In this document: piece after piece, positions 1-14,336 of the stretch | Position numbering within the stretch: position 1 is the first letter of the stretch | Layout: every line of letters starts with the position of its first letter | Source of the DNA: a virus | Direction: 5' to 3' (one strand) | Virus genome (UHGV): UHGV-0226239 | Length of the DNA stretch: 14,336 bases | The notes under the pieces: generated by a model | What the model saw: the letters and a program-made list of their open reading frames with translations, nothing else | Database searches by the model: none | What the model was told of the DNA's origin: nothing | Translations under genes and position numbers: made by a program

Positions 1-195
1 AGGACTATTTTTTGGAGTCTTTGAAGCTCCAGCGCATTGATTTTTTTCTTAAGCTTGTAGCGGCTAGTGAGTGTAGTGATGAAGAGAAGGGGCTGGCTCT
101 GCAGTGGGTTTCTGAATTGACTGATGAACTCATGGCAAAAATCAGAAGCCACGAATACAACCGCTCAATGGATGTCATCAGCTGAGGTGACTTTT

Positions 196-429
196 ATGCG
201 CATTGAAATAATGATCGATAAAGAGCAGAAGATTAGCCAGTCTACCCTGGACGCCCTTGAATCCGAGCTTTACCGCAATCTGCGCCCCCTGTATCCCAAA
301 ACGGTAATTCGCATTCGCAAAGGTAGCTCTAACGGTGTGGAACTAACCGGACTGCAACTGGATGAAGAAAGAAAACAAGTGATGAAAATTATGCAGAAGG
401 TGTGGGAGGACGACAGCTGGCTGCATTAA
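196..429 (+). CDS. DinI-like protein (77 aa if started at internal ATG 196)
   Basis: Translation MRIEIMIDK...DALESEL...VWEDDSWLH resembles the DinI family (E. coli DinI begins MRIEVTIAK and ends with an acidic, Trp-containing tail). GAGGTGA RBS sits 5 nt upstream of ATG 196. The ORF-track start at 124 adds 24 residues with no RBS support. Confidence 0.65.
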   Translation: MRIEIMIDKEQKISQSTLDALESELYRNLRPLYPKTVIRIRKGSSNGVELTGLQLDEERKQVMKIMQKVWEDDSWLH

Positions 430-437
430 GAAACGTT

Positions 438-467
438 GCCCCCAGGAGGATTCATTCTGATGGGGGC
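438..467 (+). terminator. Inverted repeat GCCCCCA-N16-TGGGGGC just after the DinI-like stop; possible terminator
   Basis: 7-bp perfect inverted repeat 438-444 / 461-467, followed by TAGTTTGGG; the 16-nt loop is long for a canonical intrinsic terminator. Confidence 0.3.
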
Positions 468-621
468 TAGTTTGGGCAATGAGTGAAATAAGGCGTAAGG
501 TGGGCGGTTATTTTGATAAGTGATCGTCCGCTTTGTGTCAGAAGCAGAAGTGGGAGTGTCTGAGACTCTCTAAAAGTTGATGATTCACTTACAAAACCAT
601 TTTCCTGATGGATGCTTACAC

Positions 622-957
622 TTACGAATGATCATTCTGTTTAGTCTTCATGAGAAAATCCCGAATCTTTGCCAAGTTTGAGTTTTCGGGGATTGAATCC
701 ATGTACGGATCACGCTCAAACACTAATTGCTCAGATTCAACGAAAGCCTGCCACTCTACTGGGTCTAGCTCAAATCCCATTGCTGTCATATCACTTTCAT
801 CTTCCCCCTCGATCCAGTGGACTAAATAAAACAATTCATCATCAGGAGAATCATCCTCACCATCAACAATATCAACATCGGTTACAGTGATACGTAGGGT
901 GGGATCGATTTTTGAGACATAAATTCCTAACTGTGGTATAGGGGGAATATTGTTCAT
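622..957 (-). CDS. Hypothetical strongly acidic protein, 111 aa
   Basis: ORF with strong RBS (AAAGGAG, about 6 nt before ATG at 957 on the minus strand); about 27 Asp/Glu versus about 7 Lys/Arg/His; no recognisable catalytic motif. Confidence 0.55.
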   Translation of the reverse strand: MNNIPPIPQLGIYVSKIDPTLRITVTDVDIVDGEDDSPDDELFYLVHWIEGEDESDMTAMGFELDPVEWQAFVESEQLVFERDPYMDSIPENSNLAKIRDFLMKTKQNDHS

Positions 958-1336
958 GGAAACTCCTTTTATTGGTGCTTGCTATTTGAATAAAAATACG
1001 CCAAACAGAGTGTTAACTGTGAATATGGAAAGAATCGTTGTAAGTACCCCGCTTAGGTGTCCCATTCTATTTTAGAGGTTCTCGTGCATATGGATTATGT
1101 TATCTGAAAGTTAACTTCCGCTTCCCGTTCACAGCGAACATTCATCTTTGTAAACCCGTATGATCCGTTTTTCAAGTGGCCATTCAGATACGGATTTTCA
1201 CTTCCTTGACAGTGCATGACTATGCTGCATGAAATCGCATGATCGATTGAGGATCGTCTTTGCTCAGATCCGCCAGAACTGGCGGGCTTTTGCTCATGTC
1301 ATGCATGTGCATGAAAACCACTGCATAAAGCGGGCA

Positions 1337-1355
1337 GGCGTGGCGGGGATACGAG
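1337..1355. other. Candidate cos (cohesive end) site of the P2/186 type
   Basis: GGCGTGGCGGGGATACGAG: the first 13 nt match the 19-nt cohesive-end sequence of P2/186 as I remember it (GGCG[A/T]GGCGGGGAAAGCA[C/T]); it lies in a non-coding stretch near the Q end of the packaging module. Recalled from memory, not aligned. Confidence 0.3.
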
Positions 1356-1527
1356 CGCGCGTACAGTGCTTGTCTGTTATAATTGCTCAGAAGTTATGAA
1401 TAAAAGAATGGTTAATTATTAGGCAGTCATTGCAGTATGGGATAGTCATTTTTTATCAAGTAGTAATAGATTTCTATTTGATGAAAATAACTACAGTTAA
1501 ATAAGGTATGTTTAGGGAGCCAATAAA

Positions 1528-2673
1528 GTGGCAAATGATATCTTACATTTAGTTCTTGATTCGAATGTTCTTCATGAAGAAGGTTTAAATTCGAATGATA
1601 TGAAGTTATTGAAAAAATATACCGACAAAGGTTTGATTAGAATTCATTTACCTTCACTTGTGGCTAAGGAGTTTGTAACACGAAAATCAAATAATTTAAT
1701 TGATGGTCTGGAGAAATCAAAACAGTCTTTGGATTCTGTTGAGAGAGATGCTAGAGGAATAAGTGAAGAGTTATTGGAATGTTTTGATGAACTAAAGAAA
1801 AAAATCATCAATGCAAAAAATGACATTGGGAATAAACCACAGGAATGTTTTGACCGTTGGGTGCAGGACTTTAAAGTTTCTATTGTTGACACAATACCTG
1901 ACTCTGTAAATGAAGTTTTTAACGATTACTTTTTAGGTAAAGGTGTCTTCAGAAAACCAAAGGCTAGGGAAGATATACCTGATGCTTTTATTTGCGTAAC
2001 GATAATTAATTTGCTATCTGAGTTTGGCAGTATTGTTGTAGTAAATAAAGATAAAGCTTTTCGTAAACATTTGTCTGAGTATGATAAAATACAGGTGCTT
2101 CAGAGTCTGCGTGAAGTCTTTTCTTTAAAAGGTATAGATTTATTAGAAGATGAGTCAATGTTGGATTTAATCCATTCTGCTGAGTTTGTCTCTGCACTTA
2201 GCCAGTATCTACGACAGCGCCCAGATGCATTTGAGTATGTGTATTTACATGAGGATGAAATATCAAAAATAGCATTAATTGGTCAAAGGATATATGGCGC
2301 TAGTATAGAAGTAGAAAATTATAACGATATTGCTAATGCAAGTATTTCTGATGCTAGAAGTATTGATGAGCATACCTATTCGGCTTTGCTTAGTTTTGAT
2401 ATGAATGTAAATATAAATTATATAACTGATTATGGCACATTTCTCGATATAGAAAGAACACATGGTAGAAGACCAGAGATGGAAAGTATGAATGGTGACG
2501 GTATTTGTGATGTGTCTGAAAATGCTTTAACAAAGTTTTATGGTGATTTGACCGTCAAATTCAAAAAAAACAGAGAAGAGATTGACAAAAGTGATATTGT
2601 TAGATTTCTCCTTGATGAGGATATATGTGTTCAGTTTGAGATAAAAAACATTGAAATAATTGAAATGTTATAA
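1528..2673 (+). CDS. AT-rich cargo gene: 381-aa protein with N-terminal PIN-like nuclease motifs and a C-terminal domain of unknown function; candidate single-gene anti-phage/abortive-infection effector
   Basis: GTG start at 1528 preceded by AGGGAG with 8-nt spacing. About 30% GC against about 58% in flanking phage genes. Motifs D11 (ILHLVLDSNVL), E48 (PSLVAKEF), D152 (DIPDAFICVTI) and D175 (VVVNKDKAF) fit the four conserved acidic positions of PIN domains, with an insertion of about 55 aa between the second and third. Followed by a hairpin terminator. Confidence 0.8.
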   Translation: MANDILHLVLDSNVLHEEGLNSNDMKLLKKYTDKGLIRIHLPSLVAKEFVTRKSNNLIDGLEKSKQSLDSVERDARGISEELLECFDELKKKIINAKNDIGNKPQECFDRWVQDFKVSIVDTIPDSVNEVFNDYFLGKGVFRKPKAREDIPDAFICVTIINLLSEFGSIVVVNKDKAFRKHLSEYDKIQVLQSLREVFSLKGIDLLEDESMLDLIHSAEFVSALSQYLRQRPDAFEYVYLHEDEISKIALIGQRIYGASIEVENYNDIANASISDARSIDEHTYSALLSFDMNVNINYITDYGTFLDIERTHGRRPEMESMNGDGICDVSENALTKFYGDLTVKFKKNREEIDKSDIVRFLLDEDICVQFEIKNIEIIEML

Positions 2674-2676
2674 AAT

Positions 2677-2705
2677 CGGGGGGCTTTGCCCCCATGACCT
2701 TTTAA
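2677..2705. terminator. Bidirectional intrinsic terminator shared by the convergent cargo gene (+) and portal gene Q (-)
   Basis: GGGGGC-TTT-GCCCCC stem-loop (2679-2693), flanked by a T-run on the plus strand (2700-2703) and by GATTTTAT on the minus strand. Confidence 0.6.
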
Positions 2706-2712
2706 CTGATCT

Positions 2713-3741
2713 TTAAAACGTATATTTTTCGAATCTGATCGTTTTTCCCACAAGCCAGTCGTTAATTTCTTCTAAACGTTTTTGTAAGGGAATTAATTCA
2801 TTCCGAACAAATACCCGACTAGCCTTCTCCACATCCCCAAATCCCCCGACATTATTTGGCATAATTCCCATCATCTGCGGCGGCACGCGGTGTGCCGCCA
2901 TCATGTCATCGCGACTAACATTTTTGATATTCAAAAACTCATCCTTTGCCGCGACTTCAGACAACGGGATGATCTGAAGCCCGTCCTTTTTGCCGTTCGG
3001 CGAGTACATAAACAGGTTACGGAAGTTGCCAGGTCCTTTGGCGCTTTTCATCGCATTACGGAGGTTGTTCACGTCCTCCTGGTTCTGCGCGGCATCGGTC
3101 ATGTACATGATGAAGCCAGCATGACTGCCGTTTATGTAATACTTTCGACGGAACAGCGTGGCGGACTCATTGAGCAGGGCGGACGGAATAGCAGAAAGAT
3201 AGCCGGGCAGGCCATAGATCTCCTGATTTATGTCCGGTTCCATCAGATGGAAAATGCTGCCTTTCGTGAACTGATACGGTTGCGTGGTCATGCCGTATTG
3301 CACAAACCAGTAGGTATCCAGGTCTAATCCACGTCGGGTGTATTTTGCCAGCGCAGGCTCAAGAGCGATAACTTCACCGAATCGGTTCGTGCGTTTCTCC
3401 AGGTAGGCGTTACCAAATACCAGATAGTCCTGCACAAAACGTGAAAAAGCCTGCTGGCTGAGCAGCGGGTGAGGGATGTAGGTACTGGTCAGAATGTTGC
3501 ATTTCACCGCAATTGGTGAACTGTGATGCACGGCGGCGCGGAAGGTGCGCGCCAGTCCGTCAAAGCTTACTGGCGGCTCATACCAGCGATCTGTCTGTAC
3601 GCATTCCACATAGTCCAGCAGTTCTCGGCGGTCCAGAACAGGAACGGGATCGCCGAAGCTGAATGCTTCGGCTGTAGTTTGACTTTTAAGCTGGATCTGT
3701 TTCGTCGCCGCAGCGCGGTTCTTCTTACTCTTTCCCATCAA
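2713..3741 (-). CDS. Q: Portal (capsid portal) protein, P2 gpQ-like, 342 aa
   Basis: Size and position match P2 Q (divergent from O, downstream of P on the minus strand); the start ATG overlaps the P stop (ATGA-type coupling). Confidence 0.9.
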   Translation of the reverse strand: MMGKSKKNRAAATKQIQLKSQTTAEAFSFGDPVPVLDRRELLDYVECVQTDRWYEPPVSFDGLARTFRAAVHHSSPIAVKCNILTSTYIPHPLLSQQAFSRFVQDYLVFGNAYLEKRTNRFGEVIALEPALAKYTRRGLDLDTYWFVQYGMTTQPYQFTKGSIFHLMEPDINQEIYGLPGYLSAIPSALLNESATLFRRKYYINGSHAGFIMYMTDAAQNQEDVNNLRNAMKSAKGPGNFRNLFMYSPNGKKDGLQIIPLSEVAAKDEFLNIKNVSRDDMMAAHRVPPQMMGIMPNNVGGFGDVEKASRVFVRNELIPLQKRLEEINDWLVGKTIRFEKYTF

Positions 3742-5504
3742 AAAATCTCCACAATATTGCTGGTATTGGCGGACTCGCCTTGCAGCGGTTCGTTAAACAG
3801 TGCGTGCATCGTTGCCCAGGCCAGATCCGCATGGCTGGCTTCTTCGCTGCGGCTGGCTTCATAGGTCGGGCGGTTGCCACTGGCGGTGGTGGAGCGACGG
3901 ATTGCCATAAAGGACTGCGCTATGTCGGTGTGTCCGGCGTCAAACTCCAGACGGCGGTGGCTGATAATGTCGTAGGCCTTGAGTACCAGGGCGTTTTTAA
4001 CGTTGGGGTTGTAGACAAACTCCCGGACGGCAGGAAAGAATGCTTTCACGTTCTCGTAAACCCCGTGGCCGACGCCAGTTGAGTCGATGCCGATGTATGT
4101 CACGTTGTACTGTTCGGTCAGTTTTTTGATGGCGTCAGCCTGGGCGCGGAAGTCCATCCCGCGCCACTGGTGACGCTCAAGAATGCGGAACTTACCGCCC
4201 GGCACGGCTGGCGGTGCCACCACCACGCACCCGGCGCTGTCGCCGTTCTGCGTACCTTTTGCCGGGTCATAACCGATCCACACCTCGCGCCAGCCAAACG
4301 GGCGCAGCGCCAGTGCATGAAAGTCGGTCCAGACTTCCCAGCTGTCCACCATGCACGCCTGCAGCTCGCTGAGCGGGAACACGGACGCGAGATCGTCCAC
4401 AAACTCGCACATCAGCAGGTTCTGGTATTCGTCCGGGCTGTACTCCATGCGCAACTGGTCAAGGTCGAACAGGTTGCAGCCGCCGCGCACCGCATCTTCC
4501 ACGGTGACTATCTGGCGGTACTGCCCGTCTGCGCACAGCAGGCCGGGGGCCAGATTGCGGTGGGACAGGTCGATGTCCACCTTATCGGCTTTGTTGCGCC
4601 CTCGGTTGAACAGCGCACCGGACCAGAACGGATAAGCACTGTGTGTCAGGCTGGATGGCGTGGAAAAATAGGTTTGTCGCCATTTTTTGTGAATAGCCAT
4701 ACCGGAAGCCACTTTGCGCAGCTCCTGGAATTTCGGTATCCAGAAATATTCATCCAGATACAGGTTGCCGTGGTAACTCTGGGCCGTGCGGGCATTGGTG
4801 CCGAGGAAGTAAAGCGTGGCCCCGTTAGGAAGCACCATCGGATCGCCTTTCAGCTCCACCTCCACTTCTTTGGCGAAGTCGATGATGTACTGCTTAAAGA
4901 CGTGGGCCTGTGCCTTACTGGCGGAAAGGAAAATCTGGTTACGCCCGGTAAGCAGGGCGTCAATCAGGGCTTCACGGGCAAAGTAAAAGGTCGCGCCGAT
5001 CTGGCGTGACTTCAGCAGATTGCGGATGCGGTTGGTTTTTCCGGCTTCCCACCAGTGGCGCTGGTAGTTGAACATGGAGGAATGGAAGATTTCTTCCAGT
5101 TTCTCAATCTGTTCATCGGTGAAAACATTCTTTTCCGGCTGACGGCGCGGGCCCTTATTGCGGTTGGCGACGTTAGGGTTTAAGTCAGCTTCGTTGCCGC
5201 CATTGTTAAACTTGCCGATCCGCGCGTGGCGCTCCGACTGGCGCGCCAGCAGGTCAATCTCTTTGAAATCTTTCCCTTCTTTGTGCTCCTTCATGATGAG
5301 CTGGCAGTAGCGTGCGGCGGTGGTGAGCTGCATCTGATCCAGCGGCCCATAGTCACCCCACTTGTCGCGTTTTTTCCAGCTGTGAACGGTTGCAACTTTC
5401 TCGCCCAGCATTTCAGCTATGCGGGCTACGCGGTATCCCTGAAAGTACAGCAGCATGGCCTGCCGACGGGGATCGAGATCTGCGGGTGTCAGTGTGGTGT
5501 TCAT
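3738..5504 (-). CDS. P: Terminase large (ATPase) subunit, P2 gpP-like, 588 aa
   Basis: Size and synteny match P2 gpP (about 590 aa), immediately upstream of Q on the minus strand and divergent from O. Confidence 0.9.
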   Translation of the reverse strand: MNTTLTPADLDPRRQAMLLYFQGYRVARIAEMLGEKVATVHSWKKRDKWGDYGPLDQMQLTTAARYCQLIMKEHKEGKDFKEIDLLARQSERHARIGKFNNGGNEADLNPNVANRNKGPRRQPEKNVFTDEQIEKLEEIFHSSMFNYQRHWWEAGKTNRIRNLLKSRQIGATFYFAREALIDALLTGRNQIFLSASKAQAHVFKQYIIDFAKEVEVELKGDPMVLPNGATLYFLGTNARTAQSYHGNLYLDEYFWIPKFQELRKVASGMAIHKKWRQTYFSTPSSLTHSAYPFWSGALFNRGRNKADKVDIDLSHRNLAPGLLCADGQYRQIVTVEDAVRGGCNLFDLDQLRMEYSPDEYQNLLMCEFVDDLASVFPLSELQACMVDSWEVWTDFHALALRPFGWREVWIGYDPAKGTQNGDSAGCVVVAPPAVPGGKFRILERHQWRGMDFRAQADAIKKLTEQYNVTYIGIDSTGVGHGVYENVKAFFPAVREFVYNPNVKNALVLKAYDIISHRRLEFDAGHTDIAQSFMAIRRSTTASGNRPTYEASRSEEASHADLAWATMHALFNEPLQGESANTSNIVEIF

Positions 5505-5646
5505 GGCACAAACCTACAGCCTTGAATGAAGGCTTTCCCCGCCTGTGGTTTGTGTGGTTGTCGGTACAAATACCGCGCATTGTTTCACTGCCCCCATCAC
5601 CGCAACCATAAGGCTCCAGTAAGTTTTTTCTAACGGAGCACGGCTC
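5505..5646. promoter_or_regulatory. Divergent late promoter region (P_P / P_O) with an Ogr/Delta-type activator site, TGT-N12-ACA at 5551-5568
   Basis: TGTgtggttgtcggtACA read directly; the dyad centre is about 55 bp upstream of a plausible rightward start about 30 nt before the O start codon. P2-family late promoters are known to need such a dyad centred near -55. Confidence 0.45.
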
Positions 5647-6480
5647 ATGACAGTGAAAGCAAAGCGTTTTCGCATCGGGGTGGAAGGTGCCACCACCGAC
5701 GGACGCGAAATCCAGCGTGAATGGCTGGAACAGATGGCAGCCAGCTACAACCCGGCGGTGTACACCGCGCTGATTAACCTTGAGCACATCAAGTCTTATC
5801 TGCCGGACAGCACCTTTAACCGCTACGGCAAGGTGACGGCGCTGTTTGCTGAAGAAATCACGGAAGGTCCGCTGGCGGGCAAGATGGCGCTGTATGCCGA
5901 CGTTGAGCCAACGGAATCCCTGGTGGAACTGGTGAAAAAAGGCCAGAAATTATTCACCTCTATGGAAGTCAGCCCGAAGTTCGCTGATACGGGCAAAGCC
6001 TACCTGGTCGGGCTGGCTGCCACTGATGATCCTGCCAGTCTGGGTACGGAAATGCTGACATTCAGCGCCAGTGCAGCCCATAACCCGCTGGCAAACCGCA
6101 AGCAGAATCCTGCCAATCTCTTTACCGCCGCAGAGGAAACGGTGATCGAACTGGAAGAAATCCAGGAGGACAAGCCGTCCCTGTTTGCCCGCGTCACGGC
6201 GCTGTTCACCAAAAAAGAGCAGTCCGACGATGCCCGGTTCTCTGATGTGCATAAGGCCGTGGAGCTGGTCGCCACTGAGCAGCAAAACCTGAGCGCACGC
6301 ACCGAAAAATCCCTGTCTGAGCAGGAAGAACGCCTGTCTGAGCTGGAGACAGCCCTGCAGTCACAGCTGACCGCCTTTAACGAACTGGTGGACAAGCTGA
6401 GCCATGAAGACAGCCGCCAGGACTACCGCCAGCGTGCAACGGGCGGTAACGCCCCCGCTGACACTCTGACCAATTGCTGA
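5647..6480 (+). CDS. O: Capsid scaffolding protein, P2 gpO-like, 277 aa
   Basis: Position (first gene of the rightward head operon) and size match P2 gpO; Ala/Glu-rich C-terminal half is typical of scaffold proteins. Confidence 0.88.
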   Translation: MTVKAKRFRIGVEGATTDGREIQREWLEQMAASYNPAVYTALINLEHIKSYLPDSTFNRYGKVTALFAEEITEGPLAGKMALYADVEPTESLVELVKKGQKLFTSMEVSPKFADTGKAYLVGLAATDDPASLGTEMLTFSASAAHNPLANRKQNPANLFTAAEETVIELEEIQEDKPSLFARVTALFTKKEQSDDARFSDVHKAVELVATEQQNLSARTEKSLSEQEERLSELETALQSQLTAFNELVDKLSHEDSRQDYRQRATGGNAPADTLTNC

Positions 6481-6496
6481 TGGAGCACAAAACCTG

Positions 6497-7555
6497 ATGA
6501 AGAAGAATACCCGTTTTGCTTTTAACGCTTACCTGCAGCAGCTGGCGCGTCTGAACGGTGTGGCAGTTGAAGAACTGTCCAGCAAATTCACCGTAGAGCC
6601 GTCTGTACAGCAGACGCTGGAAGACCAGATCCAGCAGTCCGCCGCTTTCCTGACGCTGATTAACGTCACGCCAGTGACTGAGCAGTCCGGTCAGCTGCTG
6701 GGGCTGGGTGTTGGCAGCACCATTGCCGGAACCACTGACACCACCGCGAAAGAGCGTGAACCTGTCGATCCGACGCTGATGGTCGATGTGGAATACAAAT
6801 GCGAACAGACCAACTTTGACACAGTGCTGACCTACGCGAAGCTGGACCTGTGGGCGAAGTTTCAGGATTTCCAGGTGCGTATCCGTGACGCCATCGTGAA
6901 ACGTCAGGCACTGGACCGCATCATGATCGGCTTTAACGGCGTGAAGCGTGCGAAAACCTCCAACCGCAGCGAAAACCCGCTGCTGCAGGATGTGAACAAA
7001 GGCTGGCTGCAGAAAATCCGTGAGGATGCACCGGATCACGTCATGGGCAGCACCACCACGGGCGGGGAAACCACTCCGGGCGCGGTGAAAGTCGGGAAAG
7101 GTGGCGAATATGCCAACCTGGACGCCGTAGTGATGGATGCCGTCAATGAGCTTATCGATGTGGTCTACCAGGACGATGACGATCTGGTGGTGATTTGCGG
7201 TCGTGAACTGCTGTCTGACAAGTATTTCCCGCTGGTCAACAAAGAGCAGGAAAACAGTGAAAAACTGGCTGCCGATATGATCATCAGTCAGAAACGCATG
7301 GGTGGCCTGCAGGCCGTACGTGCGCCGTTCTTCCCGCCGAATGCGCTGCTGATCACCCGTCTGGATAACCTGTCCATCTACTGGCAGGAAGACACCCGCC
7401 GCCGTTCGGTTATCGACAACCCGAAACGTGACCGGATTGAAAATTTTGAATCCGTTAACGAAGCCTACGTGGTTGAGGACTACCGCTGCGCCGCACTGGT
7501 GGAAAACATCCAGATTGGCGATTTCAGCGCCGCCGCAGCAGAAACCGGAGCGTAA
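6497..7555 (+). CDS. N: Major capsid protein, P2 gpN-like, 352 aa
   Basis: Translation contains RFAFNAYL...KFTVEPSVQQTL...VGKGGEYANLDAVVMDA...VVEDY, closely resembling P2 gpN as I recall it; size and synteny agree. Confidence 0.9.
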   Translation: MKKNTRFAFNAYLQQLARLNGVAVEELSSKFTVEPSVQQTLEDQIQQSAAFLTLINVTPVTEQSGQLLGLGVGSTIAGTTDTTAKEREPVDPTLMVDVEYKCEQTNFDTVLTYAKLDLWAKFQDFQVRIRDAIVKRQALDRIMIGFNGVKRAKTSNRSENPLLQDVNKGWLQKIREDAPDHVMGSTTTGGETTPGAVKVGKGGEYANLDAVVMDAVNELIDVVYQDDDDLVVICGRELLSDKYFPLVNKEQENSEKLAADMIISQKRMGGLQAVRAPFFPPNALLITRLDNLSIYWQEDTRRRSVIDNPKRDRIENFESVNEAYVVEDYRCAALVENIQIGDFSAAAAETGA

Positions 7556-7558
7556 TCC

Positions 7559-8209
7559 ATGAGCCTGAGTCCCGCACGGCAGCATCGCCTGCGCGTTCAG
7601 GCTGAACAGGCCGCCCGCGAGGGCGGCAGTGTTCGCCACGCGTCGGGCTATGACCTGATGCTGCTGCAACTGGCGGAAGACCGCCGCCGTCTCAAGGGCG
7701 TTCAGTCCACGGTCAAAAAAGCGGAAATCAAGGTGGAGCTGCTGCCGAAGTACGCCGCCTGGGCGGAGGGGGTCCTGGCTGCCGGAGGCGCTCAACAGGA
7801 TGACGTGCTGATGTACGTGATGCTGTGGCGCATTGATGCCGGAGATTATGCCGGGGCGCTGGAGATCGGGCGTCATGCCCTGCGTCATGGCTGGGTGATG
7901 CCGCTGGGTAACCGCAACGTGCAGACCGTGCTGGCAGAGGAAATGGCAGACGCCGCGCAGAGCGCAATGCTTGCCGCCATCGGCTTTGATGCCGATCTGT
8001 TGCTGCAGACACTGGAGCTGACAGACGGTCTGGATATGCCGGACCAGTCACGGGCGCGTCTGCATAAAGCGATTGGCGCTGTCCTGAGTGAAAGCAATCC
8101 GGCTTCCGCCCTTAATCATCTCAACCATGCGTTACAGCTCGATCCCCGCTGTGGCGTGAAAAAAGACAAACAGCAGCTGGAGCGCAGACTGCGCAATGAC
8201 AGCCGCTGA
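7559..8209 (+). CDS. M: Terminase small (endonuclease) subunit, P2 gpM-like, 216 aa
   Basis: Synteny after N; motifs LPKYAAWAEGVL and DDVLMYVMLWRIDAGDYAGALEIGRHAL resemble P2 gpM. Confidence 0.85.
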   Translation: MSLSPARQHRLRVQAEQAAREGGSVRHASGYDLMLLQLAEDRRRLKGVQSTVKKAEIKVELLPKYAAWAEGVLAAGGAQQDDVLMYVMLWRIDAGDYAGALEIGRHALRHGWVMPLGNRNVQTVLAEEMADAAQSAMLAAIGFDADLLLQTLELTDGLDMPDQSRARLHKAIGAVLSESNPASALNHLNHALQLDPRCGVKKDKQQLERRLRNDSR

Positions 8210-8304
8210 CAGAACGTGCCCCCGCGCACGGGCGGCACGGGGTGGCGAAAGGCATAGCCACATCAAAACCCCGTCCACCGCCCTCTATTTCAGGAGGAAG
8301 CAGC

Positions 8305-8769
8305 ATGAAGTTTGTTGCGCCAGAACAGGCACCGGAACAGGCGGAAATCATCAGAAATACGCCGTTCTGGCCTGATGTGGACCTGTCGGAGTTTCGCAGT
8401 GTCATGCGCACTGACGGCACGGTGACGCAGCCGCGTTTAAAGCAGGTTGCGCTGTCGGCAATTTCGGAGGTCAACGCAGAGCTGTATGAGTTTCGCAGAC
8501 GCCAGCAGATGCTGGGATATGTCTCGCTGGCAGAGGTTCCTGCAGAACAGCTGGACGGGAAAAGTGAGCGCATTCAGCACTATTTCAACGCGGTTTACTG
8601 CTGGGCACGCGCCATGCTCAACGAACGTTACCAGGACTATGACGCCACGGCATCCGGTGTGAAGCGGGGCGAGGAACTGGCGGAAGCCAGCGGTGATTTA
8701 TGGCGTGACGCCCGCTGGGCCATCAGCCGGGTGCAGGACGCGCCGCACTGCACAGTGGAGCTTATCTGA
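8305..8769 (+). CDS. L: Head completion/stabilisation protein, P2 gpL-like, 154 aa from ATG 8305
   Basis: AGGAGG RBS 7 nt before ATG 8305; the ORF-track start at 8242 lacks an RBS. C-terminal DLWRDARWAISRVQ...HCTVELI resembles P2 gpL. Confidence 0.85.
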   Translation: MKFVAPEQAPEQAEIIRNTPFWPDVDLSEFRSVMRTDGTVTQPRLKQVALSAISEVNAELYEFRRRQQMLGYVSLAEVPAEQLDGKSERIQHYFNAVYCWARAMLNERYQDYDATASGVKRGEELAEASGDLWRDARWAISRVQDAPHCTVELI

Positions 8770-8972
8770 TGAAAGTGCGTGCGCATCAGTATGACACGGT
8801 GGACGCGCTTTGCTGGCGTCATTACGGGCGCACGCAGGGTGTCACGGAGCAGGTACTGAAGGCAAATCCGGGGCTTGCCGAATACGGCCCCTTTTTACCT
8901 CACGGGCTGCAGGTGGAGCTGCCGGACATTCCGACCACCACCACCGTGCAGACCGTCCAGCTATGGGACTGA
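8769..8972 (+). CDS. X: Tail protein X, P2 gpX-like (LysM-like), 67 aa
   Basis: 67 aa, the same length as P2 gpX; the motif HYGRTQGVTEQVLKANPGLAEYGPFLPHG...ELPD resembles gpX; start overlaps the L stop. Confidence 0.85.
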   Translation: MKVRAHQYDTVDALCWRHYGRTQGVTEQVLKANPGLAEYGPFLPHGLQVELPDIPTTTTVQTVQLWD

Positions 8973-8975
8973 ATT

Positions 8976-9191
8976 ATGACGCTTGAGCGAATCAGCGCCT
9001 TTATCACGTATTGCATCGCCGTCGTGCTGGCCTGGCTGGGCGATTTGTCCATCAAGGATGCCTCAACGCTGGGCGGCCTGATGATCGGTGTGCTGATGCT
9101 GGCTATCAACTGGTACTACAAACACAAAGCCTACCAGCTTCTGCGCGACGGGCAGATCACGCGGGAGGACTATGAATCCATCAATCGTTAA
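8976..9191 (+). CDS. Holin, class II / pinholin-like, 71 aa with two predicted TMDs
   Basis: Two hydrophobic segments (ISAFITYCIAVVLAWLG and LGGLMIGVLMLAINWYY) followed by a charged C-terminal tail; sits immediately upstream of and overlapping the endolysin gene, in the position of P2 Y. Confidence 0.7.
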   Translation: MTLERISAFITYCIAVVLAWLGDLSIKDASTLGGLMIGVLMLAINWYYKHKAYQLLRDGQITREDYESINR

Positions 9192-9684
9192 ACGCTGCCT
9201 TGTCGGGACCGTGCTGGCTATTGCTGCCACGCTGCCGGGTTTTCAGCAGCTTCACACCTCCGTGGAGGGGCTGAAACTGATTGCCGATTACGAAGGCTGT
9301 CGTCTGCAGCCGTATCAGTGCAGCGCGGGTGTCTGGACCGACGGCATTGGTAATACGTCGGGCGTCATTCCCGGCAAAACCATTACGGAGCGACAGGCAG
9401 CGGAAGGGCTGATCTCCAACGTGCTGCGTGTGGAGCGGGCGCTGGAAAGGTGTGTGAAGCAACAGCCGCCGCAGAAGGTGTATGACGCGGTGGTGTCGTT
9501 TGCCTTCAACGTGGGAACGGGCAATGCCTGCAGTTCCACGCTGGTGAAATTACTCAATCAGCGGCGCTGGGCGGATGCGTGCCGACAGTTGCCGCGCTGG
9601 GTTTATGTAAAAGGTGTGTTTAATCAGGGGCTGGATAACCGCCGTGCGCGGGAGATGGCCTGGTGTTTACAGGGAGCAAACTGA
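9172..9684 (+). CDS. Endolysin, GH24 T4-lysozyme-like, with an N-terminal SAR (signal-anchor-release) segment, 170 aa
   Basis: Weakly hydrophobic Gly/Ala-rich N-terminus (CLVGTVLAIAATLPGF); catalytic motif E-x8-C-x5-T in YEGCRLQPYQCSAGVWT; FAFNVGTGN block typical of phage lysozymes; GGGAGG RBS upstream. Confidence 0.85.
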   Translation: MNPSIVKRCLVGTVLAIAATLPGFQQLHTSVEGLKLIADYEGCRLQPYQCSAGVWTDGIGNTSGVIPGKTITERQAAEGLISNVLRVERALERCVKQQPPQKVYDAVVSFAFNVGTGNACSSTLVKLLNQRRWADACRQLPRWVYVKGVFNQGLDNRRAREMAWCLQGAN

Positions 9685-9685
9685 A

Positions 9686-10063
9686 ATGAAAAAGAAATTA
9701 ATCAGCGGACTGTTTCTGATGTTATGGATGGCGCTGTTAATCGCAGCAATGGTGTATCCGCAGGGGATTTTTCCGGTACTGGCAGCATCTGGTGTCTGGG
9801 TAGCCTGTCTGCTGACATGGGTGGTAATTCCGGTAGCACTGGCTGCGTTAATTAAGAATGGCTCGCTCTGGCAGGAGTTGAGGGCATCTTTGCTGAAGAC
9901 AATTACCCGAAAAGAAAACGTATTTATCAGCTGGGTGATGCGATTGCTGATTGTCGTAAGTCTCGCCTGGACGGGGTGGGCTATTACCCTGGTCTTTTAT
10001 CTGCTGACCGTTATTGCCTTCTGGATCACCCGTAATCAGATGGCGCAACAGGTAGCAGCATGA
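9686..10063 (+). CDS. lysA: LysA-like membrane protein (lysis timing), 125 aa from ATG 9686
   Basis: AGGGAG RBS 9 nt upstream of ATG 9686; about four predicted TMDs; position after the endolysin as in P2. The ORF-track start at 9614 overlaps the endolysin and is less likely. Confidence 0.7.
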   Translation: MKKKLISGLFLMLWMALLIAAMVYPQGIFPVLAASGVWVACLLTWVVIPVALAALIKNGSLWQELRASLLKTITRKENVFISWVMRLLIVVSLAWTGWAITLVFYLLTVIAFWITRNQMAQQVAA

Positions 10064-10488
10064 ACCGGTTGCTGCTGGTTGTGCTGGCGTTATTACTGGC
10101 GGCGCTGGGCTGGCAGACGTGGCGGCTGGCTGATGCCAGCCAGACCATCAGCACGCAGGCAGACGAGCTGCAGCGCCAAAGCCAGGCACTGGCAAAGAGC
10201 AACAGCCAGCTTATCAGCCTGTCCATTCTGACTGAAACCAATAACCGGGAGCAGGCGCGGCTCTATGCCGACGCAGAACAGACCAGCGCACTGCTGAGAC
10301 AACGACAACGCCGGATGGAGGAACTGAAACGTGAGAACGAGGATTTACGCCGCTGGGCTGATACTCCTTTGCCTGCTGACATTATCCGGCTGCGGGAACG
10401 TCCGGCACTCACCGGAGGTGCAGCTTACCGTCAGTGGTTGTCCGCGAGTGACGCCGTGTCGGCTGGATCAGGCAACGCCGCGCACTAA
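10060..10488 (+). CDS. lysB: LysB, Rz-like inner-membrane spanin (i-spanin), 142 aa
   Basis: N-terminal TMD (LLLVVLALLLAALGW) followed by a charged, Gln/Arg-rich helical periplasmic domain; ATG overlaps the lysA stop. Confidence 0.75.
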   Translation: MNRLLLVVLALLLAALGWQTWRLADASQTISTQADELQRQSQALAKSNSQLISLSILTETNNREQARLYADAEQTSALLRQRQRRMEELKRENEDLRRWADTPLPADIIRLRERPALTGGAAYRQWLSASDAVSAGSGNAAH

Positions 10489-10621
10489 TGGTGATCTGAA
10501 CGCGTTGCTGGATGAAACGGAGGCCGCCTGGGCGGTCTGTGCAGACAAAGTGGACATGATTATTGCGTGTCAGGAGCGAAACAGTGAACAAACCACAATC
10601 CCTGCGCCACGCCCTCAATAA
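10331..10621 (+). CDS. lysC: LysC, Rz1-like outer-membrane lipoprotein spanin (o-spanin), 96 aa, overlapping lysB in another frame
   Basis: GTG start at 10331; lipoprotein signal with lipobox LSGC; begins inside lysB in a different frame and extends past its stop, the overlapped spanin architecture seen in P2. Confidence 0.7.
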   Translation: MRTRIYAAGLILLCLLTLSGCGNVRHSPEVQLTVSGCPRVTPCRLDQATPRTNGDLNALLDETEAAWAVCADKVDMIIACQERNSEQTTIPAPRPQ

Positions 10622-11015
10622 AGCGGTGCCTTATGTCCGCAATAACCCGGACAAACTGCATCTGTTTGTGGATAACGGTTCGCTGGTTGCCACGGGGGCC
10701 AGCTCTATGTCGTGGGAGTACCGTTACACCCTGAACGCGGTGATTGAGGATTTCAGCGGCGACCAGAATCTGCTGATGGCCCCGGTTTTGCTGTGGCTGA
10801 GGGATAACCAGCCCGATGCCATCAATAACCCGGCGTTACGGAAAAAACTATTCACCTTTGAGGTGGATATTCTGCGCAACGATGTCTGTGATATCAGCCT
10901 GAACCTGCAACTGACAGAGCGTGTGCTGGTCAGCACTGACGGCAGTGTGTCAAGTGTTGAAGCGGTAGCGGAACCCGATGAACCAGAAGAAATGTGGACG
11001 GTGAAACGTGGCTGA
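10584..11015 (+). CDS. R: Tail completion protein, P2 gpR-like, about 143 aa from GTG 10584
   Basis: N-terminus VNKPQSLRHAL...LHLFVDNGS resembles the gpR N-terminus; AGGAGC lies 7 nt before GTG 10584. The ORF-track ATG at 10563 is an alternative start. Confidence 0.8.
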   Translation: MNKPQSLRHALNKAVPYVRNNPDKLHLFVDNGSLVATGASSMSWEYRYTLNAVIEDFSGDQNLLMAPVLLWLRDNQPDAINNPALRKKLFTFEVDILRNDVCDISLNLQLTERVLVSTDGSVSSVEAVAEPDEPEEMWTVKRG

Positions 11016-11454
11016 ATTACAGAAGGTGGACGACTGGCTGAGTGCTTTGCTGGCGAATCTGGAGCCAGCCGCAAGAAGCCGCATGATGCGCCAGCTGGCG
11101 CAGGAACTGCGCCGGACACAGCAGCAGAATATCAGGATGCAGCGCAACCCTGACGGCAGCAGCTATGAACCGCGACGGGTAACAGCACGCAGTAAAAAAG
11201 GCCGTATCAAACGTCAGATGTTTGCAAAGCTGCGCACCACAAAATACCTGAAAACTGCCGCCAGCGCGGATTCTGCCAGCGTACAGTTTGAAGGTAAGGT
11301 ACAGCGCATTGCCCGCGTTCACCATTACGGCCTGCGTGATCGCGTCAGTCGAAAAGGACCGGAAGTACGATACGCAGAGCGTCGTTTACTTGGAATGAAT
11401 GAATATGCAGAAAATATAGTAAAAGATATATTGTTTCAGTTGTTAATAAAATGA
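11008..11454 (+). CDS. S: Tail completion protein, P2 gpS-like, 148 aa; the last ~20 codons are AT-rich and probably chimeric
   Basis: GTG start overlapping the R stop; motifs LRRTQQQNIRMQRNPDGS and QRIARVHHYGLRDRVSRKGPEVRY resemble gpS; base composition changes abruptly near 11388. Confidence 0.85.
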   Translation: MAELQKVDDWLSALLANLEPAARSRMMRQLAQELRRTQQQNIRMQRNPDGSSYEPRRVTARSKKGRIKRQMFAKLRTTKYLKTAASADSASVQFEGKVQRIARVHHYGLRDRVSRKGPEVRYAERRLLGMNEYAENIVKDILFQLLIK

Positions 11455-11618
11455 TGTGACTAAACCACATCATTTATTGCTGACTGAAAACCACGTCTTT
11501 TGGGCGTGGTCATCAACTGGTTTTGGCTCTACATTATTGCCTTTGAATTTAAATGTTACAAAACTGGCAGTGGATTCTTTTTAAAGGTTTTGGTGCGCCC
11601 TTTTAGGATGTAATCAAT

Positions 11619-11645
11619 ACCGCCTTCTTAGAAGGCGGGTTTTTA
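11619..11645. terminator. Intrinsic terminator hairpin between convergent S (+) and the HNH gene (-)
   Basis: CCGCCTTC-TTA-GAAGGCGG stem-loop followed by GTTTTTACT on the plus strand; lies 3' of both convergent genes. Confidence 0.55.
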
Positions 11646-11648
11646 CTA

Positions 11649-12302
11649 CTAATCCATAAATGGTTCAAGAATTGGACCTAATTCAGCATCTTCCATAATG
11701 ATCCATCTGCAAAATGATGAAAAAGCTGCGTCTCTTTTTATCATCATCTTCATTTTTTCAATTAAGTATTTTTTTTGTTCTGTTGGAGTATCTTCTTCAT
11801 AATATTCATTAATATTTTTAATTAGTTTTTGGGTTGTTTTCACTACTTGAGTACGAAGTGCCGCAGAAGTTAATTTTTTACTCATGGTATGATCGCTATT
11901 ATATACTTTCTCAAGTAACTCTGCGGTCGTCTGCGTTTCAATATCATTAAATAGTGCTGTTACTGTTATTTTTTTTGCTTTATAAGAATATCCTGGGAGT
12001 AATTTTACTCGATCCCATACCTTTTCTTTACAGCAATCAAGAATGTTGTCATATTTTGATAGTTTTATATTGTTACATCTGGAACATGATAGATATAAAT
12101 TATCCCAATCAAAAGCTCTTTCCACATCATCACCCTTGGGTTTAAAATGTTCAATGTTTATATCCAAAGGGTTCTTTGTTTCGCAAATGTAACATTTTCC
12201 ATAAAAGCATTCCTGTAGTGCTTCATGTACATCAGCACCATCATAACGTGCTTTCTTGGAAAGAGACTTTGGTGCAGGATATGTTCTATTAACCTTGAAC
12301 AT
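11649..12302 (-). CDS. HNH endonuclease-domain protein, 217 aa (Septu PtuB-like)
   Basis: HNH/His-Me finger signature CYICE...IEHFKPKG...NLYLSCSRCNN (two CxxC pairs bracketing His and Asn); AGGAG RBS 5 nt upstream; the ATG overlaps the stop of the upstream ATPase gene (TAATG); about 30% GC. Confidence 0.8.
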   Translation of the reverse strand: MFKVNRTYPAPKSLSKKARYDGADVHEALQECFYGKCYICETKNPLDINIEHFKPKGDDVERAFDWDNLYLSCSRCNNIKLSKYDNILDCCKEKVWDRVKLLPGYSYKAKKITVTALFNDIETQTTAELLEKVYNSDHTMSKKLTSAALRTQVVKTTQKLIKNINEYYEEDTPTEQKKYLIEKMKMMIKRDAAFSSFCRWIIMEDAELGPILEPFMD

Positions 12303-13531
12303 TATTTCTCCTGAGAATTTGCTTTTTTATATTTTAGTATCTGCATTTTTGCATAGTCAATAAATGCACTTGCATGGATGTCCATGGATTCATCTAAAGG
12401 TGCTAAGGATTGTATTATGTTATTGGCAGTTTCAATATTGTTGTTGTTAATATTGTCAATAATATCTTGAAGTTGTTCTAACTTATCTGAAAGAACTTTA
12501 GATATTGGACTTACTCCGAATAATTCTTGAAGGATGATACCATAAGAATATGAAGACACATCACTAATTTTCGCGTTGGTCGATAGATCATAAATGATGG
12601 CATTTGTGACGGATGTAACAACAAACGGAGAATGTGTAGTGACAATGAATTGTACTTTAGGAAAGGAGTGACTAAAAAATCTTAATATTTGCTTTTGCAA
12701 AGAAACATGTAAATGCGCATCTATTTCATCAATAAAAATAATACCTTCGATACTGTCAGGTGTTAAACCCCACATTTCTACTCTCATTATTAAGTCAGCG
12801 TAAATTCTCAATATTGATGAGTGGCCAGAAGATAATGTTTGAAAAGTAAACTTATCTTTACCATCTTGATTGAGATAAAATTTTCCTTCGTTACTATCAA
12901 ACGTTAGTAAGAGGTTTTTATCTTCAAAAAGTTCCTGCATATCAGTTTCAATTTTATCAAACCATTTCTGTATCCGCTGAGCTTTCTTATGGTCATTATC
13001 AAAAGAAATTGCATAGCTCTGAGCTGTTTTTAAACTAACCAAATAATTCTCAAAGAAATCATCACCATCTACTTCATTAGAAAAATGTGATTTTTCATTA
13101 ATTAAAGCCGATAGCCTAGGAACGGCAATTGGCGAGGTAATTGATGCTTCACGTAGAGCTTTGTGAAATCTCAATAGTGAACGTGTTTCACCTTCTTTTT
13201 CTTTTGTTTCTATTCTAATGGCTTTTAATTGTTCAATTTTTAATTCAATGTTTTTTATTTCTTCAGAATAAAAGTTGTAATTAACGTCGTCACGCCCGCC
13301 GTTATTTAAGTGATATTTGTAGGACTCTAACGTATTGTATAAATTATTGATGTTATGATCATTAGGTCTATCTATCTTATTTTTAAGGAAATCATAAATA
13401 GATCTAATAAAACTAGTTTTTCCACACCCGTTACCACCAGTTATTATGAGATTTTTACCGTCAAGCAATAAGTTTGCTGTCTTATTAGTGTATGGAATTG
13501 GAGCATAAATTTCATTTATTGATGTAAGCAT
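12302..13531 (-). CDS. ABC-type / AAA_21-like ATPase, about 409 aa from ATG 13531 (Septu PtuA-like)
   Basis: Walker A (GGNGCGKTS), signature-like LSSGHSS, Walker B (IIFIDEIDAHLH) and H-loop (VTTHSP) motifs. The ORF-track start at 13630 would overlap gene V and its promoter; the internal ATG at 13531 with an AAGGGAA RBS is preferred. Confidence 0.8.
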   Translation of the reverse strand: MLTSINEIYAPIPYTNKTANLLLDGKNLIITGGNGCGKTSFIRSIYDFLKNKIDRPNDHNINNLYNTLESYKYHLNNGGRDDVNYNFYSEEIKNIELKIEQLKAIRIETKEKEGETRSLLRFHKALREASITSPIAVPRLSALINEKSHFSNEVDGDDFFENYLVSLKTAQSYAISFDNDHKKAQRIQKWFDKIETDMQELFEDKNLLLTFDSNEGKFYLNQDGKDKFTFQTLSSGHSSILRIYADLIMRVEMWGLTPDSIEGIIFIDEIDAHLHVSLQKQILRFFSHSFPKVQFIVTTHSPFVVTSVTNAIIYDLSTNAKISDVSSYSYGIILQELFGVSPISKVLSDKLEQLQDIIDNINNNNIETANNIIQSLAPLDESMDIHASAFIDYAKMQILKYKKANSQEK

Positions 13532-13618
13532 ATATTCCCTTGTGTCGTTAACAGTACAACTACAACACTGATAATAATACAACTTATTGAGATACAGTTC
13601 ACCTTTAAGGGGGGAAGG
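13532..13618. promoter_or_regulatory. Predicted V late promoter (P_V) with TGT-N12-ACA at 13541-13558, overlapping the divergent promoter/5' UTR of the ATPase-HNH operon
   Basis: TGTgtcgttaacagtACA read directly; its centre is about 55 bp upstream of a plausible start just before the V RBS (AAGGGGGGAAGG). A TATTAT -10-like hexamer on the minus strand (13574-13579) is a candidate promoter element for the divergent cargo operon. Confidence 0.4.
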
Positions 13619-14197
13619 GTGAACGCACAATTAACCGAAATCATGCGCCTTATCACCAACCTGATCCGCACTGGGGTAGTCACCGAAGTGGACAGGGAAA
13701 ACTGGCTTTGCCGAGTGAAAACGGGCGAGCTTGAAACTAACTGGATCAGTTGGCTGACGCTGCGTGCAGGAAATGCCCGGACATGGTGGCGACCATCGGA
13801 AGGTGAGCAGGTGGTGCTGCTGAGTCTGGGGGGCAATCTGGAAACGGCCTTTGCGCTGCCCGCTGTCTATTCGAATCAGTTTGCGCCACCGTCGACGTCG
13901 GCGGACGCCTGTGTGACAGAATATCCTGACGGTGGCTGGTTTGAATACGAACCTGCCACCGGGCGCTGGTATGTCAGGGGCATCAAATCCATGGTCATTG
14001 AGGCTGCCGATAACATCACCCTGAAAACCAGTGAGTTTGTGCTGGAGGCTGAGTGCACGCGTATTAACAGCGAAGTGGTGGTCAATGGTGGCGTTACTCA
14101 GGGCGGCGGAGCGATGAGTTCTAACGGGATCGTGGTTGATGCGCATCAGCATACTGGCGTCCTGAAAGGCGGCGATACAACCGGAGGCCCGGTATGA
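13619..14197 (+). CDS. V: Baseplate assembly/spike protein, P2 gpV-like, 192 aa
   Basis: GTG start with a strong RBS; motifs LTLRAGNARTWW.PSEGEQVVLL...GGN.ETAF.LP and a C-terminal SNG...H.HTG block resemble gpV. Confidence 0.85.
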   Translation: MNAQLTEIMRLITNLIRTGVVTEVDRENWLCRVKTGELETNWISWLTLRAGNARTWWRPSEGEQVVLLSLGGNLETAFALPAVYSNQFAPPSTSADACVTEYPDGGWFEYEPATGRWYVRGIKSMVIEAADNITLKTSEFVLEAECTRINSEVVVNGGVTQGGGAMSSNGIVVDAHQHTGVLKGGDTTGGPV

Positions 14198-14336
14198 CGC
14201 TTTATAGCGGGATGAACAATACCAGCGGTAAAGCCATTACTGATATTGACCATCTGCGCCAGTCGGTGCGGGACATTTTGCTGACGCCGCAGGGTAGCCG
14301 TATTGCCCGTCGGGAATATGGTTCCCTGCTGTCGGA
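14194..14336 (+). CDS. W: Baseplate wedge protein, P2 gpW-like (GPW/gp25 family), 5' partial; continues beyond the window
   Basis: ATG at 14194 overlaps the V stop (ATGA). Translation MTLYSGMNNTSGKAITDIDHLRQSVRDILLTPQGSRIARREYGSLLS resembles the gpW N-terminus; no stop before the window end. Confidence 0.8.
   Translation, partial: MTLYSGMNNTSGKAITDIDHLRQSVRDILLTPQGSRIARREYGSLLS

Follow-up and report, generated by a model that had tools for sequence, protein, structure and literature searches.

A small, strongly acidic DUF8087 gene carried as a mobile cassette beside cos in a P2-like prophage: identity, history and candidate functions

What does a short and strongly acidic gene do beside the cos site of a temperate phage? 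The question is raised by the 14,336-nucleotide stretch of virus genome UHGV-0226239 analyzed herein (the window), a Fels-2/P2-like prophage in which the gene order is gpA, a 62-aa gene, a DinI-like gene, the acidic ORF (on the opposite strand), cos, variable cargo, portal and terminase. A sequence-only reading had suggested that the ORF encodes a DNA mimic of the Ocr or ArdA classes, or an immunity-type protein, carried in a typical moron context. We consider in turn what the gene is, how it reached this position and what its product may do.

The acidic gene and its family

The ORF occupies positions 622..957 of the minus strand, starts with ATG and encodes a product of 111 aa and 12.8 kDa. 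With 26 Asp and Glu residues and seven Lys and Arg residues the protein has a net charge of −19, close to the −20 first estimated, and a pI of 4.05, and the two acidic clusters pointed out earlier are indeed present as residues 32–41 (DGEDDSPDDE) and 50–56 (EGEDESD). The strong ribosome-binding site that had been noticed is AAGGAG at 963..968 (minus strand), 5 nt before the ATG, and it is kept in every copy of the gene cassette described below. The GC content of the ORF is 40.8%, as compared with 49% for the window and 51–55% for the structural genes, and this low value fits an acquired accessory gene.

The protein is identical to WP_001059831.1, which is given the PGAP name ‘DUF8087 domain-containing protein’ and is named ‘Ybl33’ by one source, in E. 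coli B/BL21. The gene is annotated in BL21 and related B strains, and the exact protein sequence is found on at least 1000 public contigs. PHROG 17127 matches it over residues 1–111 of 111 (E = 2e-70). A search of 5.8 billion proteins returned homologues at ≥50% identity in 61 protein clusters, all from Enterobacterales, and every one of the 61 carries a precomputed hit to PF26332 (DUF8087), a model more recent than the Pfam release used for our local scan. A profile search of 1.84 billion representatives yielded no more than about 30 further, distant relatives of 70–106 aa, all of them acidic and with a common core at residues 5–80. The longer family members are frameshift or mis-start artifacts, and among them there are no informative domain fusions. 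DUF8087 is thus an already catalogued family without an assigned function, and a literature search for DUF8087, PF26332, WP_001059831 and ybl33 found no paper.

The gene is clearly under selection. Between diverged copies, including pairs in which both are solo cassettes, dN/dS is 0.09–0.27 at a synonymous-site divergence of 10–45%, and the reading frame is intact in at least six genera, as it is in relatives with as little as about 30% identity. Within the family P8, G11 and W69 are invariant and Y13, D56, E63 and E68 nearly so. The emphasis that had been placed on acidity holds for the family as a whole, as all 59 aligned relatives are acidic (net charge −8 to −22) and D56, E63 and E68 are conserved, but it does not hold for the D/E-rich loop at residues 31–40, which varies in length and is absent from some relatives. 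With high confidence, 622..957 is a real, conserved and selected DUF8087 gene and not a chance ORF.

The prophage slot, the cassette and its history

The surroundings of the gene proved to be much as first described. The DinI-like gene at 196..429 on the plus strand (PF06183, E = 6.6e-23) is convergent with the acidic ORF, and the cos-like region contains a P2-type cohesive-end sequence, GGCGTGGCGGGGATACGAG, at 1337..1355 (plus strand), which was placed by aligning the window to the circularized ends of the P2 reference, where the annotated cos reads GGCGAGGCGGGGAAAGCAC. The start of the acidic ORF is 380 bp from cos. Positions 1–1361 of the window are nearly identical among E. coli prophages of this type, and homology ends 6 bp past cos, where the cargo begins. 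Homology to Fels-2 and vB_EcoM-813R9 is limited to positions 1–427/439 and 1211–1361, such that the segment 440..1210 is lineage-specific and absent from both. Among 5426 complete E. coli genomes the cassette is found in about 131, while about 1300 have the flanking cos region only, and hence it is present in only about 10% of the E. coli genomes that have such a cos flank.

The acidic gene fills the slot between gpA and cosR, and it does so in the same position and orientation as old/tin of P2: both stand on the gpA side of cosR and point leftward, with a promoter region near cos. The proteins themselves are different, as P2 Old is an ATPase-nuclease and Tin is 253 aa in length, whereas the acidic ORF encodes an unrelated protein of 111 aa with no recognizable enzymatic domain. 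In the P2 reference old and tin are transcribed from near cosR, and by alignment the old-tin transcript start maps to about position 1187 of the window, adjoining a weak promoter candidate at 1194..1222 on the minus strand (TAGTCA, 17-nt spacer, GAAAAT). A standard promoter scan gave nothing at 1194..1222, and the promoter role of this element is putative and read from its sequence. The conserved 170-nt leader of the acidic gene has no Rfam match and a folding z-score of 0.12, and a structured or regulatory RNA at this position was rejected on these two grounds.

Several other features of the region were noted in passing. On the plus strand, positions 1206–1235 hold a perfect −35 element (TTGACA), an 18-nt spacer and TGAAAT, pointing across cos to the cargo, and the promoter scan does not report this candidate because its −10 element lacks A at position 2. 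The hexamer GGAAGC (minus strand) occurs 5′ of the acidic gene in about two copies in the window (~1119–1139) and in about seven tandem copies in the E. coli variant loci L035–L037 (~7830–7880 in L035), a difference which indicates that this repeat tract in the leader is variable. The same variant loci have a longer insert before the DinI-like gene (8323–9610) that comprises the DUF8087 gene, a 71-codon integrase stub, a 127-aa membrane protein (PHROG 26730) and a 139-aa GNAT acetyltransferase, and the version of the slot in the window looks like a deletion derivative of an insert of this type. Two genes on the plus strand stand 3′ of gpA, one of 57–62 aa (12–185 in the window) and the DinI-like gene (196–429); a note in the Fels-2 record compares the latter to TumB of PSP3, and by position the two may be the equivalents of the TumA/TumB pair in phages of the PSP3 type.

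On the other side of cos, the cos-portal interval is a known defense hotspot of P2 (PMC9122126). Among 31 DUF8087-bearing loci this interval contains 21 kinds of cargo, including retron Ec67, retron Ec86 (in BL21), an Sll1717 ATPase and, in the window, a PIN_12 protein, and in three of the loci it is nearly empty. The cargo therefore varies independently of the acidic gene, which for this reason is not part of a neighbor's system, and the possibility that it is a component of the adjacent retron, PIN or ATPase system was rejected. The PIN_12 cargo gene (1528..2673, plus strand) is an observation of separate interest. It has a GC content of only 32%, and its product, 381 aa in length, has a PIN_12 domain at the N-terminus (E = 9e-21) and matches no PADLOC model. 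The gene is present in only 4 of the 5426 complete E. coli genomes, the other 30 DUF8087-bearing loci all lack it, and the protein is a candidate for an uncharacterized single-gene defense system.

The mobile unit itself can be delimited by comparison with other genera. The block at 586..1135 is shared, at 83–90% nucleotide identity, with loci in Serratia, Lonsdalea, Symbiopectobacterium, Proteus and Morganella and with an unrelated prophage. At its left end, 585..635 on the minus strand is the 5′ relic of an integrase gene, MIIRKCKHPSGKWFCK followed by a stop codon; this 16-codon stub overlaps the stop and the 3′ end of the acidic gene and matches the N-terminus of P2-type integrases, and a longer relic of 71 codons is kept in L035 and L009. 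At the other end, 982..1065 (minus strand) is probably what remains of a Flk-like gene, namely the part that encodes its C-terminal membrane tail (ending in GVLTTILSIFTVNTLFGVFLFK and a stop codon). The last codons before the ribosome-binding site, TLFGVFLFK and a stop, resemble the C-terminal membrane tail of a Flk_N-domain protein, and since alignment with intact Flk-like genes is limited to the last ~9 codons and the ~50 nt that precede the ATG, this relic is probable and not proven.

Both relics point to the same source. In P2-like prophages of Klebsiella, Enterobacter and Buttiauxella the genes cI, a Flk-like gene, DUF8087 and int lie in this order on one strand, with an overlap between the DUF8087 stop and the int start, and the intact integrases of this arrangement start with MTVRKLPSGKWLSECY. 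The integrase relic and the probable Flk-like tail relic therefore suggest that the cassette originated in such an operon, and most probably a single-gene cassette of about 550 bp was excised from the cI-flk-DUF8087-int operon of Klebsiella/Enterobacter P2-like prophages and then redistributed. The Flk-like gene was found in 26 P2-like viral contigs or loci, of which eight have DUF8087 and 18 do not, and where it is absent the interval between the Flk-like gene and int is filled by unrelated genes.

The interval between the Flk-like gene and int is a general accessory-gene site of the lysogeny operon. Some P2-like prophages, among the loci L074 (4152–5183), L083 (4157–5232) and L088 (4190–5279), have a short DUF8087 relative followed by a zinc-ribbon-like protein of ~117 aa and then a tail-anchored coiled-coil protein of ~135 aa, and L088 has the latter two without DUF8087. 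The slot often holds instead a protein of 288–294 aa with an N-terminus that is BRCT-like by eye (L075, L077, L082 and L084, ~4130–5013), and in other loci it holds small secreted proteins.

Across all of its contexts the DUF8087 gene is found on mobile elements only. The carriers include P2-like prophages (at two positions), CP4/P4-like islands, another type of prophage, an inovirus-like region and Int-AlpA-GPA elements, and frequent neighbors are the defense genes and systems Mokosh MkoC, PDC-S45, retrons, SRA-HNH, Hachiman, Gabija-like and TIR-STAND. In islands of Morganella and Proteus the gene adjoins Mokosh MkoC, and the same islands also have KlcA-type anti-restriction, DUF932, YeeP and AlpA genes. 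It adjoins PDC-S45 in another prophage, lies beside Zot-like inovirus genes in Xenorhabdus, is part of an element with tandem recombinases and an MC2/CTD6 conflict system in Serratia, and is an orphan at the pgsA-uvrC site in Pantoea. The distant relatives, from Nitrosospira and metagenomes, are beside an integrase gene or one gene away from it in all six loci examined, and their small elements carry TIR-STAND and Gabija-like genes, R-M, SRA-HNH and Hachiman. In L058, L069 and L070 the DUF8087 gene and an annotated AlpA(HTH_17) gene point away from each other, and the latter is followed by a GPA-type or truncated gene. These three loci and L061 have a core of Int, DUF8087, AlpA(HTH_17) and a GPA-type initiator, with a cargo that includes BglII R-M, and they look like a family of defense-carrying, satellite-like elements.

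The accessory character that had been claimed for the gene is thereby borne out, as it is a conserved gene in a variable region beside cos, with copies across related prophages. We conclude with high confidence that DUF8087 is an accessory gene in its own right, spread among mobile elements as a single-gene cassette.

Predicted structure and comparison with known inhibitors

The 111-aa protein is predicted to fold as a compact small beta-barrel with a C-terminal helix (pLDDT 77.7), for which fold comparison returned weak, SH3-like resemblances. Neither a signal peptide nor a membrane segment is visible in the sequence, and no catalytic-type residues are among the conserved positions of the DUF8087 alignment. 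Judged from these sequence features, the protein looks like a small, soluble, non-enzymatic binder rather than an enzyme, and it probably works by binding and blocking another protein. A known acidic protein with SH3 topology is CarS of Myxococcus xanthus, an antirepressor that mimics operator DNA.

The specific analogy with Ocr and ArdA did not survive comparison. A Pfam scan at E ≤ 1 returned no family for the acidic protein and thus no similarity to Ocr (PF08684), and profile searches of PDB sequences gave nothing relevant. Ocr is an all-helical elongated dimer that mimics bent B-DNA, whereas the DUF8087 model is a beta-barrel, and ArdA (PF07275) is a three-domain protein to which the acidic protein has neither sequence nor predicted fold similarity. 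Membership in either class was therefore rejected, with no match in sequence or fold, and more generally the predicted barrel and helix matched no known DNA-mimic fold, nor did the searches made here match the protein in sequence or fold to any known DNA mimic or anti-defense protein. What Ocr, ArdA and the DUF8087 protein have in common is that they are small, strongly acidic, encoded by mobile elements and without a partner gene, and the dense carboxylates of the DNA-mimic class are present as well (−19 over 111 aa). The genomic positions differ: genes of the Ocr and ArdA classes are located where a lytic phage genome enters first or in the leading region of a plasmid, whereas the acidic gene belongs to transcription units of the lysogeny type (the P2 old/tin slot and the cI-int operon) and is not in the classic early-entry position of Ocr. 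The gene is absent from the deposited phage genomes of INPHARED (50,697) and is present in only 1 of the 72,556 plasmids of PLSDB, and on the basis of this single match a plasmid leading-region gene was rejected as its identity.

Another parallel is provided by anti-CRISPR genes, known inhibitors that are expressed in the integrated state. Those expressed by prophages are, like DUF8087, single small acidic genes in variable slots of temperate elements, but they have no homology to DUF8087, which also lacks an adjacent Aca-type regulator. The ORF was compared with defense systems too. It matches no model of PADLOC, which models defense systems and not anti-defense proteins, and nothing in NCBIfam, and a known defense system was dropped as its identity on these two results.

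Candidate functions

We tentatively propose that the protein acts as an acidic decoy and blocks a basic host protein stoichiometrically, with a defense or nucleoid protein as the target, and although we would not call this reading probable, it is the one we prefer. Small, strongly acidic proteins that are encoded by mobile elements without a partner are typically inhibitors, as exemplified by Ocr, ArdA, Arn, Gam, Ugi and several Acr proteins. A conserved acidic surface of D56, E63, D65 and E68 around the invariant W69 would bind a basic, probably nucleic-acid-binding, surface and so block the target protein one-to-one; DNA mimicry would be only one way in which such acidic-to-basic binding might be achieved. 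The most likely target would be a conserved host defense or nucleoid protein, the carrier element being protected as a result, and expression of the gene would take place both in the integrated state and on entry, as is the case for anti-CRISPR genes in prophages. Since the same cassette is found at 83–90% nucleotide identity in six genera, the target must be conserved across Enterobacterales. We hold this blocking mechanism with low to moderate confidence. In its favor we count purifying selection, the acidity of the family, carriage on mobile elements only, the lack of an obligate partner and the defense neighbors; against it we count the lack of a match to any known inhibitor, the absence from deposited phage genomes and near absence from plasmids, slots that are usual in P2-like phages for defense or exclusion, and the unconserved acidic loop. 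Known anti-defense genes have been reported in only 28 of 1511 P2-like elements (PMC13586616).

In a bolder form of the proposal, DUF8087 would have a fold new among inhibitors and, as a mimic of nucleic acid or another kind of acidic decoy, would shut off a conserved enterobacterial defense or nucleoid protein, such as a type I restriction enzyme or H-NS, and many prophages and islands, including the P2 remnant of BL21, would keep it expressed. We regard this full statement as unlikely. As to the target, a host defense or nucleoid protein ranks first, as a tentative choice, ahead of a protein of a superinfecting phage, which is clearly less likely, and the element's own Int, GPA or AlpA, which is slightly less likely again.

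The second of these targets corresponds to an alternative function, and a rather doubtful one, in which the protein is a lysogenic-conversion or exclusion factor that is expressed by the prophage and binds and disables a protein of a superinfecting phage. P2 Tin, for example, poisons the single-strand-binding protein of T-even phages. The acidic gene shares the slot and orientation of P2 old/tin and is part of the cI-int operon in prophages of Klebsiella and Enterobacter, and defense systems are its neighbors; however, it has no match in PADLOC and we know of no single-protein defense of this small, acidic, domain-less kind. Both intervals, cI-int and old/tin, are documented defense hotspots of P2-like phages (PMC9122126, PMC13586616), but the acidic protein appears in the P2 hotspot table only as ‘hypothetical’ (PMC9122126). 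It was not found in the other supplementary files of that study that were searched, and it is likewise absent from the searched supplements of a functional selection for defense genes, which also argues against an exclusion factor.

The third target implies a regulator intrinsic to the element, a role we consider less likely still. By binding Int, the GPA-type initiator or AlpA, the protein would maintain quiescence or tune excision or replication, in function like P4 Cnr or a protein-binding directionality factor. The proximity of an integrase gene in the six distant loci, the divergent AlpA(HTH_17) gene in L058, L069 and L070, the overlap of the DUF8087 stop with the integrase start in the P2-like lysogeny operon, and the GPA/G2P-type initiator encoded by many of the carrier elements examined are all consistent with such a role. 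Against this, purifying selection persists beside a dead integrase stub and in elements with unrelated or distant integrases, the gene is optional in the Flk-Int slot (8 of 26 loci), and it is in only about 10% of the E. coli genomes with such a cos flank.

Two further explanations are very improbable. One makes the protein an antidote to, or immunity partner of, the Flk-like tail-anchored membrane protein encoded next to it, the solo copies being orphan antidotes. The Flk-like gene adjoins DUF8087 in all type-2 loci, its product diverges to 40% identity, and the cassette retains a Flk-like stub, as would be expected after loss of a toxin with the antidote kept. However, 18 of the 26 P2-like loci with a Flk-like gene lack DUF8087 and have unrelated genes in the slot, and the distant relatives have no Flk-like neighbor; this co-occurrence pattern led us to reject the antidote. 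The earlier suggestion of an immunity-type protein fails in the same way, as neither the Flk-like gene nor any of the 21 kinds of cargo in the 31 loci is an obligate partner. The other is a decaying hitch-hiker ORF without a function of its own, with which the two flanking gene relics and the near identity of the E. coli copies (compatible with recent spread rather than selection) would agree, but which is contradicted by dN/dS values of 0.09–0.27 across copies with 10–45% synonymous divergence and by a frame intact in at least six genera and down to about 30% identity.

The significance of the acidic decoy reading depends on its outcome. Were DUF8087 an ordinary accessory gene with a narrow role, it would be of modest interest. 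If it is an inhibitor, it would represent a new fold among the acidic decoys of mobile elements, directed at a host or phage target that is important across Enterobacterales, and E. coli B/BL21 would prove to have, beside its widely used retron Ec86, an active gene that has gone unnoticed. How the cassette is built and where it came from are now clear, and whatever the protein does, the two flanking relics illustrate the way in which one gene is cut from a lysogeny operon and redistributed among defense hotspots.

Follow-up and report, generated by a model that had tools for sequence, protein, structure and literature searches.

A probable Fels-2/SEN8-type cos site, flanked by two cargo slots, in a P2-family prophage

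Phage P2 packages monomeric circles, not concatemers. Its annotated cohesive end is GGCGAGGCGGGGAAAGCAC and that of phage 186 is GGCGTGGCGGGGAAAGCAT. When cos junctions of P2, 186, and P4 are rebuilt by joining right and left ends, all three have the same layout. Three (T/C)GCAT boxes lie ∼125, 112, and 101 bp before the cut, ATGCAnnTGCAT(G/T)AAAA lies ∼37–19 bp before the cut, and AAGCGGGC(A/G) is directly before the cut and is followed by the 19-nt end and then (T/C)GCGCG. Passages in three articles describe a 55-bp cos core common to P2-family phages and P4 (PMC5694545, PMC3931495, PMC9594776, citing Ziermann and Calendar 1990). Nearest to the sequence studied here is the cos site printed for Salmonella phage SEN8 (PMC5427200). 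The surroundings of cos have also been described as a location of accessory genes. P2-like phages have a defence hotspot in the gpA–gpQ region, next to cos, and that of P4 directly adjoins cos (PMC9122126; Rousset et al. 2022). The cosL–Q position is likewise named as a hotspot in a passage of PMC5694545 (citing Dodd and Egan 1996; Nakayama 1999).

The window, meaning the whole stretch of 14,336 nt that was analyzed, has the gene set of a P2-family (Peduoviridae) prophage according to a Pfam search, with matches to four terminase accessions (PF05944, PF03237, PF17289, and PF06056; table 1). Genes Q, P, O, N, M, and L are all full-length and adjoin the cos block, which sits in a non-coding stretch with a 111-aa ORF on one side and a PIN-domain gene on the other. 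The order of DinI, cargo, cos, cargo, Q, and P matches that of P2, 186, and SEN8, and gene order around cos is the same in two other loci (L129 and L130). The block is therefore located as it is in the P2 family, between the accessory region on the gene A/DinI side and the portal and terminase genes Q and P. As judged from sequence comparisons, the window has the cos sequence of the family, at the genomic position typical of the family and near cognate terminase genes, in the form of a sharply bounded 151-bp block. We conclude that this block is very probably the cos site of a Fels-2/SEN8 (Felsduovirus-like) P2-family prophage, with a scheme of recognition and nicking by gpM and gpP as proposed below. 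The element itself is already known and its sequence is already annotated, as putative, in the close relative SEN8.

Table 1. Coordinates of cos elements and neighboring genes in the window; signed positions are relative to the cut.
Feature	Position	Strand	Remarks
DinI	196–429	+	Pfam
111-aa cargo ORF, DinI–cos slot	622–957	−	No Pfam or PADLOC match
Whole conserved cos block, 151 bp	1212–1362	+	−125 to +25 relative to the cut
Distal box R1, TGCATGA	1213–1219	+	GCAT at −123
Distal box R2, TGCATGA	1226–1232	+	GCAT at −110
Distal box R3, CGCATGA	1236–1242	+	GCAT at −100
Two GATC (Dam) sites, 11 bp apart	1241–1244 and 1252–1255	.	−96 and −85; Fels-2-type cos
Palindrome CCGCCAG-AA-CTGGCGG (1270–1285), then TTTT (1288–1291)	1270–1291	+	Terminator-like, subtype-specific
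Proximal inverted TGCAT pair, TCATGCA-tg-TGCATGA	1299–1314	.	Inverted repeat, runs into A4 tract 1314–1317
Left nick box, GCGGGCA	1330–1336	+	Directly 5′ of the inferred top-strand nick
Inferred 19-nt 5′ cohesive end, GGCGTGGCGGGGATACGAG	1337–1355	+	Identical to putative cos of SEN8
Right nick box, bottom strand 5′-ACGCGCG	1356–1362	−	Mirror of left box; family consensus GCGCGCR
PIN_12-domain cargo gene, cos–Q slot	1528–2673	+	Pfam PF16289, E = 9e-21
gpQ-like portal gene	2713–3741	−	Pfam Phage_portal; right edge of cos–Q cargo slot
gpP-like large terminase subunit	3738–5504	−	Pfam Terminase_6N, Terminase_6C, Terminase_5
gpM-like small terminase subunit	7559–8209	+	Pfam Phage_term_smal, E = 8.5e-40
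Scaffold gpO, capsid gpN, gpL; further along gpR, gpS, gpV			Pfam

The cohesive end ties the window to SEN8. All 19 nucleotides are identical to those annotated as "putative cos site" at positions 1–19 of the SEN8 record (KT630647.2), the same 19-mer that PMC5427200 prints, and the record ends with a base that aligns to position 1336 of the window, i.e., at the cut. The G+C-rich start of P2-family cohesive ends, GGCG(A/T)GGCGGGG, is present at 1337–1349. The first-pass annotation had recognized this segment (GGCGTGGCGGGGA) as a cos-like start matching the ends of P2 and 186. This was borne out in full for 186, whose cohesive end has the same first 13 nt, and in SEN8, where the segment is part of the putative cos, but P2 differs at one base (12 of 13 identical). 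In a MAFFT alignment, the 19-nt segment is identical at 15 of 19 positions to 186 and at 14 of 19 to each of P2 and P4. Of the 57 core positions from −38 to +19, the window shares 45 with 186 and 41 with P2, and it has each of the core elements TGCAT(G/T)AAAACC, AAGCGGGCR, and the G-run. Across the proximal 38 bp, identity to the SEN8, 186, P2, and P4 references is 26–34 of 38. Alignment to the cos regions of P2, 186, and P4, suggested in the first-pass annotation as a check, thus places the cohesive end, the proximal arm, and the three distal boxes in register. The top-strand cut is inferred to be between 1336 and 1337, with the nick position taken from the annotation of P2 and 186, and the 19-nt length of the overhang and the nick positions were carried over from these two phages by alignment.

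The limits of the block were drawn from two sets of loci. A scan of IMG/VR with GGGCRGGCGWGGCGGGGA yielded 116 usable loci of P2/186/P4 type, anchored on the cut, after removal of three G+C-rich false matches before counting. A second, independent set came from a search with a 34-mer covering only −9 to +25 and comprised 26 species-representative genomes (Klebsiella, Citrobacter, Enterobacter, Raoultella, Serratia, Pantoea, Escherichia, and others). In the 43 Fels-2-type loci, the commonest base at each position from −125 to +25 has a frequency of at least 0.8, against ∼0.4 on either side, and the same two edges recur in the 26 independent genomes. Matches found by blastn to 81 phage records span 1211–1361, and homology to Escherichia coli genomes breaks at 1212 and 1361, coinciding with the edges of the block. 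Directly before the cut, AAGCGGGCR is nearly invariant across the 116 loci, with positions −10 to −6 being outside the search pattern. On the other side of the overhang, TGCGCGC at +19 to +25 (counted from 0) is conserved and beyond +25 nothing is conserved. Two contigs from the draft genome of Escherichia sp. E1V33 (L135 and L156, of 3.5 and 3.4 kb, respectively) both end ∼30 bp past the cos core, as might be expected if the assembly broke at a cos block that two or more P2-like elements with differing flanks have in common.

Breakpoints and swapped flanks in E. coli indicate that the cargo slots on the two sides of cos change independently of each other. Both slots are known ones, and in the window they are filled by the PIN_12 gene and the 111-aa ORF. 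The comparison covered 5,426 complete E. coli genomes. Four of them share positions 1212–2800 (cos, PIN, and Q) at 99.1% identity and annotate the cargo only as "PIN domain-containing protein". More than 100 share positions 900–1361, from the 5′ end of the 111-aa ORF through cos, at ∼99–100% identity and have other genes on the Q side. Both flanks occur together in none of the 5,426, and an exact 39-mer across the cos/PIN junction had no match in species-representative genomes. One relative has almost no gap between DinI and cos, after which comes the PIN gene; an E. coli relative has the 111-aa ORF ahead of cos and carries a retron St85 system between cos and Q.

The PIN_12 protein is 381 aa in length, with the PIN_12 domain at its N-terminus (residues 8–178) and no Pfam match in the ∼200 residues from 179 to 381. 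The region of the gene is ∼30–35% GC versus ∼50–55% for the phage. A PADLOC search returned no match for the PIN_12 gene, and neither Pfam nor PADLOC returned a match for the 111-aa ORF. By gene order, the first-pass annotation was correct in placing the PIN gene on the Q side of cos, opposite to tin/old. The position is nonetheless ordinary because 48 of the 91 loci in which Q could be located, SEN8, and the relative with the retron all carry cargo between cos and Q. Across these 91 loci, the cos–Q distance is 179–230 bp in 42 and 393–4,415 bp in 48; in the window it is 1,377 bp. Given that it is in a known slot, the PIN gene is a reasonable candidate for an accessory or defence gene, rather than the product of an unusual rearrangement. 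A third cargo locus of the prophage lies between genes S (11008–11454) and V (13619–14197, baseplate), in what we take to be the "orf30" slot of the P2 map. A complete Septu system is located there (11649–13630, − strand), on the strand opposite to tail gene S and gene V, and consists of PtuA (12302–13630; PADLOC E = 2e-138) and PtuB/HNH (11649–12302; PADLOC E = 5e-100).

A site that is cos by descent could belong to a defective prophage and be out of use for packaging. The window gives a view of only 14 kb, with the integrase, regulatory, and tail-fibre regions outside of it, and the absence of the identical full arrangement from the complete E. coli genomes is also in keeping with a defective element. 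However, every structural or terminase gene in view is full-length and has a strong match to the family, and the block is identical to the consensus of its subtype at 140 of 152 positions, with every conserved element intact. We consider it improbable that the site has fallen out of use.

The arm upstream of the cut is characterized by TGCAT boxes. All of the at least five GCATG motifs listed in the first-pass annotation are present, with starts at 1214, 1227, 1237, 1303, and 1309, but the coordinate given as 1226 is that of the T in TGCATG. The spacing of 11–12 bp reported for the first three did not hold; the measured distances are 13 and 10 bp, with a mean of 11.5. A sixth GCAT is at 1323. 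Within the window alone, six GCAT in 126 bp compare with 0.55 expected and form its densest cluster, but 14 of 300 dinucleotide shuffles reach six GCAT somewhere, so that significance from the window alone is moderate. Comparisons across loci are far more informative. The sequence GCAT is at −28 in 100% of the 116 loci and 100% of the 26 genomes, at −100 in 88% and 92%, at −110 in 84% and 96%, and at −123 in 66% (plus 16% at −120) and 85%, respectively. In the 116 loci, the background is 1.8% per position, GCAT is almost absent between −92 and −45, and ATGCAnnTGCAT(G/T)AAAA is strongly conserved. The three distal boxes also align in all five sequences compared with MAFFT (window, SEN8, 186, P2, and P4). 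Because the distances are fixed in the 116 loci and in the 26 genomes, the boxes are a positional feature of the packaging site, and this comparative evidence, at the level of sequence, is decisive in arguing against chance.

Arrangement of these elements suggests a scheme for recognition and nicking. On the right arm, the inverted TGCAT pair and its A-tract are followed outward by a spacer of ∼60 bp and then by three boxes spaced by roughly a helical turn. The small subunit gpM, the candidate reader of TGCAT, would bind the three same-orientation boxes at −124, −111, and −101 as well as the inverted pair at −37 to −24, possibly assisted by the HTH-like N-terminal domain of gpP, for which a Pfam search gave weak HTH matches at residues 13–46. 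In virion DNA, all TGCAT boxes would be in the right-end arm. The large subunit gpP is proposed to nick both strands directly 3′ of mirror-image 5′-GCG(G/C)GCR-3′ boxes (1330–1336 on the top and 1362–1356 on the bottom strand), and the double nicking would yield 19-nt 5′ overhangs of GGCGTGGCGGGGATACGAG. The mirror image is evident in that GCGCGCR on the bottom strand at +19 to +25 corresponds to GCGGGCR at −7 to −1 of the top strand. Two such boxes, each 5′ of an inferred nick and 19 bp apart, fit symmetric nicking by a large subunit. Only 7 bp are conserved past the overhang on the Q side, implying that foreign genes can be placed against cos on either side while leaving it undamaged.

By analogy with other cos phages, the TGCAT boxes would be recognition sites of gpM. 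The distal triplet is outside the published 55-bp core and may be the actual landing pad for small terminase. Among the articles consulted, none reported terminase binding to TGCAT boxes of any P2-family phage, or binding or mapped virion ends for the Fels-2 subtype, and a structure search found no solved structures of gpM or gpP relatives. The subtype of cos tracks the lineage of terminase. In loci whose ends are ATACGAG/T, identity to the window is 84–100% for TerL and 81–99% for TerS, versus ∼63% and ∼49%, respectively, in other subtypes. This pattern is compatible with co-adaptation and also with simple linkage and co-inheritance.

The GATC pair, its two sites exactly one helical turn apart, adjoins box R3 and is inside cos. 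Both sites are kept in 63 of 69 Fels-2-type loci (40 of 43 and 23 of 26 in the two sets), in which the 7 nt between the sites take at least 12 forms, versus only 4 of 73 loci of other subtypes (P2, 186, and P4-type). In 24 of 31 informative loci, hence not strictly, the pair is accompanied by a Dam methylase gene of the phage, located beside gene A. We rejected a strict link between phage Dam and the pair because dam is also found without the pair; the comparison set of other subtypes is too small to inform. One speculative reading, which we regard as rather unlikely, is that adenine methylation, or SeqA bound to hemimethylated DNA, would gate recognition or cleavage of Fels-2-type cos, with the pair as an element gained by this subtype. 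The analogue invoked is the methylation-gated packaging of P1 pac, and many Fels-2-type phages carry their own Dam. The pair is a small addition to a known element and the only feature that might be hiding something new.

Between the distal and proximal boxes, the first-pass annotation had described a CCGCC-N6-GGCGG hairpin followed by a T-run. The palindrome is there, but what follows is CTTTTG, with only four T. A scan for terminator consensus passes at 1269–1291 (+ strand), with a stem of 7 bp. Its RNA fold of −13.3 kcal/mol (z = −1.3) is no better than those of shuffles and double changes in the stem are few, and with this unexceptional energy and weak covariation, the hairpin was rejected as a well-supported terminator. 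It was also ruled out as a universal element of cos: the palindrome is intact in 32 of 41 ATACGAG-type loci versus 1 of 32 P2-type loci. The hairpin may terminate rightward transcription in the Fels-2 lineage, which would leave the block itself unexplained.

More broadly, the block could be mainly transcriptional, as a terminator and/or an operator array that insulates the cargo slots, with the TGCAT boxes bound by a regulator. The terminator-like hairpin with its T-run is in keeping with such a role, as are the old–tin transcript starts of P2, which are ∼25–30 bp to the left of the first TGCAT box. Yet across P2, 186, P4, and Fels-2-type loci, the boxes are at fixed distances from the cut and not from genes, and the flanking genes differ completely. 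Furthermore, the hairpin is missing in P2-type cos, its fold is unexceptional, and no sigma-70-like promoter was scored in a scan of 958–1400; a candidate that would use TTGACA at 1206–1211 was dropped for lack of a score. We therefore judge a mainly transcriptional role to be very improbable and retain packaging as the function predicted for the block. That conservation reflects a small protein-coding gene is hardly credible: there is an ATG ORF of 56 aa at 1229–1399 and several phage records annotate a "hypothetical protein" under the match to the block, but in 23 of 43 relatives a stop ends this frame before 22 codons have passed, substitutions at the three codon positions number 163/174/159 without third-position excess or codon periodicity, and no frame is open across the block in most loci. 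An Rfam search of 800–2000 returned nothing at E ≤ 1 except a meaningless snoRNA fragment.

Identification of the block as cos is of value mostly for annotation, as both the cos position and, with it, the genome ends of virions are set for this prophage. The analysis contributes a map of sub-elements that is family-wide and goes beyond the 55-bp core, sharp limits of 151 bp, and a subtype-specific GATC pair. The map, comprising three distal TGCAT boxes, the inverted pair, the nick boxes, and the 7-bp Q side, is a ready design for mutagenesis and points to the 151 bp as a minimal cassette for cosmids that Fels-2-type phages would package.

Of the known systems, SEN8 (Felsduovirus) is closest. 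It is identical to the window at 32 of 32 positions across R1–R3, 47 of 55 across the spacer, and 34 of 38 across the proximal arm, and has the same order of DinI, cargo, cos, cargo, and Q. The two differ in cargo genes on both sides of cos; between cos and Q, a hypothetical protein and an HNH protein are encoded in SEN8, where the window encodes the PIN_12 protein. Fels-2, RE-2010, and SopEPhi are 84–91% identical to the window over the block. More distantly, 186, P2, and P4 share the cos architecture of the window, and P4 also has variable DNA right after +25. The window differs from these three in the last 7 nt of the overhang (ATACGAG versus AAAGCAT or AAAGCAC), in terminase, with only ∼63% identity in TerL and ∼49% in TerS, and in having the GATC pair and the palindrome with T-run, which are Fels-2-subtype features. 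In P2 and 186, only ∼180–190 bp separate cos and Q. In some IMG/VR loci (L041, L120, L084, L100, and others), among them those of the AGAGCAT end subtype, the right arm is P4-like and several kb downstream of cos contain no portal gene. These loci are probably P4-like satellites with the same layout of TGCAT boxes. Relative to the cos-adjacent hotspots of P2 and P4, cargo in the window is placed in the same manner, against cos and between gpA and gpQ, with no difference in kind; the PIN_12 gene is absent from PADLOC and a defence role for it is only a candidate one.

The cos of phage lambda offers a comparison in function only. Lambda cos is organized as cosQ–cosN–cosB, with R sites for gpNu1 and a site for IHF, and its terminase-binding subsite is on the end that is packaged first. 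Both it and the window have a staggered, partly two-fold symmetric nick site beside repeats spaced by helical turns, and in the comparison the repeats of each, R sites for gpNu1 in lambda and TGCAT boxes in the window, are presumed to be bound by a small subunit. There is no relationship in sequence, and the overhang is 12 nt in lambda versus 19 nt in the window. The two also differ in the arm involved, which weighs against the proposed scheme: the repeat array of lambda is on the left-end arm, whereas that of the window is on the right-end arm, a polarity that may be opposite to that of cosB.

Follow-up and report, generated by a model that had tools for sequence, protein, structure and literature searches.

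PIN_12 (Pfam PF16289, formerly DUF4935) was described in 2017, with its function then listed as unknown (Matelska et al. 2017, PMC5499597). The same survey placed DUF4935 in a VapC-like group of the PIN-like superfamily and found its genes to be mostly monocistronic in appearance (PMC5499597). In the DefensePredictor study (DeWeirdt, Mahoney & Laub; bioRxiv January 2025, Science 2026; PMC13092281), 42 new E. coli defence systems were validated, among them DS-5 (working name PN12), which consists of WP_021513008.1 (DS-5A; 166 aa, with a Cys-rich DUF5830 region and an AcrIF4-like domain) and WP_021513009.1 (DS-5B; 376 aa, PIN_12). According to the supplementary plaque counts of that study, DS-5 protects against BASEL phage Bas60 by about 10^3.7 in the screen and by 10^5.6-10^6.5 in replicates. 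The substitutions D7A and E44A in DS-5B bring Bas60 protection down to background (Table S7, PMC13092281), and deletion of the first gene, which encodes the DUF5830 protein DS-5A, abolishes protection and causes no unrestrained toxicity (PMC13092281). DS-5B alone is therefore not toxic, which fits an auto-inhibited enzyme. The authors concluded that both genes are needed and that DS-5 is not a toxin-antitoxin pair (PMC13092281).

The same study describes a single-protein PIN defence, DS-3 (working name PIN8; WP_022645725.1), which has no antitoxin, requires its catalytic residues and was proposed to be auto-inhibited until infection (PMC13092281).

The interval between gpA and gpQ of P2-like prophages is a defence hotspot; Rousset et al. 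(2022) counted 1,650 arrangements of genes in it and validated a number of the defence systems it carries (PMC9122126), and its rank as P2's main defence hotspot was confirmed in a 2026 preprint. Rousset et al. did not include PIN_12 in the systems they tested, and 'PIN' is not mentioned there as a system (PMC9122126). A nuclease defence candidate in this hotspot is unsurprising to a specialist, and both PIN_12 and the DS-5 effector are already known; the new aspect of the locus described here is probably the form of the effector gene that lacks a partner.

Position and borders of the island

The window (the whole stretch of 14,336 nt that was analysed) originates from a P2-like prophage of E. 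coli. Sequences 80-99% identical to the first 5 kb of the window are present in 1325 of 5426 complete E. coli genomes. The gene order in the best-matching records is replication endonuclease (gpA), a small hypothetical protein, a DinI-like protein and a 'PIN domain-containing protein', followed by the portal (Q) and terminase ATPase (P) genes on the opposite strand and then by those for the scaffold, capsid and small terminase. The island and its borders comprise the following features.

1230..1362, plus strand: conserved cos-containing backbone block, from alignment with E. coli, Pantoea and metagenome P2-like loci
1327-1348, plus strand: core of the cos block, AAAGCGGGCAGGCGTGGCGGGG, from a motif search of fetched P2-like loci
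1375..1383, plus strand: candidate extended -10 promoter element TGTTATAAT with no good -35, read by eye
1514..1519, plus strand: Shine-Dalgarno AGGGAG, 8 nt before the GTG, read from the sequence
1528..2673, plus strand: 381-aa PIN_12-family protein, 43.7 kDa, pI 4.8, GTG start, from the ORF list, Pfam PF16289 and DS-5B homology
1543..2112, plus strand: PIN nuclease domain, aa ~6-195, with acidic residues D11, E48, D149, D152 and D175
1654-1869, plus strand: three-helix insertion within the PIN domain, aa 43-114, ~70 aa
2113..2670, plus strand: C-terminal alpha+beta domain, aa ~196-381, with a long curved antiparallel sheet and the motif MNGDGICDVSE
2677-2694, no strand assigned: GC-rich hairpin GGGGGC-TTT-GCCCCC, from a terminator scan; terminator-like on the minus strand
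2713..3741, minus strand: portal gene Q, right border of the slot, from the RefSeq annotation of a 98% identical locus, composition and comparison of Q 3' ends

The upstream region was aligned with its counterparts in Pantoea sp. JK, in an E. coli record and in a metagenome contig, all of them P2-like prophages. Homology to these three ends at about 1362, and beyond this point the sequence differs phage by phage. The conserved block ends with AAAGCGGGCAGGCGTGGCGGGGATACGAGCGCGCG (1327-1361), which is common to all aligned P2-like prophages, and the core motif recurs in 12 fetched P2-like loci, each time just 5' of the cargo. The block is identified as the cos region because of its conservation, its position and the P2 literature cited in PMC9122126; the cargo would therefore fill the slot between cos and the end of Q. 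Cargo thus defined occupies 1363-2712 and contains one 381-aa ORF. The initial annotation had drawn the island at 1375-2712; the break in homology puts its left border about 12 bases earlier.

The GC content is 0.317 over 1365-2676, versus 0.50 in Q, 0.57 in P and 0.49 in the whole window. An earlier figure of about 58% GC for the backbone is right for P and the late genes (0.55-0.62) but not for Q or for the region upstream of cos (0.44). The description of an AT-rich island with one 381-aa ORF, starting at GTG 8 nt after AGGGAG, is borne out by the ORF list, by this composition and by RefSeq WP_100756028.1, an identical gene that agrees in start and length. As also proposed, the PIN gene and Q have a hairpin in common, which lies between their convergent stops (2673 and 2713). 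Related cargos each have their own, different GC-rich hairpin directly after the stop codon, and the predicted hairpin of the window travels with its cargo. The 3' end of Q (last ~100 bp) is variable and AT-rich when Q 3' ends are compared.

The 1348-bp island is present in 4 of the 5426 complete E. coli genomes, the backbone in 1325. Its four copies are 100% identical and come from strains with unrelated sources (Tokyo, human, frog and lettuce). At the same locus, other P2-like prophages carry SIR2/ParA, AAA ATPases, DUF262 and other genes; the PIN gene is thus not core. The sequence between gpA and gpQ of this P2-like prophage is variable and non-core, and it adjoins cos. Judged by these comparisons, the cos-Q slot of the P2 defence hotspot holds the island as accessory cargo, in line with the earlier reading of the cos-proximal region as a variable locus that carries defence genes (PMC9122126). 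It resembles P2 old/tin and other hotspot cargo in occupying the gpA-gpQ variable locus and in being AT-rich, rare, swappable and of a kind that is often anti-phage; it differs in that the proteins are unrelated and that the PIN cargo lies on the Q side of cos, not on the A side.

A full-length PIN_12 protein

The 381-aa protein matches the PIN_12 profile with 75.4 bits (cutoff 32; E=9.2e-21), its residues 8-178 spanning the whole profile (positions 1-172 of 172); on this basis it belongs to the Pfam family as a predicted nuclease. A family alignment of 21 sequences, with identities down to 20%, shows no variation at D11, E48, D149, D152 or D175; all but D149 had already been placed in PIN-like contexts by the initial annotation, and the profile match and the alignment confirm both the domain and these positions. 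The PIN domain is contiguous at the N terminus except for an insertion, and it shows a VapC-like fold with a helical insert after strand 2. This insertion, which had been put at about 55 aa, is longer, spanning residues 43-114. The closest solved structures are VapC toxins, whose sequence identity to the protein is 10-17%.

In the C-terminal domain, the motif MNGDGICDVSE is conserved and E331 and G339 are invariant. Structure and sequence searches gave no confident match for this domain, and so the earlier remark that this half has no recognisable motif still applies. Nearly all of the best 150 family representatives have 360-400 aa and align end to end; the window protein likewise falls within the length typical of PIN_12 (~350-390 aa, with a C-terminal alpha/beta region without known homologue). 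It has in common with PIN_12/DUF4935 a full profile match, a size class of 350-380 aa, an N-terminal PIN domain with 4-5 acidic residues, a long helical insert after strand 2, a C-terminal alpha/beta part without known homologue and a usually monocistronic arrangement, and no difference is seen at the family level.

Over 365 aa, the protein shares 39% identity with DS-5B (E=5e-87). The N-terminal part of this alignment is gap-free, so that D11 and E48 match D7 and E44 of DS-5B. The initial annotation had found no named defence family for the protein and had called it a candidate for an undescribed effector; this no longer holds, as it belongs to PIN_12 and is a full-length homologue of DS-5B (PMC13092281). 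No meaningful match for it was found with PADLOC 2.0, NCBIfam or PHROGs, and tblastn searches with the protein returned no match in 72,556 plasmids or in 50,697 deposited phage genomes.

Homology to DS-3 is confined to residues 8-57 (29% identity, E=0.009), and the PIN domain of DS-3 is split between the N and C termini and assigned as PIN_8-like, not PIN_12. By sequence, DS-3 is thus an analogue and not a relative of the window gene, although the operating logic proposed below for the window gene is that of DS-3. VapBC systems have the PIN fold and an acidic active site in common with the window protein, and the nearest solved structures are those of VapC proteins, as noted above. The window protein is, however, about 2.5 times larger (381 aa vs ~130-150 aa for VapC), has the insertion and an extra domain, and is not accompanied by a VapB gene: no antitoxin-sized ORF lies on either side of the PIN gene.

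Relatives with and without a partner gene

Between the cos block and the GTG (about 165 bp), there are just ORFs of 20-35 aa and no partner-sized gene, which upholds the initial statement that the gene has no antitoxin partner and is not a classic VapBC pair. The element TGTTATAAT at 1375-1383 is the best promoter candidate, and with it the leader would be about 140 nt long; a consensus scan that demands a -35 hexamer lists no promoter upstream of the PIN gene. The 140-nt leader folds slightly better than shuffled sequences (z = -2.0). Tandem repeats were not found between cos and the GTG, and an Rfam search of this region gave no match; with these results and such a fold score, an RNA antitoxin of the type III kind is unlikely. 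A DS-5A homologue is absent from the entire window: tblastn with DS-5A and with its 63%-identical homologue from locus L014 gave best E-values of 0.4-0.8, for matches that fall on unrelated backbone.

A scan of IMG/VR with the family alignment yielded 15 loci. In one P2-like prophage (L023), a DS-5A gene with 100% identity begins 84 bp past the cos motif and is followed by DS-5B, directly after which come a 342-aa ORF and a long minus-strand ORF, i.e. the positions of Q and P. Another (L025) has the same layout, with DS-5A 94% identical. Thus, DS-5 and the window gene are alternative cargos of one insertion site. The two have in common the effector family, the full-length architecture (PIN_12 with helical insertion plus C-terminal domain), the catalytic Asp and Glu, the location in the cos-Q slot, the absence of an antitoxin and a low GC content (0.34-0.36 in DS-5 vs 0.32 in the window cargo). 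They differ in that the essential upstream DS-5A of DS-5 is absent from the window and that the effectors have diverged (39% identity), the measured phenotype being that of DS-5. Since the essential second gene was sought and is absent, the window gene is not a member of DS-5 as defined. It probably works like the DS-5 effector.

Partner-less relatives occur in several kinds of element. Besides the window gene and that of L001, the P2 cos-Q slot harbours 59%-identical genes (L010-13, L021-22), some with GAPS4 across cos, and in one E. coli prophage (L002) a distant 353-aa PIN_12 gene, 23% identical over the PIN domain, stands alone. Related genes in P2-like UViGs (L024) have about 130 bp between cos and the start codon. 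In P4-like satellites, 39%-identical genes adjoin the alpha-type primase (L016-19), and in Klebsiella, 34%-identical genes lie in AlpA/DUF927 elements (L005-8). A 101-aa ORF upstream of the satellite copies was considered as a partner and looks like noise; the gene finder did not call it. DS-5A partners were found in DS-5 itself, in L025 and in P0004, where the PIN protein is 44% identical to the window protein, the partner is 63% identical to DS-5A and the two genes abut. The closest relative, from Pantoea sp. JK (62% identity), has a different upstream ORF of 222 aa that overlaps the PIN start codon; this ORF has no Pfam family and no similarity to DS-5A, and its product as a query found no match in the window. 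The loci sampled here suggest that DS-5A accompanies only a minority of the PIN_12 genes in P2-like prophages, P4-like satellites and related elements.

A neighbour-joining tree places the genes that have DS-5A in two clades apart from each other, and the sister group of each consists mostly of partner-less genes; the Pantoea gene preceded by the 222-aa ORF falls in the clade of the window gene. Identity is higher between the two partner proteins (63%) than between their effectors (38%). This pattern is compatible with an ancestral partner that was lost repeatedly and also with a partner that moved from one lineage to another. For pairs of the window gene with its nearest relatives, dS is saturated (1.4-3.4), so that informative dN/dS values come from closer pairs only. 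With unsaturated dS, dN/dS is 0.13-0.26 in partner-less clades versus 0.28 for the DS-5B pair. Partner-less genes are therefore kept by selection as proteins.

Possible mode of action and other systems

The explanation favoured here, with somewhat better than even confidence, is that the window gene encodes a stand-alone, phage-triggered PIN nuclease, a PIN_12 variant of the DS-5 effector carried as accessory cos-Q cargo. The lysogen would produce the protein constitutively, from the gene's own promoter and RBS, and the protein would stay inactive until infection by a competing phage provides the trigger. As a partner protein is lacking, the role of sensor or inhibitor would fall to the C-terminal domain or the helical insertion, and one of these probably senses the trigger. 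The metal-dependent PIN site (D11, E48, D149/D152 and D175) would then cut nucleic acid, most likely RNA by analogy with VapC-type PINs, and phage multiplication would be blocked through abortive infection or through direct degradation of phage transcripts. Two analogies lend support: the D7A and E44A mutants of DS-5B, whose positions correspond to D11 and E48, lose defence, and DS-3 provides a case of defence by a single PIN protein without antitoxin. Also in favour are the full-length homology to DS-5B, the presence of DS-5 itself in an equivalent slot, the recurrence of partner-less PIN_12 genes under purifying selection, and the rarity and AT-richness of the cargo.

Points against a stand-alone nuclease are that PADLOC 2.0 and NCBIfam contain no model for the protein and that its promoter candidate was read by eye. 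In addition, DS-5A is essential in DS-5 and absent here, and therefore an orphan effector might be inert. The gene would in that case descend from a DS-5-type system minus its obligatory partner and be inert cargo, or it would depend on a partner encoded elsewhere in the cell. Besides the deletion phenotype, this account draws on the nearest partnered relative, P0004, with its DS-5A homologue abutting the start of the PIN gene, on the two partnered clades that flank partner-less genes in the tree, as repeated loss of an ancestral partner would have it, and on the ORF over the start codon of the Pantoea relative, which suggests that a partner is often wanted. It is nevertheless considered unlikely. 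The window ORF is intact with all catalytic residues invariant, it has its own RBS, terminator and AT-rich upstream leader, and it is 100% identical in four strains of unrelated sources; partner-less genes, which occur in P2, P4-like and other elements, have arisen or persisted in four or more lineages, and their dN/dS is not above that of the partnered DS-5B.

Two further accounts concern the purpose of the nuclease. An unconventional toxin-antitoxin or addiction module, in which a PIN RNase is held by a leader small RNA, a micro-ORF or its own C-terminal domain and serves mainly to stabilise the prophage, would suit the classical role of VapC-type PIN domains as type II toxins, the VapC structures among the best matches and the slight folding excess of the leader. 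Such a module is improbable, given that an antitoxin-sized ORF, type III-like tandem repeats and an Rfam match are all lacking, that DS-5B minus its partner is not toxic and a toxin-antitoxin nature was rejected by the DS-5 authors (PMC13092281), and that the protein exceeds VapC in length and carries the extra domain and helical insertion. The nuclease could instead serve the lytic programme or counter-defence of the phage itself, acting in host RNA turnover or on transcripts of satellites or competitors and not in protection of the lysogen. The gene does lie at the far left end of the packaged genome, adjoining late genes, and has relatives in P4-like satellites, which interact with P2. A lytic role is very improbable all the same: the gene is missing from more than 99% of related prophages, no homologue turned up among the 50,697 deposited phage genomes, its orientation is opposite to that of the Q-P late operon and its signals are its own, and the sole tested relative, DS-5, defends from a plasmid without P2 functions.

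Within the favoured explanation of a stand-alone nuclease, a more far-reaching and tentative proposal, for which the odds are somewhat unfavourable, is that partner-less PIN_12 proteins are complete one-protein immune sensors, whose C-terminal domain would recognise a phage component and free the PIN nuclease, while DS-5A and the Pantoea 222-aa protein would be exchangeable adaptors that retarget it. If so, PIN_12 would be a modular family of sensor-effectors that is widespread in P2/P4 hotspots and has a new fold for sensing.

DS-5 has been validated as a two-gene system only (PMC13092281). If the single gene of the window protects, the minimal unit would be the PIN_12 protein itself and its C-terminal domain the prime sensor candidate, and defence-annotation tools, which now miss PIN_12, could add a family that comprises at least 645 clusters at 50% identity. 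A failure of the gene to protect would make it a natural control indicating that DS-5A is indispensable. The remaining interest of the locus thus lies in how PIN_12 is controlled, in a C-terminal domain without convincing structural relative and in the natural contrast between effectors with and without a partner.

Two other candidates from the literature were set aside in the comparison with known systems: HEC-03 (ABC ATPase plus PIN; Payne et al. 2024) has a different architecture, and the 'PIN2' construct of DefensePredictor is an unrelated DUF4411/ImmA pair.

A second AT-rich island is located among the late genes at about 11400-13600, with a GC content of 0.30-0.34. It contains a type I Septu system, with PADLOC matches to PtuA (E=2e-138) and to PtuB (E=5e-100), the latter with an HNH domain. 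The prophage therefore has a recognised defence system in another variable locus, with a composition like that of the PIN island.

Septu genes in a second AT-rich island

A second AT-rich island (GC 0.30-0.34) is found among the P2 late genes, at positions 11400-13630 of the window. It contains two ORFs with PADLOC and Pfam matches:

12302..13630, minus strand, Septu island ORF
11649..12302, minus strand, Septu island ORF

The products are PtuA (PADLOC PDLC00268, E=2e-138; Pfam AAA_21) and PtuB (PADLOC PDLC00321, E=5e-100; HNH). The island codes for type I Septu, a known defence system, at another variable locus of the prophage that carries the PIN gene.

Cargos and their boundaries around cos

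Metagenomic P2-like prophages encode a GAPS4 system, recognized by the Pfam families GAPS4b_N and PDDEXK_GAPS4 (L010, 1993-4073; L021, 1494-3574), and have on the other side of cos a partner-less PIN_12 gene (59% identical). Thus, these phages hold two cargos flanking cos. In the window, the gpA side of cos, opposite to the portal gene Q, contains the following features:

622-957, minus strand, acidic 111-aa ORF on the gpA side of cos
1269-1286, terminator-like hairpin (TCCGCCAGAACTGGCGGG, then CTTTTG), with the cos core about 40 bp downstream

The product of the 111-aa ORF is very acidic (pI 4.05; 26 D/E and 7 K/R residues) and has no match in the versions of Pfam and PADLOC searched; its homologue is named 'DUF8087 domain-containing protein' in RefSeq. 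This ORF is found alongside many different cargos, and it is absent from all four genomes having the same PIN cargo. Its composition is reminiscent of DNA-mimic anti-restriction proteins, a resemblance that we offer only as a guess. The hairpin at 1269-1286 is kept in the other P2-like loci aligned.

On the Q side (window 2677-2850 and the equivalent stretches of the PIN_12 cargo loci L002, L003, L010, L014 and L023-25), a distinct GC-rich hairpin lies directly 3' of the stop codon of each cargo. In the same loci, the 3' end of Q is AT-rich and varies between phages, so the recombination joint may be located within the Q gene and not coincide with the Q stop codon.

Partners and gene models of PIN_12 effectors

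In a P2-like prophage of Pantoea sp. JK, the PIN gene's closest homologue (62% identical) follows a 222-aa ORF (L003, 4333-5001) that overlaps the homologue's start codon in an ATGA-type junction. The 222-aa protein belongs to no Pfam family and has no similarity to DS-5A, the small partner in the validated DS-5 system; PIN_12 effectors may have in this 222-aa protein an alternative partner. Between two DS-5-type operons (L014, 172-1830, and DS-5 itself, L023, 1902-3549), the small partners share 63% identity whereas the PIN effectors share 38%, and partnered effectors are not monophyletic in a neighbor-joining tree. This pattern suggests that effector lineages have exchanged partners or, alternatively, that the effector evolves faster.

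A PIN_12 homologue in a P2-like UViG (L026, 4001-5143) aligns with query residues 1-381, its longest ORF being just 314 aa, and may be frameshifted or truncated. The database protein P0003 (L010, 4428-5645) is 405 aa long owing to an upstream start; the alignment suggests that the true start is the methionine of MLHLVLDSN, giving about 376 aa, so the 28 residues at the N terminus probably result from misannotation.

Follow-up and report, generated by a model that had tools for sequence, protein, structure and literature searches.

The AT-rich insert between the tail genes S and V of the Escherichia coli P2-like prophage UHGV-0226239 very likely encodes a type I Septu anti-phage system, one of the exchangeable cargoes of the orf30 slot. 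This reading builds on the two-gene organization and its translational coupling, on the family, fold and intact motifs of both proteins, on the conservation of the pair and on the cassette-like character of the slot, all of which are observed in the 14,336-nucleotide stretch of DNA that we analysed (the window) or in its relatives.

The insert (~11395–13618) holds a minus-strand operon of two genes, an ATPase gene (ptuA) followed by a nuclease gene (ptuB), and the list of open reading frames (ORFs) contains no other ORF of at least 60 amino acids in these 2.2 kb. Its G+C content is 0.29–0.335 (about 0.31) in windows covering 11401–13600 and that of both flanks is 0.54–0.58 (~0.55–0.6). One flank carries gpS (Pfam Phage_tail_S, 1.3e-40) and the other gpV (Phage_base_V, 6.3e-18); the Pfam matches of gpR, gpS and gpV, together with the full prophage context, define a P2-like late-gene backbone. 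The features of the locus are collected in Table 1.

Table 1. Features of the S–V interval, in window coordinates.
Feature	Position	Strand	Basis
AT-rich C-terminal end of gpS (final ~19 codons), varying with the cargo; swapped segment begins here	11395..11454	+	Comparison of S proteins and drop in GC
Perfect 10-bp hairpin over the S stop codon	11449..11475		Inverted repeat I20
Dispersed structured non-coding repeat, 168 nt	11479..11646	+	Copies elsewhere, fold, borders
ptuB, HNH nuclease, 217 aa	11649..12302	-	PADLOC, Pfam, model, fold search, invariant residues
ptuA, ABC-type ATPase, 409 aa	12302..13531	-	PADLOC, Pfam, model, fold search
TGT-N12-ACA dyad (TGTGTCGTTAACAGTACA), predicted Ogr/late-activator site of the V promoter	13541..13558		Pattern search
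Putative ptuAB promoter: −35 TGAACT 13601–13596, 16-nt spacer, −10 TATTAT 13579–13574	13574..13601	-	Conserved blocks
Predicted P_V core: −10 TACAGT 13593–13598, start near 13605; short leader with AAGGGGGGAAGG before V	13593..13618	+	Spacing in P2

The start codon of ptuA is the ATG at 13531–13529, with AAGGGA upstream. The mechanical ORF listing gives a 442-aa form with a TTG start (12302..13630), which we rejected because it would reach 13630, beyond the V start, and because RefSeq and all 408–412-aa homologues back the shorter form. In RefSeq, a 99.9% identical E. coli locus is annotated with a 1230-bp ‘AAA family ATPase’ (WP_108429893.1) that has the same start as our 409-aa call and, for ptuB, with a 654-bp ‘HNH endonuclease’ (WP_021574535.1). 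PtuA matches the PADLOC profile PDLC00268 at 1.5e-138 (residues 2–404 on profile positions 2–409 of 411) and the Pfam families AAA_21 (6.3e-19) and AAA_15 (6.1e-12). The preliminary description, made from the sequence alone, had recognized an ABC/AAA_21-type ATPase with four motifs, and we located each of them: Walker A GGNGCGKT (K38), a signature-like LSSGH (L233-S234-G236), Walker B IFIDE (D268/E269) and the H-loop TTHSP (H300), all invariant in 35 homologues. It had also described the protein as shorter than many PtuA proteins; 409 aa is not unusually short, as the best PADLOC PtuA profile has 411 positions. The AlphaFold model of PtuA (pLDDT 82.1) has a C-terminal helical domain (345–406), and each of the top 50 matches in a fold search of the PDB is a PtuA chain, 8eea_C (1.9e-11) among them. 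The TM-scores of these matches (0.4–0.5) are compatible with a protein of several domains that has taken up another conformation and do not by themselves prove the same assembly. At the sequence level, phmmer matches of PtuA to PDB chains have modest E-values of 1e-14 to 8e-11.

The second protein matches the PADLOC profile PDLC00321 over its entire length (5e-100, residues 1–217 on profile positions 1–223 of 223) and Pfam HNH at 1.2e-05. It displays a CxxC...CxxC + EH...N...NN pattern (C37, C40, H52, N68, C73, C76, N77), in which the HNH and zinc-ligand residues are invariant in 37 homologues. The spacing of 16 between H52 and N68 equals that between H75 and N91 of Septu Ec-B88, both of which are essential (PMC13096335). 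In the AlphaFold model (pLDDT 92.8), residues 121–215 form a C-terminal helical domain, and the fold search returned nine PDB matches at E<=1e-3, all of them PtuB chains, including 8eea_G; the phmmer match to PDB sequences is about 0.006. The family match, the invariant residues and the fold matches to PtuB chains only agree with the original call of an HNH protein, and an HNH fold is not lacking, as both the model and the fold search gave HNH/PtuB.

The two genes are coupled as originally described, by a TAATG overlap (TAA 12304–12302, ATG 12302–12300) with an AGGAG ribosome-binding site (12312–12308) inside the 3′ end of ptuA, 5 nt ahead of the ptuB ATG. The pair, an ATPase of 408–410 aa followed by a partner of 217–219 aa, recurs in non-phage islands of Klebsiella and Vibrio that adjoin integrases and resolvases, and it is found in the same order and in the same S–V slot of P2-like prophages of Enterobacter, Cronobacter and Nissabacter, where the relatives are 65–70% identical. 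The locus thus has (i) a full-length PtuA with intact ATPase motifs, (ii) a full-length PtuB with HNH and zinc-ligand residues, and (iii) adjacency and common direction of the two genes with no further obligatory gene, which are criteria of type I Septu at the sequence level. The initial proposal of PtuA plus PtuB is confirmed by the full-length PADLOC matches, by PtuA and PtuB chains being the best fold matches and by a two-gene order that is kept across genera and mobile elements. The accompanying suggestion of a divergent subtype or a related family can be dropped, as the pair falls into an existing PADLOC Septu subfamily (PDLC00268/PDLC00321). The operon is correctly called ordinary Septu and is not a new kind of system.

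In characterized type I Septu systems (8EE4, 8EEA, Ec-B88), as in the present pair, ptuA and ptuB form an operon to which no third gene belongs. PtuA is an ABC-type ATPase in which the Walker A, Walker B, signature and H-loop motifs are present, PtuB is an HNH nuclease whose C-terminal domain is helical, and the folds agree over the full length of both proteins. The signature LSSGH lacks the Gln of retron PtuA, in line with the non-Gln residue found at this position in stand-alone Septu (PMC12819146). In contrast to PtuAB of E. coli ATCC 25922 (8EE4/8EEA), to which identity is only 14–16% and whose PtuA has 465 aa compared to 409 aa here, the present pair belongs to a separate PADLOC subfamily (PDLC00268/PDLC00321) and sits in a P2 tail-gene slot.

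Among ~1000 E. coli genomes with the same backbone, 13 carry Septu of this type in the S–V slot. Both genes are intact in the present prophage and in nine of the 13 copies, and ptuB is frameshifted in the other four, which form one lineage, so the Septu cargo is not always maintained. These frameshifts, the weak promoter match and the repeat element inserted beside ptuB (both described below) could be taken to mean that the copy in the window is an inert relic, carried but neither expressed nor active. This is improbable given that neither ORF is disrupted here or in most of the E. coli copies, all catalytic residues are kept, dN/dS relative to a 97% identical copy is below 1 (0.29 for ptuA, 0.12 for ptuB), and different genera have the promoter-like blocks in common.

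Less probable still is a module that serves the phage itself, be it selfish or morphogenetic, with a homing or packaging-associated HNH endonuclease and an accessory ATPase. HNH genes are common near structural genes in phage genomes and the module is placed among late genes, but the slot is empty in about half of similar prophages, making the module dispensable for the phage, and its operon runs opposite to the late operons. Furthermore, the same pair resides in the non-phage islands beside integrases and resolvases, and over its whole length, C-terminal helical domain included, the nuclease matches PtuB proteins as opposed to free-standing homing HNH proteins.

A homologous ATPase–HNH pair is the effector of type I-A retrons (Retron-Eco7/Ec78, Ec83), and retron PtuA and PtuB chains are among the best PDB sequence and fold matches of the present proteins; the PADLOC retron profiles also match (ATPase_I-A 3.5e-32, HNH_I-A 1.3e-11). 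The insert could then be such an effector pair from which the reverse transcriptase and the non-coding RNA were lost or separated. However, these matches are far weaker than those of the Septu profiles, and the scores against the NCBIfam equivalogs are far under the cut-offs (98.5 versus 500 bits and 27.5 versus 150 bits). Both the reverse transcriptase and msr-msd are missing: the insert has no other ORF of at least 60 aa and a reverse transcriptase would not fit, Rfam returned no retron RNA, and the loci of the homologues in Klebsiella, Vibrio, Enterobacter, Cronobacter and Nissabacter showed no reverse transcriptase either. PtuA, at 409 aa, also lacks the N-terminal extension, the 542–552-aa retron PtuA chains having roughly 100–140 extra residues. 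The retron reading is essentially refuted.

PARIS is an abortive-infection pair in which the nuclease is a DUF4435/Toprim protein. Like the present pair, it combines an ABC ATPase with a nuclease in P2/P4 hotspots, and the S–V slot of other strains does contain genuine PARIS. A PARIS-like or an OLD/Gabija-like system in place of Septu is nevertheless about as improbable as a retron remnant: AAA_21/AAA_15 ATPases are common to all these systems and the AriA profile does match, but only as a weak secondary hit (2.4e-23), about 115 orders of magnitude behind the PtuA profile. The partner is an HNH protein that matches PtuB from end to end. Neither protein has a Toprim domain according to Pfam, which excludes OLD, and with no third gene there is no GajB helicase.

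For the activity of this Septu system we turned to E. coli PtuAB (PDB 8EE4/8EEA), Septu Ec-B88 (PMC13096335) and retron PtuAB (PMC12819146). In 8EEA, PtuA and PtuB associate 6:2 via C-terminal helices and the nuclease is restrained by ATP; protection by Septu Ec-B88 needs both the ATPase and the HNH motifs (PMC13096335). By analogy, PtuA of the prophage would oligomerize and, with ATP bound, keep PtuB inactive, the two proteins being joined through their C-terminal helical domains. When another phage infects the cell, the HNH nuclease of PtuB would be released or activated and would damage nucleic acid by nicking DNA and/or cleaving tRNA-Tyr. The infection would thereby be aborted, and the lysogen population protected, its prophage along with it. 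The helical domains of the two predicted models are consistent with the interface described in PMC12819146. As identity to any structurally or experimentally characterized PtuA or PtuB is only 14–19% and the phmmer E-values are modest, the mechanism and, in particular, the trigger, target and stoichiometry are extrapolated from these homologues.

The S–V cargo occupies the position of orf30 in the P2 annotation: it follows the O-operon terminator, precedes the Ogr site of P_V and is encoded on the minus strand. This agrees with the preliminary description, which had named orf30 as the moron of this interval in P2. That description had placed the slot inside the tail operon; it is instead the junction of two late operons, the end of O...S and the Ogr-dependent V promoter. 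Its proposal of a second cargo hotspot was right in that the site is variable, but the site is not newly seen: the orf30 region is one of the three P2 moron regions (PMC6823313, PMC3091744). Across cargo types, the contents of the S–V interval vary and the Ogr dyad and the V start are shared. The slot is empty in about half of the roughly 1000 E. coli genomes and otherwise holds, apart from Septu, PARIS, GmrSD-like, TIR and further types of cargo. In E. coli 2014C-3075, PARIS lies in exactly this slot (AriA 2.2e-38, AriB 2e-21). Variable and often defensive content is likewise a property of the orf30, old/tin and Z/fun hotspots of P2-like phages. Defence systems have been reported within P2 tail genes with everything ‘downstream of GpL’ lumped together (PMC13586616), and surveys have mostly covered the A–Q and Z/fun sites (PMC9122126, PMC9519451); in the accessible literature on P2-like hotspots, we did not find the S–V slot resolved as a defence hotspot of its own. 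The same prophage has a PIN_12 gene in its A–Q hotspot and thus carries cargo in two slots.

The S proteins of six cargo types are near-identical up to an LLG motif (residue ~129) and diverge beyond it. Since the last ~19 S codons vary with each cargo type, the left break is near 11395 and the swapped segment begins inside S, where the GC content falls. The AT-rich insert first delimited as 11388–13618 therefore stands, with its left edge moved to ~11395. A repeat scan found no credible flanking direct repeats or terminal inverted repeats around the insert, and a transposon-type insertion of ptuAB was rejected. The sole inverted pair that spans it (I1, 19 nt, 79% complementary) falls within the coding sequence of S and around the start of V and looks like a chance match. 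The S tails, specific to each cargo, and the V start, common to all, indicate that recombination exchanges the cassettes. Among isolated phage genomes, the insert has no DNA match and two weak, partial protein matches, and plasmid records contain no relevant match.

The hairpin over the S stop codon is probably, from its sequence and place, the original terminator of the S/O operon. In P2, the O-operon terminator is annotated at the equivalent place; the Cronobacter cassette has a homologous hairpin immediately next to the stop codon of ptuB. The 168-nt repeat is inserted after S, beside ptuB, and is missing from the Cronobacter, Enterobacter and Nissabacter cassettes. Its copies are 68–82% identical and are scattered over intergenic sites, unrelated to one another, in about 20 E. 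coli genomes; exact-pattern searches of other Enterobacterales genomes gave nine matches, four of them in one Raoultella genome. The borders are sharp with unrelated flanks between copies, and the consensus fold shows compensatory changes in two hairpins. The repeat ends 3′ in a G+C-rich hairpin (11620–11638) followed by TTTTTAC, which was flagged by a terminator scan and can serve as a bidirectional terminator. The probable end of ptuAB transcription is at the hairpins that separate ptuB from S. Rfam yielded nothing at the gathering score for the whole window and only chance-level matches for 11430–11670. A full-length parent insertion sequence was not found, the lone left-end-only match being a copy truncated by ISApl1-mcr-1, and a literature search with strings of the repeat sequence returned nothing relevant. 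We weighed a 37-aa hydrophobic ORF within the repeat (11500..11613) as a candidate type I toxin and rejected it: it belongs to no Pfam or NCBIfam family, its frame is broken by 1-nt or 11-nt indels in three of 12 copies, and it is probably non-coding.

On the other side of the operon, a TTGT-N12-ACAA dyad upstream of V, annotated in P2 as an activator binding site, is kept in P2 and in all cargo types. Here, the dyad lies within the predicted 5′ leader of ptuA, and the only other intergenic matches in the window are at the P/O divergent late-promoter region (5493, 5551). The predicted start of P_V (~13605) is derived from the dyad centre (13549.5) and the spacing of 55.5 nt annotated in P2; the V start codon is the GTG at 13619. 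The −10 block of P_V reads TATAGT in Enterobacter and Cronobacter, and its spacer is ~14 nt longer here than in other cargo types. A plus-strand σ70-like match (TTAACA-16-GATAAT, 13548–13575, 10/12) overlaps the Ogr dyad and does not fit the −55 geometry.

To judge by its conserved blocks, ptuAB is probably transcribed from a weak σ70 promoter of its own that points away from V. E. coli, Enterobacter and Cronobacter share the blocks, which in Nissabacter read TTGACT-N18-TATAAA; in the window they score 8/12, under the scan threshold of 9/12. This putative promoter lies within the V promoter in back-to-back orientation, its −35 element overlapping the predicted −10 element of V, and both the overlap and the position of the dyad in the ptuA leader are conserved in the P2-like prophages of E. 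coli, Enterobacter, Cronobacter and Nissabacter. One speculative, rather unlikely interpretation is that the Septu operon is wired into the late switch of the phage as a self-immunity device, in which activation of the tail genes would occlude or block ptuAB transcription. A Septu-type system is reportedly triggered by phage tail fibres, according to work cited in PMC12819146. If the interpretation were true, the prophage would silence a tail-fibre-triggered system just when its own tails begin to be made. The promoter overlap offers a cheap, testable idea of how a prophage keeps from setting off the abortive-infection system that it carries.

These findings are mainly a confirmation and leave the knowledge of how Septu works unchanged. 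They add a well-supported enterobacterial Septu clade that travelled with P2-like phages across genera, and they document the classic orf30 slot as a real site of defence cargo, with Septu, PARIS, GmrSD-like, TIR and other contents. The S–V slot may be a defence hotspot as rich as A–Q, in which each cargo type brings its own gpS C-terminal tail, and it is useful for the hotspot-guided discovery of defence genes.

The window covers the late-gene half of a P2-like prophage of E. coli, ordered as the A 3′ end, a cargo gene, Q, P, O, N, M, L, X, the lysis genes, R, S, the insert, V and the W 5′ end (ORF list, Pfam and an annotated RefSeq locus of 99.9% identity). In composition windows, the GC content of the S-V interval drops to 0.29–0.335 versus 0.55–0.58 outside. 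The two genes of the insert, ptuA and ptuB, are intact and overlap by the common A of TAATG, with AAGGGA ahead of the ptuA ATG and AGGAG 5 nt upstream of the ptuB start. A mechanical ORF list extends ptuA to 442 aa from a TTG at 13630, a start that was set aside as RefSeq and all homologues (408–412 aa) favour 409 aa. The preliminary description of this operon proved right in every checkable detail.

Features of the window, with their strand and basis
Feature	Position	Strand	Description
PIN_12 cargo gene	1528-2673	+	381 aa; N-terminal PIN_12 domain (9.2e-21); RefSeq name only 'PIN domain-containing protein'
TGT-N12-ACA dyads	5493-5510 and 5551-5568		in or beside the P/O intergenic, divergent late-promoter region; pattern search
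Hairpin	11449-11475		overlaps S stop
168-nt element	11479-11646	+	between S and ptuB; copies in other genomes: L024:4001-4177, L025:3998-4168, L026:4000-4160, L027-L035
G+C-rich hairpin	11620-11638		T-run on + strand; terminator scan
ptuB	12302..11649	minus	217 aa
ptuA	13531..12302	minus	409 aa
TGT-N12-ACA dyad, Ogr type	13541-13558		predicted; pattern search
Putative ptuAB promoter	TGAACT 13601-13596, 16 nt, TATTAT 13579-13574	minus	conserved blocks
Predicted P_V	start near 13605; -10 TACAGT 13593-13598	+	P2 spacing; TATAGT in Enterobacter and Cronobacter

The pair is very probably a type I Septu system, as had been proposed. PtuA matches PADLOC profile PDLC00268 over positions 2–409 of 411 (1.5e-138), PtuB matches PDLC00321 over all 223 profile positions (5e-100), and the following ~20 PADLOC matches are further PtuA or PtuB profiles. 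Pfam finds AAA_21/AAA_15 in the ATPase and HNH in the second protein, and large protein searches returned relatives of matching length, over 1500 for PtuA and 310 for PtuB, mainly from Gammaproteobacteria. In an alignment of 35 diverse PtuA members, Walker A (G32-x-N34-G35-x-G37-K38-T39), the signature (L233-S234-x-G236), Walker B/D-loop (D268-E269-x-D271) and the H-loop (T299-H300-S301-P302) are invariant; in 37 diverse PtuB members, so are the zinc ligands C37, C40, C73 and C76 and the HNH residues E51-H52, N68 and N77-N78.

Confident AlphaFold models made from these alignments (pLDDT 92.8 for PtuB, 82.1 for PtuA) were compared with the PDB using Foldseek. The nine matches of PtuB at E<=1e-3 are PtuB chains only (those of retron Ec78/Eco7 and E. 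coli Septu 8eea_G; full-length, TM ~0.6), which upholds the HNH nature of the second protein, and the best 50 matches of PtuA are all PtuA chains, including 9e90_A (7e-13) and 8eea_C (1.9e-11). Identity to the solved proteins is 14–19%, and phmmer matches to PDB sequences are accordingly modest. By sequence, the window proteins form a distinct clade within the family. The clade already has its own PADLOC profile, 411 positions long for PtuA, and so counts as an established Septu subfamily rather than as the divergent subtype that had been suggested.

Other assignments fare worse. Retron I-A, whose profiles are distant seconds in PADLOC (3.5e-32 and 1.3e-11), is dismissed because the 2.2-kb insert could not accommodate a reverse transcriptase and contains no further ORF of at least 60 aa, the Rfam search of the window gave no match, and scores against the NCBIfam retron PtuA and PtuB equivalogs are far under the cut-offs. 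AriA of PARIS, against which the preliminary description suggested a profile search, is a distant second as well (2.4e-23, far behind PtuA/PtuB), and PARIS, OLD and Gabija are rejected since both proteins lack Toprim and DUF4435 domains in Pfam. The pair is not essential to the phage: in a junction probe, S and V are only 68 bp apart in 539 of ~1003 backbone genomes.

In the annotated P2 genome, S is followed by the putative O-operon terminator, the non-essential minus-strand orf30, the activator-binding site of the V promoter and V, so the S-V site is a seam of two late operons rather than the interior of one. The preliminary description had seen here a cargo hotspot inside the tail operon; the hotspot stands, given orf30 and the varied cargo, but its placement gives way to the seam. 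The orf30 region is one of three characteristic moron regions in P2-like phages (PMC6823313; PMC3091744). Rousset et al. covered the A-Q site only (PMC9122126), Vassallo et al. added the Z/fun site (PMC9519451), and a 2026 survey that used only seven core markers placed 16% of P2 defence systems 'downstream of GpL', within tail genes, with S-V not separated (PMC13586616).

In a spread sample of 60 of the 1059 matching E. coli records, about half of the slots are empty, as are about half among the backbone genomes. The other cargo comprises a TIR protein (plus strand), DUF6216 (in E. coli B REL606/BL21), DUF2971, FRG, DUF5677, Sll1717-type and other P-loop ATPases, a GmrSD-domain nuclease with likeness to NsnA/PD-T4-2, IS1 and an AAA+DUF4435 pair. 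The last is a PARIS system in E. coli 2014C-3075 (L012:1023-3123), scoring 2.2e-38 for AriA and 2e-21 for AriB. The TIR cargo of one locus (L013, NZ_JBRERL010000005.1) lies on a 56.8-kb circular record labelled plasmid, and nine P2-like backbone matches are records annotated as plasmids; these may be P2-like elements kept as plasmids, or reflect assembly labelling.

S is near-identical over residues 1 to ~129 while its final ~19 residues vary by cargo type (11395-11454 in the window, compared with L002 and L012–L015); on the right side, homology returns exactly at the V start. No credible direct or terminal inverted repeats flank the insert, a spanning 19-nt inverted pair being 79% complementary and chance-like. 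The cargo thus appears to be swapped as cassettes via recombination in S and V, with a break inside S, each cassette bringing its own S tail and V-promoter spacer. Constraint on the C-terminal tail of S seems to be relaxed or linked to the cassette.

Of 5426 complete E. coli genomes, 13 have the exact insert, always at the S-V position and with 97.2%–99.9% identity. Compared with a copy of 97% identity, ptuA has a dN/dS of 0.29 and ptuB one of 0.12, both from small counts. In one lineage (M7424 and three relatives, 4 of the 13), ptuB has lost 1 bp and is broken into an HNH fragment of 111 aa and a 'hypothetical protein' of 78 aa (L017:562-1214), and Septu is decaying there. PtuA relatives of 65–70% identity occupy the identical slot, in identical orientation, in P2-like prophages of Enterobacter hormaechei, Cronobacter sakazakii and Nissabacter archeti. 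Remoter ones (57%, 42%) reside in Klebsiella and Vibrio islands adjoining integrases or resolvases, where the ATPase is again followed by a 217–219 aa partner. By this distribution, ptuA-ptuB is a conserved mobile module, one lineage of which has long resided in the S-V slot of P2-like phages. Among isolated phages, none in the collection searched has ptuAB.

P2 and all cargo types have an equivalent TTGT-N12-ACAA dyad upstream of V, and the P_V start was predicted using the 55.5-nt dyad spacing annotated in P2. The only further intergenic TGT-N12-ACA matches in the window, at 5493 and 5551, fit Ogr sites of the divergent P_P and P_O; the one at 5551 is similar to the V-promoter dyad (TGTGT.GTT....GTACA). 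The window V has a GTG start with a strong AAGGGGGGAAGG ahead (13559-13621) and a dyad-to-start spacer that exceeds those of all other cargo types by ~14 nt; in these, V begins with ATG ~56 nt from the dyad centre, like P2. On the minus strand, conserved blocks look like a ptuAB promoter (TTGACT-N18-TATAAA in Nissabacter), although the window version matches at 8 of 12 positions and falls under the promoter scan threshold. If this reading is right, P_V and the ptuAB promoter overlap back to back with the Ogr site within the ptuA leader, which suggests, as a hypothesis, that late activation could turn off ptuAB. What makes the idea attractive is a report, cited in PMC12819146, that phage tail fibres elicit a response from stand-alone Septu. 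At the other end, ptuAB and the S operon converge on a hairpin over the S stop and a G+C-rich hairpin.

The S-ptuB gap is 194 bp in the E. coli cassette versus 16–30 bp in other genera and holds a 168-nt element, inserted exactly between ...TTTATT and TACTAA... without duplication relative to the Cronobacter 'empty site'. This element is a dispersed and structured repeat, probably non-coding. Copies 68–82% identical occupy unrelated intergenic sites in ~20 other E. coli genomes, where they adjoin yoaC, follow a MurR-family gene or lie alongside a SIR2 gene in another P2 A-Q hotspot; other Enterobacterales gave nine exact-pattern matches, four within a single Raoultella genome. Its borders are sharp, with (T)TTATT invariably on the left, frequently the T-run of a host terminator. 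The consensus folds into three hairpins, a terminal terminator hairpin and a 5′-3′ closing helix; two hairpins show compensatory changes. Neither Rfam nor a literature match by sequence accounts for it, and a 37-aa hydrophobic ORF inside, of no known family, is interrupted in 3 of 12 copies. Terminal inverted repeats and target duplication are absent, subterminal hairpins lie at both ends and the left-flank target is fixed, features that we take to resemble non-autonomous IS200/IS605-type elements; a search for a parent element found none. The repeat may be a miniature element of the IS200/IS605 type, or else an sRNA module.

Another AT-rich cargo island (~1400-2800, GC 0.30–0.34) lies in the classic A-Q (old/tin) hotspot. 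Its 381-aa PIN_12 protein has no PADLOC or NCBIfam match and is a candidate uncharacterised defence gene.

Our analysis established the genes, motifs, folds and pairing; the mechanism is extrapolated from characterised Septu systems (PMC12819146; PMC13096335). An ATP-bound PtuA oligomer would sequester PtuB via the C-terminal helical domains of both, infection would free or activate the PtuB HNH nuclease, and PtuB would then nick DNA and/or cut tRNA-Tyr, so that the cell aborts infection. We lean towards this scheme being valid in outline for the window clade. The S-V Septu is an ordinary defence system of a standard, tool-recognisable type; its variable slot has long been known, and the prophage family is very common. 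Of added note are the conserved promoter overlap, the richness of the S-V slot and the unannotated 168-nt repeat.

Follow-up and report, generated by a model that had tools for sequence, protein, structure and literature searches.

Results

Organization of the Locus

The window, by which we mean the whole analyzed stretch of 14,336 nucleotides (UHGV virus genome UHGV-0226239), was identified as a P2-like prophage of the Fels-2/Elveevirus type. Its open reading frame map showed the collinear late region of Peduoviridae, i.e. Q, P (reverse), O, N, M, L, X, holin, lysin, lysB/C, R, S, and V, and Peduoviridae records with P2-type annotations were 86-95% identical to the window at the DNA level. 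Gene S, encoding a tail completion/virion morphogenesis protein of 148 amino acids, occupies positions 11008-11454 of the forward strand and terminates with a TGA codon at 11452-11454. The interval that follows (11455-13618) has a GC content of ~0.31 compared with ~0.57 in the flanks and measures only 68 bp in relatives in which it is empty. It corresponds to the classical P2 orf30 "moron" slot between S and V, here occupied by Septu (PtuA/PtuB); as far as can be judged from the sequence, the deviant cargo between S and V, the terminator-like hairpins, and a dyad at -78 from V are the features of an orf30-type slot. The S-V slot is one of three known accessory-gene (moron) regions of P2-like phages (PMC6823313, PMC3091744). 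In the P2 record NC_001895, the order is S, the O-operon terminator, orf30 in reverse, the pV activator-binding site, and V.

The cargo comprises two genes on the reverse strand. The first, ptuA (12302-13531), encodes an ABC/AAA_21-type ATPase of 409 amino acids from its ATG, within the ~400-450 expected of PtuA. Residues 2-404 matched positions 2-409 of the 411 in the PADLOC PtuA profile PDLC00268 (1.5e-138), Pfam AAA_21 (6e-19) and AAA_15 (6e-12) were also matched, and the Walker A motif GGNGCGKTS is visible in the translation. Directly downstream on the same strand, ptuB (11649-12302) encodes an HNH nuclease of 217 amino acids that matched the PADLOC PtuB profile PDLC00321 over its full length (5e-100) and Pfam HNH (1.2e-5). 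The ptuA stop and the ptuB start overlap by 1 nt at 12302. Septu type I is described, in the account that PMC9122126 gives of Doron et al. 2018, as consisting of the PtuA ATPase and the PtuB HNH nuclease. Judging by the profile matches, the cargo is a complete Septu type I system. Both this system and the S-V slot are already known.

A Break in Homology and Composition within Gene S

A preliminary description of this DNA had placed a sharp drop in GC content near 11388 and proposed that the last residues of S, quoted as LGMNEYAENIVKDILFQLLIK, form a chimeric C terminus brought in by the insert. The residues had been quoted correctly, and the drop was confirmed: the GC content of 200-nt windows falls from 0.52-0.58 (11001-11400) to 0.35-0.29 (11401-11900). 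The 57 nt following the LLG codons have a GC content of 0.19 and a GC3 of 0.21, compared with 0.57 and 0.60 for the remaining S. Similarity was likewise found to end at the composition break. Up to 11384, S is 94-97% identical at the DNA level to both cargo-free and other-cargo relatives, whereas ~50% of positions differ beyond. In a megablast comparison with 36 phage records, every match ended at window positions 11381-11387. A maximum chi-square test with two cargo-free and two other-cargo relatives as references located the break before 11383-11388, with 4-6% mismatches on its left side and 43-54% on its right; none of 500 permutations reached the observed value. Comparison with a consensus built from 63 native alleles put the last base resembling the backbone at 11384.

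Gene S is thus divided into a backbone-linked part, codons 1 to ~125 (11008-11384), which matched Pfam Phage_tail_S with 1.3e-40, and a cassette-linked 3' end, codons ~126-148 plus the stop (11385-11454), in which RLLG is followed by the terminal helix MNEYAENIVKDILFQLLIK. Column entropy was 0.32 bits in the body versus 2.26 bits in the tail. Across cargo types the breaks fell within codons 125-137, six of 11 being at codons 125-126. The junction position is not uniform: a cargo family of ~790 bp retains the native tail except for the last 2-4 codons. Upstream of the break, the 12-mer CCGGAAGTACGA (codons 118-121) was present in all Septu-type loci and in none of 80 other loci, and its single variants do occur elsewhere. 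In view of Septu-specific synonymous variants at 11361-11370, the co-inherited block may start as early as ~11353-11361, which we mention as a possibility and do not claim.

The Tail of S Is Related to Other S C Termini

With its AT-rich tail, S retains an unchanged length of 148 amino acids, and 147-149 amino acids are found in nearly all cargo-linked alleles. The Pfam Phage_tail_S alignment extends to residue 145, and the invariant R-L-L-G codons sit within the recoded block as synonymous variants. The tail added +15 bits to the score against a profile of cargo-free S proteins, compared with +3 ± 2 for shuffled tails and tails from random AT-rich open reading frames; the score of the real tail was reached by 0 of 500 sequences of either kind. 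Asn131, Asp140, Leu142, and Leu146 are among the least variable tail positions. An AlphaFold model from a 50-sequence alignment contained a discrete helix at residues 132-147 (pLDDT 86-91) within a poor global model (pLDDT 64, pTM 0.28). The predicted layout, of low confidence overall, would comprise a long helix at the N terminus and one of ~16 residues at the C terminus, with a poorly ordered stretch between them. A sequence search of the PDB with S gave no match to solved structures.

The residues themselves are poorly conserved. Only 4-7 of 19 are shared with the tails of close relatives, and some cargo-linked tails are very degenerate or changed in length (e.g. those of loci L025, L026, and L011). 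Two others, VNRKIEDMTKNILLS in L082 and VNDELVKITTDILLRSLM in L028, resemble an AT-shifted form of the native tail VNDEVETITRDTLLRWLAG. We found no S gene that could have served as an AT-rich donor, and in the representative genomes of other species the peptide MNEYAENI had no match. On these sequence comparisons, we take the last 19 codons of S to be the same S helix in a divergent, AT-rich version, and not foreign DNA fused on. The proposed chimeric C terminus is therefore upheld in one respect, because the tail differs in ancestry from the S body and shares that of the insert, and not in the other, because the tail is itself derived from S. The preliminary description would have been refuted by good alignment with S proteins of insert-free phages together with AT-richness in all homologues. 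The tail does align with such proteins, but the AT-richness is absent from them: in cargo-free loci of the Fels-2-like enterobacterial clade, tail GC3 is 0.53-0.79.

Tail and Cargo Are Inherited Together

The DNA comprising tail and inverted repeat (11388-11471) was present in 13 of 13 E. coli genomes with this Septu cargo and in none of ~990 other E. coli genomes with S and V flanks. Linkage was also scored in 80 IMG/VR viral loci with S bodies at least 89% identical. Ten cargo types matched 10 tail types one to one, and 0 of 3160 pairs were discordant, a pair count that is inflated by near-identical prophages and holds independent information from ~10 cargo types. Native-type tails, differing by at most one residue, occurred at 66 of the 80 loci, all with an empty 68-bp slot, and at 58 of the 80 the tail was identical. 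Among 120 representatives of S clusters, there were 82 distinct tails, of which more than 12 were attached to bodies at least 95% identical to that in the window. The median difference between tail and body GC3 was -0.19 in 36 cargo loci versus -0.02 in 36 empty loci (p = 3.5e-5).

A second cassette family gave the same picture. Between loci L090 and L092, identity was 89% in R, 87% in the S body, 95% in the tail, 95% in the spacer, 98% in the cargo, 98% in the pre-V region, and 90% in V. In the closest Septu prophages, the cassette was only modestly more conserved than its flanks (S body 95-96%, V 93-94%, cassette 96-99%). Four Septu cassette lineages were recognized, the tails of which form no obvious family; their mutual identity of 71-78% means that they have diverged about as much as their S bodies (75-83%), so part of their history may be vertical co-divergence and not exchange. 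In E. coli, the Septu cassette was present only in the S-V slot, and searches for it outside a P2 context gave no match in a plasmid collection (near matches) or a phage collection (distant matches). A 30-nt stretch of tail DNA had no exact match in a scan of viral contigs; the single IMG/VR copy carries an N136T variant.

The Right Edge and the Presumed Late Promoter of V

Alignments placed the right edge of the cassette at 13609-13621 (forward strand), a segment holding a G-rich ribosome-binding stretch and the V start codon. This codon is GTG in the window and ATG in relatives, and backbone homology returns at the second codon. Among Septu prophages, the pre-V region is 99-100% identical compared with 93-94% for V.

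Inside this edge lies a TGT-N12-ACA dyad, TGTGTCGTTAACAGTACA (13541-13558, forward strand), presumably the Ogr-type activator site of P_V, the late promoter that in the orf30-type arrangement drives V-W-J-I-H-G. A dyad located 55-85 nt upstream of V was found at 51 of 76 loci versus 0.6% of shuffles, and the P2 record has its pV activator-binding site annotated at the same distance from V. The position is -77/-78 from V in all four Septu lineages and mostly -64/-65 in the others. Each cargo type carries its own version of the dyad (-64 to -78 from V) in surrounding DNA that is otherwise unrelated; the promoter region is thus co-inherited with tail and cargo. Extrapolation from P2 geometry (dyad centre at -55.5 relative to the annotated start) would place the P_V start near 13605, with TACAGT (13594-13599) as a -10-like hexamer. 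A sigma-70-like match at 13548-13575 was rejected as P_V, since it is the activator dyad that defines the late promoters of P2.

An Inverted Repeat at the S Stop Codon and a Dispersed Element

A 7-bp inverted repeat had previously been noticed over the stop codon of S and regarded as either a small terminator or a recombination scar. The repeat is real and longer: on the forward strand (11449-11475), the arms AAATGATGTG (11449-11458) and CACATCATTT (11466-11475) match perfectly over 10 bp around a 7-nt loop and include the S stop. The energy calculated for the RNA hairpin, the 10-bp stem of which has three G-C pairs, is -10.9 kcal/mol. Within the window it is the sole perfect hairpin repeat of at least 10 bp. 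When the whole window was shuffled at matched composition, a comparable repeat arose in 19% of cases; when shuffling was confined to the 80 nt surrounding the stop, the figure was 0.2%. If the 7-bp core alone pairs, the following tail TTTATTGC has five T in eight positions; a scan for the terminator consensus did not report the repeat.

Two other diverged Septu cassettes, those of L082 and L021, have an equivalent hairpin followed by a T-rich stretch at the same position; these hairpins are stronger and richer in G+C, and the folded stretches containing them reach -15.8 and -23.1 kcal/mol. Across four sequences 95% of the cells were paired and three of 10 pairs were changed on both sides, compared with 22-58% paired in slid controls, all from a small sample. 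Compensatory changes have preserved the hairpin in three lineages of the Septu cassette. In L079-type prophages, which constitute one E. coli sub-lineage, the stem is lost by three uncompensated changes (-1.3 kcal/mol), and the cassette is still present. The repeat was also sought at the junctions of other cargo variants, as had been suggested, and was not found there; cassettes with other cargos have unrelated sequence after the S stop. Nor does it mark the edge of the exchanged block: the swap boundary is at 11384, and the repeat is situated ~65 nt inside. Of the two earlier suggestions, that of a small terminator is the better one, given the hairpins in the Septu orthologues and the terminator at the corresponding place in P2, and that of a scar is not sustained. 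From sequence comparison, we read the repeat as an AT-shifted orthologue of the Septu-family hairpin and as a largely redundant putative terminator.

Between the hairpin and ptuB lies a dispersed element of ~170 bp (11473-11645, forward strand). It contains a hairpin at 11490-11510 and, according to the terminator scan, a canonical intrinsic terminator with a stem at 11620-11638 and a T-run. Copies with 68-82% identity reside at unrelated intergenic sites of E. coli; among the Septu cassettes, the element is restricted to this lineage and absent from the others. Its fold z-score was -4.9. In a consensus fold of six copies, two pairs were doubly changed and the covariation term was +0.12 kcal/mol, i.e. 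no net support. An Rfam search of 11200-11900 at E <= 1 returned nothing, and the element was not found in phage or plasmid collections.

Discussion

We consider it likely that the unit swapped at this locus comprises the S terminal helix, the putative terminator hairpin, the cargo, the P_V dyad, and the V start, and that it is exchanged by homologous recombination between P2-like phages. Bounded by roughly codon 126 of S on one side and the V start codon on the other, the unit would be wider than the cargo genes. Such a cassette, with its cargo in reverse orientation, would supply the flanking operons with the C-terminal helix of S, the hairpin terminator of the O operon, its own Ogr-dependent P_V, and the translation start signals of V (ribosome-binding site and start codon). 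A unit that reaches into S, ends at the V start, and carries a terminator and a late promoter has the signature of homologous exchange and not of mobile-element insertion. Exchange would most probably take place between co-resident P2-like phages, with crossovers in the conserved S body and at the very start of V. For the terminal S helix, length and amphipathic pattern seem to be sufficient. If the tail needs only these, the alleles of different cassettes could have diverged and drifted toward the AT-rich composition of the cargo until they no longer supported recombination. Crossovers would then accumulate just upstream, at the invariant patch encoding ...YAERRLLG, which would account for the sharp break at 11384/11385. 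The repeat over the S stop would be the ancestral terminator hairpin of the cassette, and the 170-bp element with its stronger hairpins would have been inserted directly behind it. This insertion would have made the old hairpin redundant, which could explain its weakening here and its loss in the sister lineage.

Other explanations have to be weighed. The S C terminus might have evolved fast in place, drifting toward AT beside the cargo, so that no tail exchange took place and linkage merely reflects lineage markers. The about equal divergence of Septu lineages and S bodies, as well as the tails of L082 and L028, which look like AT-shifted native ones, agree with this idea, but ~50% of the nucleotides differ between tails attached to bodies of 94-99% identity, and the transition is step-like and not graded. 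Moreover, L090 and L092 are closer in the tail than in the S body, the opposite of what is predicted, and native tails are almost invariant among close relatives. We therefore regard evolution in place as unlikely. Even less probable is an illegitimate insertion in which AT-rich foreign DNA replaced the 3' part of S and unrelated sequence, by chance in frame, came to encode the last ~20 residues. It would explain why composition and homology break sharply within a gene, why so few tail residues are common to close relatives, and why degenerate or length-changed tails exist elsewhere. However, the tail scores as an S tail beyond all shuffled and random controls, the length of S is nearly constant among cargo-linked alleles, the recoded block includes a synonymous RLLG followed by a confidently predicted terminal helix, and the cassette has a P_V dyad correctly spaced from V, as random foreign DNA would not. 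It is just as improbable that the inverted repeat is a recombination site or scar marking the edge of the cassette, be it a recombinase target or the trace of an insertion event. A perfect 10-bp repeat is rare at this exact place, and it adjoins the left end of the 170-bp element at ~11473. Nevertheless, the homology break is 65 nt upstream, leaving the repeat inside the swapped block; L079-type prophages still hold the cassette after three uncompensated changes; and the orthologues in L082 and L021 are terminator-shaped where P2 has an annotated terminator. The sequence at this place is unrelated in other-cargo cassettes, the same repeat was seen neither at both ends of the cargo nor at the junctions of many cargos, and no recombinase is encoded near it in the window.

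Adaptive variation of the S tail, with a terminal helix that is sensed by defences or satellites and a matched "escape" tail in each cassette, would fit the 82 tails that 120 representatives carry on an invariant body, the one-to-one match of tail and cargo, and the survival of the helical pattern through sequence turnover. On the other hand, the cargos are mechanistically unrelated, and linkage together with AT drift already accounts for the pattern. Some cargos occur with a native tail, and the empty slot always does, as hitchhiking predicts; we thus give adaptive variation hardly any credence. A related idea, to which we attach slightly more weight and which is still very unlikely, is that the S helix is a functional part of the cassette permitting escape from its own or rival P2 defences, or, in a weaker form, that the YAERRLLG patch is a dedicated recombination anchor. 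If this were true, the slot would exchange matched pairs of a defence and an immune structural allele.

The locus provides nucleotide-level edges for one P2-like defence hotspot. Hotspots defined as lying "between core genes" overlook ~70 nt of variable unit, and the 19-residue S tail could be used as a short barcode of cargo type. With a 90% identity threshold, what is one S protein falls into dozens of clusters in a manner unrelated to S function. Tolerance of a tail completion protein to an exchanged terminal helix is a proposition about tail assembly that can be tested. Our understanding of Septu or of P2 is left unchanged, and the importance of the finding is moderate.

The literature that could be searched made no mention of a hypervariable S tail that lies within the gene and is linked to the cassette. 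Sharp transitions in relatedness at the boundaries of protein structural units are the hallmark of phage mosaicism as put forward by Hendrix and Hatfull, in which only functional recombinants survive. The break at the start of a terminal helix is a likeness to such mosaic junctions. Unlike a one-off mosaic joint, however, the junction described here recurs at nearly the same codons in at least 11 independent cargo types and is completely linked to non-homologous cargo. As a lead only, and on the basis of a model, the layout of S may be compared with the group of lambda gpZ, SPP1 gp16.1, and 80alpha gp51, appearing to resemble the last of these; terminal helices of 80alpha gp51 pack with tape-measure helices in a superhelix (PMC11661146, PMC11099176). 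For packing of this kind, the amphipathic pattern would matter more than the exact sequence.

Near-identical phages are known to swap defence systems, Septu included, rapidly at a few fixed sites, one of the listed hotspots lying "within the tail genes" (2022, PMC9122126; NAR 2026, PMC13586616). P2-like phages exchange defences at few hotspots faster than their core genes diverge, by a recombination process described as still to be elucidated (PMC13586616). The hotspots of PMC9122126 and PMC13586616 are intervals between core genes, whereas the present unit has nucleotide-level edges inside S and at the V start and includes the putative terminator and the presumed late promoter. The Septu type I system itself has the usual layout of two genes on the same strand with a 1-nt overlap; nothing unusual was detected in it, and its role in defence is predicted from sequence. 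The closest known counterpart is the P2 orf30 region, which is alike in position and architecture, with a non-essential, AT-rich reverse gene between a terminator and the pV site (PMC6823313, PMC3091744). The cargo is orf30 in P2 and a two-gene Septu system here. P2 has an S tail of normal GC content, and its variable region begins beyond the S stop, whereas in this Fels-2-like clade the variable region starts inside S, at codons 125-137.

Results

Organization of the S-V interval

Judged by its ORF map and by its similarity to annotated Peduoviridae, the window is a P2-like prophage late region. The late-gene order starts with minus-strand Q and P, followed by O, N, M, L, X, holin, lysin, lysB/C, R (10563-11015), S (11008-11454; Pfam Phage_tail_S, 1.3e-40) and V, which starts at 13619. 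The AT-rich interval between S and V (11455-13618) holds two minus-strand genes, ptuB and ptuA, whose products PtuB (HNH, 217 amino acids) and PtuA (AAA_21 ATPase, 409 amino acids) gave full-length matches at 5e-100 and 1.5e-138, respectively. By these matches, the two genes make up a complete Septu system of type I, a defence system. In cargo-free relatives, e.g. Klebsiella phage 4LV2017, the S-V gap measures just 68 bp.

Outside this slot, the lysis block (9001-10562) was only ~70% identical to the Septu-carrying prophages L078-L080, which are elsewhere 96-97% identical; it is a separate mosaic module, with a lysA-type gene present or absent among relatives. A second AT-rich island (1400-2750, GC ~0.30) adjoins the portal gene Q, at the site of the classical old/tin hotspot. 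The product of its ORF 1528-2673 (plus strand) has 381 amino acids, begins with a PIN_12 domain (Pfam 9e-21) and had no PADLOC match, which makes the ORF a candidate uncharacterised defence gene. Upstream of the island, a DinI-like protein is encoded at 124-429 (plus strand; Pfam 1.2e-22), probably at or outside the prophage end.

Sequence break inside S

The GC drop noted near 11388 and the AT-rich coding of the last ~20 residues of S in the preliminary description were both confirmed. GC content fell from 0.52-0.58 to 0.29-0.35 across ~11400, and the 57 nt past LLG had a GC of 0.19 and a GC3 of 0.21, versus 0.57 and 0.60 in the body of the gene. Megablast alignments with related phage records stopped at 11381-11387 in 36 of 36 cases. 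Maximum chi-square tests against two cargo-free loci (L087, L002) and two loci with other cargos (L001, L088) placed the break before 11383-11388, with 4-6% mismatch upstream versus 43-54% downstream, a statistic matched by none of 500 permutations. Compared with the consensus of 63 native alleles, i.e. S ends as in cargo-free relatives, 11384 was the last backbone-like base. In ten other cargo-linked alleles the break lay at codons 125-137, and 6 of 11 alleles, the window counted, broke at codons 125-126. One ~790-bp cargo family retained the native tail to the last 2-4 codons, and the S tail of P2 is GC-normal. Because of this spread, the junction is regarded as a zone with a strong mode and no fixed site.

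Linkage of S tail and cargo

The Septu cassette occupied the S-V slot in 13 of 5426 complete E. coli genomes, the flanks being present in about 1000. The tail together with the repeat at the S stop (11388-11471) occurred in exactly these 13; no copy was detected in the other E. coli genomes, a sensitive search included. An independent sample comprised 80 IMG/VR contigs with S bodies at least 89% identical. Here, all 66 native-type tails went with an empty 68-bp slot, and in the 14 cargo-bearing loci ten cargo types matched ten AT-rich tails (GC 0.24-0.38) one-to-one. Pairs with the same tail and different cargos, or with different tails and the same cargo, numbered zero, the pairs being phylogenetically non-independent and the real n about 10 cargo types.

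Tails were highly diverse: the best 120 S cluster representatives had 82 distinct ones, and S bodies at least 95% identical to that of the window bore more than a dozen unrelated tails. In an alignment picked for distinct tails, column entropy was 0.32 bits for residues 1-129 versus 2.26 bits for residues 130-148. When 75 species-representative loci plus 7 others were reduced to 72 distinct S proteins, the median tail-minus-body GC3 was -0.19 in 36 loci with cargo versus -0.02 in 36 with an empty slot (p = 3.5e-5 by Mann-Whitney test, without phylogenetic correction).

A second cassette family, combining the tail I[GA]EKEQ...WLQEKGGLHK with a 503-amino acid cargo gene, was traced to Klebsiella, Salmonella and a metagenomic contig. 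Between two of its loci (L090 and L092), identity was 89% for R, 87% for the S body and 90% for V, versus 95% for the tail, 95% for the spacer, 98% for the cargo and 98% for the stretch just upstream of V. By these identities, the tail goes with the cassette rather than with its own gene S.

Nature of the S tail

In a three-way alignment of the window, cargo-free 4LV2017 and 813R9, which has a different cargo, S residues 1-125 were identical except at one position. After RRLLG each protein continued with a different 19-residue tail (MNEYAENIVKDILFQLLIK, VNDDVEAMTRDIILQWLAG and IHDKEYYQIKDTLFEWLST, respectively). The invariant R-L-L-G inside the recoded block was encoded synonymously (CGT TTA CTT GGA versus CGC CTT CTG GGT); the imported piece therefore starts within protein-conserved sequence, as would be expected of a diverged S allele. 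Against a profile built from 36 cargo-free S proteins only, the window S scored 229.6 bits with and 214.4 bits without its tail. None of 500 shuffled tails (mean 217.8, maximum 225.1 bits) and none of 500 random AT-rich ORF tails (mean 217.4, maximum 225.9 bits) equalled the real score. By this test, the tail is a genuine S tail and not foreign sequence.

Thus, the proposal that the tail had arrived with the insert stands insofar as the tail follows the cassette, and fails as to an origin in foreign sequence, since profile score, length and RLLG mark an S-type end. Likewise, similarity to relatives ends at 11381-11387 for DNA only; protein matches, those of close relatives included, extend to residues 146-148.

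AlphaFold predicted a discrete terminal helix at residues 132-147 (pLDDT 86-91, in an overall poor model with pLDDT 64), so that the break coincides with a predicted structural boundary. The helix appears to be constrained just in length and hydrophobic pattern. S had no sequence match in the PDB. In the 80alpha tail-completion protein, terminal helices pack against tape-measure helices (PMC11661146), an analogy offered as a lead only. In E. coli STEC005 (L088, 4142-4153), a reverse cargo ORF overlaps the S 3' end by 12 nt; with such an overlap, the tail is in some cassettes also constrained by the C terminus of the cargo gene.

Inverted repeat at the S stop

The inverted repeat including the S stop is real and longer than originally described: a perfect 10-bp repeat (11449-11458/11466-11475) with a 7-nt loop and the TGA at 11452-11454, folding at -10.9 kcal/mol. 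Three further Septu cassette lineages (L082/L083, L021 and L028) were found in this slot; their DNA is 71-78% identical to the cassette of the window. L082 (AACGATGCG-N7-CGCATCGTT-GATTTATT) and L021 (AACGATGTGGC-N3-GCCACATCGTT) each had a hairpin in precisely the same place, next to or overlapping the S stop and with a T-rich stretch behind it. In the four-sequence alignment, 95% of cells were paired, versus 22-58% with a slid partner, and 3 of 10 pairs were altered on both sides, from C-G to T-A. The covariation score was 0.43 versus 0.22 in shuffles, 4 of 500 of which reached 0.43 in this small sample of four sequences. These data are consistent with a conserved hairpin, which would most simply be the terminator at the point where the O operon and ptuB converge.

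Hairpin and ptuB are separated by a ~170-bp dispersed element (11473-11645) in the E. coli lineage alone, and by just 30-47 bp in the other Septu lineages. The element contains a hairpin of -15.1 kcal/mol as well as a canonical terminator with a T-run (11620-11638), and folds far better than shuffles (z = -4.9); in a consensus fold of 6 copies the covariation term was +0.12 kcal/mol, with only 2 pairs altered on both sides. Copies with 68-82% identity were found in some 20 further E. coli genomes, in unannotated intergenic DNA at accessory-region borders: between genes for a MurR regulator and a porin, between yoaC and a fimbrial operon, and, in the other P2 hotspot, between gene A and a SIR2 gene. 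The element had no match in Rfam and was not found in the phage or plasmid collections. A MITE-like element, an sRNA or a portable terminator module are candidates. In L079-type E. coli prophages, three uncompensated changes reduce the S-stop stem to -1.3 kcal/mol, plausibly because it is redundant beside the hairpin and terminator of this element. In E. coli M7424 and three sister genomes (L078, 4348-5000), ptuB is annotated as two ORFs with a frameshift, and Septu is probably inactivated; cassette, S tail and S-stop hairpin are intact apart from the split ptuB.

Right edge and putative V promoter

From codon 2 of V onward the sequence is again homologous to the backbone; the start codon itself is GTG in the window and the E. 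coli Septu lineage and ATG in relatives. Septu prophages were 99-100% identical to one another over the 87 nt preceding V, versus 93-94% over V itself. A TGT-N12-ACA dyad (13541-13558 in the window) was located 64-78 nt upstream of V in the empty slot and each cargo type, in otherwise unrelated surroundings; at -85 to -55 it occurred in 51 of 76 loci versus 0.6% of shuffles. Judged by the annotation of P2 and by what is established about its late promoters, the dyad is a putative Ogr-type activator site. All four Septu lineages shared a dyad at -77/-78, 13-14 nt farther from V than in the empty slot and most other cargos (-64/-65), and a G-rich ribosome-binding (Shine-Dalgarno) leader. The V promoter region is therefore cassette-specific, and each cassette is predicted to supply the tail operon downstream with a late promoter of its own. 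The annotated pV activator site of P2, centred 55.5 nt before the annotated V start, has the geometry of the -64 class. In that class the dyad-to-ATG distance equals the distance from the P2 dyad to the annotated transcription start, so that the V message in these loci would be nearly leaderless.

Discussion

The data fit, as the most likely mechanism, an exchange of cassettes between related phages through homologous recombination, in which one crossover would fall in the conserved S body and the other at the V start. Cassette-linked tail alleles have diverged and turned AT-rich like the cargo, which would limit recombination to the first well-conserved stretch upstream of the tail; such confinement would account for the step at 11384. 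An AT-rich S gene that could have served as donor was not found, and the peptide MNEYAENI had no match in any other species' representative genome.

A true chimera, with an S end taken from unrelated DNA, is contradicted by the failure of every shuffled and random AT-rich tail to reach the real profile score. Fast drift of the tail in place is contradicted by the higher identity of tail than S body between L090 and L092, by the one-to-one match of tails and cargos in the IMG/VR contigs and by the break positions. The repeat had also been suggested as a recombination scar, to be looked for at the junctions of other cargo variants; its position away from the edge of the swapped block and the unrelated sequence at this position in other-cargo cassettes contradict a recombination site, and of the two suggested roles the hairpins in L082 and L021 favor the terminator. 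We consider an adaptive "escape" tail highly improbable.

In the literature searched, there was no mention of breakpoints inside S, of a hypervariable S C terminus, or of a late promoter and terminator moving with cargo, and the recombination processes have been described as still to be elucidated (PMC13586616). The cassette boundaries and the proposed exchange give a known hotspot a sharper definition and a likely mechanism, and the S tail offers a simple cargo barcode. The S-tail finding overturns nothing: the slot, one of three classical "moron" regions in P2-like phages (PMC6823313, PMC3091744), the Septu system and fast swapping at P2 hotspots were known already (PMC9122126, PMC13586616). 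The P2 record has the same layout in the same place, namely S, a putative O-operon terminator, the reverse non-essential orf30, the pV activator-binding site and V.

Follow-up and report, generated by a model that had tools for sequence, protein, structure and literature searches.

An antisense Septu cassette between tail genes S and V of a P2-like prophage, with its own predicted late promoter for V

In the annotation of phage P2 (NC_001895), the tail genes S and V are separated by orf30, a non-essential, AT-rich gene read from the minus strand (complement 9439-10224), and a terminator follows S. An activator binding site at 10239-10266, annotated as 'activator binding site; activation of pV promoter', holds an imperfect TGT-N12-ACA dyad. 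The centre of this site is 55.5 bp from the V transcription start at 10308, and the V mRNA is annotated from the A of the ATG, that is, as leaderless. The divergent promoters pO and pP of P2 are served by a single activator site, 55-56 bp from both annotated start sites. The TGT-N12-ACA consensus and its Ogr dependence have been described (PMC3931495), and orf30, the third variable locus of P2-like phages, was named as variable by comparative genomics (PMC3091744).

The DNA analysed here (the window, 14,336 nt of the virus genome UHGV-0226239) carries a two-gene Septu anti-phage system placed backwards between S and V of a P2-like prophage, unlike P2, which has Orf30 of unknown function at this site. 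The S-V region of a prophage in E. coli ET210 is 99.9% identical to the window. The genes and the terminator of the locus are the following:

11008-11454, plus strand: S, tail-completion gene (Pfam Phage_tail_S, 1.3e-40); the final ~20 codons (about 11385 onward) are particular to the cassette
11620-11638, both strands: bidirectional hairpin terminator at the S/ptuB junction, found by a terminator scan (8-bp stem, 6 G-C pairs)
11649-12302, minus strand: ptuB, HNH nuclease of Septu (PADLOC PtuB PDLC00321, 5e-100; Pfam HNH, 1.2e-5)
12302-13531, minus strand: ptuA, ABC/AAA_21-type ATPase of Septu (PADLOC PtuA PDLC00268, 1.5e-138, residues 2-404)
13619-14197, plus strand: V, baseplate spike gene with a GTG start (Pfam Phage_base_V and gpV Apex motif; same start in PGAP)

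The PtuA protein matches the PADLOC profile over its full length and contains the Pfam domains AAA_21 and AAA_15, and ptuB lies immediately downstream of ptuA with an overlap of 1 nt. By these matches, a PtuA ATPase and an adjacent PtuB HNH protein, the pair is assigned to Septu (type I), and nothing in either protein is unusual compared with other Septu systems. The start codon of ptuA is CAT on the plus strand at 13529-13531, with the minus-strand ATG beginning at 13531. A longer open reading frame (TTG at 13630, 442 aa) was rejected because the profile alignment opens at residue 2 of the ATG-13531 product, and both PGAP, at four near-identical E. coli loci, and all homologues use ATG 13531. 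A GAGG/GGGA motif at the position of the ptuA Shine-Dalgarno is kept in all four Septu-cassette lineages. The hairpin at 11620-11638, whose T-rich tail is clearest on the plus strand, would stop the O-operon transcript arriving from the left and the ptuAB transcript arriving from the right. The GC content of the cargo block is 0.26-0.35, compared with 0.55 in the flanks, and a search for known RNA elements in 11300-13800 returned only a sub-threshold match to CRISPR-DR33 (E = 0.77), which we took as chance. In its foreign composition, its own terminator and its orientation against late transcription, the cargo resembles the prophage morons that lie antisense to late genes (PMC7067206). A classic moron, however, carries an autonomous promoter. 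The present locus leaves no space for such a promoter outside the late one, which is itself part of the exchanged block.

The gap between ptuA and V is 87 bp, against 83 bp between orf30 and V in P2. The sites within it, together with one comparison site elsewhere in the window, are these:

5551-5568, no strand: activator dyad of the divergent P and O late promoters, comparison site in the P/O intergenic region
about 13536-13541, minus strand: ptuA Shine-Dalgarno (AAGGGA), read from the sequence, adjoining the dyad
13541-13558, no strand: Ogr/Delta-type activator operator of the V promoter P_V, TGTGTCGTTAACAGTACA, an exact TGT-N12-ACA; extended form TTGT-N12-ACAA at 13540-13559
13574-13579, minus strand: candidate ptuAB -10, TATTAT (ATAATA on the plus strand), the top minus-strand PWM match
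13593-13598, plus strand: predicted P_V -10, TACAGT, a TAnAnT conserved relative to the dyad centre
13597-13602, minus strand: candidate weak ptuAB -35, GTGAAC, with 3 of 6 consensus matches; it overlaps the P_V -10
13605-13607, plus strand: predicted V-operon transcription start, from geometry (dyad centre +55.5; 7-9 nt past the -10)
13609-13618, plus strand: V Shine-Dalgarno region, GGGGGGAAGG, with an anti-SD duplex energy of -11.7 kcal/mol

The sequence-only reading that preceded this work placed the TGT-N12-ACA dyad 10 bp from the ptuA ATG and over its ribosome-binding region. The coordinates were right, and the overlap amounts to 1-2 nt shared with AAGGGA (about 13541-13536); in P2, 14 bp lie between the start codon of orf30 and the annotated pV activator site. 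The bare TGT-N12-ACA pattern is not enriched in the window, with six matches against 3.8 ± 1.9 in shuffled sequences. Two of the six are at positions expected of late promoters, namely the P/O intergenic region and upstream of V, and the extended dyads at these two places (that of P/O at 5550-5569) agree in 15 of 20 bases. Moreover, each of the roughly 14 unrelated S-V cassette sequences has its own TTGT-N12-ACAA dyad, and its distance from V varies by no more than 4 nt. Despite the unenriched overall count, this placement and this conservation across cassettes were decisive against a chance dyad, and we regard the site, on comparative grounds, as a genuine P2-family operator of the Ogr/Delta type for V. 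An ogr/Delta-like zinc finger family protein is annotated beside gene D in E. coli ET210; its gene is outside the window. We also considered whether the symmetric operator acts leftward, in the manner of pP/pO, and rejected this, since the position -55.5 falls at 13494, inside ptuA and without a -10.

The predicted P_V precedes the late morphogenetic operon (V-W-J-I-H-G): V and W follow it in the window, and J, I and the tail genes come next in the 99.9%-identical prophage. A TAnAnT hexamer stands about +42.5 to +48.5 from the dyad centre in all Septu cassettes (TACAGT, TATAGT, TAAAAT and TAAAGT). There is no -35 match 17 bp upstream of TACAGT, where the hexamer is GATAAT, and this is what is expected of an activator-dependent promoter. 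The conserved hexamer is in the right register for a V start about 55 bp downstream of the dyad, as the sequence-only reading had predicted; the base at +55.5 is a T, and the nearest purine is at 13607. With its dyad upstream of V-W-J-I, its lack of a -35 and an accompanying ogr/Delta-like gene, P_V resembles the Ogr/Delta/B-dependent late promoters of P2, P4, 186 and PSP3. It differs from them in that its start and activator dependence are predictions from sequence, and in that it belongs to a cassette rather than to the phage backbone.

The distance from the dyad centre to the V start codon is -69.5 in the window, compared with -55.5 in other cassettes. Across the four Septu lineages, the dyad is 13-17 bp further from the V start codon, which is GTG or ATG; compared with P2, the window has the dyad 14 bp further away and a GTG with a Shine-Dalgarno. 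Of the 14 cassette types without Septu, among them P2, all lack a Shine-Dalgarno before V, and 12 have A(-11) and T(-7) precisely in register with the A that opens the V ATG. The anti-SD duplex energy is -4.1 kcal/mol or weaker in P2 and 13 non-Septu cassettes of the same phage group, and the four Septu lineages have a V Shine-Dalgarno of -6 to -11.7 kcal/mol. The longer dyad-V distance and the Shine-Dalgarno imply a leadered V mRNA in Septu cassettes, while the register of the other cassettes implies a leaderless one, as annotated for P2.

The sequence-only reading also held that the insertion of the cargo had left every base of the V promoter in place. This was not borne out. Compared with relatives that have an empty site or another cargo, the sequence is 30-47% identical, no better than random, over 13561-13620 and about 100% identical from 13621. 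Homology to other phages begins exactly at V codon 1, with the V genes of relatives 96-98% identical, and this indicates that P_V belongs to the exchangeable cassette and is not a preserved resident promoter. On the left, the nucleotide identity to relatives falls from above 90% to about 45% after ~11370-11398. About 14 cassette types and an empty version are seen at the S-V locus, and their breakpoints lie at S codon ~125 and V codon 1; the interval is the variable cassette of the P2 orf30 locus, where non-homologous DNA is swapped between S and V. A PtuA profile scan of genome contigs gave one locus, and further lineages were obtained by protein search and contig look-ups. In P2-like S-V loci, only a PtuA clade of at least 63% identity was found; the PtuA homologues at 57% identity lie beside island integrases, and their upstream regions of 130-190 bp have no dyad. 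An operator and a plausible -10, both intact and in the correct order, are what would be seen if Septu had been inserted just upstream of an existing P_V that was kept base for base. Such an origin is nevertheless hardly credible, as P_V does not align with that of the empty-site or other-cargo relatives, its dyad-to-start distance, Shine-Dalgarno and start codon are all different, and the same rebuilt P_V travels with PtuAB into phages with a divergent V.

As the ptuA-V gap is only 87 bp and ptuA starts 10 bp from the dyad, the ptuAB promoter must either overlap P_V or sit within V, in agreement with the sequence-only reading. That reading had proposed the minus-strand TATTAT at 13574-13579 as the cargo -10. 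The coordinates are correct, it is the best candidate on this strand and its position is kept in other lineages, but its score does not exceed those of shuffled sequences (8.9; the best matches there have a median of 8.0, and 11.2 at the 95th percentile), and the hexamer by itself is not significant in 30%-GC DNA. An extended -10 (TGn) is absent from the candidate promoter. The predicted transcription start would be about 13567, with a 5'UTR of ~36 nt. At the same offset from the dyad centre (+24.5 to +30.5), the minus strands of the four lineages read TATTAT, TATATT, TATAAA and TATAAA, the last two without the highly conserved final T; this candidate ranks first in the window, L088 and L099 and second in L090 and L100. 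The equivalent -35 hexamers are ATGAAC in L088 and L090, TTGACT in L099 and TGGATA in L100. The PtuA proteins of the compared lineages are only 63-70% identical. The four lineages are homologous, so the shared position of the -10 is not independent evidence. The AT-rich block that holds TATTAT is absent from the empty-site P_V.

With the spacer candidate statistically no better than shuffles, the ptuAB promoter might instead lie outside the spacer, antisense within V (or W), giving a long leader across P_V and leaving TATTAT incidental. The first 40 bp of V do contain weak minus-strand matches, such as GTGATA-17-TAGTTG, with scores of 4.4-5.6, but these are below the spacer candidate, and the consensus scan accepts nothing on the minus strand in 13532-13800. 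The 5' sequence of V differs in L100, yet the cassette layout persists there, and an antisense promoter within V would collide head-on with transcription from P_V. We consider this location unlikely. We also looked in the conserved 5' end of V for an antisense promoter that could serve whatever cargo is present, and no convincing site was found. Where 40-91 bp separate the cargo start from the dyad, as in some other cassettes, the promoter of the cargo may be left of the operator, so that interleaving would be common at the S-V locus and not universal. A search of the available literature for an orf30 promoter or for P2 lysogen transcriptomes found nothing.

The conserved AT-rich block could also serve P_V instead of a cargo promoter. 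The block at 13570-13583 would then act on the plus strand as a spacer or bending element, an UP-like element or a sigma-70-like -10, and Septu expression would be low and unprogrammed. The consensus scan gives TTAACA-16-GATAAT on the plus strand at 13548-13575, with 10 of 12 matches, and GATAA is common to the window and the L088 and L090 lineages. However, the -35 TTAACA is not kept (L088 has TCACTG), L088 and L090 have GATAAA without the final T, and L099 and L100 have TGAATT and TGTATT. The operator would sit at -33, whereas three P2 promoters are annotated with it near -55, and V would be expressed constitutively in the lysogen. Promoter-like matches in the region are no commoner than in shuffled sequences (14 against 11 ± 3.5). 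This use of the block thus appears very unlikely.

The explanation that we prefer, and to which we give as a whole a probability of roughly 55%, is that an exchangeable cassette occupies the S-V ('orf30') variable locus and has its regulatory core, with the cargo promoter nested inside, at 13532-13618. The cassette consists of the last ~20 S codons, the bidirectional terminator, the antisense ptuA-ptuB pair and its own copy of P_V. The latter has its operator at 13541-13558, no usable -35 and the predicted -10 TACAGT at 13593-13598; its start would be at about 13605, and the V transcript would carry a 14-nt leader with the Shine-Dalgarno before the GTG. For ptuAB, leftward transcription by sigma-70 RNA polymerase would most likely begin at a weak promoter within the P_V core (-35 at 13602-13597, -10 at 13579-13574, start at about 13567), and the ~36-nt leader of this transcript would contain the operator. 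The sequence comparisons establish the anatomy, the nature of the operator, the cassette borders and the cargo, and from these we predict both starts, the cargo promoter and any interference. Transcription would diverge from two starts separated by ~38 bp; at this distance the polymerase footprints would fall on the same DNA, and we propose that they are mutually exclusive. In a lysogen without Ogr, only the cargo promoter would fire, and during late lytic growth, the polymerase recruited by Ogr to P_V would outcompete it. Ogr is a small, weakly binding protein, and a roadblock effect of Ogr itself is therefore doubtful.

A broader interpretation, which we hold only tentatively, is that the S-V locus is a defence hotspot in which cassettes are swapped as whole regulatory units, each made of an S C-terminus, a terminator, defence genes in antisense and a P_V of its own that depends on Ogr. 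A cargo promoter nested in P_V, with a leader that carries the Ogr operator, may then form a built-in switch that turns defence on in lysogeny and off once the prophage itself reaches late lytic development, and the translation of V, leaderless in most cassettes, may have been rebuilt into a leadered, Shine-Dalgarno-dependent form in those with Septu. In the P2-like defence hotspots old/tin, between gpA and gpQ (PMC9122126), and Z/fun (bioRxiv 10.1101/2022.05.12.491691), unrelated defence genes likewise replace one another at a fixed site; the orf30 locus was not analysed as a defence hotspot in either study. Unlike these two, the S-V locus is surrounded by late morphogenetic genes, and the DNA exchanged there takes in an essential late promoter.

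The order of orf30, activator site and V is already annotated in P2, and the locus described here is a real but largely ordinary case of this layout. Our finding mainly confirms that the P2 orf30 layout extends to Septu and other defence genes. If the nested promoters are true, they would give a prophage a simple route to nuclease defence in lysogeny that is silenced in its own late development, and they would show that an essential late promoter can travel and be exchanged with accessory cargo. A clone of such a system that is to keep its native promoter must take in part of the V promoter, and the annotation of the V start, as leaderless or leadered, depends on the cassette present.

The window covers the late region of a P2-like prophage. 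The minus-strand genes Q and P come first, followed on the plus strand by O, N, M, L, X, the lysis genes, R and S, and after these by V and W; S and V were recognised by the Pfam families Phage_tail_S and Phage_base_V. Between the end of S (11454) and the start of V (13619), the GC content is 26-35%, against about 55% in the flanks, and this block carries the Septu operon ptuA-ptuB. The PGAP call of the ptuA start agrees in four near-identical E. coli loci, and among 1031 E. coli genomes having this S/V type, 13 carry the Septu cassette.

Start at 13531, minus strand: ptuA (ATG), full-length PADLOC PtuA match (1.5e-138)
Overlapping ptuA, minus strand: ptuB, full-length PADLOC PtuB match (5e-100), Pfam HNH
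11620-11638, both strands: hairpin terminator from the terminator scan
~11453-11471: small hairpin overlapping the S stop codon, preceding the terminator
~11490-11510: small hairpin, also preceding the bidirectional terminator
Start at 13619, plus strand: V (GTG); PGAP gives the identical V start in four near-identical E. coli loci
13541-13558: V dyad TGTGTCGTTAACAGTACA, a TGT-N12-ACA match read from the sequence
5551-5568: P/O dyad between the divergent genes P and O, the only other intergenic match in the window

The two small hairpins are additional to the terminator in the 195-bp spacer from the S stop to the ptuB stop (11452-11648). In E. coli M7424 (L092, 950-1602), and likewise in hits H47-H50, ptuB of the same cassette is annotated as two shorter ORFs. 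In four clinical E. coli genomes the split yields an HNH gene of 336 nt and a hypothetical one of 237 nt, which suggests a disrupted Septu nuclease.

The dyad was found where the sequence-only reading had placed it, 10 bp from the ptuA ATG and adjoining the ptuA Shine-Dalgarno sequence, and the minus-strand TATTAT corresponds to ATAATA at 13574-13579 on the plus strand. At 6 matches in the window against 3.8 ± 1.9 expected, the bare TGT-N12-ACA pattern shows no enrichment. Four lines of evidence show that this copy is a real late-promoter operator. The P/O dyad TTGTGTGGTTGTCGGTACAA shares 15 of its 20 bases with the V dyad TTGTGTCGTTAACAGTACAA. In the P2 RefSeq record, positions 10239-10266 carry the annotation "activator binding site; activation of pV promoter"; the centre of this site is 55.5 bp upstream of the annotated V transcription start (10308). 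A single activator site is annotated there for both pP and pO, at a distance of 55-56 bp from either start; the TGT-N12-ACA consensus has been described as Ogr-dependent (PMC3931495). An annotated ogr/Delta-like zinc-finger gene adjoins gene D in the E. coli ET210 prophage, whose S-V region is 99.9% identical to the window. Finally, every S-V cassette collected has its own TTGT-N12-ACAA, though the surrounding sequences cannot be aligned.

The centre of the P/O dyad at 5559.5 (window 5493-5647) would put a leftward start on the A of the P start codon (5504), and by this predicted start the terminase gene P may be leaderless in this phage. P2 has its annotated P start site at 3016, 23 nt ahead of the P CDS start (2993). 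In the empty form (L002 1060-1077, e.g., CFT073), the P_V operator TGTATCAGCACTGATACA forms a perfect inverted repeat of 8 bp, beginning 6 bp past the S stop codon. The L002 record has no annotated terminator between S and V.

The S-V region was compared with 80 viral contigs whose V was at least 96% identical and with several E. coli loci, which together contained an empty form (68 bp from S to V) and about 13 unrelated cargo cassettes. At the right boundary, megablast similarity to other phages started at 13620, and when relatives with an empty site or other cargo were compared in bins, identity was 30-47% over 13561-13620 and about 100% from 13621. P_V is therefore exchanged DNA and not a resident survivor, so the earlier statement that the insertion kept the V promoter intact to the base is wrong. 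At the left boundary, identity in the binned comparison decayed within S past about 11370-11398, which marks the final ~20 codons of S as cassette-specific. The exchangeable cassette extends over ~11385-13619, from inside S to exactly the V start codon, and on these alignments it brings its own S C-terminus, terminator and predicted P_V.

The spacer between ptuA and V is 87 bp; therefore, a leftward cargo promoter must lie within it or inside V. Cargo transcription from within or across the P_V region, as had been proposed, is thus forced by the geometry. The minus-strand candidate of the sequence-only reading ranked top in a position-weight scan.

-35 GTGAAC at 13602-13597 and -10 TATTAT at 13579-13574, minus strand: candidate ptuAB promoter, 17-bp spacer
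13593-13598, plus strand: predicted P_V -10 TACAGT, its TAnAnT kept in the Septu lineages

The candidate has a predicted start at ~13567 and a leader of ~36 nt. Its score of 8.9 was not above that of shuffled sequence (median 8.0, 95th percentile 11.2), and the consensus scan did not report it. Four Septu-cassette lineages were found, all at the S-V locus of P2-like prophages.

Lineage 1: window type
Lineage 2: loci L088/L090/L091, PtuA 68-69% identical
Lineage 3: locus L099 from Nissabacter, PtuA 66% identical
Lineage 4: loci L100/L101, PtuA 63% identical

The -10 at +24.5 to +30.5 from the dyad centre ranked top in the window, L088 and L099 and second in L090 and L100, and the -35 of the equivalent candidate in L099 is TTGACT. 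The AT-rich block bearing this -10 is missing from the empty-site P_V. The comparative signal for the predicted cargo -10 is more useful than its scan score, and TATTAT is plausible as the specific -10. The consensus scan also gave a sigma-70-like TTAACA-16-GATAAT directed toward V (13548-13575, plus strand, 10/12), whose -35 falls within the operator. This site lacks a conserved counterpart in the other Septu lineages and is probably a chance match; it would also set the operator at -33.

With TATTAT as the cargo -10, P_V would start rightward at ~13605 and the ptuAB promoter leftward at ~13567. The cargo -35 would overlap the P_V -10, the cargo -10 would fall within the -31 to -26 region of P_V, and the operator would occupy +9 to +26 of the ptuA leader. 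Two polymerases would not be able to sit on both promoters simultaneously. Without Ogr, the cargo promoter alone would be in use; with Ogr, polymerase recruited to P_V would compete with cargo transcription.

PtuA homologues of about 57% identity were found outside P2-like phages (L096-L098 in Klebsiella and L102-L103 in Yersinia, gene at 2501-3727). They immediately follow a tyrosine integrase within islands bearing shufflon and PilS genes, with TraD as well in Yersinia. Since the 130-190 bp upstream of these homologues are their own and lack the dyad, the compact ptuA 5' region is specific to the P2-borne clade.

The arrangement of cargo, dyad and V is not new, being already annotated in P2, where the minus-strand gene orf30 is a cargo type at the S-V locus with the layout of the window. 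Among 14 cargo types counted, including P2 orf30 and Septu, 13 are on the minus strand, antisense to V. In these 13 the cargo begins at most 91 bp left of the dyad, and in eight the start codon is within 25 bp of it or reaches it by the first-ATG call. The layout is therefore the norm at this locus, which is one of three variable regions in P2-like phages (PMC3091744). Its repertoire includes PDC-S59, an ApeA-like protein, AbiU/AIPR, an OLD/AriAB-like ATPase, a TIR protein and Septu, as well as several proteins without a family match; non-Septu cargo is located at L058 2627-3916, L081 2141-3892, L086 2162-3862, L027 2048-3844 and L004 1169-1984. P2-like phages thus seem to have a third defence hotspot in the S-V locus; two hotspot papers treat gpA-gpQ (PMC9122126) and Z/fun (bioRxiv 10.1101/2022.05.12.491691), not this locus.

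Upstream of V, we compared 13 non-Septu forms of this phage group, namely the empty form and 12 cargo cassettes (L002, L003, L004, L008, L027, L032, L046, L058, L066, L068, L071, L081 and L086), which make 14 with P2. In the 13 forms, a distance of 54.5-57.5 bp, typically about 55.5 bp, separates the dyad centre from the A of the V ATG downstream, and no Shine-Dalgarno sequence precedes V in these or in P2 (anti-SD duplex energy at least -4.1 kcal/mol). Counting that A as +1, 12 of the 14 have the two best-conserved -10 bases, A(-11) and T(-7), exactly in register. The annotated V start site of P2 is the first base of the V CDS, giving a leaderless mRNA; the register matches this annotation, and the V mRNA of the non-Septu forms is predicted to be leaderless as well.

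All four Septu lineages keep a distance of exactly 10 bp between the ptuA ATG and the dyad, whose centre is 68.5-72.5 bp from the V start, that is, 13-17 bp more distant than in the non-Septu forms. TAnAnT stays at a constant +42.5 to +48.5 from the dyad centre (4/4), V has a Shine-Dalgarno sequence (-6 to -11.7 kcal/mol, anti-SD duplex), and its start codon is GTG or ATG. A consistent reading is that the V start site would still be ~55 bp from the operator, at ~13605-13607 in the window, and that V would be translated via a 13-17-nt leader, not leaderlessly. A leadered V would fit the GTG start, because leaderless translation as a rule requires AUG. The form of the V mRNA is thus predicted to be set by the cassette, leaderless in the non-Septu forms and P2 and leadered with Septu; this putative switch, and the movement of P_V along with the cassette, are modest by-products of the analysis.
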